A stretch of 64,000 nucleotides of DNA. Source: an uncultured delta proteobacterium (GTDB lineage Bacteria > Desulfobacterota > Desulfobacteria > Desulfobacterales > JAHEIW01). Below the pieces are notes generated by a model that worked only from the letters and a program-made list of their open reading frames with translations, was not told where the DNA came from and ran no database searches. Made by a program: the position numbers and the translations under genes. Location of the stretch: NCBI GenBank assembly GCA_963706575.1, contig CAVPNL010000002.1, positions 1-64,000 on the forward strand, written 5' to 3'. The number at the start of each line of letters is the position of its first letter. The stretch's first letter is position 1. This document shows, piece by piece, positions 1 to 64,000 of this stretch.

Positions 1-9
1 GCCTCACGA

Positions 10-972
10 ATGTTGATCGGGTCTAATGGAGATACCCTGGGTTCCATAGGCGGAGGCCGACTCGAGGCTGAAGCCCTTGAATCAGCATACGCTTTGCTCC
101 ATAAGTCGGGTGGTCTGCTTCTTGATATATCCATGACTGGACATGAAGTTGCGGAAACCGAAATGATCTGTGGTGGCCAAGCAAGAATTTATGTGGAATT
201 ACTGTCTTCGGAAGCCCTTCCTTTTATCAGAGAGCTTAATGAAAAATTTTCGAAAAAAATAGATGCCTTTTTTCTGACATGGATATGGATAGATAATAAG
301 AAGAGGTCTTTTAAAGAGACCCATTGTATCTTGGAACCAGCCGAAAAAATGAACGAAGAATCCAAGCTGCCACATGCAATAGCCGTCGAGGTCAACAAAG
401 CAATCGAACACGGGGATGTCACTGCGCTCATTTCTCATCCGGAAGGTGAAGGTTTTCTGTTTTTGGAGCCTCTCAGACGATCCTCCACCCTTTATATCTA
501 TGGCGGTGGGCATATTTCATTAGATCTTGCCTGGATGGCTGAGCGCGTTGGCTTTCAGGTAATTGTTGTTGACGACCGAAAGGCATTTGCTAATCGGGAT
601 AGATTCCCGATGGCATTGGACGTCTGGGTGGTTCCCTACAAAGAGGCGCTAAAGGATGTTGAACTGGGATACGACGACTTTGTTGTAATTGTGACGCGTG
701 GTCACCTCTTTGATCTGGATGTGCTAAGAGAAGTGATCGTTCAATCGCCGGAGTACATCGGCATGATCGGCAGCCGCCGTAAAAAGGCCATGATTTTTGG
801 CCAGCTTCAAAAGGAAGGCATTTCTCAAAAAAGACTCGACGCGGTCCATGCGCCGATCGGCCTTGACATAAAAGCTGAAACACCGGCGGAGATTTCCATT
901 AGTATCATAGCTGAAATGATCATGGTCCGAGCAGAAAGTAGAGGATCCGAGAAGAAAAATTGGCATGTCTGA
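10..972 (+). CDS. xdhC: XdhC/CoxI family molybdenum-enzyme accessory protein (5' end probably outside window)
   Basis: GSIGGGRLE, MICGG, LYIYGGGHIS, VIVTRGH, YIGMIGSRRK and APIGLDIKAETPAEISISIIAE motifs typical of XdhC. Confidence 0.9.
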   Translation: MLIGSNGDTLGSIGGGRLEAEALESAYALLHKSGGLLLDISMTGHEVAETEMICGGQARIYVELLSSEALPFIRELNEKFSKKIDAFFLTWIWIDNKKRSFKETHCILEPAEKMNEESKLPHAIAVEVNKAIEHGDVTALISHPEGEGFLFLEPLRRSSTLYIYGGGHISLDLAWMAERVGFQVIVVDDRKAFANRDRFPMALDVWVVPYKEALKDVELGYDDFVVIVTRGHLFDLDVLREVIVQSPEYIGMIGSRRKKAMIFGQLQKEGISQKRLDAVHAPIGLDIKAETPAEISISIIAEMIMVRAESRGSEKKNWHV

Positions 973-1230
973 CGGAACTCTGTCTCAGTTACGGCTTGGG
1001 TGGTAAAAGAATTATAGGCAACCATGACCACAACTCTTACAAAAAGACATCTGTATTTGGTATTTTGAAAAGGGTGGCAAAGTCTGCACCGAACTCGTCC
1101 CAGATTGAGCTAACGCCAGATCAACAGCATTGAATCCTTTTTGACTTTTGCTAAGGGTAGATTGAACAAGTTATACGGAATTGTTGATTCTATTCTTATT
1201 TTCATTCAAAAGAATATGAGTTTAGTTTAT

Positions 1231-2791
1231 ATGGATATTTCGCACCAGAACCTTATCTTGATCAATACCAATATTATAACCCTAGATCCATTCTCTCCTC
1301 AGGCTACCTGGGTAGCAATCAAGAATGATAAAATCGTCACAACCGGACACGGAAAAGATTGGAAAAATTTTAAATATAAAAATACCGGCATTATCGACTG
1401 CAGAAAAAAAACAGTTATCCCAGGCCTCATCGATGCCCACCTTCATCTTGTCTCCTATGCCAAAAGCTTTGTAACACCGGACCTCAGTCCGGGCAAGAAT
1501 GTTCATTCGATCTCAGATATTCAATCAATTTTTAAGAACTGTGCGCGCAACCGGTCATCCGGCCAATGGATCTTTGGCAGAGGGTATAATGAATTCTATT
1601 TGGCAGAAAAGCGACATCCCTCCCGCTGGGACCTTGATAAGGTAACGCCGGGCCATCCCGTCCGGCTAACACATCGATCGGGACACGCCCATGTTCTCAA
1701 CACCTTGGCGCTTAAGCTTATTGGGATGACCGGAGAAACCGGTGATCCGGAGGGCGGCATGATTGAGCGGGATTTGAAAACAGGTGAGCCGACTGGATTA
1801 CTCTACGAAATGGGAGATTTTTTATCTGATCGAGTTCTCCCGTTTGCCCCGGCAGAGCTTGAAAAGGGTTTACAGCTTGGCGGAATAGAACTTATTTCTC
1901 TGGGCTGCAACAAGTGTCCAGGATGCATCATCCCGCAACGATACGCAGCAATTCGAAACTTTCAATCCTGGAAAGAATCCGGCATTCTGCAACCCCCGGT
2001 GAATCTGATGCTGGGAATTTATGGTTTTAAAAACAATAACAAGCAATACCATTCAATCAAGTTAATCGAAAACCAACTGCGGTTGGGTGCCGTCAAAATT
2101 ATTGTGGATGATACCACCGGCCAGCTGCATCCATCTCAGTCGGAATTAAACGAAATGGTGTTCGAGGTCCATCATGCCGGGCAGCAAATTGCTATTCATG
2201 CGCTCGAAGAAAAAGCTGTCAATGCTGCCTTCGCCAGGCCATCGAATTTGCCCTGGAGAAGTCTCCCGCAAAAGACCACCGCCACGCACCGAGCACTGCT
2301 CCGTGGTGTCGCCGGATTTAGCCCGCAAAATCGCATCCCTTGATATCACGGTGGTGACCCAACCCGCATTTATCTATTTTCACGGTGAACGCTTTCTCGA
2401 CACCGTCCCAGATGAGCAATTGAAACATCTGTACCCGATCAGAACCCTTCTTGATCATGGAATCAACGTCGCAGGGAGTTCGGATTGTCCGATTGTGCCG
2501 CCTGACCCTTTGATCGGAATAAATGCGGCGATGCGAAGATTGACTACAACAGGAGACATTGTCGGCGGCAAAGAGAAAATCCAGCCCACCGCCGCGTTGC
2601 AGATGTACACCCTGAATGCCGCCCGGGCCACTTTTGAAGAAACCATTAAAGGTACCATCACACCGGGGAAACTCGACAGTCTGGTGGTCTTGAACGCTGA
2701 CCCAACCCGACTTATGGCGGATGAGTTCAGAAACCTGCAGGTTGATAAGACAATTATCGGAGGAAAAGTTGTTTGGGAAAGAAATCGATAG
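1231..2791 (+). CDS. Amidohydrolase family 3 (YtcJ-like), frameshifted
   Basis: VIPGLIDAHLH, SGHAHVLNTLAL, GEPTGLLYE, IAIHA, EHCS, AGSSDCP, GTITPGK, TIIGGKVVW; split across ORFs 1141..2343 and 2174..2791. Confidence 0.85.
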
Positions 2792-2983
2792 TAGATTGCT
2801 CTTTAATTAATATTTCAATTTAGCCTTTAATACAGTCACAGCCCGTTTTATCGTTTCCAGGTGTCAGACACCGGAAATACTGTCCCTGAAACTTGGACGC
2901 TGAAACCCGAAATCTTGACACGGTATCACTCTCTAAAGAAGGGGAAATAATTTTTTGTGTGATGTTATTTCGGAATCACCATA

Positions 2984-4173
2984 TTAGGCGATGATCCCCT
3001 GCTCAATATACGATCGAATGGTGGTCTTCTTCATACCGAGCAATTCTTCAAAAACGTATTGATTTGCTTCGCCGAGGAGGGGGGAAGCCTTCCTGGGTGC
3101 TTGGCGACAATTTTTAAATCTAATGGGGTATGTATCTGTTTTTATCTCACCCAGGACCGGATGTTTCAGGGAAGTGAAAAAATTATTGGCGAATAGCTGG
3201 CGGATCGTTGGCCAAATCCTCAGCATTCTGAACGACACCGGCTGCAATGCCCGCTTGCTGAAGACTGGCTGCCACGTCTTCGGCCGTCTGTCCCGCCGTC
3301 CACTCACCAATATGTCTATCCAGTATTTCCTTATGCTTCTTCCGGCCTGCCAGGAATGTAAACTTATCCTCCTCAGACCAGGCGGGATGTCCAAGAACGC
3401 CGAGCAGCGATTGCCATTCATCTTCGGTATAAACTGCGATGACGCACCAGCGATCCTCTCCCGAACATTTATAACAGCCGTAGGGCGCCGCAGGTCGTTG
3501 TTGGGCTTCGTTTCCTTCAGGCACAATCTGATTTTGATTAAAGCCTGCATCTATCAGAGCCGGGCCGATCGTAGTGCAGACGGCTTCATATTCGGATAGA
3601 TCGATGGATTGACCCTGCCCGCATCGGTCGCGATGTTCCAGGGCTGCCAGAATTGAGATCGCTCCATATAGTCCGGAGATTATGTCTGCGTGGGCATAGC
3701 CTAAGCCCATTGGAGCCTCCCGGGAGTAGGACGTAAGATAGGTAAGTCCTCCCAGTGATTGCACCGTGGGTCCGTAGGCAACAAAATCTTTCCATGGTCC
3801 GTTCTGCCCGGTCGCCGACATGCTTAACATAATGAGATTTTCGTTCGACTTTATGAGGGTAGCATAATCCAGATCCCAGTTTGACATCACACGGGGTGAA
3901 AAGTTTTCCACCACGATATCGCTGATTTTAACCAGTTTTAAAAATATCTCCCTGGCCTCGTGTTGATCCATATCCAGGGTAATACTTCTTTTGTTTCGAT
4001 TCCAGGGCGCAAAAATACGGTGTTGTATTCGACTCGATCCCCGTTGCCATTTTGGCCGATTGGACCTTGATCACCTCGGCGCCAAAGTCTGCCAGCAGGC
4101 GCGTGGTATACGGTCCGGCCACAATGCGGGTAAGATCAACAACTCGTAATCCCTTGAGGATAGCTGATTGCAT
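2984..4173 (-). CDS. Family III (CaiB/BaiF) CoA-transferase, BbsF-like subunit with catalytic Asp, frameshifted
   Basis: [66 protein letters not shown]; three ORF pieces. Confidence 0.85.
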
Positions 4174-4183
4174 AAGACCTTAT

Positions 4184-5400
4184 TTAGATGACATGGTTGC
4201 TATAAAGCCATTTCATATTTTTTCCCGATAAGCCCAGCTCCTGCCGATAGATCATCTCATTGTGCTCACCGGGCTGAGGCGCGGGATTGATCCGGGCATC
4301 AATATTGCCGCTCGTTTTATATGGAGTGCCGGGGAAGCTGACGGTTTTTCCAGATCCGGCCTCTTTTTGTTCAATGAAAAAATTGCGTGCTTTGAGCTGG
4401 GGACAATTGATGACGTCATTCGGCGTTCGAACCGGTGCCCACGGAAACCGCATCAATTGCGCCAGCTCAAAAATCTCATCAACCCTATGTGTGATTGTCC
4501 ATTTCTCCAAAACCGCAATAACGTGTTCCAGGTTTTGGCGCTGTAGCCTTCATCCAGCCATTTTTCATCTACCAGATCTTCGGCCATGCCTTCAGTTGCC
4601 AGCCACTCAATCAAGGTTTTCCATTTTTGAAAAAGCGTCACATGGATGAAGCCGTCCTGGCATGGCAGGATAACAAAGCCTTCATTCCAGTGAAGGCTCT
4701 CCTGCCTCCGGTAAATGATGCCTTCTGTAAAATAACGAACCATGACATGTTCCAGGGTCGCGGTGACGGAGGCCTGCAAAGAAATATCAAGGTGTTCACC
4801 GGTTCCTGTTTTCGCCCGGTTGCGCACTGCCAGGAGAATAGCGGTTGCCGCAAATAACGAGGCCGCATAATACGATTGATCGCCGAAAGATTTAAGTGGG
4901 GGGGCGGACGGAGATCCGCAAACGTACATCTGCCCCCCGTAAGCGGAGGCTACCAGGTCGCTGGTTTTATAATCTCTTCGGGGGCCATTTTGCCCAAAAC
5001 CGGTAACGGATGCCAAAATGAGTTTTGGATTGAAGCTGCTGAGGGCTTCATAATCCAGCCCCAGCCGGGTTTGATCCTCCAGGGCGAAGGTATGAACGAC
5101 CACATCGGTGTCCGCCACCAGCTTCGAAAAAATCGATTGGCCTTTGTCTTGCTCCAGATCCAGAGTGATGGACAGTTTGTTGATATTGCTGTAAAAAAAG
5201 GGGATGCTGTCTTTCGAGCGGGATTTGTCTTTAAAGAAAGGGCCTATATTTCGTGAGGCATCGCCGCCGGGTTTTTCCACCTTAATGACACGCGCCCCCA
5301 TATCTGCCAGGAGCCTGGTGCAAAAACTGGCTTTTTCATCGGCAAAATCTAAAATACGCAAACAATGTAAAAAACCATTTTGGTTGGCAGCTAATTCCAT
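4184..5400 (-). CDS. Family III CoA-transferase, BbsE-like subunit, frameshifted
   Basis: LRILDFADEKASFCTRLLADMGARVIKVEKPGGD, SVTGFGQNGP, PAPQPGEHN; no Asp at the usual catalytic position (GDQSYYAASLF). Confidence 0.85.
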
Positions 5401-5405
5401 CTTGC

Positions 5406-6365
5406 TTAATTATTCAATCGTTTGAGAATATATTCATATCCCTCAACCAATTGTCGAACCACGTCCCCGGCCGGAAGTATATGCTTGATTAATCCGGCCG
5501 ATGCACCGCAGTAAGCTTCGCCGCCATTCAGATTGCCCTCTATCTGGGCGGTTCGGTTGCTGCGATAGCCAATGAATTCTTTAATATCCCCGGCGGCGGC
5601 CCCTGATCTCTCGAGCTCCAGGATGGTGTTTGTGAATTTTGTCTTCAGGCTTCTGGTCGGCACAATGCTGCGGCCCGTTATCACCGTATCCGTATCCCGG
5701 GCATCCACAATGGCCTGCTTGTAATTCAGGTGGGCTGCATTTTCATTAACCGCGATAAAACGGGTTCCCAGTTGCACCGCTTCCGCTCCAAGGGCAAAGG
5801 CGGCAACCACGCCCCTGGCATCCGCAATGCCGCCGGCCGCAATTACCGGAATGGATATCGCATCAACCACCTGTGGGATCAATGCAAATAGCGGCAATTC
5901 ATCCGCTCCGTTATGGGCGCCGGCTTCAATACCCTCGGCAATCACACCATCGACACCACAGGATTCGGCTTTTCGGGCCTGTTTAACCGAGCTTGAAACA
6001 TGCAACACGGTTACCCCTGCGTTCTTCAGAACGTCTGCAAATCGAGCTGGATTGCCAGCAGCCGTTATTACAATTTTCACTTTTTCACCAAGGGCAACTT
6101 CCACCAGTAAATCCGCATAGTCCAAATCCAGCGCAATATTTACCCCGAAGGGTCTGGCAGTCAGCCGTTTAATTCTGGACAACTGGTCTTTGAAGTTTTT
6201 GGCCGGCACACCCTCTTTTTCCATCCCGGCCAGGGGGCTGATCACTCCTAACGCGCCGGCATTTGACACCGCTGCCGCAAGATCAGCAGTCGCGATCCAT
6301 AACATGCCGCCCTGGAGAATGGGGAAATCTATGTCCAAAAGATCACAAACCCGTGTGCGCCGCAT
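5406..6365 (-). CDS. Nitronate monooxygenase / FabK-like FMN oxidoreductase
   Basis: TRVCDLLDIDFPILQGGM, AVSNAGALG, EGIEAGAH, PVIAAGGIADARG, VQLGTRF. Start taken at MRRTRV (6365); the 6518 extension overlaps a real small gene. Confidence 0.85.
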   Translation of the reverse strand: MRRTRVCDLLDIDFPILQGGMLWIATADLAAAVSNAGALGVISPLAGMEKEGVPAKNFKDQLSRIKRLTARPFGVNIALDLDYADLLVEVALGEKVKIVITAAGNPARFADVLKNAGVTVLHVSSSVKQARKAESCGVDGVIAEGIEAGAHNGADELPLFALIPQVVDAISIPVIAAGGIADARGVVAAFALGAEAVQLGTRFIAVNENAAHLNYKQAIVDARDTDTVITGRSIVPTRSLKTKFTNTILELERSGAAAGDIKEFIGYRSNRTAQIEGNLNGGEAYCGASAGLIKHILPAGDVVRQLVEGYEYILKRLNN

Positions 6366-6387
6366 CAATGTTGCCTTTGTTTTGGAA

Positions 6388-6528
6388 CTAATCGGATGAC
6401 TTCTCTTTATTAGGTTGCTGCAATTCCATCTTTTTTCCACAACACACCGCATCACCGTCAGCCGGCTTGGTGCAAAGAATCTCTGTACCGCAGGCCTCAC
6501 AACGATATCGTTTCCCAAGCTGTACCAT
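6388..6528 (-). CDS. Desulforedoxin-like mini-protein, 46 aa (not in ORF track)
   Basis: Manual translation MVQLGKRYRCEACGTEILCTKPADGDAVCCGKKMELQQPNKEKSSD; CxxC-x15-CC; GGAGG RBS upstream. Confidence 0.85.
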   Translation of the reverse strand: MVQLGKRYRCEACGTEILCTKPADGDAVCCGKKMELQQPNKEKSSD

Positions 6529-6580
6529 GAACGTTTACCTCCACATTACGTGTTTTGAAAGGTGTTATTAATTACAAGTT

Positions 6581-6700
6581 TTACTTCTTGATTTCCATCT
6601 TTTTCCCGCAGCAATGCAGCTCCCCGTCACCGCCACGGGTCACGATAAATTCTGCCCCACACACCGTGCAGACATATCTTTTCCCAACTTGATTTGCCAT
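6581..6700 (-). CDS. Desulforedoxin-like mini-protein, 39 aa (not in ORF track)
   Basis: Manual translation MANQVGKRYVCTVCGAEFIVTRGGDGELHCCGKKMEIKK; CxxC-x15-CC; GGGAG RBS upstream. Confidence 0.85.
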   Translation of the reverse strand: MANQVGKRYVCTVCGAEFIVTRGGDGELHCCGKKMEIKK

Positions 6701-6796
6701 GTTTTCACTTATCTCCCTATTTAATATTGAATTATCCTGCCCGAGCCGCAGGCGTCAAAGCTTATTTATTTTACATTCGAGGACGAAACAAACAGA

Positions 6797-8084
6797 TTAA
6801 AGCTTTCCGTATTTTTCTTTGAGCTTCTTTTTCAGAACTTTCCCCATCGGATTGCGTGGCAGTGAATCTATGAAAAAGACAGACCCGGGCCTTTTAAAAC
6901 CGGCCAGCCGGGATCGGCAATGCGCCAAAACTTCATCCGTGTCGGCGTCTTCTCCTTTTTTGAGAACCACGATCGCACAAGGCTCTTGGCCCCAATCGGG
7001 ATGCGGGATGCCGATGACTGCCGCCTCATCGATTTTGGGGTGGGCGTGCAGGACGTCTTCCACTTCTTCCGGGGAAATATTCTTCCCCCCCGCGGATGAT
7101 CATGTCATCACCGCGACCGGCCAGGTAAATATACCCATCCTCATCCATCCATCCCTTATCACCGGTTCGCAACCACCCGTCGGCGGTGATCACCTGGGCA
7201 CTCTTGTCCGCATCCCCCCAGTAACCCTTCATCATTCGGGGTCCGGCAAAAATCTCGCCAACCTGGTTGGCATGCAGTGCAGTGCCTTTATCATCGACAA
7301 TTTTCACTTCCACATCCGCCAGGGGGCCTCCCAATGGAGGCGGCCAGACGTTTGAGCTTCTTTACCTTATCGGCCTCTGTCCCTTCAATAATGTGGTCTG
7401 CGGGACCCAAAATCGTAATTGTCGATGCGGTTTCGGTCTGACCAAAGGCATTAATAAACCGTACCCCGGGCATTTCCTCAATGGCTTTTTGAATAACATT
7501 CAATGGCATGGGCGCCGCCCCGTAAGTGATGACCCGCAGGCTAGACAAATCATAATTGTGAAAGTCGGGATTCTCGATCACCCATTTTAACATGGTTGGC
7601 ACCAGCATTGCCCGCGTCACTTTTTCTTCCTGCGCCGTCTTCAGCCACTCCTTCACCTCAAACTGACGCATCAGGACCAACGTGCGCCCTCCGTATATCC
7701 CGGCTAAAACAGCCTGCATCCCGGCCACATGGTAAAGCGGCACCGTCAGCAGATTCCTTTCTTCAATCTCCGGACTGGCCGGCTCTACATTGCCCAGGAT
7801 ATCCGGGGAAACAAATCCGCTGTGCGTCAACGGAACCCCTTTAGGCCGCCCGGTTGTCCCGGCGGTATACATTAAAATAGTGATGTCATCATCACCAATT
7901 TCAGCCGTCGCTTCATCCGAACTGGCGGAATCGATCAGGTCCTCATAAAAAGGGTTTCATCCCCTCGCACATCGACACTAATGCAGGTCTTGACCGAGGG
8001 CAACTGCGGCAGTATCCCTTTAACCATATCAAAATACCGTGCTCCTGTCAGCAAAACGGCTGCTTCGGCATTACCAATCATATG
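6797..8084 (-). CDS. Acyl-CoA synthetase (AMP-forming), frameshifted and 5'-truncated
   Basis: MYTAGTTGRPKGV, NAFGQTET, GWLRTGD, GRGDDMIIRGGE, LPRNPMGKVLK. Ligase-like sequence extends upstream only to HMIGNAEAAVLL at ~8084; the N-terminus is missing. Confidence 0.8.
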
Positions 8085-9433
8085 TTCTATTTGAAAACAA
8101 TAATATTGTAGTCCCTTTAGATGTTGTAAAAATATTTAGCAAGATGATCGAGTTTGAGCTATGGACGACCAAGCCGAACGGAAAGATTCCGCTTTTGGGT
8201 GATTCAGCTTTAGAGGATACCCATCAGCGTTTTTTGGCCATACGTGGCGGCCCGCCTTTTTTGAAGAGAAAAGATCTGAAACCGATCTCACCAACGCCCG
8301 AGGAATCTGAAATCTGGTTGTTAGGAAAAAAACGGATACAAGAATATGATAGCCTAGCTTCCGAGCCCGCTATGCTGAATTCAAGGTCTTTTCCGGAAGG
8401 AGGATATTTTGTCATGCGTGAAGGGCAGGATCCTCAATCTTTATATCTTTTGTTTGATTGTGGCCCTTTTGGCTATCCGCTTGCGCCTAATCACGGGCAT
8501 GCGGATGCGTTAAGCTTTGAAATACATGCTTGCGGACAAACGATATTGGTCGACCCAGGATATTATAGCGCTCATTTAGGAAATGACTGGCGAAATTTCT
8601 TTCGCGGGACGCATGCGCACAACACGATTGTGGTCGATAATCAGGATCAATCCTTGCTATTAGATACGCGCAGGGTACATCATCCGGCACAGGCCGAATT
8701 ACATAAATGGATAACAAGTGAGCACTTTGACTTTGTCGATGGTTCGCATAGCGGGTACAGACGGTTGCGAGAACCCATAAAACATCGCCGTCAAATTTTT
8801 TTTGTGAAATCCGAGTATTGGATCGTGATAGATGTGTTAACCGGTTCGGGAACACACACCTTTGATTCATTCTATCATATGATGCCGCATATTGAGACCC
8901 ATTTAGATAAAGAAACAGGATGCCTGAGGTGCAGCAACCAGAATGAAACCCTGTTTTATATAGTGCCCCTTTATTATAGAAATCTACAAGTCGATATTCT
9001 ATTGGGCAAAGCAAAACCTTTTCAAGGATGGGTTTCTCTTTATTCCGGTGAAAAGCAACCTGCGCCGGTATTGCGATATCGGAAAAAAACTTCAGCTCCT
9101 GCTGAATTTTGCACGGTAATCTACCCATGCGGTTCTACTCTAAAATCAGGGATTGCGGCCAGATCCGTAAATGTTAGAATTGATAATTCGCAAGCGAATA
9201 ATGAAGGAACAATCTCAGCTGTACGAATCGAAACGGACATGAATACGGATTATTTAGTCGTGGATAGAGGAAACAGTGGAACCCGAAAATTTTTTGACAA
9301 ATTTGAGACTGACGGACAGCTGGTGTATCTCCGGTTAGACAAGGAGGCCAGACAAATATTAAGGGCGATACAGATAGGGGGGGATTTTATGTATTTTAAA
9401 AACAAACCCATTACCGGATCCCTCCTGACTTAA
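8080..9433 (+). CDS. Heparinase II/III family protein, N-terminally truncated
   Basis: PNGKIPLLGDS, FPEGGYFVMR, HGHADALSF, LVDPGYY, FRGTHAHNTI; starts mid-domain with no RBS or plausible start. Confidence 0.8.
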
Positions 9434-9529
9434 TCCTGCTGCTGAATCTGGTTAACGCCGGCAACACAAAGCTATACCGTCAATTGTCAAAATTCTGTTA
9501 GGCAAGAAGCCATCTTAAAAACGGTTATT

Positions 9530-10741
9530 ATGAAAAAAAAGATCGCTTATATAATGGGGGAATTTCCCTATTTGACAACCACGTTTATCGATCGGGAAAT
9601 CCTTGAAGTAGAGAGAAACGGAATAAATCTCGTTTTAATTTCTATTCGGCAGCCGGATCCCTTTGAAATGACGCCAGAAGTAAGGCGTTTAGCCCAAAAA
9701 ACCAAATATATTCTTCCGGTAACCTGGTATAAGTTTTTGATGGCCAATTTATACCTGATGATAACCCGGGCCAAAGACTATTTTTCTACTCTTTTTTACC
9801 TTTTAACAGGGCCTCACGATAAGTTAAGTCTCAGAGCAAAAACAATACTGCATTTTGCTGAAGGAATCCGCGCTGCCGAAATATTAATCGCTGAGGGTGT
9901 AAATCATATACACGCCCACTTTGCCGATCGTGCGGCAATTGCAGCATTGGTTGCTTCAAGAATACTAAAAATCCCGTATAGTCTTACTGCCCATGCCAAT
10001 GATATTTATGTGTCACCAGTTATGTTATCGGAAAAGATAAAAAATGCGAAATTTACAACAACCTGTACTGCTTATAATAGGGATTATCTGGAAAGAAAAA
10101 TTGGGCAACGGGTTGAACTTATTTATCATGGAATTGAAATAAACGATAAGCATCCTGGTTCTCGGAAGCCAAAAAATGAGAGCTGTGCGCCTCTTATTCT
10201 TTCTGTCGGGCAATTAAATGAAAAGAAAGGTTTCTCATATCTTCTTGAAGCATGCGGCATTTTGAAATCACAGGGACGAAATATTCGATGTGAGATTATA
10301 GGTGAAGGCCCAGGGAGAAAAGATTTGCTCAGGCTCATTGATAACTTGGCCATAGATAAGACGGTCAGCCTCTGCGGAGCGCTGTCAAACGATGAAGTAA
10401 TGGCCAGATATGCCCAAGCCGATATTTTTGTATTACCCTGTGTTGTCGCCAGTGACAATGGCCGAGATGGAATTCCCAACGTGATCATCGAGGCTATGGC
10501 CAATCGATTGCCGGTCATATCCACCAGACTTTCCGGTATTCCGGAGGTGGTTGAACATAATGTCAACGGGCTATTGGTGCCTCCCAATGATTCGGCGGCA
10601 TTGGCAGCTGCGATTGCCAAACTATTGGATCAATACAAGCTTTGCGTTCGGTTGGGTTTGCAAGGACGCCTGAAAGTGGAACAAAATTTCGATATAAGGA
10701 AAAATACAAATTTTTTTATCGAGTTGTTGATGGGGATTTAA
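9530..10741 (+). CDS. Glycosyltransferase family 4 (WcaL-like)
   Basis: FPYLTTTFIDREI, HIHAHFA, SLTAHANDI, ILSVGQLNEKKG, DGIPNVIIEAMA. Confidence 0.9.
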   Translation: MKKKIAYIMGEFPYLTTTFIDREILEVERNGINLVLISIRQPDPFEMTPEVRRLAQKTKYILPVTWYKFLMANLYLMITRAKDYFSTLFYLLTGPHDKLSLRAKTILHFAEGIRAAEILIAEGVNHIHAHFADRAAIAALVASRILKIPYSLTAHANDIYVSPVMLSEKIKNAKFTTTCTAYNRDYLERKIGQRVELIYHGIEINDKHPGSRKPKNESCAPLILSVGQLNEKKGFSYLLEACGILKSQGRNIRCEIIGEGPGRKDLLRLIDNLAIDKTVSLCGALSNDEVMARYAQADIFVLPCVVASDNGRDGIPNVIIEAMANRLPVISTRLSGIPEVVEHNVNGLLVPPNDSAALAAAIAKLLDQYKLCVRLGLQGRLKVEQNFDIRKNTNFFIELLMGI

Positions 10742-10747
10742 TACCAA

Positions 10748-11716
10748 ATGGAAAAGATGCTTTTTATTTCCTGGATTTCGCACAATCGGCGCAGTCAACT
10801 GATTGCAGACAAGTTAAATATTGAATTACATCAGATTCAAATTTTCAAACGCAGATATTTTTTGGCACCAATTCGTTATTTGTTACAGTCGATAAAAACA
10901 TTAAAAATTTGTATTCGGGAGAAGCCCAAAGTTGTATTTGTGCAAAACCCACCTATCTTTGCCCCGCTAATCGTGTATTTGTATTCAAAAATATGGAGGT
11001 CAAAATTAATTATTGATTCTCACACCTTTGCATTACTAGCTTGGTGGTGGAAGTGGTCATTGCCGCTACATGCTTACCTTTCTCGCCGCGCGATTACCAC
11101 AATCATCACGAACGACCACCTTAACAAAATGATAAATAGCTGGAAAGCCCCCTCATTTATTCTCGCGGATATTCCTACGAATTTTCCGAGAGGGGAAAAG
11201 TTCACACCGGAAGGCAATTTTAATGTGGCTGTAATAAATACATTTGCAGAAGATGAACCTGTCGAAGAGGTATTAAAAGCTGCAGCTTCACTGCCAGATG
11301 TTCAATTTTATATTACAGGTGATCTTATTAAAGCCAAAAGGAAATATTTATCAAATCGTTCGGACAATGTGATTTTTACCGGGTTTATACCTGATGAAAA
11401 ATATTTCGGCCTCCTTAGGGAAGTTGATGTCATCATGGTATTGACAAACGATGACCACACCATGCAACGTGGTGCCTGCGAGGCTGTTTCGCTTGGAAAG
11501 CCAATCATCACTTCAAATTGGCCATTGTTGCGAACCTATTTTAATAAAGGAACTATTCACGTTGAAAATTCTAGTAAACATATCCGAACGGGTGTTACGA
11601 GCGCGAAGAAAAACTTAGCAGTTCTTGAAAAAGAAGTATTAGAACTGCAGAGAGAACGTTGGATTGAATGGAGAAAGAAACATAAAGCGCTTATGGCCTT
11701 GATTGAAAATGTATAG
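10748..11716 (+). CDS. Glycosyltransferase (GT-B, GT4-like)
   Basis: VFVQNPP, IIDSH, FAEDEP, GACEAVSLGKPIITS; polysaccharide locus context. Confidence 0.75.
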   Translation: MEKMLFISWISHNRRSQLIADKLNIELHQIQIFKRRYFLAPIRYLLQSIKTLKICIREKPKVVFVQNPPIFAPLIVYLYSKIWRSKLIIDSHTFALLAWWWKWSLPLHAYLSRRAITTIITNDHLNKMINSWKAPSFILADIPTNFPRGEKFTPEGNFNVAVINTFAEDEPVEEVLKAAASLPDVQFYITGDLIKAKRKYLSNRSDNVIFTGFIPDEKYFGLLREVDVIMVLTNDDHTMQRGACEAVSLGKPIITSNWPLLRTYFNKGTIHVENSSKHIRTGVTSAKKNLAVLEKEVLELQRERWIEWRKKHKALMALIENV

Positions 11717-11753
11717 ATGAATATCCGATTACCCATTCATTGCGAATGATTTT

Positions 11754-12661
11754 ATGGCGGAACAACCCAGTCATATATTTATTGTCGGCTTAAACAGAAC
11801 GGGCACAAATCTTCTGAGAACAATTCTAAACTGTTCGCCTGATGTGGCAATTTGTGATGAAACTCACTTTTTAAAGCACTGGGTCGGATACCGCGGTTAC
11901 CAACGAGAATTCGCAAATGTCGGTACGACTTTATCTGACGATGGAATCAAAAAAATTGTAGATTACATATACTTGATTCGAGATAATGCTTTTCGGGGTA
12001 TGAATTTTTGGAAATGGATACAAAGAAATATTCCGCGTGAAATTTTTTTTCAAAGATTATCAAACGCCAATAAAAACGAGCATGCAATACTTGATGTTGT
12101 AATGGATCTTTTTGCGAACGGCAAACCTATCAGAGGTGATAAAACTCCGGCTCATATTCACTCGGTATCAACGCTTTTAGAATGGTATCCTCGGGCAAAA
12201 ATAATTCATATGTTAAGAGATCCAAGAGCAATTTTCGTTTCTGAAAAGCGACGCGCAGAAAATGGAGTATACAACCTTGCCTTATCGCGTTTTAAGTCGA
12301 TTTGATTTATTATTAAATTTTTTTCTTAGCATCTTCATTTCTATAACCTGGCTAAGAATAACGCAACTGCATTTTCAATATCAAAAAATGCATCCCAGCC
12401 AATATCGCCTTTGCAGATACGAGGAATTGATAAATCAGTCTGAATTTGTTATGAAAGACATTTGCAATTGGTTGGAAATTGATTTTAATGAAAATTTTTT
12501 GAGGCAAACTTTTCAAAATTCAAGTCTTGTTCTTCGGCATAAAAAAAGGGAATTGACGGGCGGCTATTGATCGTTGGAAACAGTATCTTGACCCTGAGTG
12601 AGTAAATTGATTACCTTACTGACTAAAAAGAAACTTTTACTTTTTGGGTATGATATCATAG
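11754..12661 (+). CDS. Sulfotransferase, frameshifted
   Basis: FIVGLNRTGTNLL (5'-PSB loop), ETHF, GDKTP, MLRDPRA, RYEELI; 3' end approximate. Confidence 0.85.
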
Positions 12662-12680
12662 ATTTTTCAAGGGATCTTGA

Positions 12681-14094
12681 ATGATTTCCATTTCTGAAAC
12701 CAAATTAAAAAAATTTTTGTGGAATACCGCATTTGCATGGAGAGACAAGTCCCTTCCTAAATTTGAAAATCTTAAGGTCTGGCAATGGCTTGAACCGTCT
12801 GAGATTCAAGATTTACAGGAAAAACGTCTGAAGAAAATTTTATCTCATGCTTATCATCACGTCCCGTACTATCGAAAAACACTAAAAAATGCCGGAATCA
12901 TAACAAATGGAGAAAATATCGATTTAAAGGGATTCCGAAAGATACCGTTATTAGACAAAGGTACATTGCGCTCGAAATTTGATTTATTAAAATCGGACGA
13001 TTGTGACGACCGAAACGCATTTATGAGTAAATCTGGTGGTTCAACTGGCCAACCGATTAATTTTATGATTGATAAGCATTATCGTGACTGGCGGACAGCG
13101 GTTAAATTATTGGATGATCTTTGGACCGGATTTTCCAGAGGAGACAAGAAAATATTACTTTGGGGGTCACTAAGAGATTATTTTCGCGATCGCGCCTATA
13201 CCGGCGGGCGCTCCTTAATCCAGGAGTCGTTGCGTGTTAAAATCAGGCGCTGGCTCAGAAACGAGGTATGGCTGAATTCATTTCTTATGTCTCCTGAAAC
13301 GATGCAGGAATACGTTATAAAAATTAATAAATTTCAACCAGTTCAAATTTTGGGATATGTCGAAAGCGTTTATGAGCTGGCACTTTTCATCGAAGAAAAT
13401 AAACTTAACGTTCACTCACCGGTTGCTATTATTACTTCTGCAGGTGTTCTTTATCCGCATATGAGGAAAACAATTGAGAGTGCTTTCAACTCACCGGTTT
13501 TTAATCGTTACGGATCAAGAGAAGTTGGCGATATAGCGTGTGAATGCAGTTATCATAATGGCTTTCATATTTCAGCGCTTACGCATTATGTTGAAATATT
13601 AAAACCGGATGGAACTCCAGCTGAACCCGATGAAATCGGTGAAATCGTTGTAACCGCACTTACCAATTATTCTATGCCGCTTATACGCTACCAAATATCC
13701 GATTTTGCTTCATGGTCAAAAGATCAGATGCCCTGCAAACGTGGATTGCCACTTATCAAAAATATATTAGGAAGAACCTCAGACACTTTTGTTAAAAAAG
13801 ATGGAAGTGTTGTGAGTGGAATTTTCTTTGTGCCCGTCTTGGTTGAACATTCCGAGTGGGTTAAACAATTTCAAATTATACAGGAAGAATACGATTATTT
13901 ACGAATACTGCTCGTGTTAAAAAATGATAGCGACAATCCTTATTCGTATTATGCAAAAGAGCTCGAGTCGATAACGAATAAAATAAAAATGGTTATGGGC
14001 AAAGAATGCAAAATCGATTTATGAATTCGTAGTTAAAATAATTCCAGCAGTGTCGGGTAAAAAATTGTCAACTATTTCCAATGTAAGAAGGTAG
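12681..14094 (+). CDS. Phenylacetate-CoA ligase family / CapK-like adenylate-forming protein
   Basis: AYHHVPYYR, SGGSTGQP, FNRYGSREVG, LTNYSMPLIRY, GRTSD; C-terminal SGK tail in shifted frame ending at TAG 14094. Confidence 0.85.
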
Positions 14095-14157
14095 ATAGTG
14101 ATTATAGAAGCTTATCTACTCGGAATATAAAATCTATAGAGTGTATCTGTTTACATG

Positions 14158-14541
14158 ATGAAAAGTATTGGATTAAATAAAATAAAGATTACAGATTGTT
14201 ATATCTTATATTATTAATTTTTTGGTGTGGAATTATTATTCATATTTCTAGGCATACCTTATCTTTCGATTAACGGTCATGGGTTTCCCATCCGCAAACT
14301 CGGTCATATTGTCGTTTATTTTATATTGACTATTTTACTCTGGAAAAATATTTTCTGGCATAAAGATCATCGTATTGGAAAAGCCATTACTTGTTGTATC
14401 ATCGCCTTGGGATTTTCAATATTTGACGAATTCCATCAGTCGGTGATCCCTGGAAGACATGGTAACATTCAAGGAGTTATCATTGATATGCTGGGGACCC
14501 TACCTTTACTCGTGTGGAGCATTTTGAAAAAAATGCACTGA
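14158..14541 (+). CDS. VanZ family membrane protein
   Basis: RKLGHIVVYFIL and DEFHQSVIPGR..D motifs; start inferred across a frameshift. Confidence 0.75.
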
Positions 14542-14719
14542 TAAAATAATTATATTGATATCATTCATTTAGCTGTCGCCGCATGCCAATAAAAAATCGA
14601 TTAAATTTTTAAAAATCAAGTCTAAAATATATCCCGCCTTTGGAATTTAAATTGAACAAATTACTCTAAATAATATGCGCGTTCCTATTTCGTCTAAGCC
14701 CATTTTTTTTATTAATTAA

Positions 14720-15451
14720 ATGAAAAAAATCATTTTTAATAATGGCTTGTGGATAAATAATTTCAAATCTTATTCAGAAGCTGTAGACTTCGTTGCGAAT
14801 AGAATCCTTGATGCCAAATCTTATATTTTTAATTTTCTTTATTTTTCCTGTTTTGTAATTCAAGAAAAAAATTTTCAATATCGTAATGCGATCAACAAAT
14901 CCGATTTTCTATTTTTAGACGGTATCGGAATGCATTTATACACCCGCACTGTCTATAAAATTAAAGATATCATTAACCTTAATGGAACAGATCTTATTCC
15001 AAAAGTACTAGAACAGCTTAACAACGAGACCTCGCAAACAGCAATTGCACTTTATGGTGCTAAAAACAGGGTTATTGAGAAAACGCATAATATTTTTAAA
15101 AATAAATATAAAAATTTAAATTTTTATTATTTTTCGAACGGCTATGTACGTCCTGACCTTGATGAACTGAAAGAAAAAAGCACTTTATTAGTTGGTTTGG
15201 GCACCCCCAAGCAGGAGATATTCGTGCAGAAAAATTATGACTTATTTAAAATGAAAGATATAACTACAATATCTGTGGGTGGTTTATTCGATTTTGTTAG
15301 CGGTAATGCAAAAAGAGCGCCCAAGTGGGTTAGAAATGTAAATTTGGAATGGGCTTACAGGATGTTTAAGAACCCCCAAAAGCATTTAAATAAGAATATT
15401 CGTAATTTAGCAATTATAAAATTTATACTCCGTGATTTACTTTTCAAATAA
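14720..15451 (+). CDS. WecB/TagA/CpsF family glycosyltransferase
   Basis: DGIG, NGTDL, VGLGTPKQE, VGGLFDFVSG..KRAP, LEWAYR. Confidence 0.9.
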   Translation: MKKIIFNNGLWINNFKSYSEAVDFVANRILDAKSYIFNFLYFSCFVIQEKNFQYRNAINKSDFLFLDGIGMHLYTRTVYKIKDIINLNGTDLIPKVLEQLNNETSQTAIALYGAKNRVIEKTHNIFKNKYKNLNFYYFSNGYVRPDLDELKEKSTLLVGLGTPKQEIFVQKNYDLFKMKDITTISVGGLFDFVSGNAKRAPKWVRNVNLEWAYRMFKNPQKHLNKNIRNLAIIKFILRDLLFK

Positions 15452-15494
15452 ATTTGAATTTTAAAGTGATCTGCCAATATTGATCTTTGAGAGG

Positions 15495-16424
15495 ATGATG
15501 GTAGAAATAAGAAAAGCTGAATTCGTATCTATTGTCGGTTCAAGTAGAAGTGGTACCACTTTAATGCGGAGGATTTTAAATAAATCCAGCCAAATTGCTA
15601 TAAGTTATGAAAACCATTACCTTGGACATATCATAAAATCAGAGGGCGCCATCTTTAAATTCCGTAAATTTGGTGATTTATCAAAGGATCAAAATGTTAT
15701 TAATCTGACGAACTATATATATTCTGGCGAATTTGAAAAGGAGTCCAAGTATCGCGGTATAAGTCCACATTGGAAGTGGATTATTCAAAACATTGATCAA
15801 AATCTTTTTTTAGGCAAGATTCTCAATTCTGATAGAAGCGAACGCGCCCTGTTTGTCCTTAGCATGCAGGTTTATGCGGACTATTATGGTAAAACGATTA
15901 TCGGAGAAAAAACACCAATTCACATTCGTCATGTGAAACAACTTTTTCGCTGGTTTCCTAATGGGAGAATTATTCATCTTTTACGAGATCCACGAGCTGT
16001 ATATGTCTCTGAGTTGAGGCGGAGGAAAAATAAGCCAATTTCTACACCTTATAAACAATTGAGGCATTCAGCATTACTTTTGAAAATCTTTATAATAATG
16101 CAGACCACTGTTCTTTGGCATGAAAGTTATCGAAAGTCGATTATCAACCTAAAACAATATCGAAAAAAGTATTTAATATTAAAATTTGAGGAATTGGTTA
16201 GTAAACCTGAGATATCAATAAAGAAAGTTTGCAATTTTATAGGGATTCAATTTGAAAAAAATATGATGGACCAAAAGGTGATAAGCAAAGGTTTCCAGGA
16301 TGGTCAACCGGGATTCGACCGATATGCTTCAAAAAGGTGGGAGAATCACATCACAGTGCCAGAAAACAAATGGTTTCTATTGCTCTTTTATCGGCACTTA
16401 AAAGAATTAGGCTATTTGAACTAA
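15495..16424 (+). CDS. Sulfotransferase
   Basis: IVGSSRSGTTLM, GEKTP, LLRDPRA, KFEELV. Confidence 0.9.
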   Translation: MMVEIRKAEFVSIVGSSRSGTTLMRRILNKSSQIAISYENHYLGHIIKSEGAIFKFRKFGDLSKDQNVINLTNYIYSGEFEKESKYRGISPHWKWIIQNIDQNLFLGKILNSDRSERALFVLSMQVYADYYGKTIIGEKTPIHIRHVKQLFRWFPNGRIIHLLRDPRAVYVSELRRRKNKPISTPYKQLRHSALLLKIFIIMQTTVLWHESYRKSIINLKQYRKKYLILKFEELVSKPEISIKKVCNFIGIQFEKNMMDQKVISKGFQDGQPGFDRYASKRWENHITVPENKWFLLLFYRHLKELGYLN

Positions 16425-16466
16425 AATACATCGATAACTAATAAAACAAATTAGAGGCTCGGTATC

Positions 16467-17780
16467 ATGAAAGTGAGCATTTTTGGTCTTGGATATGTTG
16501 GCGCGGTGTCGGCCGGCTGTTTAGCCGAAGCTGGCCATAGTATCATTGGGATTGATCGAGATAAGTTTAAGGTGGATTATATCAATCAGGGTAAAGCGCC
16601 TATTATTGAAGATGGTTTGGAGGATTTAATTGAAAAGAATGTAAAGACTGGCAGGCTGAAAGCTACCATTGATTCAAAAAGAGCTATTCTGGAAACTGAG
16701 ATTTCTTTTGTTTGTGTTGGGACACCGTCACAATCTAACGGAAATATTAATCTTAACTATATAGAGCGCGTTTCCAAAGACATTGGAGAGGCGCTGGCGT
16801 CAAAAGATGACTATCATCTGGTTGTTGCTCGATCTACAATGCTACCAGGTACTATTCACAGGACAATCATCCCATTGCTGGAAAAATATTCTGGGAAAAA
16901 AGTAGGGAAAAATTTCGGTGTTGTGTGCAACCCTGAATTTCTTCGGGAAGCTTCTGCAGTTTCTGATTTTTTTAATCCGCCAAAGACGGTTATAGGAGCA
17001 ACCAATAAAGCAGACGGGGAAAAAGTCGCAAAACTATACAGCGGAATTAAGGCGTCACTATTTCATACAACCGTCAAGATTGCCGAGATGATAAAATATG
17101 TCGATAATTCTTTTCATGCTTTGAAAATTACTTTTGCCAATGAAATGGGCTTAATTTGTAAAAATCTGGATATTGATTCCCATGAAGTTATGGAAATTTT
17201 TTGCAAAGATACAAAACTTAACCTTTCACCACTTTATTTGAAGCCCGGATTTGCTTTTGGAGGATCGTGTCTTCCAAAAGATCTTAGATCTATTACATAT
17301 TTCGGTAAGCACCAAGACTTAATACTTCCTCTCCTGAATTCAATAATTCCGAGCAACGAATCTCACATTCAATATACTTTGGATTTAATAAGGAGCAAAG
17401 AAAAAAGAAAAATTGGATTTCTTGGTTTTGCCTTTAAAGCAGGAACCGACGATCTGCGAGACTCTCCGGTTGTAGCTTTAATCGAAACATTGCTCGGCCA
17501 AGGATATGAAATACGAATTTACGATAAAAATGTGTCACTTGCTCTGCTAAGAGGTGCAAACAAAAAATTTATTGAAACAAAAATTCCTCATATTGCCTCT
17601 CTTATCACAGAAAATATTGAAACCTTGTTGAGGTTTGCAGATATAATCGTAATCGGCAATTCGAGTGATGAGTTTGAAAATATTATAAATAGAGTAAGGA
17701 GAGATCAAGTTATTATCGATTTGGTCAGGATTTCAGAAGAGCGCAATATAAAAGGAACTTATGAGGGTTTATGTTGGTAA
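16467..17780 (+). CDS. Nucleotide-sugar 6-dehydrogenase, GDP-mannose dehydrogenase (AlgD)-like
   Basis: MKVSIFGLGYVGAVSAGCLA, CVGTP, NPEFLRE, PGFAFGGSCLPKD, FKAGTDDLR, C-terminal EGLCW. Confidence 0.9.
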   Translation: MKVSIFGLGYVGAVSAGCLAEAGHSIIGIDRDKFKVDYINQGKAPIIEDGLEDLIEKNVKTGRLKATIDSKRAILETEISFVCVGTPSQSNGNINLNYIERVSKDIGEALASKDDYHLVVARSTMLPGTIHRTIIPLLEKYSGKKVGKNFGVVCNPEFLREASAVSDFFNPPKTVIGATNKADGEKVAKLYSGIKASLFHTTVKIAEMIKYVDNSFHALKITFANEMGLICKNLDIDSHEVMEIFCKDTKLNLSPLYLKPGFAFGGSCLPKDLRSITYFGKHQDLILPLLNSIIPSNESHIQYTLDLIRSKEKRKIGFLGFAFKAGTDDLRDSPVVALIETLLGQGYEIRIYDKNVSLALLRGANKKFIETKIPHIASLITENIETLLRFADIIVIGNSSDEFENIINRVRRDQVIIDLVRISEERNIKGTYEGLCW

Positions 17781-17878
17781 ATATAGTTAAAATCGCTTAA
17801 ACACAATCGTATCCATTAATAAATAATATTTACAACTGCCAAATTGAAACCAAAAATAATCGCCATAGACTAAAATAA

Positions 17879-19519
17879 ATGAAAATTTTAACCGCCATTC
17901 TTCTTTCTATGTTTGGAACAATCGTTTTGATTCCAACTTTAAAAGAACTTGCTCTTAAGTTTAATATTTTAGACATCCCCAATCAAAGAAAGATTCATGA
18001 ATATCCAATCCCAAGAATCGGCGGTATTGCTATGGCAGCAGGTGCATTTATTCCAGTATTACTGTGGGTGCCTATGAGGCCATACCTTGTTTCTATTATT
18101 ATTGGTTCAGCCATTGTCGTATTTGCTGGAATGCTTGATGATATAATTAAGCTCGAATTTAAAGCGAAATTTGCTGCTCAAATCATAGCCGCATTGGTTG
18201 TAATTTCATATGGAAATATAAGAATTATTGATTTAGGTCTTTTTCTTCCTGATGGATATATATTACCCTCCTGGGCTTCCATACCGTTAACCGCTTTCTT
18301 TATCGTCGGTGTAACAAATGCCATTAATTTATCTGATGGTCTTGACGGGCTAGCCGGGGGAATTAGTCTGCTAAGCTTAATTTGTATTGGCTATCTGGCT
18401 TACATATTGAAAATTCATCCATTTATTCTAATTTCGGCTGCCTTAATCGGATCTATTTTTGGTTTTCTTAGATACAATACTTACCCCGCTACTATATTTA
18501 TGGGAGATGCCGGTAGTCAGCTTCTGGGATTCGTTGCTGTTTGCATGTCTCTAGCACTGACACAAAAAAGCACCCAATTAAGCCCGTTTTTGATTTTTCT
18601 TATAATAGGCATTCCTTTAATAGATACATTTGGCGTTGTTGTTCAACGAATTATGAGTGGCAAATCACCTTTTGTTGCCGATAAAAATCATCTTCACCAC
18701 AAGCTTATTAATCTAGGCTTTTACCATTCTGAGTCGGTAATTTTGGTCTATATAATTCATGCCATTTTTATTTGCCTCGCATTTATTTTAAGATTTTATC
18801 CTGACTGGTTTATACTAACCATATATTTGACTTTATCTTCAATAATATTTACTGGCACGCTGGTGGCTGTAAAGCGAGGATGGAGATTTAAACGCTCATT
18901 TTTTTTTGAAAACATTATTAAAGGAAGGCTAAAATACCTTAAAGAAAAAAATTATATTATAAAATTTTCATTCAAAATTGTTGAAATAGGATTTTATTTA
19001 CTACTACTTTTCTCATGTTTTCTTCCTGAAAATATTCCTGCCAATCTATCATTAATCGTGTGGGCTTATTTGGCATTTGTCATTGCTATAATGATGCATA
19101 AATGGGAATGGACAAATAATGTACTGGCAATAGGATTTTATCTTTTTATTCCATTTTTGATGTATTTGAGCCATATCGATATGGCTTCATGGATGAATAA
19201 ATTTATTCTAATTCCATATAATTTATCCTTTGGGATTCTAACATTTTTTGTCGTATTAACGTTAAAGTATACAAGAAGGAGAAAAGGATTTAAATTCAGT
19301 TCGATGGATATATTGATTTTATTTGTGGCTTTAGTTGTTCCTAATTTACCAGATGAAAATATAAAAAGATACCACATGGGTCTCGTGGCTGCAAAAATTA
19401 TCGTTTTTTTCTTCACACACGAAGTATTAGCAGGTGAGCTTAGAATTAATATAAAATGGTTTAGATTTACGATTATTTTAGCATTTTTAGTTATTGGTTT
19501 AAGAGGATTGATCGGTTAA
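17879..19519 (+). CDS. WecA/MraY-family initiating phosphoglycosyltransferase with C-terminal membrane extension
   Basis: RKIH..PIPRIGG, GMLDD, NAINLSDGLDGLA, IFMGDAGS, ADKNHLHH. Confidence 0.9.
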   Translation: MKILTAILLSMFGTIVLIPTLKELALKFNILDIPNQRKIHEYPIPRIGGIAMAAGAFIPVLLWVPMRPYLVSIIIGSAIVVFAGMLDDIIKLEFKAKFAAQIIAALVVISYGNIRIIDLGLFLPDGYILPSWASIPLTAFFIVGVTNAINLSDGLDGLAGGISLLSLICIGYLAYILKIHPFILISAALIGSIFGFLRYNTYPATIFMGDAGSQLLGFVAVCMSLALTQKSTQLSPFLIFLIIGIPLIDTFGVVVQRIMSGKSPFVADKNHLHHKLINLGFYHSESVILVYIIHAIFICLAFILRFYPDWFILTIYLTLSSIIFTGTLVAVKRGWRFKRSFFFENIIKGRLKYLKEKNYIIKFSFKIVEIGFYLLLLFSCFLPENIPANLSLIVWAYLAFVIAIMMHKWEWTNNVLAIGFYLFIPFLMYLSHIDMASWMNKFILIPYNLSFGILTFFVVLTLKYTRRRKGFKFSSMDILILFVALVVPNLPDENIKRYHMGLVAAKIIVFFFTHEVLAGELRINIKWFRFTIILAFLVIGLRGLIG

Positions 19520-19726
19520 CCCCTAAGGCAAAATGAGTGTGAAATAAATTACATATTTTTATGAAATGTTTTACCACTTATTTCCTGTCCTAGCGTCAGA
19601 GCCAGGGCAATCGTAATTTTTTGACCAACTAGAAATGGTATGTAAGCAGCTGTAATTAATTTAATTATAGTCTTTAGACGATTTTTAATACCCCGCAAAA
19701 GCCTTCAAATTAATTTGATTACAATA

Positions 19727-19742
19727 CGGCATGCAATTTGCA
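19727..19742 (+). promoter_or_regulatory. Putative sigma54 (-24/-12) promoter for the export operon
   Basis: CGGCATGCAATTTGCA fits GG-N10-GC (consensus TGGCACG-N4-TTGC), in a long AT-rich spacer upstream of wza. Confidence 0.6.
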
Positions 19743-20177
19743 TTTTCTGTTTATCCAGTCCTTACTATTTCTAAAATCCTGGATACAGGTATTTGTGTTT
19801 TCACGGACCTGAATTTATAAAAGTCAACCTTTTCAGTAACGTGTATTAAAAAAGGAGCCCAGCCAATTATTTCTTGCCAAATTCAGGGGGGCATTGTTCG
19901 GGTCGATTTCGGGTTGGAGTCCACTATATTCACTGTCACGGGACTTGGTCAATTTTTTCTTTAAATGCGGCCGCTATTTTTGGTCTTTCCAAATCTAGGC
20001 ATGAGAAGAAATGTTTGCATTTTATCTGTAATGCTAAAGCTGATTTCTCAATAGTTAAACGATGAGAAAGTTTTTCTGTGTGCAGGAATAATTCGATTTT
20101 GTTTTCACGTTGAACCCGAAATCAACCATCTCTGAATAGTTCTATAGCCAGCTTTTCGATTCGACAAGGAGGTTCGG

Positions 20178-20735
20178 ATGAAGAATTTTATCCCCAGCAT
20201 TTTTTTGTGTGTTTTATTAATTGTGCTAAACACGGGTGCCATTGCAGCAGATAAGCCATATCATATCGGTCCTGGAGATATACTTGAAATCTCCGTCTGG
20301 AAAGACCCAAACCTGAGCCGACAATTAGTGATTCCCCCTGATGGAATTATCTCATTTCCCCTCATTGAAGCTATTGATGTTACGAATCTAACAATCGCGG
20401 AACTGAAAAAAATCGTGACTCATAAATTATCGGAGTTTGTGCCTGATGCGACAGTTACGGTTATGCTAATAGAAATCAAGAGTTTAAAGGCATACGTGAT
20501 CGGAAAAGTAGAGAGACCCGGTGAGTTTCCAATAAATATGAATACCAATGTGATGCAAATTCTTGCAATGGCCGGCGGGCTGAATGCATTTGCAACCAGG
20601 AGCGGCATCAAAATTCTCAGATACGATAACAATAAAACTATCAAAATACCGTTCGATTACGGAGACGTTGAAAAAGGAAAGAATCTTGAACAAAATATCG
20701 TCCTCATGGCCGGTGATGTGGTTGTGGTTCCTTAA
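20178..20735 (+). CDS. Polysaccharide export protein (Wza/OPX, short periplasmic type)
   Basis: Signal peptide, YHIGPGDILEISVW, PPDGIISFPL, AMAGGL, GDVVVVP; AAGGAGG RBS. Confidence 0.9.
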   Translation: MKNFIPSIFLCVLLIVLNTGAIAADKPYHIGPGDILEISVWKDPNLSRQLVIPPDGIISFPLIEAIDVTNLTIAELKKIVTHKLSEFVPDATVTVMLIEIKSLKAYVIGKVERPGEFPINMNTNVMQILAMAGGLNAFATRSGIKILRYDNNKTIKIPFDYGDVEKGKNLEQNIVLMAGDVVVVP

Positions 20736-20915
20736 ATTGCGAAACGATCCAATCGATAGACTTTGATTAGGCTCAACCTTTTTGCAGAGTGAAAGTATTT
20801 TAGCTTAAGTTCCAGATTTACGTTCGTTGAGCAGCCAAGTACACAAAGACGTTTGTCGAAACGAACAATGCAACTTTTTTCTAAAAATACAGATCGACTT
20901 TATCGGTGCATATCT

Positions 20916-22082
20916 ATGAAAAAGCTATCATTTGTCTTTGGGTTTCTTCTTCCGACGTTTATATTGATATTGAATCCACCGCAATCCACGGCAAAAGAGA
21001 TTACCGTCGTACCCTCTCTAGAAACGAAACTAGTATATGACGACAACTTGGATTTTGATGATAAAGATGAAGTTGATGATTTCGGCGCCAATGCGACTCC
21101 TGGATTAACGCTGAATTATAACACGGAATTGGGAGAAACATCACTTTATGGCGAAGTCGATATAATTAAGTACTTCCAAGAGACCGATTATGACCGAACG
21201 AATCAGCTTTATGGATTCGACGGTCGATACCGTCTGTTTCCCAGATGGACATTTACCGGCGAATTGCAATATCACAAGGATGAAACGATTGACTCACAGC
21301 TTGAAGATACCGGGCGAGTAACACAACGAAGCAGGCAGACAACCTATGATGGTGGTGGCGGTGTGAATTACCTCTTAACCGAGTTAACAGATATCGGCTT
21401 TACCTTCGAATACCGCAAAAGAGATTATGGTTCTGATGATGACACAGATTATGATCGCTCCATATACTCCCTTCCATTTACTAAGCGATTTGGCAATGAG
21501 CGTGATACCTTAACGCTTGAACCTGCCTACATGATTTTTGATTCTGACGGTGAAGAAGATGTAAAAGATTATCGGTTTGTCGTAGGGTGGGGTCGCCAGA
21601 TCAGTGAAACCTTAAGCTCCCAGTTAGGTGCGGGCCTAAGATATACAGACATCGAAGAGCAAGACGGTTCAAATGATGATACCTGGGGTTATCTGGGGAG
21701 ATTTAGTTTACGGAAAACAGGCGAAACATTTTCTGGCGATATTTCTGCAATTCGGGATATACGGGCTAACACAGACGCTGAAATAGTCGAGGTAAACAGG
21801 CTCATATTAAAAGCCGATAAACGATTTCAGGAACGGTATGGAATTAAATTCTATGGAGCCGGATATTATTCAAACACCGAATCTAACCAGATAAACAACG
21901 ATCGTGCCACCTTTTTTGAATTAAGACCGTCGATTTATTATATGCTTACCGAAAATCATTCTATCGATTTAGGATATTCGTATCAAAGAAAAACTGAATT
22001 AGACGAACAGGACAATCCCGTCACACAGCGAAACCGTGTGTGGTTAGGCCTAACGCTAAGATTTCCGAAAAAATTTCATTAA
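20916..22082 (+). CDS. Outer-membrane beta-barrel protein of the EPS export system
   Basis: Signal peptide MKKLSF, YDDN motif, alternating aromatic strands; lies between wza and wzc. Confidence 0.7.
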   Translation: MKKLSFVFGFLLPTFILILNPPQSTAKEITVVPSLETKLVYDDNLDFDDKDEVDDFGANATPGLTLNYNTELGETSLYGEVDIIKYFQETDYDRTNQLYGFDGRYRLFPRWTFTGELQYHKDETIDSQLEDTGRVTQRSRQTTYDGGGGVNYLLTELTDIGFTFEYRKRDYGSDDDTDYDRSIYSLPFTKRFGNERDTLTLEPAYMIFDSDGEEDVKDYRFVVGWGRQISETLSSQLGAGLRYTDIEEQDGSNDDTWGYLGRFSLRKTGETFSGDISAIRDIRANTDAEIVEVNRLILKADKRFQERYGIKFYGAGYYSNTESNQINNDRATFFELRPSIYYMLTENHSIDLGYSYQRKTELDEQDNPVTQRNRVWLGLTLRFPKKFH

Positions 22083-22118
22083 AAAAAATTAATAGCAAGA
22101 ATTCCAAAGGAGATATCA

Positions 22119-23871
22119 ATGGAAAAGCAACTCGGATTTCAGGACATAAAAAATTTTGTCAGACGTAGAAAAAAAAGCTTTTTTGTTACATTTTTTTTAA
22201 TTTTTATCACTGGTATTGCGGTCGCGGTTGCTTTACCGCCACTTTATCTTTCAGAAGCTACCATACTCATAGAAGAGCAACAAATTCCGGAAAACTATGT
22301 TCAATCTGGAATTTCGTCTTTTGCTGAAGAAAGAGTTGAAATGATAAGCCAGAGGGTTTTAAGTCGACCTAATCTGTTGGAAATTATAAATGAGTTCAAT
22401 TTATTTTCAGATAAAAAAAATAATTACACGACGTCGGAGCTATTAAGCAAGCTAAGAAAAAGCATTGTGCTTGAAACCATAAATGCAGAAATCCAGCATA
22501 AAAAAACTGGCAGACCTGTTGCCACTGCAGTCGCTTTTACGATTTCTTATGAAGATAAGGATCCGGTTGCGGCCCAGAAGGTGACTGAAAAACTGTCTTC
22601 CCTTTTTCTTGCAGAAGAGATACAAAGTAGAGAAAAGAGAACGTCTGATACAACTGCCTTTTTCGAACAAGAACTAGATCAGCTGAAAAAAGAAATCCGT
22701 GATTATGAGAAAAAAATAAGCCAATTTAAAAAAGCGCATATTGGGGAACTACCTGAATTTAATAGTGTCAATCTTCAGGCCATTGGCCGGTTGGAAAGTG
22801 ATCTCAATCGTTTAACTATTCGACTGCGATCACTTGAAGAAAAAAGAATTAACCTGAAAGGTCAAATCGCTAATGTGGAGCCATTAACACCGATTATAAT
22901 CGACGGAGAGAAGATGGCAATGAATCCGCAAGAGCGATTAAAACGGCTTTATCTAGTAATTAATAAGTATGCGATCTACAGTATCAGAAAAGCATCCGGA
23001 TGTTAAAAAGCTGAAACGAGAAATTGAGGAGTTAGAAAATCAAATTGGCAGAACGGATGCAGCTGTGGTTAAAATAAAGAAACTAAATCAAATGATGGTT
23101 CAATTAGCAGAGACCAAAGCTACCCTCGGTCCTAATCACCCTGATGTGATTCTGCTATCAAACCAGGTAAAAACTTTATCAAATGAAGTTGAAGTACTTA
23201 CTACGGAAAAAGCTATGACCTCTTTAAGCAATCAACAACCAGATAATCCTACATATATTTCTCTTTTGACGCAAATCTCTGCTACTGAAAACGAAATTAA
23301 AAGTATTTCACAAGAAAAGGATAATATTCTTCAAGAAATAGCACAATACAGAACAAAAATTGAAAATGCTCCAATTGTAGAAAAAGAATACAGCACTCTC
23401 ACACATGGCTATGATAATGCAAAACGCAAATATGACGAATTACATGACAAATATATGGAAGCAAAAGTTACACAAGACATGGAAATATCTGAACGGGGAG
23501 AACGGTTTACCATGAAATCTCCTGCATTCTTGCCTGATAGACCTTACAAACCAAACAGATTGGCTATTTTTCTTATTGGATGTTTGGTTGCCTTGGGTGC
23601 AGGCCTTGGTATTTCCGCCGCGCGCGAAGGCATTGATAATTCTATTACAACAACCGATCAGATAAAAGAAATTACTGGGGTACCGGTACTAAGCTCTATT
23701 TCTTTTATTGTAACCGATCATGAGAGAAGGCTGAATCGCCTTAAAAAACTTGGGTGGATATTCATCCTGGTCATTGGGGTTGGTATTGGTCTCTATTGTA
23801 TTGAACAATTTGTTATAAATTTAAATGAATTGTGGACTATTATATTGGACAGATTAAAAATGATGGCATAA
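22119..23871 (+). CDS. Polysaccharide co-polymerase (Wzc/GumC), frameshifted
   Basis: N-terminal TM, SEATILIEEQQIP, coiled coils, two HPDV motifs, P.KPNR plus TM. Confidence 0.85.
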
Positions 23872-23920
23872 CCAAAAATTTAAAAAAATCAAATTAATAA
23901 ACTAATCAAAGGTGGGAAAA

Positions 23921-24764
23921 ATGAGTAAGTTAAAAAAAGCTCTTGAAAAAGCGAAAGAAACCAGAGGGCTGGATGGTTTCGGACTTTCCGAAGATAACAG
24001 ACAAGTAAGATTATCCGGTGATATAAAAACAAAAAGGGAAACAGACAGCAGGCCCGAATTAGATATAAGGTATTCAGAAACGAAAATAAAAAAAATTGAT
24101 GACAGCGTTTTAAAAAAAGGGAAGGTTATTTCTCTTTTTCACGATATTGAAAAAGTTGACCAAATCAAAACCCTGCGCACACAAATTTTGAACCATCTTA
24201 AACGAAGTCGGTGGAAACAGCTTACTGATCACCAGCGCCAATCCTTATGAAGGAAAAACTTTACGGCGATTAACCTTGGCGTGAGCTATTGCCCAGGAAT
24301 TGGATCGTACGGTTCTTTTAGTTGATGCGGATTTGCGCAAACATACCCGAGCAACATAAAGATTTCGCCGTTGATTTTTTTGGGACCGATATGACTGAAG
24401 GGCTATCAAACTACTTATTGGGACAAGCGAAATTACGGATTTATTTATTAATCCAGGAATCGATAGACTTGTGCTGCTACCGGCAGGCAGACCACTGCCG
24501 AATTCAGCTGAACTATTAGGATCTCCAAGAATGGTTAGGTTGGTGAATGATATCAAGAGCCGGTATGCAGATGATCGAATCATTATCTTTGATAGTGCAT
24601 CATTATTAACCTGTGCGGATCCTTTGGTTTTAACACGATATGTCGATGGTATCCTTCTTGTTGTTGAAGAAGAAAAAACAACTTCAGATGATCTTCAAAA
24701 GAGCAATGGAATTGTTAAAGGATAAACCTGTTTTCGGCACCGTCTTGAATAAAACCAAGATTAG
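23921..24764 (+). CDS. CpsD/CapB family BY-kinase, multiply frameshifted
   Basis: LRTQI, ITSANPYEGKT (across shift), VLLVDADLR, NSAELLGSPRM, IIIFDS. Confidence 0.8.
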
Positions 24765-24778
24765 AAGCGAATTAAATC

Positions 24779-25922
24779 ATGTACGAATCATTTTACGGTT
24801 TTAAAGAAAAACCCTTTGATCTACATCCGGATCCCGATTACCTCTATATGAGCCGGGTGCATGAAAATACCTATACGCATCTAGAATATGCGATTGTTGA
24901 AAATAAGGGATTTGTGGTTGTCACCGGCGAAATCGGTTCCGGCAAAACCACGCTGATCAACTATCTATTGAATAAAATCGGAGAAGAAATTCAGGTTGGG
25001 CTTGTAAACAATACCAATATCCTTCCAGCTGAATTTTTAAAGATGGTCTGTCAAAGAGTTTGAGCTTGATCCTAAAACCAATGACAAAGCGGAACTGATT
25101 GATATTTTCAGCGGATATTTAATTGACCAGTTTGCTGCTGGAGAGCGTGTGGTGCTCATTATTGATGAAGCGCAAAATTTGACCAATGACACCATGGAAG
25201 AAATTCGAATGCTTTCAAATATCGAGACCGAGAAGCATCATTTGATTCAAATTATCCTCGTCGGCCAACCGGAATTGAAATTTAAACTCCAGCAAAGTAA
25301 CCTGAAACAGTTTGCCCAGCGTGTGACGGTCCATTGCCATCTTAAAGGCCTCGAAAAAGATGAAGTCAGCGAATATATCAACCACCGACTGGAGGTAGGC
25401 GGTGGCAATCGATTTGATATCTTTAAAAAGGAAACCATTGAAAGGATTGCCGAATATTCCAGAGGCATACCTCGACTGATCAATGTGCTTTGCGATTCTG
25501 CTCTGGTGTATGGATTTGCAGACGAACTGCAAACAATTGATACGGATATACTGGAAAATGTGTATGATGAGTTGAAAGCACTGGGGACTTTTACGGATTA
25601 TGATGCGAAGCCTTCAGCGGACCCGCCGGCACCAAAATCGGTTGCCGCAGGCCCATCAGCACCTGACCCCCGCATCGAACTTCTTGAAGGCAAAGTACAA
25701 CTGCTGGATGACAAAATTAATGCGCTTAAAGAAAAACTTGATTTTATATCCGAAAAACGAATTGAGCGTGATGATATCGTAATCGAATTGCTCAAGATGT
25801 TAAGGGATAATCTGGATAGCCGCAACCAATTGGTTGCGAAGCTAAGTCGGGCAGATAATGAACACGCGATGTCCGATGACGAAAATGATACCGATGGTGG
25901 AGAAAGCGGAGAGCTCATCTAA
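24779..25922 (+). CDS. ExeA-like AAA ATPase (PEP-CTERM/exosortase-locus type), frameshifted
   Basis: MYESFYGFKEKPF..PDP, VTGEIGSGKTT, LIIDEAQNL, LVGQPEL, GIPRLIN. Confidence 0.85.
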
Positions 25923-25961
25923 AGTTTCAAGCTTGGAGAAACACAAACAGAAAAAGAGCTA

Positions 25962-26244
25962 ATGAAAATCAAGAACCTCATATTTTTTGCATTAATCAGC
26001 GTCATATTGTCAGGATTAACGACGATCGTGTTTATCTCAGTTTTTGATAAGAGGAGAGACGACCCGAGTTGATTGACCAAAACCAGGTTCAAAATACCTG
26101 AAACGTATCTGCTGCTTCCATTTCAAAGCAACCATCTTATTGCTTCTGGCGGTGGGTGTAATCGGTGTTCTGGGGGTGAGCCGCAAAAAGAAAGGTACTT
26201 GCGCAAGAAATGAGATGAATGGGGCCCTAATCGTCAGCATCTGA
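25962..26244 (+). CDS. Small membrane protein with PEP-CTERM-like tail (frameshifted, not in ORF track)
   Basis: MKIKNLIFFALISVILSGLTTIVFISV, then in a shifted frame ATILLLLAVGVIGVLGVSRKKK. Confidence 0.45.
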
Positions 26245-26382
26245 ATGAATAGACTCAAACTGATTACCAGAAACCTTGGTCACCATCAAATAATCTTCTT
26301 CATCTTGCCATTGCTGATACGCTAATTTTTCGGTTTTATTTCCTGCCTTAAAGCGTCTGTTTCAAACTCCTTTACCCAAAGT

Positions 26383-27702
<1,320 letters not shown>

Positions 27703-27752
27703 TTAGTGTTAATCCTAAGAGCGTGTACGTCCAAATTTAAATTAAAAAATAT

Positions 27753-27783
27753 TCTCTGTGCTCTCTGTGTGCTCTGTGGTAAA
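27753..27783. repeat. CTCTGTG short-unit repeat (half element)
   Basis: ctctgtgctctctgtgtgctctgtggt between tadA and purA. Confidence 0.5.
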
Positions 27784-27786
27784 AAA

Positions 27787-28247
27787 TTATTTGCGCTTTT
27801 GCACGGAAAAAATCTTGCATCAGCTCTTTGCATTCATCTTCGCAAACACCTTCGATGACTTCCGGCTGATGATTGAAGCGCGGATCAGCGGCAAAGTCAT
27901 ACAAGCGAACCAGCTGCTCCCCATTTGGGGTCGCGCGTACCGAATATCACCCGTGAAACCCTGGCATGGATAACAGCTCCCATGCACATCGGACAGGGTT
28001 CGACCGTAACATATAGCATGGTATTTAACAATCTGTAGTTGCCAATTTTCGCTGCGGCTGAGCGCAGCGCCAGAATCTCGGCATGGGCGGTCGGATCGTT
28101 TAAGGTGATGGTCCGGTTGTGTTCTGCTGCGAGTACCTGGTGATTATCCGCAACCAGGACAGCGCCGATGGGAACTTCCCCTTTTTTTCGCGCCTTTTCC
28201 GCTTCAATTAGGGCAATTTTCATCATTTCGATGTGATTAATATCCAT
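27787..28247 (-). CDS. tadA: tRNA adenosine(34) deaminase, frameshifted near 3' end
   Basis: GEVPIGAVLV, DPTAHAE, NYRL, YVTVEPCPMC, DPKWGAAGS; shifted tail ..RFNHQPEV..C..LMQDFF. Confidence 0.93.
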
Positions 28248-28288
28248 ATCGGGCAAAAGTCCATTTTCGGATGGAAACCAATTATGGA

Positions 28289-28317
28289 TTGACATAAAAT
28301 AGCGTATGTCCTATTAA
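28289..28317 (+). promoter_or_regulatory. Putative sigma70 promoter of tRNA-Arg
   Basis: TTGACA-17 nt-TATTAA about 30 nt upstream of the tRNA. Confidence 0.55.
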
Positions 28318-28345
28318 CAAATCCTAATTTTATGACGATTGTGAT

Positions 28346-28423
<78 letters not shown>

Positions 28424-28430
28424 GATAACG

Positions 28431-28462
28431 AACCTTCAGAGAAATTCTCTGGGGGTTTTTTT
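28431..28462 (+). terminator. Rho-independent terminator after tRNA
   Basis: AACCTTCAGAG-AAATT-CTCTGGGGGTT followed by T run. Confidence 0.75.
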
Positions 28463-28692
28463 ATGCCAAAGCCAAACGCTTGATTGATCAGCGATCAGTC
28501 ATCGACAGGCTGTGGATATCATTCAGACGCACCGGGGGTCAAGAAGGGAAAACAAAAAGGCATTTTGTATGAAATTTCATTTAAAAAGGGTCCTTTCCTT
28601 GACGGGAGCGCCTTTTCAATTTATTAAATTTATCCTGTCCCTTCTGGTATTTATGGGAAAACCTAAAAACCTGAACTCAGGATGGAGAAACC

Positions 28693-29250
28693 ATGCGGCA
28701 GGATCGGCTGAAATGGAATGAAAAGTATCAAAGCGAAAATTATCCCGATGAGCCGGCAGCGATTGTCAAACAATATGTCGAGCTGGCCGGCGGCAAAAAC
28801 GCGCTGGATATCGCCGCCGGAAATGGCCGCAACGCACTTTTTCTGGCCAGGCAGGGGTTTGTGGTTGATGCCGTTGATATTTCTGATACGGGCCTGGCTC
28901 AGTTTGCCGGAAAGCACCCCGGTATTCATCCCATCTGCGCCGATCTTGACGATTTTGACATTCCGGCCAACCGCTACGATCTCATTGTTAATATTAAATA
29001 TTTAAATCGGCGATTATTTCCCTATATTCTCGAAGGGCTTGCTCCGGGCGGGGTTCTCATCTTTGAGACATTTCTGGATTCACAGCACCCGGCAATGGAT
29101 CAACCCGGCTGCCGTGACTATCTGTTACGGGAAAATGAGCTTCTGCATGCATTTTTATCATTGCAGATTGTCTGCTATAAAGAGGCAAAAGACGAAAAGC
29201 ATGCAGAAGTTGCGCGGTTGGCATCCCTGGTTGCCATAAAAATTCGTTAA
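28693..29250 (+). CDS. Class I SAM methyltransferase (TehB-like)
   Basis: WNEKY, ALDIAAGNGRNALFLA, VDIS, LAPGG, LLRENELL. Confidence 0.85.
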   Translation: MRQDRLKWNEKYQSENYPDEPAAIVKQYVELAGGKNALDIAAGNGRNALFLARQGFVVDAVDISDTGLAQFAGKHPGIHPICADLDDFDIPANRYDLIVNIKYLNRRLFPYILEGLAPGGVLIFETFLDSQHPAMDQPGCRDYLLRENELLHAFLSLQIVCYKEAKDEKHAEVARLASLVAIKIR

Positions 29251-29429
29251 ACATTGCGGTGTAATTTTTAAAATGCAGCAGCTGTCATTCCTAATGCCAA
29301 AGGATAATTGAACTTAACACAGTATTTATGTTAAGGCTGTGAGGCCTGCATAAAATTCGACCCGCAAGTTTCAAAATGTAAAATGGAAACGGGTTCAAAC
29401 GCTAGGGCGAAACATTAAAGGACGCTGAA

Positions 29430-30855
29430 GTGGAAAAATTTCAAGGATATCATTCCGAATGGAATCTGGGGAGCCCCGGGGGCTGGGATTATCAAAAAAC
29501 CACTCAGATTATCCCCGGGGGTTGGGATTATCAAAAAACAACCCAGATCATCGGCAAGGCTGTCTGGCAGAAGCTTTCCCGTATTCATAAATTTGAACAT
29601 CGATCTGGATTTTGATCATCCGCTGTTTTTTCCGGTAGACGGTTTTGCAGAGATGCTGATCGAGGCTCACCGCGGCCGTGAGGGGCGCAATCCGGGCATC
29701 ATTGCGGTGGTGGCGGAAGAGGAGACATTGGAAGATGTCACCGAAAACCGCAACCTGGCGCAGCGTCTGAGCAACGCAGAGGGGATCACCGGTGCCCTGA
29801 TGGCACCACAGGAACTCGAACTTAAAAAAGGTGCGGTTTGCTGGAAAGGCCGCCCGGTTTCCATCCTGTTCATGGATTTCAACACTGATGTTCTACTGGC
29901 ACTGCATCGCAAACATGATTTAACCCCGGTTTTACAGGCGGTTAAGGAGCACCGGGTGATCAACCCGCGCGGCACCGAACCGTTTAATGTCAAAAGCATG
30001 TTTGAAGTCATCACCGGCACCTGCCCGGATCGTTTTCACAAAGAAATTGTGGCGCGTACCCCATGGACCCGACAGTTTTACGCGCGCAAAACCGACGGGC
30101 CTGACGGCCGCACGATTGATGATCTCATCACCTGGACGCGCCGCAACTGGAAGGCGCTGGTGCTTAAGCCGGAAAGAGGCTATTCCGGACACGGCGTTCG
30201 CGTCGGCGAAGTGAATTCGGATATCGATGAGGCCATCGAGCTGGCGCTGGGTGAAGGCAATTACATCGTGCAGGAAAAAATTCCGCTGGCCTTATGGGCG
30301 GAGGAGGTCCCCCATCTGGCAAACAATACGATCTGTCTTGAACAGGTGCAGACCGATTTTCGCTGTCTGGTGGGTCCTAAAGGCTTGCTGGGATTTGTCG
30401 GTCGCTTTGGCGGAGTGCCGACCAATGTCGGCAGTGGCGGCGGGTTTCAGCCTCTGGCGCTATTGCGTTCCCAAACAAGTGTCAAAGATGCCGTTAATCA
30501 AATCAATGATGCCATCCTGTCCATGAACAGCGGGGATCTGCAGCAAATTATCGAAGAGCAGAATAAAATGGCAACCGAGATGGAATTTACCTATCTTTTA
30601 GGTGCGGTAAAGGTGGCTTTGCGCCCGCGGGTGATTACCCGTGAGCAAATAGCGGCGGTGAAGAATTACGGTCATAAATTATGGGCCGATTGCCTGCTGC
30701 TGGAAAAAATGTGGCGGGCAGGGGAGTTGGATGAAATCGGTCAGAATCGAAAAAGAAGAACTCGACATCGCCCGTCTGCAGCCGTGGCAAGGCTCGGCGG
30801 CCATCATTGCTTCCGATGGATTGTTTAATTTTGGGGCAGCACCTCCTGCATGTAG
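29430..30855 (+). CDS. Permuted ATP-grasp (glutathionylspermidine-synthase-like) amide ligase, frameshifted; 3' end approximate
   Basis: EWNLGSPGG, INPRG..K, TPWTR, LVLKPERGYSGHGV, YIVQE, DFR, GRFGGVPTNVGSGGG; shifted tail LQPWQGSAAIIASDGLF. Confidence 0.7.
29474..29551 (+). repeat. 39 bp in-frame tandem duplication (PGGWDYQKTTQII x2)
   Basis: Two copies differing only at four synonymous third positions. Confidence 0.9.
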
Positions 30856-30863
30856 AGGACATC

Positions 30864-31645
30864 ATGAGCATAAGGGTCGATCCGGATTGGTGGAAGACAT
30901 TATTCGATGAGGTTTATCTGCTCACGGATGCGCGTTCGGTTTGCGACGCCCGGATCACCCGTCGGGAGGTGGATCTGATCTGCAGTTTGCTGCCGATGAA
31001 AGATTCCCACAAAATCCTGGATTTATGCGGCGGCCACGGCCGCCACAGTTTAGAGCTCAGCAGTCGCGGCTTTAGTGCCTGTACCCTCTTTGATTATTCT
31101 CAAACATTAATCGAAATTGCCAGGACAAAAGCCGGCCAGGATGATTTAAAGATTGATTTTATCTGCGGCGATGCCCGCGATATCAATATGCCAGCGGATA
31201 CCTATGACCATGTCATCATTATGGGCAACTCCCTGGGGTATATACAAGAAAAAGAATCCGATTCCCAAATCCTGACGGAAGCATTTCGGGTGTTACACCC
31301 GGGAGGCTGGGTACTGGTGGATGTTGCCGACGGCGAGGCCGTTCATGTCTTCATTTAAACCCAATGCCTGGCATGAAATTGGTGAAGAAATCATTGTCTG
31401 CCGCCAGCGGGAAATTCAGGGGGAGGTGGTTTGCGCCCGTGAAATCGTTTTGAGCAAAACCAATGGGTTAATTCGCGATCAGACCTATTCCATTCGACTT
31501 TATGATGCTGCCGGCTTATCGGTATTGCTGGAAAGTGCCGGATTTACCCGAATCAATGTCCACACTGATTTTTCACCCCACGATACAGACTGACGATTAC
31601 GGGTTTATGAACAATCGATTGATTGTGACCGGCCAAAAAAGATAG
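30864..31645 (+). CDS. Class I SAM methyltransferase, frameshifted
   Basis: DWWKTLF, ILDLCGGHGRH, GDAR, MGNSLGY, LHPGG, IRLY. Confidence 0.85.
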
Positions 31646-31700
31646 ATTATAAGCAATATTGTAAAATAGGGTTATGCAGAAAGCCCGAGTTAGTCTCTTC

Positions 31701-31788
31701 AACCACGAAGGACACGAAGAGGGATTGTTGATTTATTTATTTTATTCTACCTTGCTGACATCGAGATCTTCGTGTTCTTACGTGGTGA
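31701..31788. repeat. Inverted CACGAAG / CTTCGTG short-unit element
   Basis: aaccacgaaggacacgaaga ... tcttcgtgttcttacgtggt between convergent genes. Confidence 0.6.
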
Positions 31789-31845
31789 AATCACTACAGG
31801 GCGCATATTACTGGAACTTTCCGGATAACCACGTTATAATATCCG

Positions 31846-32661
31846 TTATTGATTAAGAAATAACTTTATATCTTTCCAGAACTGATTCCAGTCAGGCGGG
31901 CAATCGTTGTGCCCGGCGCTATAAGCTATCAATGTGCTGTTTTTAGCAGCCTGGTGTAAATTGGCGCCATGAGCATAGGGGATAATGCTGTCATGATGGC
32001 CGTGAATCAGCAGAACCGGTCCCCGGTAGCGTTTAACGGCCTCAAGATTGTTAAACGCGGTCCCGCACCAGAAACTCGGGCACTCCGAATTTTGCAGCCA
32101 TGGAATGAACGCTGGTGAAGGTCGACATGAGAATCAAAGCAGCCGAAGGTCTTTCGAGCGCCAATGCACAGACCGCTCCACCGCCGAGGGATCGGCCGAA
32201 CAGGACAATCCGGGATGGATCGACCTCTTTTCTGGATACCAGGGCGTCATAAGCCGCCACAAAAGCATGCCGAATGCTTTGCTCTGACGGCGTGCCGCTG
32301 GAGCGCCCGTAACCCGGATATTCCACCAGCAGCAAACCGATTCCCATTCGGCTGAAATTTTTAAGGGCCTCCGGCCAGATAGTCGATTAATTCAGCGTTG
32401 CCATGTGCAAAAATGACCGCCGGTGCCGGCAGCGCATCCCGGCCGTGAACCGGAGGCAAAAACCAGGCTTCAGTTTTGCCGTATCTCGGTTTTTAGCCAG
32501 ATTTTTTCCAAACCGGCAATGCTGGCACCCGGGTCTCCTTGCGGAGGTTTCGGAATCTGGCTGCGCGGGAATAAAATGGAGCGTTGCATCAGGAAAAGGA
32601 AAATACAGTAGATGCAATAGAAAACAAGTACCCACGCGATGGTTTTAACGAGCGGATTCAT
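31846..32661 (-). CDS. Alpha/beta hydrolase (ABHD17/YfhR-like), frameshifted
   Basis: N-terminal TM, IFAHGNAE, EYPGYGRSSGTPSE, GRSLGG, LLIHG..D, GHND. Confidence 0.85.
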
Positions 32662-32754
32662 TAAATTATTTTATTGGTTAACCGCTGATGGGATGTCAAG
32701 TCGATAAAAGCGGATGGCGTGAACTTCTTTGCGCCCATAAGAAAGGATTTAGCC

Positions 32755-33998
32755 ATGATTATCCAGAGTATTGCAGGATTATTGGTTTTTGCCGGCATTG
32801 CCTGGTGCATGAGTGAAAACCGCAGACAGGCCAGCCTGAAGATCGCCGTTATTGGAATCATCATTCAGCTGGCGGTTGGGCTCATTCTTTTAAAGCTGCC
32901 GATGTTCAGAGAGTTTTTTCTGTTTTTGAATCGGCTGGTGCTGTCCTTGCAGGCAGCAACCACCGCAGGGAACATCTTTTGTATTTGGCTACCTGGGCGG
33001 GGCAGATTTGCCTTTTAAGGAATCGTTTCCCGGCGCGAGCTTCATTTTAGCATTCAGGGCGCTTCCGCTGGTGCTGCTGATGAGCGCCCTGTCGGCGCTG
33101 CTGTTTTACTGGAAGATTTTACCGGTTGTTGTTAGAGCGTTTTCCTGGGCTCTGCAGAAAACCATGGGGGTAGGGGGGGCCGAAGGACTGGGTGTTTCGG
33201 CCAACATATTTGTCGGAATGGTGGAATCACCGCTTTTTATCCGCCCGTATTTAAAGGAGATGACGCGCAGTGAGATTTTCACCCTGATGACCTGCGGCAT
33301 GGCCACCATTGCCGGAACCGTTATGGTGCTGTATGCAAGTATTTTAAGTGATAAAATTCCGGATGTTATGGGGCATATTCTAACCGCTTCCATTATCAGC
33401 GTGCCGGCTGCGATTACCATTTCTAAAATCATGGTTCCGGAAACCGGGGAGCTGACCAGCGGGAAATTAACCGCACCGGATCAGGCATCAAGTTCGATGG
33501 ATGCCATCACCAAAGGCACCCTTCAGGGGGTTGAATTACTGATTAACATCATCGCCATGCTGGTGGTGCTGGTGGCACTGGTCTATCTTGCGAATTTAAT
33601 TTTGGGACTTTTCCCTGACATTGGCGCAAGGCCCATCACGCTGCAGAGACTGCTGGGGATTATCATGGCGCCGATTGTGTGGCTGATGGGTGTTCCCTGG
33701 CATGAGACCACCACTGCAGGGGCCTTGATGGGGACCAAAACCATTCTGAACGAATTACTGGCCTATATCGATCTGAGTCGTCTGCCCCCGGATGCATTGA
33801 GCTCCCAGAAGCCTGTTGATCATGACGTATGCCATGTGCGGCTTTGCCAATCCGGGCAGCCTCGGGATCATGATCGGTGGTATGGGGACAATGGCACCCG
33901 GTCGCCGCAATGAAATTGTTGCTCTGGGTCTGCGATCCATCATTGCCGGCACCCTGGCCACTTGTATGACCGGTGCAGTTGTCGGAATTATTGGTTGA
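32755..33998 (+). CDS. Concentrative nucleoside transporter (CNT/NupC), frameshifted
   Basis: SENRRQ, SANIFVGMVESPL, GMATIAGTV, GTKTILNE, YAMCGFANPGSLGIMIGG. Confidence 0.92.
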
Positions 33999-34132
33999 CC
34001 ACTTCTCAGATGTCTTACATTCACTAAAGCCTGGATTCCAAGTTGACAGGGACCGGTAAATTCATTACTTTAACGACTTGGAATCATGAAAAATATCCGA
34101 TGCTAATTTCGGAAATAAAGGGAGGAACTCTG

Positions 34133-34339
34133 ATGGCAGACATGCAAGTTTATGAATGTGTCAATTGCGGGAACACCGTCGAGGTCGGCGCGGAAGAATC
34201 AAAATTACCTGAATGTTGTGGCAACGCGATGAAGCCGGTTGAAGATTTAAAAGCCTGCGGATTAAGCACGACTGCGGAGCATTCCCGCTTCGATGATTTT
34301 GATGAACCCTGCGATGATGGCCGATCGGGAAAGATTTAG
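34133..34339 (+). CDS. Desulforedoxin-like protein with acidic Cys/His tail (68 aa)
   Basis: MADMQVYECVNCG-..-ECCGNAM (CxxC-x15-CC) plus C..AEHSR..DEPCDDGR; GGAGG RBS. Confidence 0.75.
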   Translation: MADMQVYECVNCGNTVEVGAEESKLPECCGNAMKPVEDLKACGLSTTAEHSRFDDFDEPCDDGRSGKI

Positions 34340-34398
34340 GCTATCGACCGATTTCAAAGTAAAGCCCAAATTACCCACCGTCATCTTTTCGTGTGCGA

Positions 34399-34440
34399 AG
34401 CTCACCTCAAGGCTGCACAATTGCCTGGGGTGAGTTTTTT
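34399..34440 (+). terminator. Rho-independent terminator
   Basis: AGCTCACCTCAAGGC / GCCTGGGGTGAGTT stem followed by T run. Confidence 0.6.
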
Positions 34441-34500
34441 AATTTCCCGCCATTTATACTGAAAAACGATCACGCATGGATCTTGGGGAAGGTAATTTTA

Positions 34501-34529
34501 TTGACAGAAAAATTAGGCCAAGATAAAAA
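34501..34529 (+). promoter_or_regulatory. Putative sigma70 promoter of the ligase operon
   Basis: TTGACA-17 nt-TAAAAA upstream of the ligase gene. Confidence 0.45.
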
Positions 34530-34602
34530 ACTATTTGAGAAGTTCTTTATGATCTCGATATAATTTTGGTTTTTCACGCCGGCTATTGATGAGGTATTGC
34601 TT

Positions 34603-36123
34603 ATGAACATATCGAATATCATCAAACAGCATGTGGACGAGCACCCAAACGAGACGGCGATTATTTTTGAAGAACTACGCCTGACCTATGGGGAACTTGA
34701 TCGGTTGATTAATCGGGTTGCCGGTGGACTGCTAAAAAGGGGTTTAATGCGCGGGGACGTGTTGTCGTTATTTTTGCCGAGTATTCCGGAGTTGATCATC
34801 GGTTATCTGGCGGCGGTTCGGGCGGGGCTGATAGTTAATGTGGTAAACGCCATGCTCAGGGAACAGGAGGTGGCCTATATTTTGAAGGATTGTGCCACCC
34901 GGGCCGTATTGGTGGATACGAAACGGCTGTCAATACTGGAAGCAATAAGGCCAGAGGTTGAATCCCTAAATTCGGTGATTGTGCTTGGAAAGTCGGGAAG
35001 CGATCAATATGACACCTATGAATCCGTGCTGGATTCGGGTAAAGACCAATTCGAACCTGTTGACTTCCAAGACGGGGACCTGTGTCATCTGATGTACACA
35101 TCGGGTACTACCGGCCGGCCTAAAGGCGTTATGGCCACCCATCGAAATGTCTGGCACAACGCCACCCATTTTGGGAACGTTCACTTTCAAGCAACGGACA
35201 CCATCATGGTGGCCACGCCAATCTTTCATTGCTGGGGTCTGGTCAACGGAACCTTTGGGATGCTGTCTAAAGGGGGAACCGTGATCACGGTGGAGCGGTT
35301 TTATCCTGATCGGGCCTTAAACGATATTGAACGCCTTAAACCAACGATTTTTCAAGGTGTGCCGCCCATGTTCAACCTGTTGCTTCGGCAGCCGGAATTG
35401 GACAAGCGCGAGATCTCCTCGGTCGTCTTTTGTCTTTCAGCAGCCACCAAGATGCCGGAAAATTTGATTCATCAAGTAGAACAACGGCTCAACTGGCGTT
35501 ATGCGGAGGCCTGGGGCCTTACCGAGGTCTCTTGCGTGGGCACGACCGCACCTTATAAAGACACCCGCATCGGTTCCTGCGGCAGGGGCATGGACGATGG
35601 CGAGATCAAGGTGGTGGATGAGCAAGGTGCTATTTTACCCGTCGGACAACAGGGAGAATTGTGTATTCGCGGGACTTGCGTGACGAAAGGGTATCTTAAC
35701 AAACCGGAAGCCACAAAAGAGGCTTTCGATACCGAAGGCTGGTTTCATTCCGGTGACGTCGCCTACATGGACACAGAGGGTTACGCTTACATTGTGGACC
35801 GCAAAAAGGATATGATCAATGTGGGCGGTGAGAAGGTGTTCCCGTCAGAGGTCGAGGACATGATGTTATCCCACGCCAAGATTAAGGATCTGGTGATTGT
35901 GGGCATCCCCGACGATCTTAAAGGCGAAGCGCCCAAGGCCTTCATCGTGCTTCGAGAGGGAGAAGCCGCCACGGAAGAGGAAATTCGAGCACATTGTAAA
36001 GAAAAAATGGCCCCTTACAAAGTGCCGGTGGCGGTTGAATTTATTGAGGAGGTGCCGCGCGCTGCATCGGGCAAGGCCCTGAGGCGATTGCTGCGGGACA
36101 AAGAGTGGGGCAAATGCGATTAA
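34603..36123 (+). CDS. Acyl-CoA synthetase (AMP-forming)
   Basis: MYTSGTTGRPKGV, AWGLTE, GWFHSGD, DRKKDMINVGGEKV, PRAASGK; intact ORF. Confidence 0.92.
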   Translation: MNISNIIKQHVDEHPNETAIIFEELRLTYGELDRLINRVAGGLLKRGLMRGDVLSLFLPSIPELIIGYLAAVRAGLIVNVVNAMLREQEVAYILKDCATRAVLVDTKRLSILEAIRPEVESLNSVIVLGKSGSDQYDTYESVLDSGKDQFEPVDFQDGDLCHLMYTSGTTGRPKGVMATHRNVWHNATHFGNVHFQATDTIMVATPIFHCWGLVNGTFGMLSKGGTVITVERFYPDRALNDIERLKPTIFQGVPPMFNLLLRQPELDKREISSVVFCLSAATKMPENLIHQVEQRLNWRYAEAWGLTEVSCVGTTAPYKDTRIGSCGRGMDDGEIKVVDEQGAILPVGQQGELCIRGTCVTKGYLNKPEATKEAFDTEGWFHSGDVAYMDTEGYAYIVDRKKDMINVGGEKVFPSEVEDMMLSHAKIKDLVIVGIPDDLKGEAPKAFIVLREGEAATEEEIRAHCKEKMAPYKVPVAVEFIEEVPRAASGKALRRLLRDKEWGKCD

Positions 36124-36135
36124 AACCAAATTGCT

Positions 36136-36282
36136 TAGAAGTGGTTTCAAAATCTCAGATCAGGTTCAAGGGCAAGGCGCAGGCCGATCGAGAAAGCGCA
36201 GCATACATGGGGTATGTGAGCATTTATCGGAGGTCTGCAACGCAGCCATTGGGCCTTAGATGAGGGTTTGAAACCACTTCTA
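36136..36282 (+). mobile_element. ~147 bp MITE-like element, copy 1
   Basis: Terminal inverted repeats TAGAAGTGGTTTCAAA / TTTGAAACCACTTCTA; core shared with 50232..50377. Confidence 0.8.
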
Positions 36283-36298
36283 GAGGGAGGGAACTGCG

Positions 36299-37120
36299 AT
36301 GAAAAAGGTATTGACCAGTCTCGAGGAGGCGGCCAGGCTTGTTCAGGACGGCGACCTGGTAACCTTCGGCGGGGCGACCTTCCACCGGGCTCCGATGGAG
36401 TTTGTGCGGGAGCTGGTGCGCCAGGGGAAAAAAGAGCTGAATCTGATAGACCGCGAACCGGCCATGGACTTTGATCTGCTCATCGGTGCCGGCTGCGTTG
36501 CCAAAGTGCGCACCGGCATGCTGGCCTTTGAGGTCTTTGGAATGGCCCCCAATTTTCGCAAAAAGTCGGAGAAAGGTGAAATCGTCACGAAAGAAGGGGC
36601 CTGCCAGCCGATCATTGCCGGATTTCGTGCTGCCGCGATGGGCCTGCCGTCGCTACCCGTGAAAGGGATGCTGGGCTCCGATCTGCTGACGATCAGCGAG
36701 GTGGTCGGCAGCCAGACAGAGATTAAGGACCCTTTCACCGGCGAAACGATGATTGCCGTCCGGGCCATTGAACCGGATATTGCGATTATTCACGCCCAAA
36801 AGGCGGACGAATACGGCAACATAAGGATCGAGGGGCCTTTTTATGAAGACGTCATCAAAGCCAAGGCGGCCAAAAAAGTGGTGGTAACCGTCGAAGAGCT
36901 GATTTCCAACCGTGATATCAGAAAAATGCCGCAGGCCACAACCATACCGCACTTTATTGTGGATGCCGTCGTGGAAACGCCTAAAGGCGCCTATCCGTGC
37001 TCCTGCTTTAATTATTATGATGCGGACTATGATCACATCAAGGCATACCTCAAGGCAGCAGCTCAGGATCAATTTGAACAATATTTGGATAACAACGTCT
37101 ACAGGAGGGCAAGTGCATGA
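36299..37120 (+). CDS. Family I CoA-transferase subunit A (GctA/CatI-like)
   Basis: VQDGD..FGG..RAPM, DLLIGAG, AAAMGLP, PDIAIIHAQKADEYGN, P.GAYPCS. Confidence 0.88.
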   Translation: MKKVLTSLEEAARLVQDGDLVTFGGATFHRAPMEFVRELVRQGKKELNLIDREPAMDFDLLIGAGCVAKVRTGMLAFEVFGMAPNFRKKSEKGEIVTKEGACQPIIAGFRAAAMGLPSLPVKGMLGSDLLTISEVVGSQTEIKDPFTGETMIAVRAIEPDIAIIHAQKADEYGNIRIEGPFYEDVIKAKAAKKVVVTVEELISNRDIRKMPQATTIPHFIVDAVVETPKGAYPCSCFNYYDADYDHIKAYLKAAAQDQFEQYLDNNVYRRASA

Positions 37121-37878
37121 ATGCAAGGATCGAGACACCGGATTTGATGATCTATGCCATGGCCTTGGAGATCGAGAATTTCAACACCGTGCTTCATGGG
37201 GTTTCTTCACCCCTGCCGGTTCTGGCCATGAGCGTAGCGCGCAAAACCCACGCACCGGATATGGCCTATATTTCAGGAGCAGAGGGAGTCGACCCTGAGA
37301 TTGACCGGATTTACCCATCATCCTTCGATCCGCGTTTGAATCGGAATGCAGTGGCTTACTTCGGGCTGCACGAGGCATTTGACCTGGCCCAGCGGGGTGA
37401 GCTCGATGTTATGTTTTTGGGGGCGGCTCAGGTCGACTGTAATGGCAATACCAATCTCAGCCTCATCGGAGATGTTGAGCGGCCCAAAGTTCAACTGCCG
37501 GGCGGGGCGGCTTCGGCCTTTTTGATGCCCATCACGCCAAAGGTTGTGGTCTGGGTCACGCGGCATTCCAACAGGGTTTTTGTTGAGGAAGTGGATTTTG
37601 TGACCGGCCAAGGCTATAATCATCGTTCTGAGGAGTATAAAGTAAATGAGATTGTGGTCATATCCAATCTGGCCGTGATGAACTTTAAAAATCCGGAGAG
37701 GGCGATGCAGATTCAGTATTATCATCCGGGCCACACGATTGAGGAGATCAAGGATAGCACCGGCTTTGATCTTCGGGTGGCGCCGGATGCATCGGAAACC
37801 CCGGCCCCAACTCAGGATATCCTTGACTTCATTGCGGAAATTGACCGGGACGGTGTACGACTGAGCGAATTCCATTAA
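37117..37878 (+). CDS. Family I CoA-transferase subunit B (GctB/CatJ-like)
   Basis: ARKTHAP, DVMFLGAAQVD.NGNTN, LPGGAA, FVEEVDFVT, STGFDL; ATGA overlap with subunit A. Confidence 0.88.
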   Translation: MNARIETPDLMIYAMALEIENFNTVLHGVSSPLPVLAMSVARKTHAPDMAYISGAEGVDPEIDRIYPSSFDPRLNRNAVAYFGLHEAFDLAQRGELDVMFLGAAQVDCNGNTNLSLIGDVERPKVQLPGGAASAFLMPITPKVVVWVTRHSNRVFVEEVDFVTGQGYNHRSEEYKVNEIVVISNLAVMNFKNPERAMQIQYYHPGHTIEEIKDSTGFDLRVAPDASETPAPTQDILDFIAEIDRDGVRLSEFH

Positions 37879-37924
37879 AGCGTAAGTTTTGGGCAGGAAA
37901 CATCCGCATCAAGGAGAATTATCA

Positions 37925-38968
37925 ATGGCGACAACCACCGGCAGGCAAAGAGTTTCCGCAGCTTTTAAAAAGACCTTTACTGATGCGGACATAAAACTTG
38001 ATCGAATCCCCGCTTATCCCATCCTGGGCGCCCATAACGCCCAGCTTATTGGCGCCTCCATCAGGGAGTTTCTGCTGGATCCCAAAATCTTTGTAAAAGC
38101 CCAGGTAGCAGCATATGAGCGCTACCGGCCGGATATCATCGTTATGGAGAGGGATCTGCTCATGGATGTTGAAGCCATGGGCAATGAACTCAAATTTCCC
38201 GCGGACAGTATGTGCATATCTACCAAGGTGGCGCTTGAAGATAAGGGAAAATTGAGCAGCCTTAAACTTGCAGATCCAACAAAAGACGGCCGCATCCCGG
38301 ATTATATGGAAAGCCTGGCTGAAACCAAAAAGATCATCACCGATGCGATCGTCTCTGCCGTGATTGCCGGTCCCTGGACCGTTGCCATCGGACTCAGAGA
38401 GGCAGAGCCGCTGCTGCGGGATGCAATCAAAGATCCGGATTACATTCATGAACTCATGGCGTTTTGCACTCAGGAGTCCATCCGGTTCGGCGAAGCGGTG
38501 TGTCCCCTTAAGGTGGGGCTCAGCTTTTCCGAAGCCCCGGCCTCATGCAGCCTGATTTCTCCAAAGATATACCGGGAATTCATCTTTCCCTATCATAAAC
38601 GGATCGCGGATCATTTTAAGGAAAAAAAAGTCGGAACGGGCCTTCATATTTGCGGATATGCGGATCCGATTATAGAAGACATGGTTAATACGGGGATGAC
38701 GAACCTGAGCATCGATGCACCTTCGGATCTGGCCAGGGCGATAGCGTTAACCCGGGGCAAGGCTGTGCTCATCGGCAATATCAACACCAATCTTTTCTTT
38801 TCCGGGACCAGACGGGACATGGAGCGGGCGATAAAAAATTGTATTGAGATTGCGCCCGATGACAGCGGATATATCCTGTCCAGCGGTTGCGAAGTGCCCG
38901 GTATCGCCCCGCCGGAAAAGGTGGCATGGTTTATGGAAATCGTCAACGAGCTTTGCGTGAAAGACTAA
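37925..38968 (+). CDS. MtaA/CmuA (URO-D fold) methylcobamide:thiol methyltransferase-like protein
   Basis: EAMG, DGRIP, GPWTVA, ISPKIYREF, LHICG (HxC) and SSGCEV (third Zn ligand); AGGAG RBS. Confidence 0.8.
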   Translation: MATTTGRQRVSAAFKKTFTDADIKLDRIPAYPILGAHNAQLIGASIREFLLDPKIFVKAQVAAYERYRPDIIVMERDLLMDVEAMGNELKFPADSMCISTKVALEDKGKLSSLKLADPTKDGRIPDYMESLAETKKIITDAIVSAVIAGPWTVAIGLREAEPLLRDAIKDPDYIHELMAFCTQESIRFGEAVCPLKVGLSFSEAPASCSLISPKIYREFIFPYHKRIADHFKEKKVGTGLHICGYADPIIEDMVNTGMTNLSIDAPSDLARAIALTRGKAVLIGNINTNLFFSGTRRDMERAIKNCIEIAPDDSGYILSSGCEVPGIAPPEKVAWFMEIVNELCVKD

Positions 38969-38996
38969 GCAGTGGGTGCAGATAGGTCGGAATCTT

Positions 38997-40427
38997 CTAT
39001 TTTTCCGGTTTGCGGTGGACGGCGATCATGGTAATGTCGTCAAATTGGGGCGCATTGTCGATGTGATCGAACAGATCGGTCTGGATTCTTTCGATCAATT
39101 CTGTCGCCGATGAGGCCCGAACTTCCAGAAGCGCACGAAATTTTTCTTTAGAATACAGGGTTTGACGGGGGGAAAGGGCTTCAGTCACCCCGTCGGTATA
39201 ACCGATCAGAATGTCGCCCGGTTCAAGTTGCGATTGTTGGATTTTAAATTCCGCACCGGTGATGATGCCGACAACGGGACCTGCAGCACTCAACGTCTCT
39301 TTGATTCCGGACTGTCCAATAATAAAAAGCGGCTCATGTCCGCCATTGATATAAGCGATGTTCGCCGGTAACCGGATTGAGGATCCCAAAAAAGAGGGTG
39401 GCAAACATGGTCTCATGGCCGTGTTCCAATGAGATATAATCATTGGTCAGGGGTACGGCCTGCAGCATGCGGAATATATCGACCTCCACGGTGCTCTTTT
39501 CCGCTGGGGCGGATTGGCCGGCTGACCACCCCGCCAGGCTGATCTGCCCGGAAAAAACCCGCATCAGGCTGCGAAACAGCGCCATGTACAAGAGCTGATC
39601 CCACGCCTTTATCGCATACGTCCGCGATCACCAGTCCCAATGTAATTCCCCGGCAGCATGAATGCATCATAAAAATCCCCGGAAACCTGGCGCGCCGGAT
39701 AAAATGAGGTTTCGATTTCCCATCCCGGAATCTGGGGTATTTTATTTGGCAAAAAATCCCTTTGGATTTTTTTGCCCTTTTCAAGCTCTGCATTCAGTGC
39801 TTGCGAGTAGTTTTCAACTTCTGCTTTCGCCGTTCGAGGGAATAATACGATTTTTCGAGTTTGGCATAAAGGCGCGCATTTTCCAAAGCAATCGCAATTT
39901 GTCCGGCGGTCATTTCCATCAAATCGGCGGTTTCCTGGCTGAAATGACCGGTGCGCGCGTGCAACAGGGTGAGCAGACCCAGAAGCTTTTCATCCCGCAG
40001 AATCGGCACTGCCAGTGCGGAACGGACCGTATAGGGCTGGTCCGGGAGGTCCAGCCAGCGATCGTCCGTTTGGGTGTCTTCAATTAAGCCGACCTGGCGA
40101 TGGCGTCTGATCCAGCCGGCCAGACCTTTGTCTAAAACTCGGCCGATGAGTTGAGAGCGTTGTTCCGGTGTTGCATCGGCGCGGGTCAGAATGCTCTCGA
40201 TTACCACACCATTGCGATCGAGCAGAAAAAGGGAGTCCTTTTTCTGCCCCTGTTAGATCCACAAAGACTTCCAGCGTTTGCTGTAGAATTGAAATCAGTT
40301 TTTCTTCTTTACCGGTAGATCGTGCCAGTGAAACAAAATTTTCAAGCAGTTTGCTCTGGGCTTGAAATGCTGCTTTTTCACTTTTTAATTGCGCCAGCTC
40401 TTTTTTAAGCGTCTTGAGTTCCTGCAA
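38997..40427 (-). CDS. GAF + PP2C (SpoIIE/RsbU-like) phosphatase, frameshifted
   Basis: GAF (ALAVPI, AIALENARLY), IADVCDKGVGSA, MFATLF, NGGHEP, YTDGVTEA, QFDDIT. Confidence 0.88.
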
Positions 40428-40830
40428 TTTGATCTACCTCCCATAAGAGAGTTTTGATTGTGGGGCAGGACAAATCGTCATCTTGGCCATTTGGAATTGT
40501 AAAAAAAATGTTTGACTGTCGCTGTGCCGAATGGGTATAAACGCATTACTTGGGTCAAAGCATACATCAGTTGAGCAGACAATACAACTTTACTTTAGAA
40601 GCCGATTTACCTGCCAGGTCTCAGATTTCACACAGCCTTGATAATCACTTCTATAGTTTTTTATCCAAGCGGCCGCTCTTTTTTTAGCATATCATGTGCC
40701 CAAGCAGTTTCTTCCCGATTATCAAACTTTGCGGCTTTCAGCGCAATGAATATCATAATCAATCATAAGCCAGGTTGGTTTGCGTTAAATTTAAGTCGGC
40801 GTAAATGTCCAACAGCAAAGGAGGTCTTCG

Positions 40831-41256
40831 ATGTTTAACCAAATTCTTATGGCGTTAAAATTTGGTGCGGCATCTGAGTTTGCGCTGGTCAAAGGTATTG
40901 AACTGGCCCGGGTACATGATGCCGAACTGCATATTTTTCACGCCCTGGATTTTACCTTAAACGAACTGGAAGAAGACGATCCGAAGCGGGTTAAAGTGGT
41001 TGAAGATGCGCAACAGCAGTACGCTGCCAAAATAAAACCGTTGCTGGCAGATTTTGAAAAAGGATCCTTTATCTGTTTGCCGGCTGATCCGGCCATGAAA
41101 ACCTGTAAGATGGCCCGGGAACTGAATGTGGACCTGATTATTTTGGGCTGTCACCAGCTTCCGGAGAAAATGTGCCTCGGCCGGGTCGACTATATCGGCA
41201 TGACCATTCTCGAAAAAGCGCCGTGTCCGGTGCTGCTGGTTCCACTGTGTGAATAG
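40831..41256 (+). CDS. Universal stress protein
   Basis: MFNQIL, LHIFHA, DLIILG, APCPVLLVP. Confidence 0.85.
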   Translation: MFNQILMALKFGAASEFALVKGIELARVHDAELHIFHALDFTLNELEEDDPKRVKVVEDAQQQYAAKIKPLLADFEKGSFICLPADPAMKTCKMARELNVDLIILGCHQLPEKMCLGRVDYIGMTILEKAPCPVLLVPLCE

Positions 41257-41343
41257 AACCCATAAAATATCAGGTTGTTTGGGGAGGGGGATCAATCGTA
41301 ACTGGAATTAGGATTTAGCGACTCTTACTGGTGCGGGGAAATC

Positions 41344-41994
41344 TCATTGTTCTGTCTTTTCGGTGTCAAGCGGCGGGTTGAGTATTTTTCTTAAATTTTT
41401 AAGTGAGTGAATCGTCGTGTCGCGAGTGCCGGAATTGGAAAGATAATTTGCAAATGGACCGGCGGCATTGGTGCGATTAATAAATGTAATGCGGGTACGG
41501 CCAGCAGATATTCGTTCAAGAATCCATTGATGCTCGGAGTCAGTGATTCGCACACATTGTTTTCTCAATGGAATGAAGGGCGTTCTTAATGCGATACTGT
41601 GGATAATCACTTTTTCCGACGCATAATCAATAGTGACTTCAGTCTTATACACGACATCCCGGTCTGAAAACGGCCACGGGGTGTCGATGGTCACATAAAG
41701 GAAAAATTGAAAATCGGATGAATTTTGGGCGGGCATTTTTTTGGCTTCAATGCATTTAAAAAACCATCGGGGATAGGAATCAATATCAGACAAAAAAAAT
41801 CCGACTGTCTCCAGGGACCGGCTAACAATACAAACCCCCTTAAATTGCTTTTCTGAATCCCCGTTCACTTCTCTGGCATACAAGGTAATATCGTCATTAT
41901 CAACGATGAATTCCCACTCGCCGCCAGCAACTGAAATTGTCGGCAAAACCATGATTATCAAAATAATGGTTATGTGCTTAAATGTGTTTTTCAT
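41344..41994 (-). CDS. Secreted START-domain lipid-binding protein
   Basis: Signal peptide, WEF..DDITLY, YPRW, PWPFSDRD. Confidence 0.8.
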   Translation of the reverse strand: MKNTFKHITIILIIMVLPTISVAGGEWEFIVDNDDITLYAREVNGDSEKQFKGVCIVSRSLETVGFFLSDIDSYPRWFFKCIEAKKMPAQNSSDFQFFLYVTIDTPWPFSDRDVVYKTEVTIDYASEKVIIHSIALRTPFIPLRKQCVRITDSEHQWILERISAGRTRITFINRTNAAGPFANYLSNSGTRDTTIHSLKNLRKILNPPLDTEKTEQ

Positions 41995-42000
41995 TTAAAA

Positions 42001-42505
42001 TTAAAAAGGCCAGAAGCTCTGATCATACCAGATGTCTTCCGTTAGTTCCCTGTCAATATCAGCCAGAAAATTCAGATGCTGCGTCTCCCATTTTGCCAGC
42101 CAGTTGTAAAGTGCTTTTTCATTTGGATCGGTGGCGGCGGCAGCACGATCGGAATACAGTTTTATGGCGCTTTCTTCCATGGACATCGCCGCCGATATGG
42201 CAGCCGCTTCATAATCGGCTGCGGAAATTTCGGATTTAATTTCCTTTGAAAGGACCTGGCTGTCGATACCGGGTTCATGCTGGTCGTCAAATTGGTCGTC
42301 ATTGAATTGCTTATTGTCCTGATAGGCTTTAAATTGTTCGGAAAGGATTCGGATATGATTTTCCTCCTCAGCGGCCATCGTTTCGAAAAAATCGTTTAAC
42401 AGCTTCAGCGGATGCCTGCTGGGCCACTTTTTCATAAAAGGCCTGTCCTCTTTTTTCCATCAGAATTGCACTCTTTAAAATATCAGTCGTTTTGTCGTCA
42501 GCCAT
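42001..42505 (-). CDS. Ferritin-like / rubrerythrin-family protein, frameshifted
   Basis: AILMEKRGQAFY, EEENH, AMSMEESAIKLY, WETQH, FWPF. Confidence 0.85.
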
Positions 42506-42506
42506 A

Positions 42507-43487
42507 TTATTCCTCCATTTTTCCGCATATTTGATCGAATAGCCTGATAATCATGTTTTCATACCAGCTTTGCAGTTTAAATCCGGTAATGAACCCATTG
42601 TGTCCCCCATGGGGATGAATGACCAATCGGATGTGTTTATTGAGTTTAAGATCATAAAAATCTTCTATCGGAATGATCGGATCATCTTGAGCCGTAACAA
42701 TGGTTGTCGGGGTATGAATATCCGCAATTGCCGGCCCCATTACCGCATAGGCATCGAAGTAATCTTGCGCTGTTGGGAAATCGCTGTATTTTTCAAGCAA
42801 CGCATCGGTTAACGCCTGAATCGTTTTCACTCCCATTACGTCTCCAAAATCGTACAGGTCCGGAAATAAAGCTTGCTTTTTTGTCAAAGAGCGCCGCCAT
42901 TTCGCCAGGAAATATTTTCTGATAAAAGCGATCTGATCGATTTTTGTTGTCGATTTTTGCGGATTCAACACCGGGCTGATGCTCACCGCATGACACAGAT
43001 TTTTAATGGGAACATTGACACATTTTTTTAAAATGCGCAAAACGAAATTGCCCCCTAATGAAAATCCAATCAGAAAGACCGGGCGGCCGCTGGAGAAAGC
43101 GGCCGCCTGCACGACCGCCTGATAAACTTCTTCTAAAAGAACCGCATAGAAAATACCTTTATTGAGATGGTGACTGTCTCCATGGTCTCTAAAATTTAAT
43201 CTGAAAATGTCATAGCCATTGGCATACAGGCTTCTGCCGCAGCGTAATAGGTAAGTTGAGTCTGCGCTGCCCTCCCAGCCGTGCAGCAGAATCGCCAGAC
43301 CTTTTGCCTGACCGTCATTTTGAACGGAATGATAGCCCAGCAGTTTAATGCCCTCGGCAGTTTCGATAATTTCTTTGCGAGCCACATCCCGCATGGTATT
43401 GGTTCCCAGCGTGCGGAGCTTGCTGCTGGCCAGGACCGTCTGTATGTGGGCATTTTTTAAAAAAAACGGTGGCTGAAATCCATCCAA
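42507..43487 (-). CDS. YheT-family alpha/beta hydrolase
   Basis: NAHIQT, LHGWEGS, NFRDHG, GFSLGGN, DDPII, GGHNGF. Confidence 0.88.
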   Translation of the reverse strand: MDGFQPPFFLKNAHIQTVLASSKLRTLGTNTMRDVARKEIIETAEGIKLLGYHSVQNDGQAKGLAILLHGWEGSADSTYLLRCGRSLYANGYDIFRLNFRDHGDSHHLNKGIFYAVLLEEVYQAVVQAAAFSSGRPVFLIGFSLGGNFVLRILKKCVNVPIKNLCHAVSISPVLNPQKSTTKIDQIAFIRKYFLAKWRRSLTKKQALFPDLYDFGDVMGVKTIQALTDALLEKYSDFPTAQDYFDAYAVMGPAIADIHTPTTIVTAQDDPIIPIEDFYDLKLNKHIRLVIHPHGGHNGFITGFKLQSWYENMIIRLFDQICGKMEE

Positions 43488-43567
43488 CGGTCTGCATGGT
43501 CAATTCCTATAGCTCTCAAAATTAGCAGTTCATCTTGGAAGACAGATAAAAAAGTCCCAACGGTGCT

Positions 43568-43727
43568 CTAAAGTTAGAAGTGCCTAAAATGCCTAAAATG
43601 AGCTAAAATGTCTAAAGTTATAGAGTCGCTGCGCTCCATCTTTTATTATAAAGATGCTCGTACTGAGGCTCTGACGAAATTCCTCAATTTTAGGCATTTT
43701 AGATCATTTTTAATTTTAGATCATTTT
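43568..43727. repeat. Inverted CTAAAATG / CATTTTAG short-unit element
   Basis: Five ctaaa(a/g)t units, spacer with gagtcgctgcgctc, then several (a)ttttag units. Confidence 0.7.
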
Positions 43728-43969
43728 ATTTTTGCGCCTCTTGATAGAAAGTTAGCCCCCAGATTCCGGTGTTCATATCATGGCGGATGATATAGATCCC
43801 TTCATCGTTGCCCCAGTATTTTAAAATAGCGGTGATCCGGATCCAGCCAGCGATCGAGCACTTTTTTGACTTCAATTTTGCGAGACTGAAACCAGATGAT
43901 ACGCGGTGTTTCTTCTCCCCGATATCCCGCGTAACATTCCACTTTAATTTCGATGATTGGTGCTTTCAC
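43726..43969 (-). CDS. Small hypothetical protein, frameshifted
   Basis: IKVECYAGYRGEETPR..DRWLDPDHRYFK, continuing GIYIIRHD..W.LTFY; abuts the upstream gene. Confidence 0.6.
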
Positions 43970-43971
43970 TT

Positions 43972-46379
43972 TCAAACTCTGTTCATTTGTTGCCAGCTGA
44001 AAATCACGACCAAATAAGCGGCGATGGCACAACCTAAAATAAAAGATATCCCAAAGATAAGAGCTATCTGGGCGGACACAATAGCTGTGATCACCGAAGC
44101 ACAGCCATTGGCCGACCAGGCGTATGCGCGTTGGGTGGCGGAAGATAACAAATCGCGCATACCAATGGTAAAGGGCAGCCCCATCAGGAACCCGATGGGA
44201 AATAATATCAGCAGGGCCCAGACATATTGCCAGATATTGCCTCAAGTCCCAGCAGGTAGCCCATAAGCGGGTCCAGTGCGAGGAAAGCCAGCAATAGGAT
44301 GGCGATCAAAATTGGCAAGCGCCTTTTTTAAAACGGATTTATCTTTTTTTTGGGCCCAGGCACCCCCGAAGCTTGAAAAAATGAGAATCCCGCAGACCAC
44401 TACGCTAAAGCTAATCACCGGATCGCCGAAAAGCAGAATATATTTTTTAATGAAAAACAGTTCGATGAACATAAATCCGGCCCCGACCCCTAAAAAATAA
44501 AGGACTTGAGAGATGGATGTTTTTCTTTGACTGCGGCGGACAAAAACAAGCGGCAGAAAAAGTAAAAACCCGCTGACCACCAGCGCTTCGATCAAAACCA
44601 CCAGCACCACGATTTCTCCGGACATCAGCAGGGCATACAGGCGACTGCCCAGGGTTTGATATAGTGATTTTACTTTCGGCCATTTTAGATAACGACCGGG
44701 AAAGGGGCGATTGTCCGACTGGGGCTGGATATCAAGAAGATAGGATCTAAAATACCCCTTTTCTTGACCTTTGCGGTAGGCGGCTGCCAGACGATTGACT
44801 TCGATAAAATGGTAGGGCGCATCAAATTTATTGAAACGGTTGGCTTGGTCGGATGTGATCTGGGGAAGAAATACAATGTCAAAATTAAGATTTTCAGCAA
44901 AATTTTTCAAACGCGTCGTCGTCGTGCGGTGAAGCGGCTGTTTAAATACCAGCAGGGTAAAGGTATCCCAGTTGCGAAGAATGGCAAGGTGGTCGGCCGG
45001 ATTGCGAGCGCCGATCAGCTTTAAACCTTCATAGGCGGATGCCCACAGGCGAAGGCAGTCGGCCGGAGGCAGCAGCAGTCTGCGGGAAATGATAACCACC
45101 CCATCCGGCGTCAGGTGCTGCAGGTATTGTAAAAACGCATCGGTGGTAAACAGGTGCTCCTGATCGAGAGCGGCCGAACCCGGAATCGCGGTCCCCCAGT
45201 TTTCCAGATGGATGATGTCAAACTGCTCGGGCGTTTGTGAAATAAAGGCTCTGGGTGGCTGGCAGACAACCTCAGCACCGTAATGTCTGCTTAAAATTTT
45301 GGCCAGCGGCGGATTTTCAATCACGATGGTGACATCTTGAATCTTTGCGGATAGAACACACGGAATAGCCGTTCCCCCTCCCTGCAAAACGACGAGGGCT
45401 TTTTGAGCTCCGGGGCGCAGATGGTATCCGCTGTAAGAGAGGGTAAATGCCGAAAATCGGGTGCTGTCCCGGGAACCGGACGGATACAAAACAAGCTGAT
45501 GATCACCGTCTCTAAATGTCGCTTCCTGCGCCGTAATGCCTTCCTGATAGCGCAGGCTCAACCCCGGAGCAAAACGGATATAGGGGCTCTGTCACCCGAT
45601 CGGTTCGCCCCCTGATATTGCTGAACGTCTGTTCGATACGGGTTTCTGGAAATTGCAGAACCTGGGAAAGGGCTTTATAAGGCGAAGGCTTCACGCGGAT
45701 CAGCCAGTCTCCATAGGGGGTTACCAGATAGATCGAACCCAGGACCAGGACGATACTGAAAAACGCCAGAGCAATTTGAGTTGATCTCTGGCTTTCGGAC
45801 GCCGTTTGAATTTTTTGTAAACGACCGAGGCTCGACCGGCATCAGGACCATCGGAACAATGGCGCAAAAAACAACCAGCTGACCTTCGCTGAAAAAAGGG
45901 AGCAACAGCGCTGGAAAGATCGCACCGCCGGCCGAACCGCACATGGTGGCGAAATAGATCAGACCGGTCTTTTCAGGCAGGCGGGTGTAAGCCAGCGCTA
46001 CAATGAGGCCTGAAAAAAAGAAGGGCAGTGCTAAAAGAATGAAAGCGATGAGCAAATAAACGCTCTGGATGGGTTCAAGCGGCAGCCTGAAATAATCCAG
46101 CGGACTGTTGTTCAAAGCGATGAAGGCCAGGATGGTGGTTGCCGTATACAGTGCAACAAGAATGGCGGTTGTCTTGCGGATAGAGAAAGAATGCGGGTGT
46201 TGGCCGCGACGGGCATTATAGATGCTTAGATAGGTTCCGCTGGCAGCAAAGCCAAACAGGGCAATGCTGATGACCATAAAAGAAAGGTGATTCCACTGCC
46301 CGATGGAAAAGATCCTTGTCAGCAGGACCTCAAAGGCCAGAGTGGAAAAACCGATAAGAAAGACGGCACTAAAAATCAT
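43972..46379 (-). CDS. Large membrane protein with spermidine-synthase-like SAM domain, frameshifted
   Basis: FEVLLTRIFS..HLSFMVISIALFG, SPYKAL, LTPDG, SDNRPF, LGVGAGFMFIE, AWSANG. Confidence 0.75.
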
Positions 46380-46385
46380 GGGCTA

Positions 46386-47116
46386 TCAAGGTGAAGGCTT
46401 TTTTAGCGCATAACCGGTCATGGGTACAAAAAGAACACCGGTAATTTGCTTCACGCTCAGATCTTCGCCCTGTTTGGTGACCATAACCAGATTCTGGTAA
46501 CTAAACGGGTTGCCCAGCGGCAAAGCGAGTCTGCCGCCGTCTTTTAACTGTTTGAGCAATGGCGGCGGAATATGATCGATGGCAGCGGTGATCATAATCG
46601 CATCAAATGGCGCTTGTTCCGGCCATCCGAAATAGCCATCTGAATGTCGAGTTTGAATCGTTTATATCCAAGTGATTTCAAAATCTTATTGGCTTTATAA
46701 TAAAGTTTTTCTTTAATTTCGATGGTGTAAACTTGTTTGGCCACTTGCGCCAGAACTGCCGCCTGATATCCGGAGCCGGTTCCAATTTCCAGGATGCGAT
46801 GATTTTTTGCAGGTTGCAGGATTTCGGTCATCAAGGCAACCACATATGGCTGTGAGATGGTCTGTCCTTCTCCGATGGGCAATGGACGGTCCGCGTACGC
46901 GACCGGCAAAAGGTTTTTGCGGCACAAAGCAATGGCGTGGGACGGCCTGCATGGCCGCTAAAACATTCGGGTCGGATATGCCCCGATTTTTGATGGTGGT
47001 CTGGACCATGTGATCCCTGGCTTTTTTGAATTCAGCCGAATCCGAAACGACATCCGCATGAACCAGGAGAAGTGAAAAGCATGAACCAGAATAAAAGCAA
47101 TGATGATTTTTTTCAT
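46386..47116 (-). CDS. pcm: Protein-L-isoaspartate O-methyltransferase, frameshifted
   Basis: [56 protein letters not shown]. Confidence 0.92.
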
Positions 47117-47175
47117 AGACCGCTCTCCCTGCAGGAATTTATTTTCTATAACATAAAAATGCAGCATTGTCAGGA

Positions 47176-47310
47176 GTCAACGACCACCCGCACAGCGGGT
47201 GGCCTGTCTTTTACCGCCAAAGGCGGTAAAAGACAGGGGTATCGAAGTGCCCCAATCGTTGCGGGTGAAACCGGGTGCAAAGCACCCGGTTTGGAAAACC
47301 CAATCGACAA
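47176..47310. other. Multi-hairpin cassette resembling an IS200/IS605 end
   Basis: GTCAACGA followed by perfect 8, 16 and 11 bp stems with 3-nt loops. Confidence 0.55.
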
Positions 47311-47437
47311 AACTTACACTGTTGATTTTTTGAGTTTTGATATATAATAAGAGGTAAATATAAAATGGATCTATAAACAAAATTAACGGCAACCTAAATT
47401 GAATCGATCATTTTAGGTTCAAAAAAGGAGCAACTGG

Positions 47438-47896
47438 ATGCCATTATTCGGCAAGAAGAACAAAGAAAAGAAAGCAGAGCGACCCCAGGCGGCCTTATCG
47501 CAGAATGAGACGTCCTATTTTGGCAAAAATCTGATGATTAAGGGCCGCGTTTCGGGAAATGGCAACGTTATTATTTTGGGCGGCCTTGACGGGGAATTTA
47601 ATTTACGAGGTCGGGTTAAGGTCGCTCAGTCGGCTAAAATCAAGGGCGAAGTAAAAGCAGACGTCATTTCGGTAAATGGCAGCGTACAGGGAAGTCTGGC
47701 CGCCAAGGAACGGATACACCTGGATCAGACAGCTCGAATTGAAGGGCAGATTACTACGCCCAGGCTATCCATATCGGAAGGCGCCTCTTTTGATGGCGAA
47801 ATTACGATGAAAGATCGATCATCAACACCGTCCAGACCCGCTGGCATAGATTCAGCCCCGGACGCTCAAAATACAAGCGCACCCCCTAAAAAATGA
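47438..47896 (+). CDS. Bactofilin (CcmA/DUF583)
   Basis: SYFGKNLMIKGRV, IKGEVKA..VNGSVQG, IEGQI..L.I.EGA.FDG. Confidence 0.9.
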   Translation: MPLFGKKNKEKKAERPQAALSQNETSYFGKNLMIKGRVSGNGNVIILGGLDGEFNLRGRVKVAQSAKIKGEVKADVISVNGSVQGSLAAKERIHLDQTARIEGQITTPRLSISEGASFDGEITMKDRSSTPSRPAGIDSAPDAQNTSAPPKK

Positions 47897-47980
47897 GTGA
47901 CTGGTGATATCCGGATGCCGCAAAGGCTGCACAAACGCGCGCCCAAATGAATCGATCGAAATTCAAAAGGAGCTCTATTC

Positions 47981-48398
47981 ATGCAAAAAGACAAATCCGC
48001 CGACTCCATATCTTTACTGAGTAAAAATGTCAGAATTGAAGGTGAAATTCATGGGACCTGAAAATCTTCATGTGGAGGGCTATCTCAAAGGCTCCGTTGA
48101 ACTATCCGGCGATATCTTTATCGGCAATACCGGTATCGTTGAGGCCGATGTTGAAGCCAAAAATATTGTTATCCAGGGAGAGGTGACCGGCAACGTGAAG
48201 GCCCACCAGCAACTGGAGATCCACCCCACCGGAAAACTTATCGGCGATTGTACCGCGGCGTCCATCGACATTAAAGAAGGCGCCGTGTTTGAGGGACGCT
48301 CGAATATGATCAAATCATCGGGAGCTGCCGTCAGTTCAAGCCCGGCACCAACAGACAGCGATGCTTCACAAGATCGCAAAGCTCCCCGGTCGGAATGA
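47981..48398 (+). CDS. Bactofilin, second copy, frameshifted
   Basis: LHVEG.LKGSV, VEADVEA..I.GEVTGNV, I.EGAVFEG; AAGGAG RBS before ATG 47981. Confidence 0.85.
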
Positions 48399-48402
48399 TG
48401 GT

Positions 48403-48876
48403 TTATTCTAATTTGTTGGTTGGATCGCCCCCAGCCACCATGTCATTTAATATGCGGCGTTCGACCGCATCAGGTAAAATCCCATTTAGCTCTGCTTCCA
48501 GAACAAGATTGCCATCCTGATTGAAATAGACGGCTTCCGCCTTGGCGCGCAAGCGCTCATCAATATCGATTATGGTAAATCTGCAAGTTATCGTCTCACC
48601 GAAATAAACCGGTTGCTTGAATCGAAAGTTCATGACCGAAGCCAGCCAGCCAATCTGGCCGCCGATTTCAGTCAGCATGCTGCCAACCAGCAGACCGTGG
48701 CAGATTCGATCTTTGAAATTTTTGGCTTTTGAGAATTGCGAATTAAAATGTACCGCATTATAATCCCGGGTAACGGCGGCAAAGGTCATCATATCCACTT
48801 CGGTAAAACGTCGCGAAATGGTAAACGTATCACCAACCTGTAAACCTTGAATGGTCCGATTGCGAATTTCTGACAT
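48403..48876 (-). CDS. MaoC-like (R)-hydratase
   Basis: FAAVTRDYNAVH, RICHGLL, F..PVYFGETI. Confidence 0.88.
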   Translation of the reverse strand: MSEIRNRTIQGLQVGDTFTISRRFTEVDMMTFAAVTRDYNAVHFNSQFSKAKNFKDRICHGLLVGSMLTEIGGQIGWLASVMNFRFKQPVYFGETITCRFTIIDIDERLRAKAEAVYFNQDGNLVLEAELNGILPDAVERRILNDMVAGGDPTNKLE

Positions 48877-49090
48877 AACTGCTCCTTGATTGGAAGGTCC
48901 GAATTTCAGGATGCCGCGATAACAGATTATAAAAACCGGTCTTACTTATTCACAAAGGCTGGATATAGTTCATACACAAGATTAAATCACAAAGGAGTAC
49001 TGTAAAATCAGCTTTAGTGTTTGTATCCCATAAGTAACTTACAAAACGCGCATTATTTTTTCAATCTTCTTTTAAAAATCGAAAGGTATT

Positions 49091-49296
49091 GGGTGTCAGG
49101 TGTCAGGCACCAGGTCCAGGAGAAAGAGGGCAGAGTAGGGCAGCCCTCTGCGGCTGCCTTTTACGATGGCTGGCACAGAGGCCAGCCCTACTTCATCATT
49201 CAAAATTCCGTACTCGATATTCGATATTCAAAATAGACCAAATTGATGGATAGGCCCTCCGGACCAAAGACTGACACCCGAAACCTGACACCTGAA
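49091..49296. repeat. Nested repeats: GGTGTCA/TGACACC arms enclosing a GTAG-type REP pair and a TCGATAT tract
   Basis: gggtgtcaggtgtcagg ... GTAGGGCAGCC..GGCTGCC / GGCTGGC..GCCAGCCCTAC (49135-49191) ... ctgacacccgaaacctgacacc. Confidence 0.7.
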
Positions 49297-49301
49297 TCAC
49301 G

Positions 49302-50234
49302 ATGGTACCGGAATATCTTAAGAGAAAAATGGGCAGGGGTATATTTTTATCAATTTTATTTTTCGGGTTGACGGTGCCATCGTTATTATTGGCGGCCGGA
49401 CCATCAGTGCTGGATACACCGCAGCTTGTGGTTGTTTATGATCAGGGGCTGAAGCAAACCGCACAGCAGGTCTTGGCTGCGTATCCCTCCATTAAACAGA
49501 CGCTTGAATCCATTTTTCAATGGCCGGTGAACTTTCGTCCCTCCCTGGTGCTGATCAATAATCAAAAAAAATTCCGCCAGCTGGCGGGCCATGAACTGGT
49601 TGTGGCATATGCACTGCCCCAAAAAAACGCGGTGGTCATTGATTACTCAAAGATGAACACGTCACCTTTTACCCTGGAAAGGATTGTTCAACACGAGTTG
49701 TGTCATTTACTGCTGCATCACCACATCAATGAGGATAATCTGCCCCGTTGGCTGGATGAAGGTATCTGCCAATGGGCCAGCGACGGTTTAGCCGATATAT
49801 TAATGGACGCCAAGCGGGACCGTTTGCCGGCAGCTATTTTGTCGGGCAGCTATTTTGATCTGGTAAAATTAGCCCATCACTTCCCGCATGATAAAAATGG
49901 CCTTATTCTGGCTTATGAACAGAGTAAAAGTGCGGTGGCGTATATGATTCGCCAGTACGGCGTGCAAGGTATGCGGGATCTATTGGGTCTGCTGCGGCAG
50001 GGGGTTGATATTGAATCCGCATTTGAGAACGGTTTTGCGATCTCATTTGAAAAGTTCGAAGATCAATGGCGCAACCATCTTAAAACAAATATCAACTGGT
50101 TTACCTACCTTTCCATCCACCTCTATGAAATCCTGTTTGTGTCGGCGGCACTGCTGACAATACTGGGGTTTATTCGAAGGTTGCACAGAAAAAGGGTATA
50201 TGAAAAGGGCAATGAGGAGATGGAAGATTATTAG
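49302..50234 (+). CDS. Peptidase MA-like zinc metalloprotein, membrane anchored
   Basis: HELCH (HExxH), PRWLDEG, LAYEQS, signal peptide and C-terminal TM. Confidence 0.8.
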   Translation: MVPEYLKRKMGRGIFLSILFFGLTVPSLLLAAGPSVLDTPQLVVVYDQGLKQTAQQVLAAYPSIKQTLESIFQWPVNFRPSLVLINNQKKFRQLAGHELVVAYALPQKNAVVIDYSKMNTSPFTLERIVQHELCHLLLHHHINEDNLPRWLDEGICQWASDGLADILMDAKRDRLPAAILSGSYFDLVKLAHHFPHDKNGLILAYEQSKSAVAYMIRQYGVQGMRDLLGLLRQGVDIESAFENGFAISFEKFEDQWRNHLKTNINWFTYLSIHLYEILFVSAALLTILGFIRRLHRKRVYEKGNEEMEDY

Positions 50235-50377
50235 AACCCATCTCAAAAAAGCGTCTTAGTGCCCATGGCTGCGTTGCAGACCTCCGATAAATGCTCACAT
50301 ACCCATGTATGCTGCGCTTTCCCGCTCGGTCTGCGCCTTGCCATGAACCCTAATCCACATTTTTGAGATGGGTTCTA
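50232..50377 (-). mobile_element. ~146 bp MITE-like element, copy 2 (inverted)
   Basis: Terminal inverted repeats TAGAACCCATCTCAAAAA / TTTTTGAGATGGGTTCTA; core is the reverse complement of copy 1. Confidence 0.8.
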
Positions 50378-50990
50378 TAAGTGGTTTTTGCTGTGCTCCT
50401 CGAAGTACTGGACTTGGTAGGTTGAAACTTCAAGCTTCGATTGCTGCCAGGCATCTGATGCCAGGCCGGCTTTCAAGCAAAGCTGCGCAAGAAAATCCTG
50501 CGGTTGTTGTATCTGTTCCCATACCTGCGGCAGGAAGGTTGCACTGGCAATGTCCTTGCGAAGAATCACCCCATCGATATGGGGACGAATCTTTTTTAAC
50601 AGATCAGCTGCCTCCCGGTAATACAGCGGCCGGGGCTCCGATAGAATACTGACTTCGATTGAGACACGGTCCAGTTCCGAGAGGCTCAGCGACGAAAACC
50701 GGGGGTCATGGAAGGCGGCATTGATGGCATTTCGGCGAACGCCGGATACCATTGACTCATTGGATGTCAGGTTGCCGATACATCCTCTAAGTTTTCCGTC
50801 AATGGTCAGTGTGACGAAGGTCCCACAGGATGAATTAAAGCAGGGATCGGTTAATGCAGCATTCAAAGAATCGATCTCTTTTTGCGGTATTTTTTTTACA
50901 GAGGTGTTCCGACAGCGTGTGCCGGGCCAGCTTGACCAGTAACTGTCCCTGTTCGAGGCTTAAATTTTGACTGTCATCGTGTTGGTGCAT
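50375..50990 (-). CDS. AMMECR1-domain protein (AmmeMemoRadiSam system protein A), frameshifted
   Basis: GTFVTL..LRGCIG, AAFHDPRF, IEVSILS, ATFLPQVW, LCLKAGL. Confidence 0.9.
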
Positions 50991-51188
50991 TTGAGGAAAG
51001 CAGAATAAAAAAGTTGCTTAGCTACGGATTTATGAACAGTCCGAACTGTTGTATGACGGCCATTCCCTGACGAGAATACACCGCGCAGAAACAAACTGTC
51101 AAATAAAAATAACCAGTGGTCATCACATTCTGGCGGATGAGCGTTTTAATTCGAATCGCAATGTAAACCTGCCGCAGGCGTGAGCTTC

Positions 51189-51213
51189 AGATGGGGGCTT
51201 GAAACCACTTCTA
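51189..51213 (+). repeat. Solo right end of the MITE-like element
   Basis: agatgggggcttgaaaccacttcta versus agatgagggtttgaaaccacttcta in copy 1. Confidence 0.7.
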
Positions 51214-53677
51214 GACAGTTGCATGCAGAGTTGCCTCATCAACATCTGCATCGGAACATTTTTCTTTAGCAGTCGGCTTTACCCACCATTCTTCTCGAAA
51301 CATGGATTTGTAGATGTTGTTGAACATAAAGCCCAGCAGCGTATAAGCAGAAATTCTTGAGACCTGCTTTTCGAGCCTTATTGAAAGTTGCTTTTGCTGC
51401 TCGAGATGCAGTTTCAGGGTGCCCAGATATTTGAGAAACACAATTGTGTCGGAGTGGTCGCCGGATGGGCTATGCATGGATTTAACCTTATTTTCAAATT
51501 CGATTCGAAGGTGATTAATTCTGGCAGGGGAGGAATCAAGTAATCGTTGCCGGCTTTGCGGACTTCCAAAAACAGTCTGGTTGCTGATGCAACGCTTTAT
51601 TTTTTCGGTGGTGGCCAGGACATCGTTGGACAATACCTTTTTAAACATCTTTTTGGAAGTATCGGGAATGGTCAAAAAAATGGATTTAAGCAGCTGTTCT
51701 TTTTGATTCATTCGGGTCTGAAATTCCAATAGTGCGCTGCGCCAAAACGCACGGCTGACATCGGCGACGATTTCGGTTTCCAGCATTCCTTCCATCTGGC
51801 CGAACTTTATTTTATTGCGAATATCTGCAAACAACCGGGCGGTTTTTTGAAACATCAGTTCACCGGTAACGGCTTTAAAAATCATTACCAGGGTGGCGTA
51901 CCAGTCCTGTAAATGTAATATTTGGCTTAAATTGTCGAAATGCTTCCGAAAGGACCACATTGCTGAAAAAATGTGACGGGGTTGCATAAAACGGCGTGCC
52001 GCCCAACAGGGGTTGTTTGATCCTGCCATCTTTCGATTTTCCAAAATCTACAGCGGTTTCTACATCGATGATTCCAAGCTCGTATTCATCGGGGTTCATT
52101 AAAAACAAGGGGTACTTTGCAGGATCGCCGGCGACCAGCAAGTTGTCCGGTTTCAGGTCTCGCATGGCAATGTGCCTGGTCCGCAGCCACGCCAGCAGGT
52201 CCAGCAGATTGGTTATGATGCCGGCCATTTGAGGCTTATTTTGTTCAAAGCGTATCTTATGGACATATTCGGTGATGGTGTTTCGGTAGGCCGTGACCGC
52301 CTCCATCTGCTTGGAAAGAGTCAGCTCGATCAGAAGATTTAATTCCTTAACCAGATTTTCAGGAAGACCGGCTTCTTTGATGCCAACCGCTTTTCTGGCC
52401 AAATGCGTCAGGAACCAGGTTTGAATGCGAAACATTGAGACATTCGATGAAACACCGGAATCTGTTAGAAACTGGCGAATGGCAGCCTGGCATTTGTCAT
52501 ATACCTGTCGGATTTCGATGCCGATGGATTCTTTGGCCTTGCCATATCTTCCGCGGAATTTTTGGTTATCAAAAACGGTTTCGGCGTTTTCGATGATTTC
52601 TTGCGCCATTGCATCTTTGACATCGTGCAGGTTATCGACAATATGACTCAGAAAATAGTATTTTGAAAAATCCATAAAAAATACAAATGTATTTTTTATC
52701 TTTAAATAATTCTGGTACTCGGATTTTGAGACGCAGCCAGTTGACGTATTTTTCTTCCAATTGATCAACCGGCAAATGAGCACTTTCGGGTAATTTATGA
52801 ATCATGCTCATGATGGTCGAAACCCGGGGCACGATGCATTCTTTGGGTGCCAGTTTCTCGACAATCTGGCCTTCTTTTTTGATACTTTTATTGTAGTATT
52901 CAAATTCAGAGATCGGCTTTACGGGTATTTTAACCACCAGGTGGACATCATAAATCACGTAATAACATTTGCTTTTGCTGCCGGCTTCCTCACCCAGCGG
53001 ACCGATGCTCATGCGGCGCCGCATCCATTCTCCGCGATGTTTTATGCGTAGCTCATAAACCGTATTGGACCCCGAAGGCATTGTCCATTAATGGCTTTTG
53101 TCTTCATCGGGGCGTCTGGATCGGCGCCGATCTGGAGTCTGAACAGGTTTAAAAAGTAGCTAATGATATCGGAGGGCGTGATCGCTGTCATCGGCATCTT
53201 CATCGGGCTGCGGCGCCGGTTTCTGAATATTTTGCCGTGGGCGGGATTTGGGGCGGGTTGGCGATCTTTGAGGATCAGATGAAGGATCAGCAGCACAATG
53301 ATGCAAAAGGCCGTGGCTGCCAGGATGGCGATTACCCAGAACGATCGCTGGCCAAATGAAACTGTTGTATTGTTGGCAAAGTCCTTAAATTCGTCATTGG
53401 CACTGATCAAAAGGAGGGATACATTTAAACTTGGCGTGCTTCAGCATCATTTCTGAATTTGGTTTTCCATAGCTCTCGACTTCGATTTTATTGACGGTAA
53501 AAACTTCATCATCGATTTTATAGAGGAGAAAACGACCGGATTTCCAGATCTCATCGACGGTAATCACGGTGCCATTTTTCAGGACTACGATGTTCCTGTC
53601 CTATAGTCGTTTAAATAAACAGCACCGATTCCGACCATTACCAGCAATAATAAAAGAATCGCATGACGCATTTTCAT
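51211..53677 (-). CDS. Membrane-anchored protein-kinase-like protein, multiply frameshifted
   Basis: N-terminal hydrophobic MKMRHAILLLLLVMVGIG, second TM (FWVIAILAATAF), LVVKIP, MRDLKPDNLLV, IIDVET, GGTPFYATP. Joining the pieces into one gene is inferred. Confidence 0.65.
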
Positions 53678-54137
53678 ATTGAGCTAACCCCGCATCTGTA
53701 TTCATCGTATCATATTCAGCGCCAAGGGCGAAGTCCTTTATGCGTTGATCGTAGATTAACATGCTGAAATTATAAGTAAATAATAATATAATGAATTGGT
53801 TACAGCGCCACAAGGGTTGAAGACAAACCATTATTCTTTTATCGGGAAACTATGAATTTTCTTGAATGATATTTTCAGCTGGTGCGGGATTGGCAATACC
53901 TCGTAATGTATTGAAAATAATTAATTTAAAGGAGCTGCATCGGTCGGGATATGAATCAGTAGTGACCTTGCTTTTCATTGACCCCGGCACAACAGTTCAT
54001 TATACTCGATCACCGACCCGGCAGGATCATATACTGGCAATATTTTCAGGCGGTATTACCTTGTCATTGTAACAAGTGAATCTACCGAATAGGGAAGATT
54101 TAATAATTATTGAATATATTAAAATCTGCATCTGAAC

Positions 54138-54616
54138 ATGTGGAAACTGATTCTCTTGATATTGGCGGGGCTTTACACGCTTAATCCGTATGACATCTTT
54201 CCGGATTTTATAGTCGGCTGGGGCTGGCTGGATGATTTGATCATCTGGATACTGTTGTGGAGATATTTTGTATCCCTCAAAAAAAAGTTCGCCAGTTACC
54301 GGCCGCTATTATCAATCGAGCCGACGGCGGATTTAAAGCAAAGGCGTTCCGGGAATTATTCCGGCCAGAACCGATCAGATCCAAAGGATCAATATTCCGA
54401 AGATACTGCACGACGGGAATGGGATCCGCACCGCATACTGGGAATTGACCAGAAGCGCCTCCACCGAAGAGATAAAGCACGCCTACCGGGAACTTGCCGG
54501 CAAATACCATCCGGATAAATTGGAGCATCTGGGTGACGAATTTAAGGCGCTTGCAGAGATGCGCTTCAAAGAAATTCAACAGGCATACCAGGAACTGACC
54601 GGGAAAGGGCTCATAG
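54138..54616 (+). CDS. DUF1232 + DnaJ-domain protein, frameshifted
   Basis: YTLNPYDIFPDFIVGWGWLDD; DPHRILG, IKHAYRELAGKYHPDK. Confidence 0.8.
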
Positions 54617-54642
54617 AAAGAAACTTGAGTAATTGGACTTCC

Positions 54643-55120
54643 ATGATCCCGTGTTTTGCAGCAGAAAAAACGCTTGGCAGGCTGACCAAATGGCTGCGCC
54701 TGCTTGGTTTTGATACCCGGTATGAATCCGAATTATCGGGTAAAAAATTTATTGAAACCCTGGAAAAGGATCGTATTCTGCTGACCCGGACCCGGCGGAT
54801 TCAAAAACAGTTTGCATCCCGCAAGCTGATTTTTATTGAATCGGACCATCTGGATGCAGCAGTTAAATCAGATTTTCCGGGAACTGGATTTAAAAGCATC
54901 GCAAACACGGCCATTTTCAAGATGTCTGCAATGCAATGTGTCGATCGTAGCTGTGGCAAAGACCTCGCTGCTGGGCCGGGTGCCGGATTATATTTTCGAA
55001 ACCCACGATCACTTTCAAAAATGTCCTGAATGTGACCGCATCTACTGGCCCGGCAGTCATACCCGTAGAAGTCTCGAAAAGATCCGGCAGCTGTTGGGTT
55101 TGGATCTGTCGCAAAAGTAA
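54643..55120 (+). CDS. Mut7-C RNase domain protein, frameshifted
   Basis: LGRLTKWLRLLGFDT, RILLTR, FSRCLQCN, CPECDRIYWPGSH. Confidence 0.88.
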
Positions 55121-55164
55121 GCGATCGGTAAGACGCGAACCGACGAAAAAACACAACAAATTAT

Positions 55165-55256
55165 TCGTGGCTGAAAGCCACTCCCGCTGTTTATACCCAT
55201 CAGATTGTGCATTCTGTTTCTATTGCTGAGAACAGTGGGAGCCGCTCATGCGGAGA
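55165..55256. repeat. Inverted pair of GTGG-type REP sequences
   Basis: tcgtggctgaaagccactcccgc ... gtgggagccgctcatgcggaga. Confidence 0.55.
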
Positions 55257-55278
55257 TTCGTTAGCGTGATGGTACCGC

Positions 55279-56058
55279 ATGTCAAAAGAAGTCATCGCAC
55301 TTGAGGCGCGTCTGAAGAAATTGTAAAAATGTACGCACACTGGGAGTACGCCCAAATTTTTCCGATTACAGCCCCCGGGAAGCCGAACTTATCCGCAGGG
55401 CAGACAAAATTTATTACCCGACGACTTTTTATGCAGATCTTTTCGACGCTATGGGTAAGGCCACCTTTCCAAGCTATCACACCTACAAATGTGTCCAGGA
55501 CAAAATTAAGCAAACGGCGCTGTTCGACCTGCTCAATTTGCCACATCCACGCACCCGGGTATTTTATGGCAATCGTCAGAAAAAATTGATTCTGGATCAT
55601 TTCAGCTTTCCATTCATTGCAAAAATCCCGCGGGGTTCTGCCCTGGGAAGCGGCGTTTATTTGATTCATAACGAAAAAGAACTTCGCAATTATCTGGAAC
55701 AGACGAGCCCGGCTTATATTCAGGCATATCTGCCGATTGATCGCGATATTCGCGTGGTGGTCATCGGCGCCGCATCGTCCATGCCTACTGGCGCATTGCC
55801 CCGCCAGATGAGTTTCGCAGCAATGTGGCTGTCGGCGGGCGAATCAGTCTGAAAGCGGTTCCTGAAAAGGCCCGGGATCTGGCGTTGCAGGTCGCTCGTT
55901 CCTGTTGCTGGGATGACGTCGGGATTGATATCTGTGAGCACAAAGGCCGCTTTTATGTTTTGGAAGCCAATATGAAATACGGTAAAGAGGGTTTCCGGGA
56001 AGCCGGCCTTGATTACGATCAATTAATGGAATCCATGATCGCAAATGAAGAAATATGA
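55279..56058 (+). CDS. RimK-like ATP-grasp ligase, frameshifted
   Basis: QDKIKQ, FPFIAKIP.GSALGSGV, YIQ.YL..DIRVVVIG, N(V)AVGG, GIDI, LEAN. Confidence 0.82.
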
Positions 56059-57216
56059 CGAAGAAATAATAAGTCTTGCTCGCTGCGCTCTGGATGAGCA
56101 GGAAACGAAGCAATTGTCCGACCGTGCAGCCCTGAACAGAGGTGCAATCCGTCGGGCGTTGGAAGAGCGAAGGCAGACCGACTATCGCCAGGATTTTTCA
56201 ATCGATGTCGATCGAATCTTACACGCCCACGCCTATGCGCGCTACATCGATAAAACCCAGGTGTTTTACCTGATTAAAAATGACCACATTACACATCGGG
56301 TTCTGCATGTTCAACTGGTTTCAAAGATTGCACGCACCATCGGGCGCTATTTGAGATTGAATGAAGATCTGATTGAGGCCATTTCCCTGGGACATGATAT
56401 CGGGCACGCACCCTTCGGTCATGACGGTGAGCGCTACCTCTCCGAACTGTGCGAAAATTACGACATCGGCTCGTTTCAGCACAACGTGCAAAGCGTACAA
56501 TTTCTGGACAAAGTGGAACGCAAAGGCATGGGTTGGAACCTGTGTTTGCAGACCCTTGACGGCATATTGTGCCATGACGGCGAAGTGCACGATCAACTGC
56601 TTGAGCCCGTGACGGCAAAAAACTTTCGATACATTGGATCGAGAGCTGGCAGCCAAAAAAAAAGACCCCCGGTCAATCCTGACACCCATGACGCTTGAGG
56701 GTTGTGTGGTTCGAATAGCCGACACGATCGCCTATATCGGCCGTGACATTGAAGATGCCATCCGGCTGAATCTAATTGACCGCTCCGAATTGCCCCCGGA
56801 CAGCGTCGAATGCCTTGGAAATACCAATGGCACCATTGTCTTTAACCTGGTGACCGATATCATCCAGACCAGTTTTCAAAAAGCATTACGTGGCTTTTAG
56901 CTCGGATGTATCTGATGCCTTAAAACGCTTAAAAAGATTCAATCTGGAACGAATCTACCTAAACCCCGCAATAAAAACGCATTCTTCGAATCTAAATAAA
57001 CTCTTTGGTTTTCTTTTTGAGAAATATCTTTGCGATATTCGAAAGAAAGATACCTCATCCGTTATTTTTAACCGATTTCTCAACGGCATGTCTCCGGCCT
57101 ACACCGAAACCCACAGCAGTGCCGAGATTGTCCGTGATTTTATCGCCGGAATGACAGATGAATATTTCCTGAGCCAATGCCCGGACTCGATGCGCCCTGA
57201 AATCCTTCGGATGTAA
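56045..57216 (+). CDS. dGTPase-like HD phosphohydrolase, frameshifted
   Basis: DRILH, KTQVF, GHDIGHAPFGHDGE, ADTIAY..DIEDA, RDFIAGMTD. Confidence 0.88.
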
Positions 57217-57242
57217 CCCGGAAACCAGCTGAAAAGTGAAAA

Positions 57243-57332
57243 TGGTTAAATAGCTGATTCGTTAAATGCGTTAAAAATGGATCGACTCCTTTGACGAATT
57301 GACAATTTAACTAAGTCAACTCATTCGACCAA
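57243..57332. repeat. Degenerate inverted GTTAAAT / ATTTAAC short-unit element
   Basis: ggttaaat..cgttaaatgcgttaa ... ttgacgaattgacaatttaactaagtcaac. Confidence 0.45.
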
Positions 57333-57480
57333 TCCCAAAAATCACTTGAGTTTTGGGCCTAAAAACCGTAAATTAAAAACAGGGCGTGAAATTTTTACAA
57401 CTGAATGAAAATACAGGGCATTTTATGAAAAAAGCCCTACCTGAATTCTGCGGTCTAACAAACAAATTGAGGTCTCTGTG

Positions 57481-57972
57481 ATGAAAACCATGTGGGCTCC
57501 CTGGCGGATGGAATACATTCTTAAAGACAAAGAAGACCGGTGTATATTCTGTGCAGCATTGGAAGATCAGGATGAACTGACGCTTTTTAAAGGTGAGGTG
57601 ACCATGGTCACGATGAACAAGTTTCCATACATCAACGGCCATCTTCTGGTTGCTCCCAGACGCCATATCGCAACCCTCGATCAACTCGATAAGTCAGAAA
57701 TGGGAGATTTGCTGGCAACGGTTGAGCAATCGGTGGGTATTTTAAAATCGGTCATGAAGCCCGATGGGTTCAATGTGGGCCTCAACCTGGGCAAGGTGGC
57801 AGGGGCCGGTGTCGAGGAACATCTGCACTTTCATATTGTGCCGCGCTGGTTTGGTGATACAAATGCACTAACCGTATTCGGCGAGGTAAGGGTGATTCCA
57901 GAACATATTAAAGCCACGTATAATAACTTAAAGCCATACTTTAATAAAATTGATTTAAATATTAAAAATTAA
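57481..57972 (+). CDS. HIT family hydrolase (Ap4A phosphorylase-like)
   Basis: WAPWRMEYI, CIFC, NKFPY.NGH, HLHFHIVPRW.GD. Confidence 0.92.
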   Translation: MKTMWAPWRMEYILKDKEDRCIFCAALEDQDELTLFKGEVTMVTMNKFPYINGHLLVAPRRHIATLDQLDKSEMGDLLATVEQSVGILKSVMKPDGFNVGLNLGKVAGAGVEEHLHFHIVPRWFGDTNALTVFGEVRVIPEHIKATYNNLKPYFNKIDLNIKN

Positions 57973-58180
57973 ATAATATCATAAAAATTTAGAAAATTAC
58001 GCTGTTTAAGTCTTGTTTTATGTTTGGGTTTCGTGTTTCGTATTCTAATATGCCTGTATAAAATCATATATTTCATACCAAACACCAAACACTTTGATGA
58101 ATTCATCACCCCACCTTGAAGCCGAAACGACCCTGTGATATTAATGCTAAAAAAGCTGTGTTGTTCTGATTGATTGACTG

Positions 58181-60802
58181 ATGAGCCCACCCAAATTAAC
58201 TCCCATGATAAAACAGTATCTCTCCATCAAAGAGGAGTATCCGGATGCGATCCTCTTCTATCGGATGGGGGATTTCTTCGAAATGTTTTTCGAAGACGCC
58301 CAGGTGGCTTCCCGGGTTTTGGAAATCACGCTGACTTCCAGAAACAAAAAGGACGAATCTCCGGTTCCGATGTGCGGCGTTCCCCATCGGGCAGTTTCCG
58401 GATATATTGCCCGGATGATCGACCACGGCTACAAAGTCGCGATTTGTGATCAGATTGAAGATCCGGCAACCGCCAAAGGCTTGGTCAAACGGGATGTTGT
58501 GCGGGTCATCACGCCTGGAATGATCCTTGACGAAGCGTTTCTGGACAAACGATCCAACAATTTTGTCCTGGCGGTTGCCCGCCATGGAGACCTATTCGGG
58601 TTGTCATATCTGGATATATCCACCGGCGTCTTCCGATTGGCCGAGTCCGCTGATCTGGCCGCGATGATTGATGAATCCCTGCGCATATCCCCCAGAGAGA
58701 TCCTTCTACCGGAATCAGCCAAAACCGATCCTCAAATGAGCGCTATTCAGCAGGCCTTGCTCGAGCGCTCCGTTACCTATCTGGCAGACAGTGCTTTTGA
58801 GCATAAACGCTGCTACGACCGGCTGACCGAACAGTTTAAAACCATTTCTCTGGAAGGTTTTGGGTGTGAAGAGATGCCGGCCGGGGTGCGGGCCGCCGGA
58901 GCCCTTATTTTTTATGTCCGTGAAACCCAAAAGCAGAAAATCGAGCTCTTTACCCGTCTGGAAACTTACGCTTTAGGCCAATACCTGCTGGTGGACGACT
59001 TAAGCTGCCGCAATTTAGAACTTGAAAAAAACATTCGTTCCGGTACGCGGCGCGGCACGTTGATCGGTATTATCGATCATACCAAAACAGCCATGGGCGC
59101 TCGTTTGCTAAAATTATGGCTGCGGTACCCGCTAATTAAGATCGAAGACATCCAGGCCCGCCACGAGGCGGTTGAAGAAACAAAAAGTAACATCTCAGTC
59201 CCGGCAGGACATTCGCGAATACCTGAAATCGGTATTTGACATCGAACGGGTCGGCAGTAAAATTGTTATGGGGCATGCCAATGCGCGGGATTTGATTGCC
59301 CTGAAACGGTCCCTTTTGGCGTTACCGCATATCCAAAAGATGGTTTCAACGCTGAAATCCGCGCTTTTTCAGTGGGATGAGAACCTGAACCCGCTTTATG
59401 AACTGGCGCAAGTGATCGAAAATGCCATCCGGGAGGATGCGCCGCCGACGATCAATGAAGGCGGGATGATAAAACCTGGCTACCATAATGGGTTAGATGA
59501 ACTGGTAAAAATCAGCCGGGATGGCAAGGGCTGGCTGGCCAATCTGGAAGTCCAGGAGCGGAAGGCCACCGGAATCACCGCGTTAAAGGTACGGTATAAC
59601 AAAGTCTTCGGATATTATATCGAAGTGCCCAAGAGCCGTGCATCGGTGTGCCGGTCAACTACGTGCGCAGGCAAACCCTGGTCAATGCCGAACGTTACAT
59701 TACCGATGAATTGAAGACTTTTGAGACAAAGGTTTTAAATGCAGAAGATCAGCGGGCGGCTCTTGAGCTTGAAATATTCAATGAGATCAGACAGGAAATT
59801 GTCAAAAATTATAAAAATCTTCAAAGTGCGGCCCGATTTTTAGCGCGTCTGGATTGTCTGCTGAACCTGGCCGAGAGTTGCCGATCAAAATGATTATTGT
59901 CGACCGGAAATGACCATAGACGGTCGATATTCATATTGAAGACGGGCGCCATCCGGTTGTGGAAAAAATGATCACCGGCAGAGCGATTTGTGCCCAACAC
60001 GGTTTCGATGGATAACGAAACCAACCAGATTCTGATCATAACCGGTCCGAATATGGCCGGAAAATCCACGGTTTTGCGTCAGGTGGCATTGCTGGTCATT
60101 ATGGCGCAAATGGGATCGTTTATACCGGCCAAAAAGGCGTCCATCAGTGTCGTCGATCGAATATTTACGCGCGTCGGCGCTCTGGACAACCTCTCACAGG
60201 GACAGAGCACCTTTATGGTCGAAATGCAGGAAACGGCCAATATCCTGAACAACGCCGGCGAACACAGTTTGGTTATCATGGATGAAATCGGCCGTGGAAC
60301 CAGCACATATGACGGGCTGAGCATTGCCTGGGCTGTGGTGGAGTATCTGCATGATTTGCATAAAACCGGCGTTAAAACGCTGTTTGCGACCCACTATCAC
60401 GAATTGACGGATCTGGCCCAGCAAAAACCGCGGGTAAAAAATTACAATATTGCCGTCAAGGAATGGAACGACGAAATCATATTTTTGCGTAAACTGGTCG
60501 AAGGCGCCACCAATCGCAGTTACGGCATTCAGGTGGCTCGCCTGGCCGGAATTCCGGGAGAGGTCATCAACCGCTCCAAGAAGATCCTGTATCGCATTGA
60601 AAATAAAGAACAGGATTTAACAGACGCCTTTTCCGATAAAGAAACCGGAAAAGCAGGGCCGCAGCAGATGGATTTGTTCGGCAAGAAAGATCATTTTTTC
60701 GTTGAAAAATTATCCAAACTGGATATATCGAAAATGACACCGCTGGAGGCGCTCAACTACTTGAATGAACTGCGGGATAAAGCCAAAGACATCAGCGAAT
60801 AA
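58181..60802 (+). CDS. mutS: DNA mismatch repair protein MutS, frameshifted
   Basis: [63 protein letters not shown] clamp motif. Confidence 0.97.
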
Positions 60803-60823
60803 ACGATCTATAGGCTTGACATA

Positions 60824-60919
60824 TCGTGGCTGGAAGCCACTCCCACTGCCATCGGTATTCAACGCAATTTCTAATGCGCTTTTGCGAAGCAACCTGTGGG
60901 AGCGGCATCTTGCCGCGAT
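60824..60919. repeat. Inverted pair of GTGG-type REP sequences
   Basis: tcgtggctggaagccactcccac ... gtgggagcggcatcttgccgcga. Confidence 0.65.
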
Positions 60920-60971
60920 ATTCAAGCGTATTTTGAAACGGAACAGGAACAAGCGACACCGAAAATATATT

Positions 60972-63042
60972 ATGACGGAAACTGCTAAAAAACTTTTTAT
61001 AATTGCCATCATCCTGTTGATTCTTGGAGAAGTCTCACTTTTTTCGGCGTTTTCGGCGGCAGCCCCCCGGGATGCGTATTTTGATGCCGAAGCCTGTTAT
61101 CGCAGTCTGCGTCAAAATCCACACGAAAATAAAATACCGCCACAACTGGATGCGGTGCATCAAGAAATATCAGTCGGTTTACAATCAGGATCCTGCCGGG
61201 CCCTGGGCGGCAGCCGGCCTTTACAAAGTCCGCCAAAATGTATCAGGATCTGGCGAAATTTTCCGGCAAGGAATCAGACAAAAAAGAAGCTCTTGACATC
61301 TTTCAGCAGATTGTCGACATCCTATCCTAAAAGCCGCTACCGGCAGAAAGCCGCCCGGGAAATTCGCAAACTGGGCGCAAGCGTCAGCCGCCCAGAAGAC
61401 ACCGCAGCCGAGCAGCACAAATTGTCTCCCGCCAACGGAAGCAATCACCCAAAGATGCCTATATCGACGCCGAGACCTGTTACAGCAACCTGCGCGAAAA
61501 CTCCCGCAAAATGAAATATCGTGACAACTGGTTGCGGTGCATTGATAAATTCCAGTCGGTTTATGACAAAGATCCGGACGGGCCCTGGGCGCCGTGCCGG
61601 TCTTTTTATGGCCGCAACGCTTTATCAGAAGCTTTATGCCTATTCATATGCTTCAGATGATCTTGAAAGCGCGCACAGCATCTTCAATCAAATCATCACC
61701 CAGTTTCCCGACAGCCGCTATCAGGCCAAAGCCGCTTCAGAGCATCCAAAACATGCCCGGATCGGCCAAAAAACCGCTGGCTGCCGAACCGGATCCGATT
61801 GCCGAAAAAATTAAGGCGCGGGAGGCTCCAGAAGAATCCACCGAAGGACGATCAAAGCCCATCGACCCGGTCGGCTCCCGGCGGGATGGCCACCGTCACC
61901 AATCTGCGCTTTTGGTCCAACCCGAATTATACCCGGGTGGTCATCGATGCCGACCGGGAGGCCGCTTACTATCATCATCTGCTCAAAAAAGATCCGTCCC
62001 TCAAAAAGCCTCAGCGGCTTTATGTTGATTTAAGCAAAAGCCGGCTGGGCGAACATATTCGCAAGAGCATCCCGATTCATGATGACCTGCTGACTGACGC
62101 CCGCGCCGGCCAATACACGCCGGATTCCGTCAGGGTGGTCGTCGATATTAAATCCTTTGAAACCTATAAGATTTTTTCTCTGAAAGATCCGTTTCGGATC
62201 GTCATTGACGTATGGGGAACCAAGACCGCCAAAGCCCCTGAGGACAGCCCCGGCCGTCTGAAACGGTTAAAAAAGGCGGCAAAATCCCTCCCGGCTCTTT
62301 GGCCAAACAGCTGGCTTTAGGGGTTAGGCGAGTTGTGATTGATCCGGGCCATGGCGGCAAGGATTATGGGGCACCGGGTTATCTTAAAGGCGTGCACGAA
62401 AAACAGGTCTCTCTGCAGATTGCCAGACAGTTGGCCAAAAAGATTAAAGCGGAACTGGGGCTGGAAGTCATTTTGACCCGCAATCGGGATCGATTTTTAA
62501 CCCTGGAAGAACGCACTGCCTTTGCCAATACCAAAAGTGCAGATCTTTTTATTTCCATCCATACCAATGCCTCCAGAGACCGCAGGGCTTACGGCATTGA
62601 AACCTATTTCCTGAACCTGGCCACCGATGAGGAAGCCATACGGGTTGCCGCCATGGAAAACGCCACCTCGACTAAAAATATCAGTGATCTGCAGAAGATT
62701 CTGTATGACCTGATGCAAAACGCCAAAATCAATGAATCCAGCCGCCTGGCTGCCTATGTGCAAAGTTCCACGATTCGCCATCTGAAAAACAAACGATATA
62801 GCCGCATCAAAAGCAAAGGCGTCAAGCAGGCACCGTTTTATGTGCTTTTAGGCGCCCAGATGCCCTCCATCCTGATCGAAACCTCTTTTATCAGCAACGA
62901 CCGTGAGTGCAAACGCCTGGTCAATCCGAAATTCCAGGAGCGACTGGCTGAAGGCATTGTCGAAGGGATTCGAAATTATATTAAAGCGACCTCTCCAACG
63001 GCGTTATTAAAAATACCGCAGCAATCCCGGCCACGGGGGTAG
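60972..63042 (+). CDS. N-acetylmuramoyl-L-alanine amidase (TPR-like x2 + AMIN + Amidase_3), frameshifted
   Basis: YTRVVID, PFRIVIDV, VVIDPGHGGKD.GA, LEERTAFAN, FISIHTNA, PSILIE. Confidence 0.9.
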
Positions 63043-63052
63043 CCATTTTACC

Positions 63053-63973
63053 ATGACCGATCAAACGCCAGATACCGGCCCTCCCTTCAACCCCTATCTT
63101 GCCCTGATTATCGGCACAATGGCAGTATCCACCGGTGCAATTTTTGCGCGCCTGGCGGATGCGCCGGCCCTGGTTATCGCTGCTTACCGGGTGGGGATTG
63201 CATCTCTTATTCTGGCGCCCATCACCTGGTGGAAAGCCCGTGATGAAATTGCAAAGCTGTCGAAGCGAGACCTGAAACTGGCGGTGATATCCGGCTTTTT
63301 TCTGGCCTTGCACTTTGCGACCTGGATTTCCTCTCTTGATTATACATCGGTGGCCAACAGCGTGGTGCTGGTCAATACCAATCCCCTCTGGGTGGGTTTG
63401 TTGACCCCTCTGATCGCCAAGGAAAAGGTCAAGCGTGCGGCGCTGATCAGTATCGTTATCAGTGTTATCGGCGGCGCAATTATCGGTTATGGCGATTTTG
63501 CCACCGGCGGAAAGGCGCTTTTGGGTGACGGCCTGGCTTTGGCCGGCAGCTTATGTGCGGCCGTTTACCTGTTGCTGGGGCGTAATTTGCGTCGCAAACT
63601 GTCTCTTTTGCCTTACATTTTCATCTGCTATGGGAGTGCCGCTGTTATCCTTTGGATAATTGTCCTGTCCCTGGGGCTGCCCATATCCGGATTCAGCACC
63701 GGCACCGTGGCGGCTTTTTGGGGCATGGCGCTGATCGCTCAAATCATCGGGCACAGCACCTACAACTGGGCCTTAAAATGGCTGAGTGCCGGACTGATCG
63801 CCGTGAGTCTGCTGGGTGAACCCATCGGAAGCACCATCCTGGCGTATATCCTTTTCGATGAAGGACTGACCGTGTATAAATTTGTGGGCGGGGGCATCAT
63901 TCTTTCTGCCATTTATATTGCCGCATCAAGCGAAAGCCGGATCGCTAAAACACAGAAGCGGTCTATAAAATAG
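63053..63973 (+). CDS. DMT/EamA family transporter
   Basis: About 10 TM; LALHFATW.SL.YTSVA, GDGLAL, IGHS..NWAL, LGEPIG. Confidence 0.9.
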   Translation: MTDQTPDTGPPFNPYLALIIGTMAVSTGAIFARLADAPALVIAAYRVGIASLILAPITWWKARDEIAKLSKRDLKLAVISGFFLALHFATWISSLDYTSVANSVVLVNTNPLWVGLLTPLIAKEKVKRAALISIVISVIGGAIIGYGDFATGGKALLGDGLALAGSLCAAVYLLLGRNLRRKLSLLPYIFICYGSAAVILWIIVLSLGLPISGFSTGTVAAFWGMALIAQIIGHSTYNWALKWLSAGLIAVSLLGEPIGSTILAYILFDEGLTVYKFVGGGIILSAIYIAASSESRIAKTQKRSIK

Positions 63974-64000
63974 CTGATTGTGCCCGTATAATTCTGTTGT

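Follow-up and report, generated by a model that had tools for sequence, protein, structure and literature searches.

Two mini-genes of an uncultured delta proteobacterium encode part of what, judged by sequence comparison, is a five-part CoA-ester module, made up of the mini-protein, one clade of acyl-CoA ligases, a crotonase, an Amidohydro_3 hydrolase and a BbsF-like CoA-transferase. The stretch of DNA analysed (the window) comprises 64,000 nt, and its features are listed in Table 1. Natural fusions and a structural model suggest that the two products (halves A and B) together make up a single pseudo-dimeric unit with the desulforedoxin fold. Our leading but tentative explanation is that this unit is a non-redox partner of the module enzymes that docks via its tail, and that Fe or Zn, if bound at all, has a structural role and can be dispensed with. 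The mini-protein family is widespread, large and unnamed.

Table 1. Features of the window and their positions
Feature	Position	Strand	Remarks
Amidohydro_3 metal-dependent amidohydrolase	1141..2791	+	convergent on operon; frameshifted in assembly; core member
Family III CoA-transferase subunit with catalytic Asp	2984..4173	-	orthologue best matches 9fn0 chain B
Family III CoA-transferase subunit without catalytic Asp	4184..5400	-	orthologue best matches 9fn0 chain A
NMO/FabK-like flavoprotein	5406..6365	-	variable neighbour, non-core; FabK score 318 vs cut-off 453
Mini-protein half B	6388..6528	-	46 aa with desulforedoxin fold; LC holds a fifth Cys; arm at C-terminus ends in SSD
Mini-protein half A	6581..6700	-	39 aa with desulforedoxin fold and CxxC-x15-CC; last residues KK; tailless
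Sigma-70-like promoter match	6731..6758	-	TTGACG-16-GATAAT, 10 of 12, immediately upstream of half A
Class I adenylate-forming acyl-CoA ligase, partner clade	6797..8083	-	5' part missing at assembly join
Probable chimeric assembly join	8083..8084	.	ligase meets low-GC polysaccharide region

On sequence criteria both mini-genes are real genes. The original prediction had described two short ORFs, each with a ribosome-binding site and CxxC-x15-CC spacing, and their coordinates, strand and motif were as claimed. Each is preceded by a purine-rich ribosome-binding site (GGGAG, GGAGG). A strict motif pattern matched twice in the entire 5.7 Mb genome, at halves A and B themselves, and gave no matches across 100 base shuffles of the window. 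Compared with relatives at least 70% identical, pN/pS was 0.167 (49 sequences) and 0.178 (14 sequences). A contig of RNA library X11 was identical to 6532-6718, over half A, a weak signal that is possibly DNA-derived; RNA contigs here are uninformative on expression level or strand, and uncovered parts carry no meaning. The promoter match ahead of half A was not beyond chance (10 in the region, 7.6±3.1 in shuffles).

Halves A and B share 53% identity across 36 aa. Both scored above the Pfam gathering cut-off for PF06397 (32.7 and 30.3 bits; cut-off 23) and below that of TIGR00319 (21.6 and 21.5 bits; cut-off 36.05). With the desulfoferrodoxin profile TIGR00320 they reached only 24-26 bits against a cut-off of 146.9, and no C-terminal superoxide reductase domain is present. 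The same genome carries a separate 130-codon desulfoferrodoxin-type (TIGR00320) frame on contig C6.

Many relatives are natural A-B fusions encoding a single protein, so A and B are two halves of one unit, in line with the earlier proposal that the paralogues work together. AlphaFold gave a confident two-domain model for a fused relative (pLDDT 90-98 outside the arm). A wide VIA structure search with this model returned desulforedoxin 1cfw as best match (Z 3.7, rmsd 0.8 Å, 36 aligned residues), the low Z reflecting a target of just 36 residues; Foldseek against the PDB gave nothing at E≤0.001. Cysteine conservation, as predicted, was found in the split forms, where all four ligands are kept in 79/79 A halves and B has CC in 102/103 cases and CH in one, but not in the fused forms: none of 50 aligned fused relatives has CxxC or CC, and one copy, in genome G200, is completely without Cys. 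The desulforedoxin fold persists even in the modelled ligand-free fused relative.

The extra Cys and KSSD tail singled out in one paralogue are indeed present, but KSSD is a local variant, in half B of the window, of the usual tail P(L)PSSD. This fifth Cys occurs in 100/100 split B and 48/50 fused forms; a role as acyl-accepting thiol is doubtful, since it is missing in G200 and several representatives. The arm has a fixed length and ends in a free C-terminal Asp, which is present in 100/100 split B and 79/80 fused copies. Model confidence is lowest in this arm, with pLDDT of 84 and then 67. Single-domain variants with the tail appear in Patescibacteria records, outside the module. We considered whether the tail Asp completes the active site of a neighbouring enzyme. 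This was ruled out for the ligase, whose catalytic motifs are intact, and for the amidohydrolase, whose metal ligands are all there (28/28); nor does the Asp stand in for the catalytic residue of the CoA-transferase, as the transferase next to the amidohydrolase has its own Asp in every aligned fused-type locus.

The predicted linkage to CoA-ester genes was borne out by the neighbourhoods. A ligase gene lies ≤400 nt from the mini-protein in 63/80 fused genome loci (60 co-oriented), in 41/80 split metagenome loci (41/53 of those long enough for judging) and in 7/7 plasmid loci read, from 7 of 19 records. In a quick IQ-TREE run, the 32 sampled partner ligases formed one clade (SH-aLRT 99) that includes one long-branch outsider, and the remaining 27 intact ligases of the window's genome all fall outside it; an earlier FastTree run with a poor outgroup left the clade unresolved. 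The ligases retain R81 (91/91), W433 (88/91) and K/R466 (91/91), which we take to be the CoA-binding positions of 4-chlorobenzoate-CoA ligase, and because of this retention CoA itself is the probable acyl acceptor. Arginines specific to the clade were found in the ligase (R17, R210, R400) and the crotonase (R34, 51/52; R85, 52/52). An insert after ligase motif A5 was discarded as a partner-specific feature, being also present in non-partner ligases. Two apparent ligase fusions (P0171, P0173), with one member each, look like frameshift or read-through artefacts and were set aside, and no convincing mini-protein-enzyme fusion was found among 8000 longer candidates, which is a weak test.

The ligase of the window matches that of locus L061 in four pieces (51-76% identity) and is short of ~90 residues at its N-terminus, since at 8083 the contig switches to unrelated DNA of low GC content. 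In public runs X1 and X11, contigs continue past this point into sequence that matches relatives' ligases, and 8244-9600 had no coverage in any of four runs. Nowhere else in the assembly was the ligase N-terminus or a crotonase pair found. Short-read contigs differ at seven indel positions (3199, 4005, 4540, 7083, 7244, 7322 and 7946/7951), so that the frameshifts, like the ligase truncation, are probably errors of sequencing and assembly.

Profile matches confirmed the neighbours named by the original prediction, namely an AMP-binding ligase, an NMO/FabK-like flavoprotein and two CoA_transf_3 genes (Pfam), but the flavoprotein is not a core member, and the Amidohydro_3 gene, just beyond the coordinates then considered, and the crotonase pair had been overlooked. 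The flavoprotein is close by in 19/80 split and 4/80 fused loci. In relatives, the crotonase pair lies upstream of the ligase, which in the window would fall past the assembly join. The crotonase of the module has one active and one degenerate domain; homology between the degenerate split crotonase and the N-terminal region of the fused one is weak (probability 1.8%, E 0.027), a lead only. The suggested BbsE/F-like character of the CoA-transferase pair was upheld: the two genes of a close relative find their best matches in chains A and B of the benzylsuccinate CoA-transferase BbsEF (9fn0), and one alone keeps the catalytic Asp (both analyses were run on close orthologues, at loci L075, L076 and L096). 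The scores are moderate (E about 1e-57), and neither benzylsuccinate synthase nor further bbs genes were seen nearby. In fused systems, a divergent version of the Asp-bearing subunit adjoins the amidohydrolase. By these comparisons the constant partners are the ligase clade, the crotonase, the Amidohydro_3 enzyme and the BbsF-like CoA-transferase.

Co-occurrence across genomes gave the same picture. Among 251 Actinomycetota genomes, an identical set of 14 has the fused mini-protein, ligase, crotonase and amidohydrolase, with the genes often far apart; a 15th ligase-bearing genome has the split pair instead of the fusion. In the window's phylum, the mini-protein family was found in 17/18 genomes whose ligase scores >500 bits. 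Copy numbers of mini-protein and ligase move together in five genomes (3/3, 2/2, 1/1, 2/1 and 2/1), while crotonase and amidohydrolase were single-copy. As a control, the neighbouring CoA-transferase family followed the same 14 genomes (13/14 at E<1e-75, 0/40 negatives). The shared package is therefore larger, and co-occurrence by itself cannot name the direct partner. Genome G209 (96% complete) has the pair and both crotonases; the clade ligase was not found there and a family I CoA-transferase occupies its place. Loci L068, L074 and L138 likewise have CoA-transferase A/B genes flanking the mini-protein pair. In genome G396 (90% complete, 450 contigs) the ligase is present and the mini-protein was not found.

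The system is present in Desulfobacterota, Actinomycetota, Proteobacteria and Myxococcota, and probably in Chloroflexota. In ~12 loci judged Dehalococcoidia-like from their flanking genes the pair forms a stand-alone operon, with near-consensus TTGACA/TATAAT promoters at four loci. Hosts include Rhodococcus, Nocardia, Sphingobium, Streptomyces and Mycobacterium, so the system is not restricted to anaerobes; Rhodococcus opacus DSM 44188 has one copy of every gene searched. The mini-protein profile matched 1041 cluster representatives at E≤0.001, ordinary desulforedoxin domains among them, and the ligase 4154 clusters at E≤1e-150 among 8000 scored. Viral contigs held no real relative of the mini-protein and plasmids no relative of the split form, and the ESM Atlas returned nothing but hypothetical or PF06397 clusters. 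A literature search covering the full text of openly accessible papers found no description of the family.

An accessory role, as originally proposed, is probable. In the explanation we tentatively prefer, A and B would form one pseudo-dimeric unit, a heterodimer in split forms, and the conserved GKRY/EVL(C)TK surface would act together with the arm and its free Asp as the functional part. The tail would dock non-covalently on the activating enzyme, the ligase, making the unit a predicted cognate activator or assembly subunit, by analogy with MbtH-like proteins serving adenylation domains. The module may then process a small anionic acyl compound bearing an amide, through amide hydrolysis, CoA activation and hydration.

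The original prediction instead favoured a heterodimeric electron carrier; as an Fe(Cys)4 protein, such a carrier could serve the flavoprotein or some other redox step. Fold and motif do agree with desulforedoxin, and the split forms keep their four ligands. We nevertheless consider this very improbable: fused orthologues from the same module have lost CxxC and CC, one copy being Cys-free, the NMO flavoprotein is near in few loci, every constant partner is a non-redox enzyme and the hosts are not only anaerobes. Somewhat less improbable, though still unlikely, is a regulatory role, in which the pair would be an adaptor or a metal/redox sensor and would use its tail to inhibit or target a single enzyme of the module; the tail might, for instance, mimic an N-acyl-aspartate in the site of the amidohydrolase or the crotonase. 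Stand-alone loci with their own promoter, tail-bearing variants outside the module and five genomes in which the pair brackets an amidohydrolase-crotonase-ligase block would suit such a role, but in two phyla the family accompanies the ligase almost one to one, which is more in keeping with an essential component than with a modulator, and the aerobes lost the metal site.

The strongest competitor, which we judge possible but doubtful, is that the pair works as a covalent carrier in the manner of LysW and other AmCPs, but in CoA-ester chemistry; it would then be the founding member of a new carrier-protein class, with the C-terminal Asp as covalent handle. In this scheme the ligase or a CoA-transferase would activate the tail carboxylate or a tethered substrate, the crotonase and BbsF-like transferase would work on a tethered succinate-like unit, and the amidohydrolase would free the product by an amide cut. 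In chemical terms a C-terminal Asp amounts to an N-acyl-2-aminosuccinate, a group that would fit a benzylsuccinate-type CoA-transferase. LysW combines a small metal-finger body, a flexible arm and a terminal acidic residue (C-terminus EDWGE). The mini-protein resembles it in its small metal-finger body, flexible arm of constant length and invariant terminal acid, and its system likewise includes an enzyme that activates carboxylates at the expense of ATP, along with an intact amide hydrolase (strict co-occurrence, same 14/251 genomes). The clade-specific arginines in ligase and crotonase, the promoters of the stand-alone operons, the apparently swappable activating enzyme in G209 and, weakly, the absence of a convincing enzyme fusion also point this way. 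On the other side, the mini-protein ends in Asp rather than EDWGE, its activator is an adenylate-forming CoA ligase where that of LysW is an ATP-grasp enzyme, and no ATP-grasp loader was recognized among the annotated subset of neighbour ORFs. The ligase keeps its presumed CoA-binding residues, and we are not aware of any protein known to carry a CoA thioester on a C-terminal aspartyl residue. The LysW profile NF041070 matched neither half nor ten of eleven relatives, with a weak match in the outlier P0157 only. Passages of PMC11726168 describe AmCPs as strongly acidic and binding basic patches, whereas the window halves are net basic (A, 7 basic and 4 acidic residues; B, 8 and 7) and fused relatives only mildly acidic (mean charge -3.4).

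MbtH-like proteins are small, non-catalytic and encoded beside specific adenylating enzymes, sometimes elsewhere in the genome, and the mini-protein shares this arrangement. Its sequence and fold are unrelated, however: the conserved Trp of MbtH-like proteins is absent, neither half containing any Trp, and no MbtH profile in Pfam or NCBIfam matched the window halves or the relatives scanned. MbtH-like proteins partner an NRPS domain, the mini-protein a free-standing CoA ligase from what look like catabolic gene clusters. With desulforedoxin (1cfw/1dxg; motif CXXCX15CC in passages of PMC3116461) and the desulfoferrodoxin N-terminal domain (PF06397, TIGR00319), the mini-protein shares the spacing in its split forms, the fold and two domains per unit. 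Desulforedoxin is a homodimer, whereas the mini-protein consists of two unequal halves or a fusion, and differs further in its invariant Asp-ending arm, dispensable ligands, linkage to CoA-ester enzymes and score below the TIGR00319 cut-off. In the same searches, ordinary desulforedoxins had neighbouring genes whose sequences, judged by eye, looked like those of rubrerythrin, catalase and a Fur-like regulator.

The module spans sediment anaerobes and culturable Rhodococcus, Sphingobium and Mycobacterium, and its mini-protein appears to be a textbook iron-redox fold reused without metal. Should the covalent reading prove true, it would mean a new kind of carrier chemistry, with a catabolic or amino-acyl pathway that follows the logic of LysW. 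If, instead, the unit is a required partner, the entire ligase clade would seem inactive when expressed alone.

The original prediction of two short genes with ribosome-binding sites was borne out: both were found on the minus strand of the window, with these sites present, and we term their products halves A and B. The halves are 53% identical to each other, and both score above the cut-off of Pfam PF06397 and below that of TIGR00319. A strict motif pattern run over the whole genome (5.7 Mb) matches these two alone, and it matched nothing when the window was shuffled 100 times. Their pN/pS is 0.17–0.18, and close homologues bear Desulfobacterales names. An RNA-library contig is identical to part of the region, which hints at transcription. 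A third desulforedoxin-like mini-ORF in the window, with CxxC...CC and an acidic tail, lies upstream of another acyl-CoA ligase and CoA-transferase pair; it scores 19.2 bits with PF06397, below cut-off, and belongs to a separate subfamily without the SSD tail.

Features of the window discussed in the text
Feature	Position	Strand	Remark
XdhC-family gene	10–972	+	upstream of amidohydrolase; not noted as recurring beside related loci
Amidohydrolase	1141–2791	+	Amidohydro_3
CoA-transferase pair	2984–4173, 4184–5400	−	BbsE/F-like
Half B	6388–6528	−	46 aa; tail ends SSD
RNA-library contig match	6532–6718		identical
Half A	6581–6700	−	39 aa
Acyl-CoA ligase	6797–8083	−	breaks off at 8083
Stretch covered by 0/4 public runs	8244–9600		
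Third mini-ORF	34133–34339	+	68 aa
Second acyl-CoA ligase	34597–36123		
Second CoA-transferase pair	36299–37878		

Where it breaks off, the window ligase abuts polysaccharide genes of lower GC. Two public runs carry on past this point with DNA matching the ligase of two relatives (loci L094 and L096), and a search of the rest of the assembly did not find the missing ligase start and crotonase pair. The join is probably chimeric, although it may be a strain-specific rearrangement. The DNA to the right of the join encodes heparinase II/III and glycosyltransferases at a GC of about 0.35–0.43, and may derive from elsewhere in the genome or from another organism. Frameshifts in the ligase and transferases disagree with short-read contigs and are probably errors. 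Because of the join and the frameshifts, the intact operon was examined in relatives.

A profile of the mini-protein searched against 1.84 billion representatives gave 1041 matches at E≤0.001 and 195 at 1e-10. Natural A–B fusions of 80–120 aa make up many of the best 150 representatives; judged from sequence, A and B would be the two parts of a single unit. When 27 fusions are aligned, the sole invariant positions are G61, R63 and the terminal D102. Split A copies keep four Cys in 79/79 cases (five unparsed copies left out) and mostly end in KK. Sorting by length placed three A copies among the 103 sequences taken as B; the other 100 are true B copies, all of which carry a fifth Cys and end in SSD (99) or SAD (one). 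In named genomes, 79/80 fused copies have SSD, ASD or TSD as their last three residues, the remaining one being frameshifted. The tail pattern ends 104 of the best 150 representatives; those without it are A halves, have a mis-called end, or belong to a fused subgroup whose tail differs. Six fused two-domain representatives (P0045, P0067, P0073, P0082, P0086 and P0091) keep all eight Cys and end in AAF, ASE, VSE and similar. A ~65-residue N-terminal extension precedes a single tail-bearing domain in P0043, P0079, P0095, P0115 and about 15 similar representatives; two records of this subfamily are named Candidatus Wildermuthbacteria and Nealsonbacteria.

CxxC or CC is kept in none of 50 aligned fused copies. 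The query that gathered these copies was itself poor in Cys; the count thus shows frequent ligand loss within one branch and does not give a family-wide frequency. The fused copy of genome G200 has no Cys. An AlphaFold model of the fused protein of Rhodococcus opacus (pLDDT 93.9, pTM 0.83; tail looser) had desulforedoxin as its top structural match among 48,161 chains (0.8 Å over 36 residues). Where the metal site is gone, the tail persists, and so, in the model, does the desulforedoxin fold. As regards mechanism, the data point to the tail.

Linkage to the ligase held up in the neighbourhoods: it lies within 400 nt in 63/80 fused loci, in all seven plasmid loci read (19 plasmid records) and in 41/80 split metagenome loci, or 41 of the 53 long enough to judge. 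Twenty loci were picked from the phylum and order to which the window belongs; in these the ligase was adjacent in 11, separated by one crotonase in five and not nearby in three. Crotonase adjoins the ligase in 36/38 split loci with enough flank. Against the linkage, twelve informative split loci had no ligase; most of the twelve are stand-alone A–B operons amid housekeeping genes that look Dehalococcoidia-like. Stand-alone operons of this kind include L111, L121, L134, L155, L158 and L166, and four have near-consensus TTGACA/TATAAT promoters upstream. In one lineage (L069, L071–L073, L079) the halves flank an amidohydrolase–crotonase–ligase–crotonase block on either side, with a GcvT/YgfZ-like folate-binding protein directly upstream of half B. 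Half B is followed by a TPR-containing protein in 24/80 split metagenome loci and by an alpha/beta hydrolase in 11/80 (example: L061, 1534–2250). Family I CoA-transferase A/B genes adjoin the pair in L063 (genome G209), L068 (G129, alongside a duplicated half A), L074 (G057) and L138.

The partners appear from their sequences to be specific clades. In a quick IQ-TREE analysis without AU test, 32 sampled partner ligases formed one branch (SH-aLRT 99), which also holds one long-branch ligase; 27 other ligases of the window's genome lie outside it. In the partner ligase all catalytic motifs are intact, as are CoA-binding residues, and R17, Y171, R210, W223 and R400 are specific to the clade. Split systems have a crotonase pair, one with the oxyanion motif and both glutamates and the other degenerate, and fused systems have one longer protein; R34, R85, E71-F72, E115 and E135 are common to 52 active crotonase domains. 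Metal ligands of the Amidohydro_3 enzyme are complete in 28/28. The CoA-transferases match most closely the two chains of benzylsuccinate CoA-transferase, and in fused systems a divergent Asp-bearing CoA-transferase adjoins the amidohydrolase.

Across genomes, the ligase (>500 bits) occurs in 18/401 genomes of the window's phylum, and 16 of the 18 have the pair; G200 has its fused copy on a separate contig, and no mini-protein was found in G396 (90% complete). Conversely, 16/18 other pair-bearing genomes have the ligase; in G239 the contig stops at the pair, and in G209 the family I CoA-transferase takes the ligase's place. Nine weaker matches, two of them read, were excluded as ordinary desulforedoxin or desulfoferrodoxin domains. 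In the phylum of R. opacus (251 genomes), fused protein, crotonase and amidohydrolase occur in the same 14 genomes, the centre genome among them, and the ligase in these plus G629, which carries a split pair. The genes are often widely separated; in G530, for example, the crotonase lies at 0.38 Mb and the mini-protein at 4.39 Mb. These tallies rest on 6–19 candidates scored per genome, and kin are not independent; G462 enters them solely as one background genome. As controls in the 14 positive genomes and 40 negative ones, most of the latter small, a neighbouring CoA-transferase was found in 13/14 positives (E<1e-75) and 0/40 negatives; a neighbouring LLM oxidoreductase reached at least 54% identity in 7/14 positives, with weaker matches in 10/40 negatives, and does not track the positives. 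We therefore conclude that the module is real and may belong to a larger metabolic package.

The original prediction of an electron carrier is very improbable, because the metal ligands can be dispensed with and none of the constant partners is a redox enzyme; an NMO/FabK-like flavoprotein is near in just 19/80 split and 4/80 fused loci. A regulatory role is only slightly less improbable. We tentatively favour non-covalent docking of the tail on the ligase, at somewhat less than an even chance, because the genes are adjacent, copy numbers follow the ligase and the ligase still looks CoA-using; the mini-protein may work similarly to an MbtH-type partner.

By another analogy, it may instead resemble a LysW-type carrier, binding covalently through its tail. 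Such a carrier would fit the LysW-like build of the mini-protein, an amidohydrolase that is obligate, arginines conserved in two of the enzymes, expression as a stand-alone unit and the replacement of the ligase by a CoA-transferase in G209. However, no ATP-grasp loader was recognised among the neighbours examined, and the mini-protein lacks the strongly acidic surface of amino-group carrier proteins (PMC11726168); we consider this reading rather unlikely. Docking on the ligase remains our preferred reading.

The mini-proteins are members of the PF06397 fold, and tests for membership of desulforedoxin, desulfoferrodoxin, LysW and MbtH were negative. In the accessible part of PMC3116461, the CXXCX15CC motif is given only for superoxide reductases. 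The open literature searched held no description of the family. We conclude that it is a real, widespread and undescribed reuse of the desulforedoxin fold in an uncharacterised CoA-ester module. If the less likely covalent carriage were true, the mini-protein would be categorically new.
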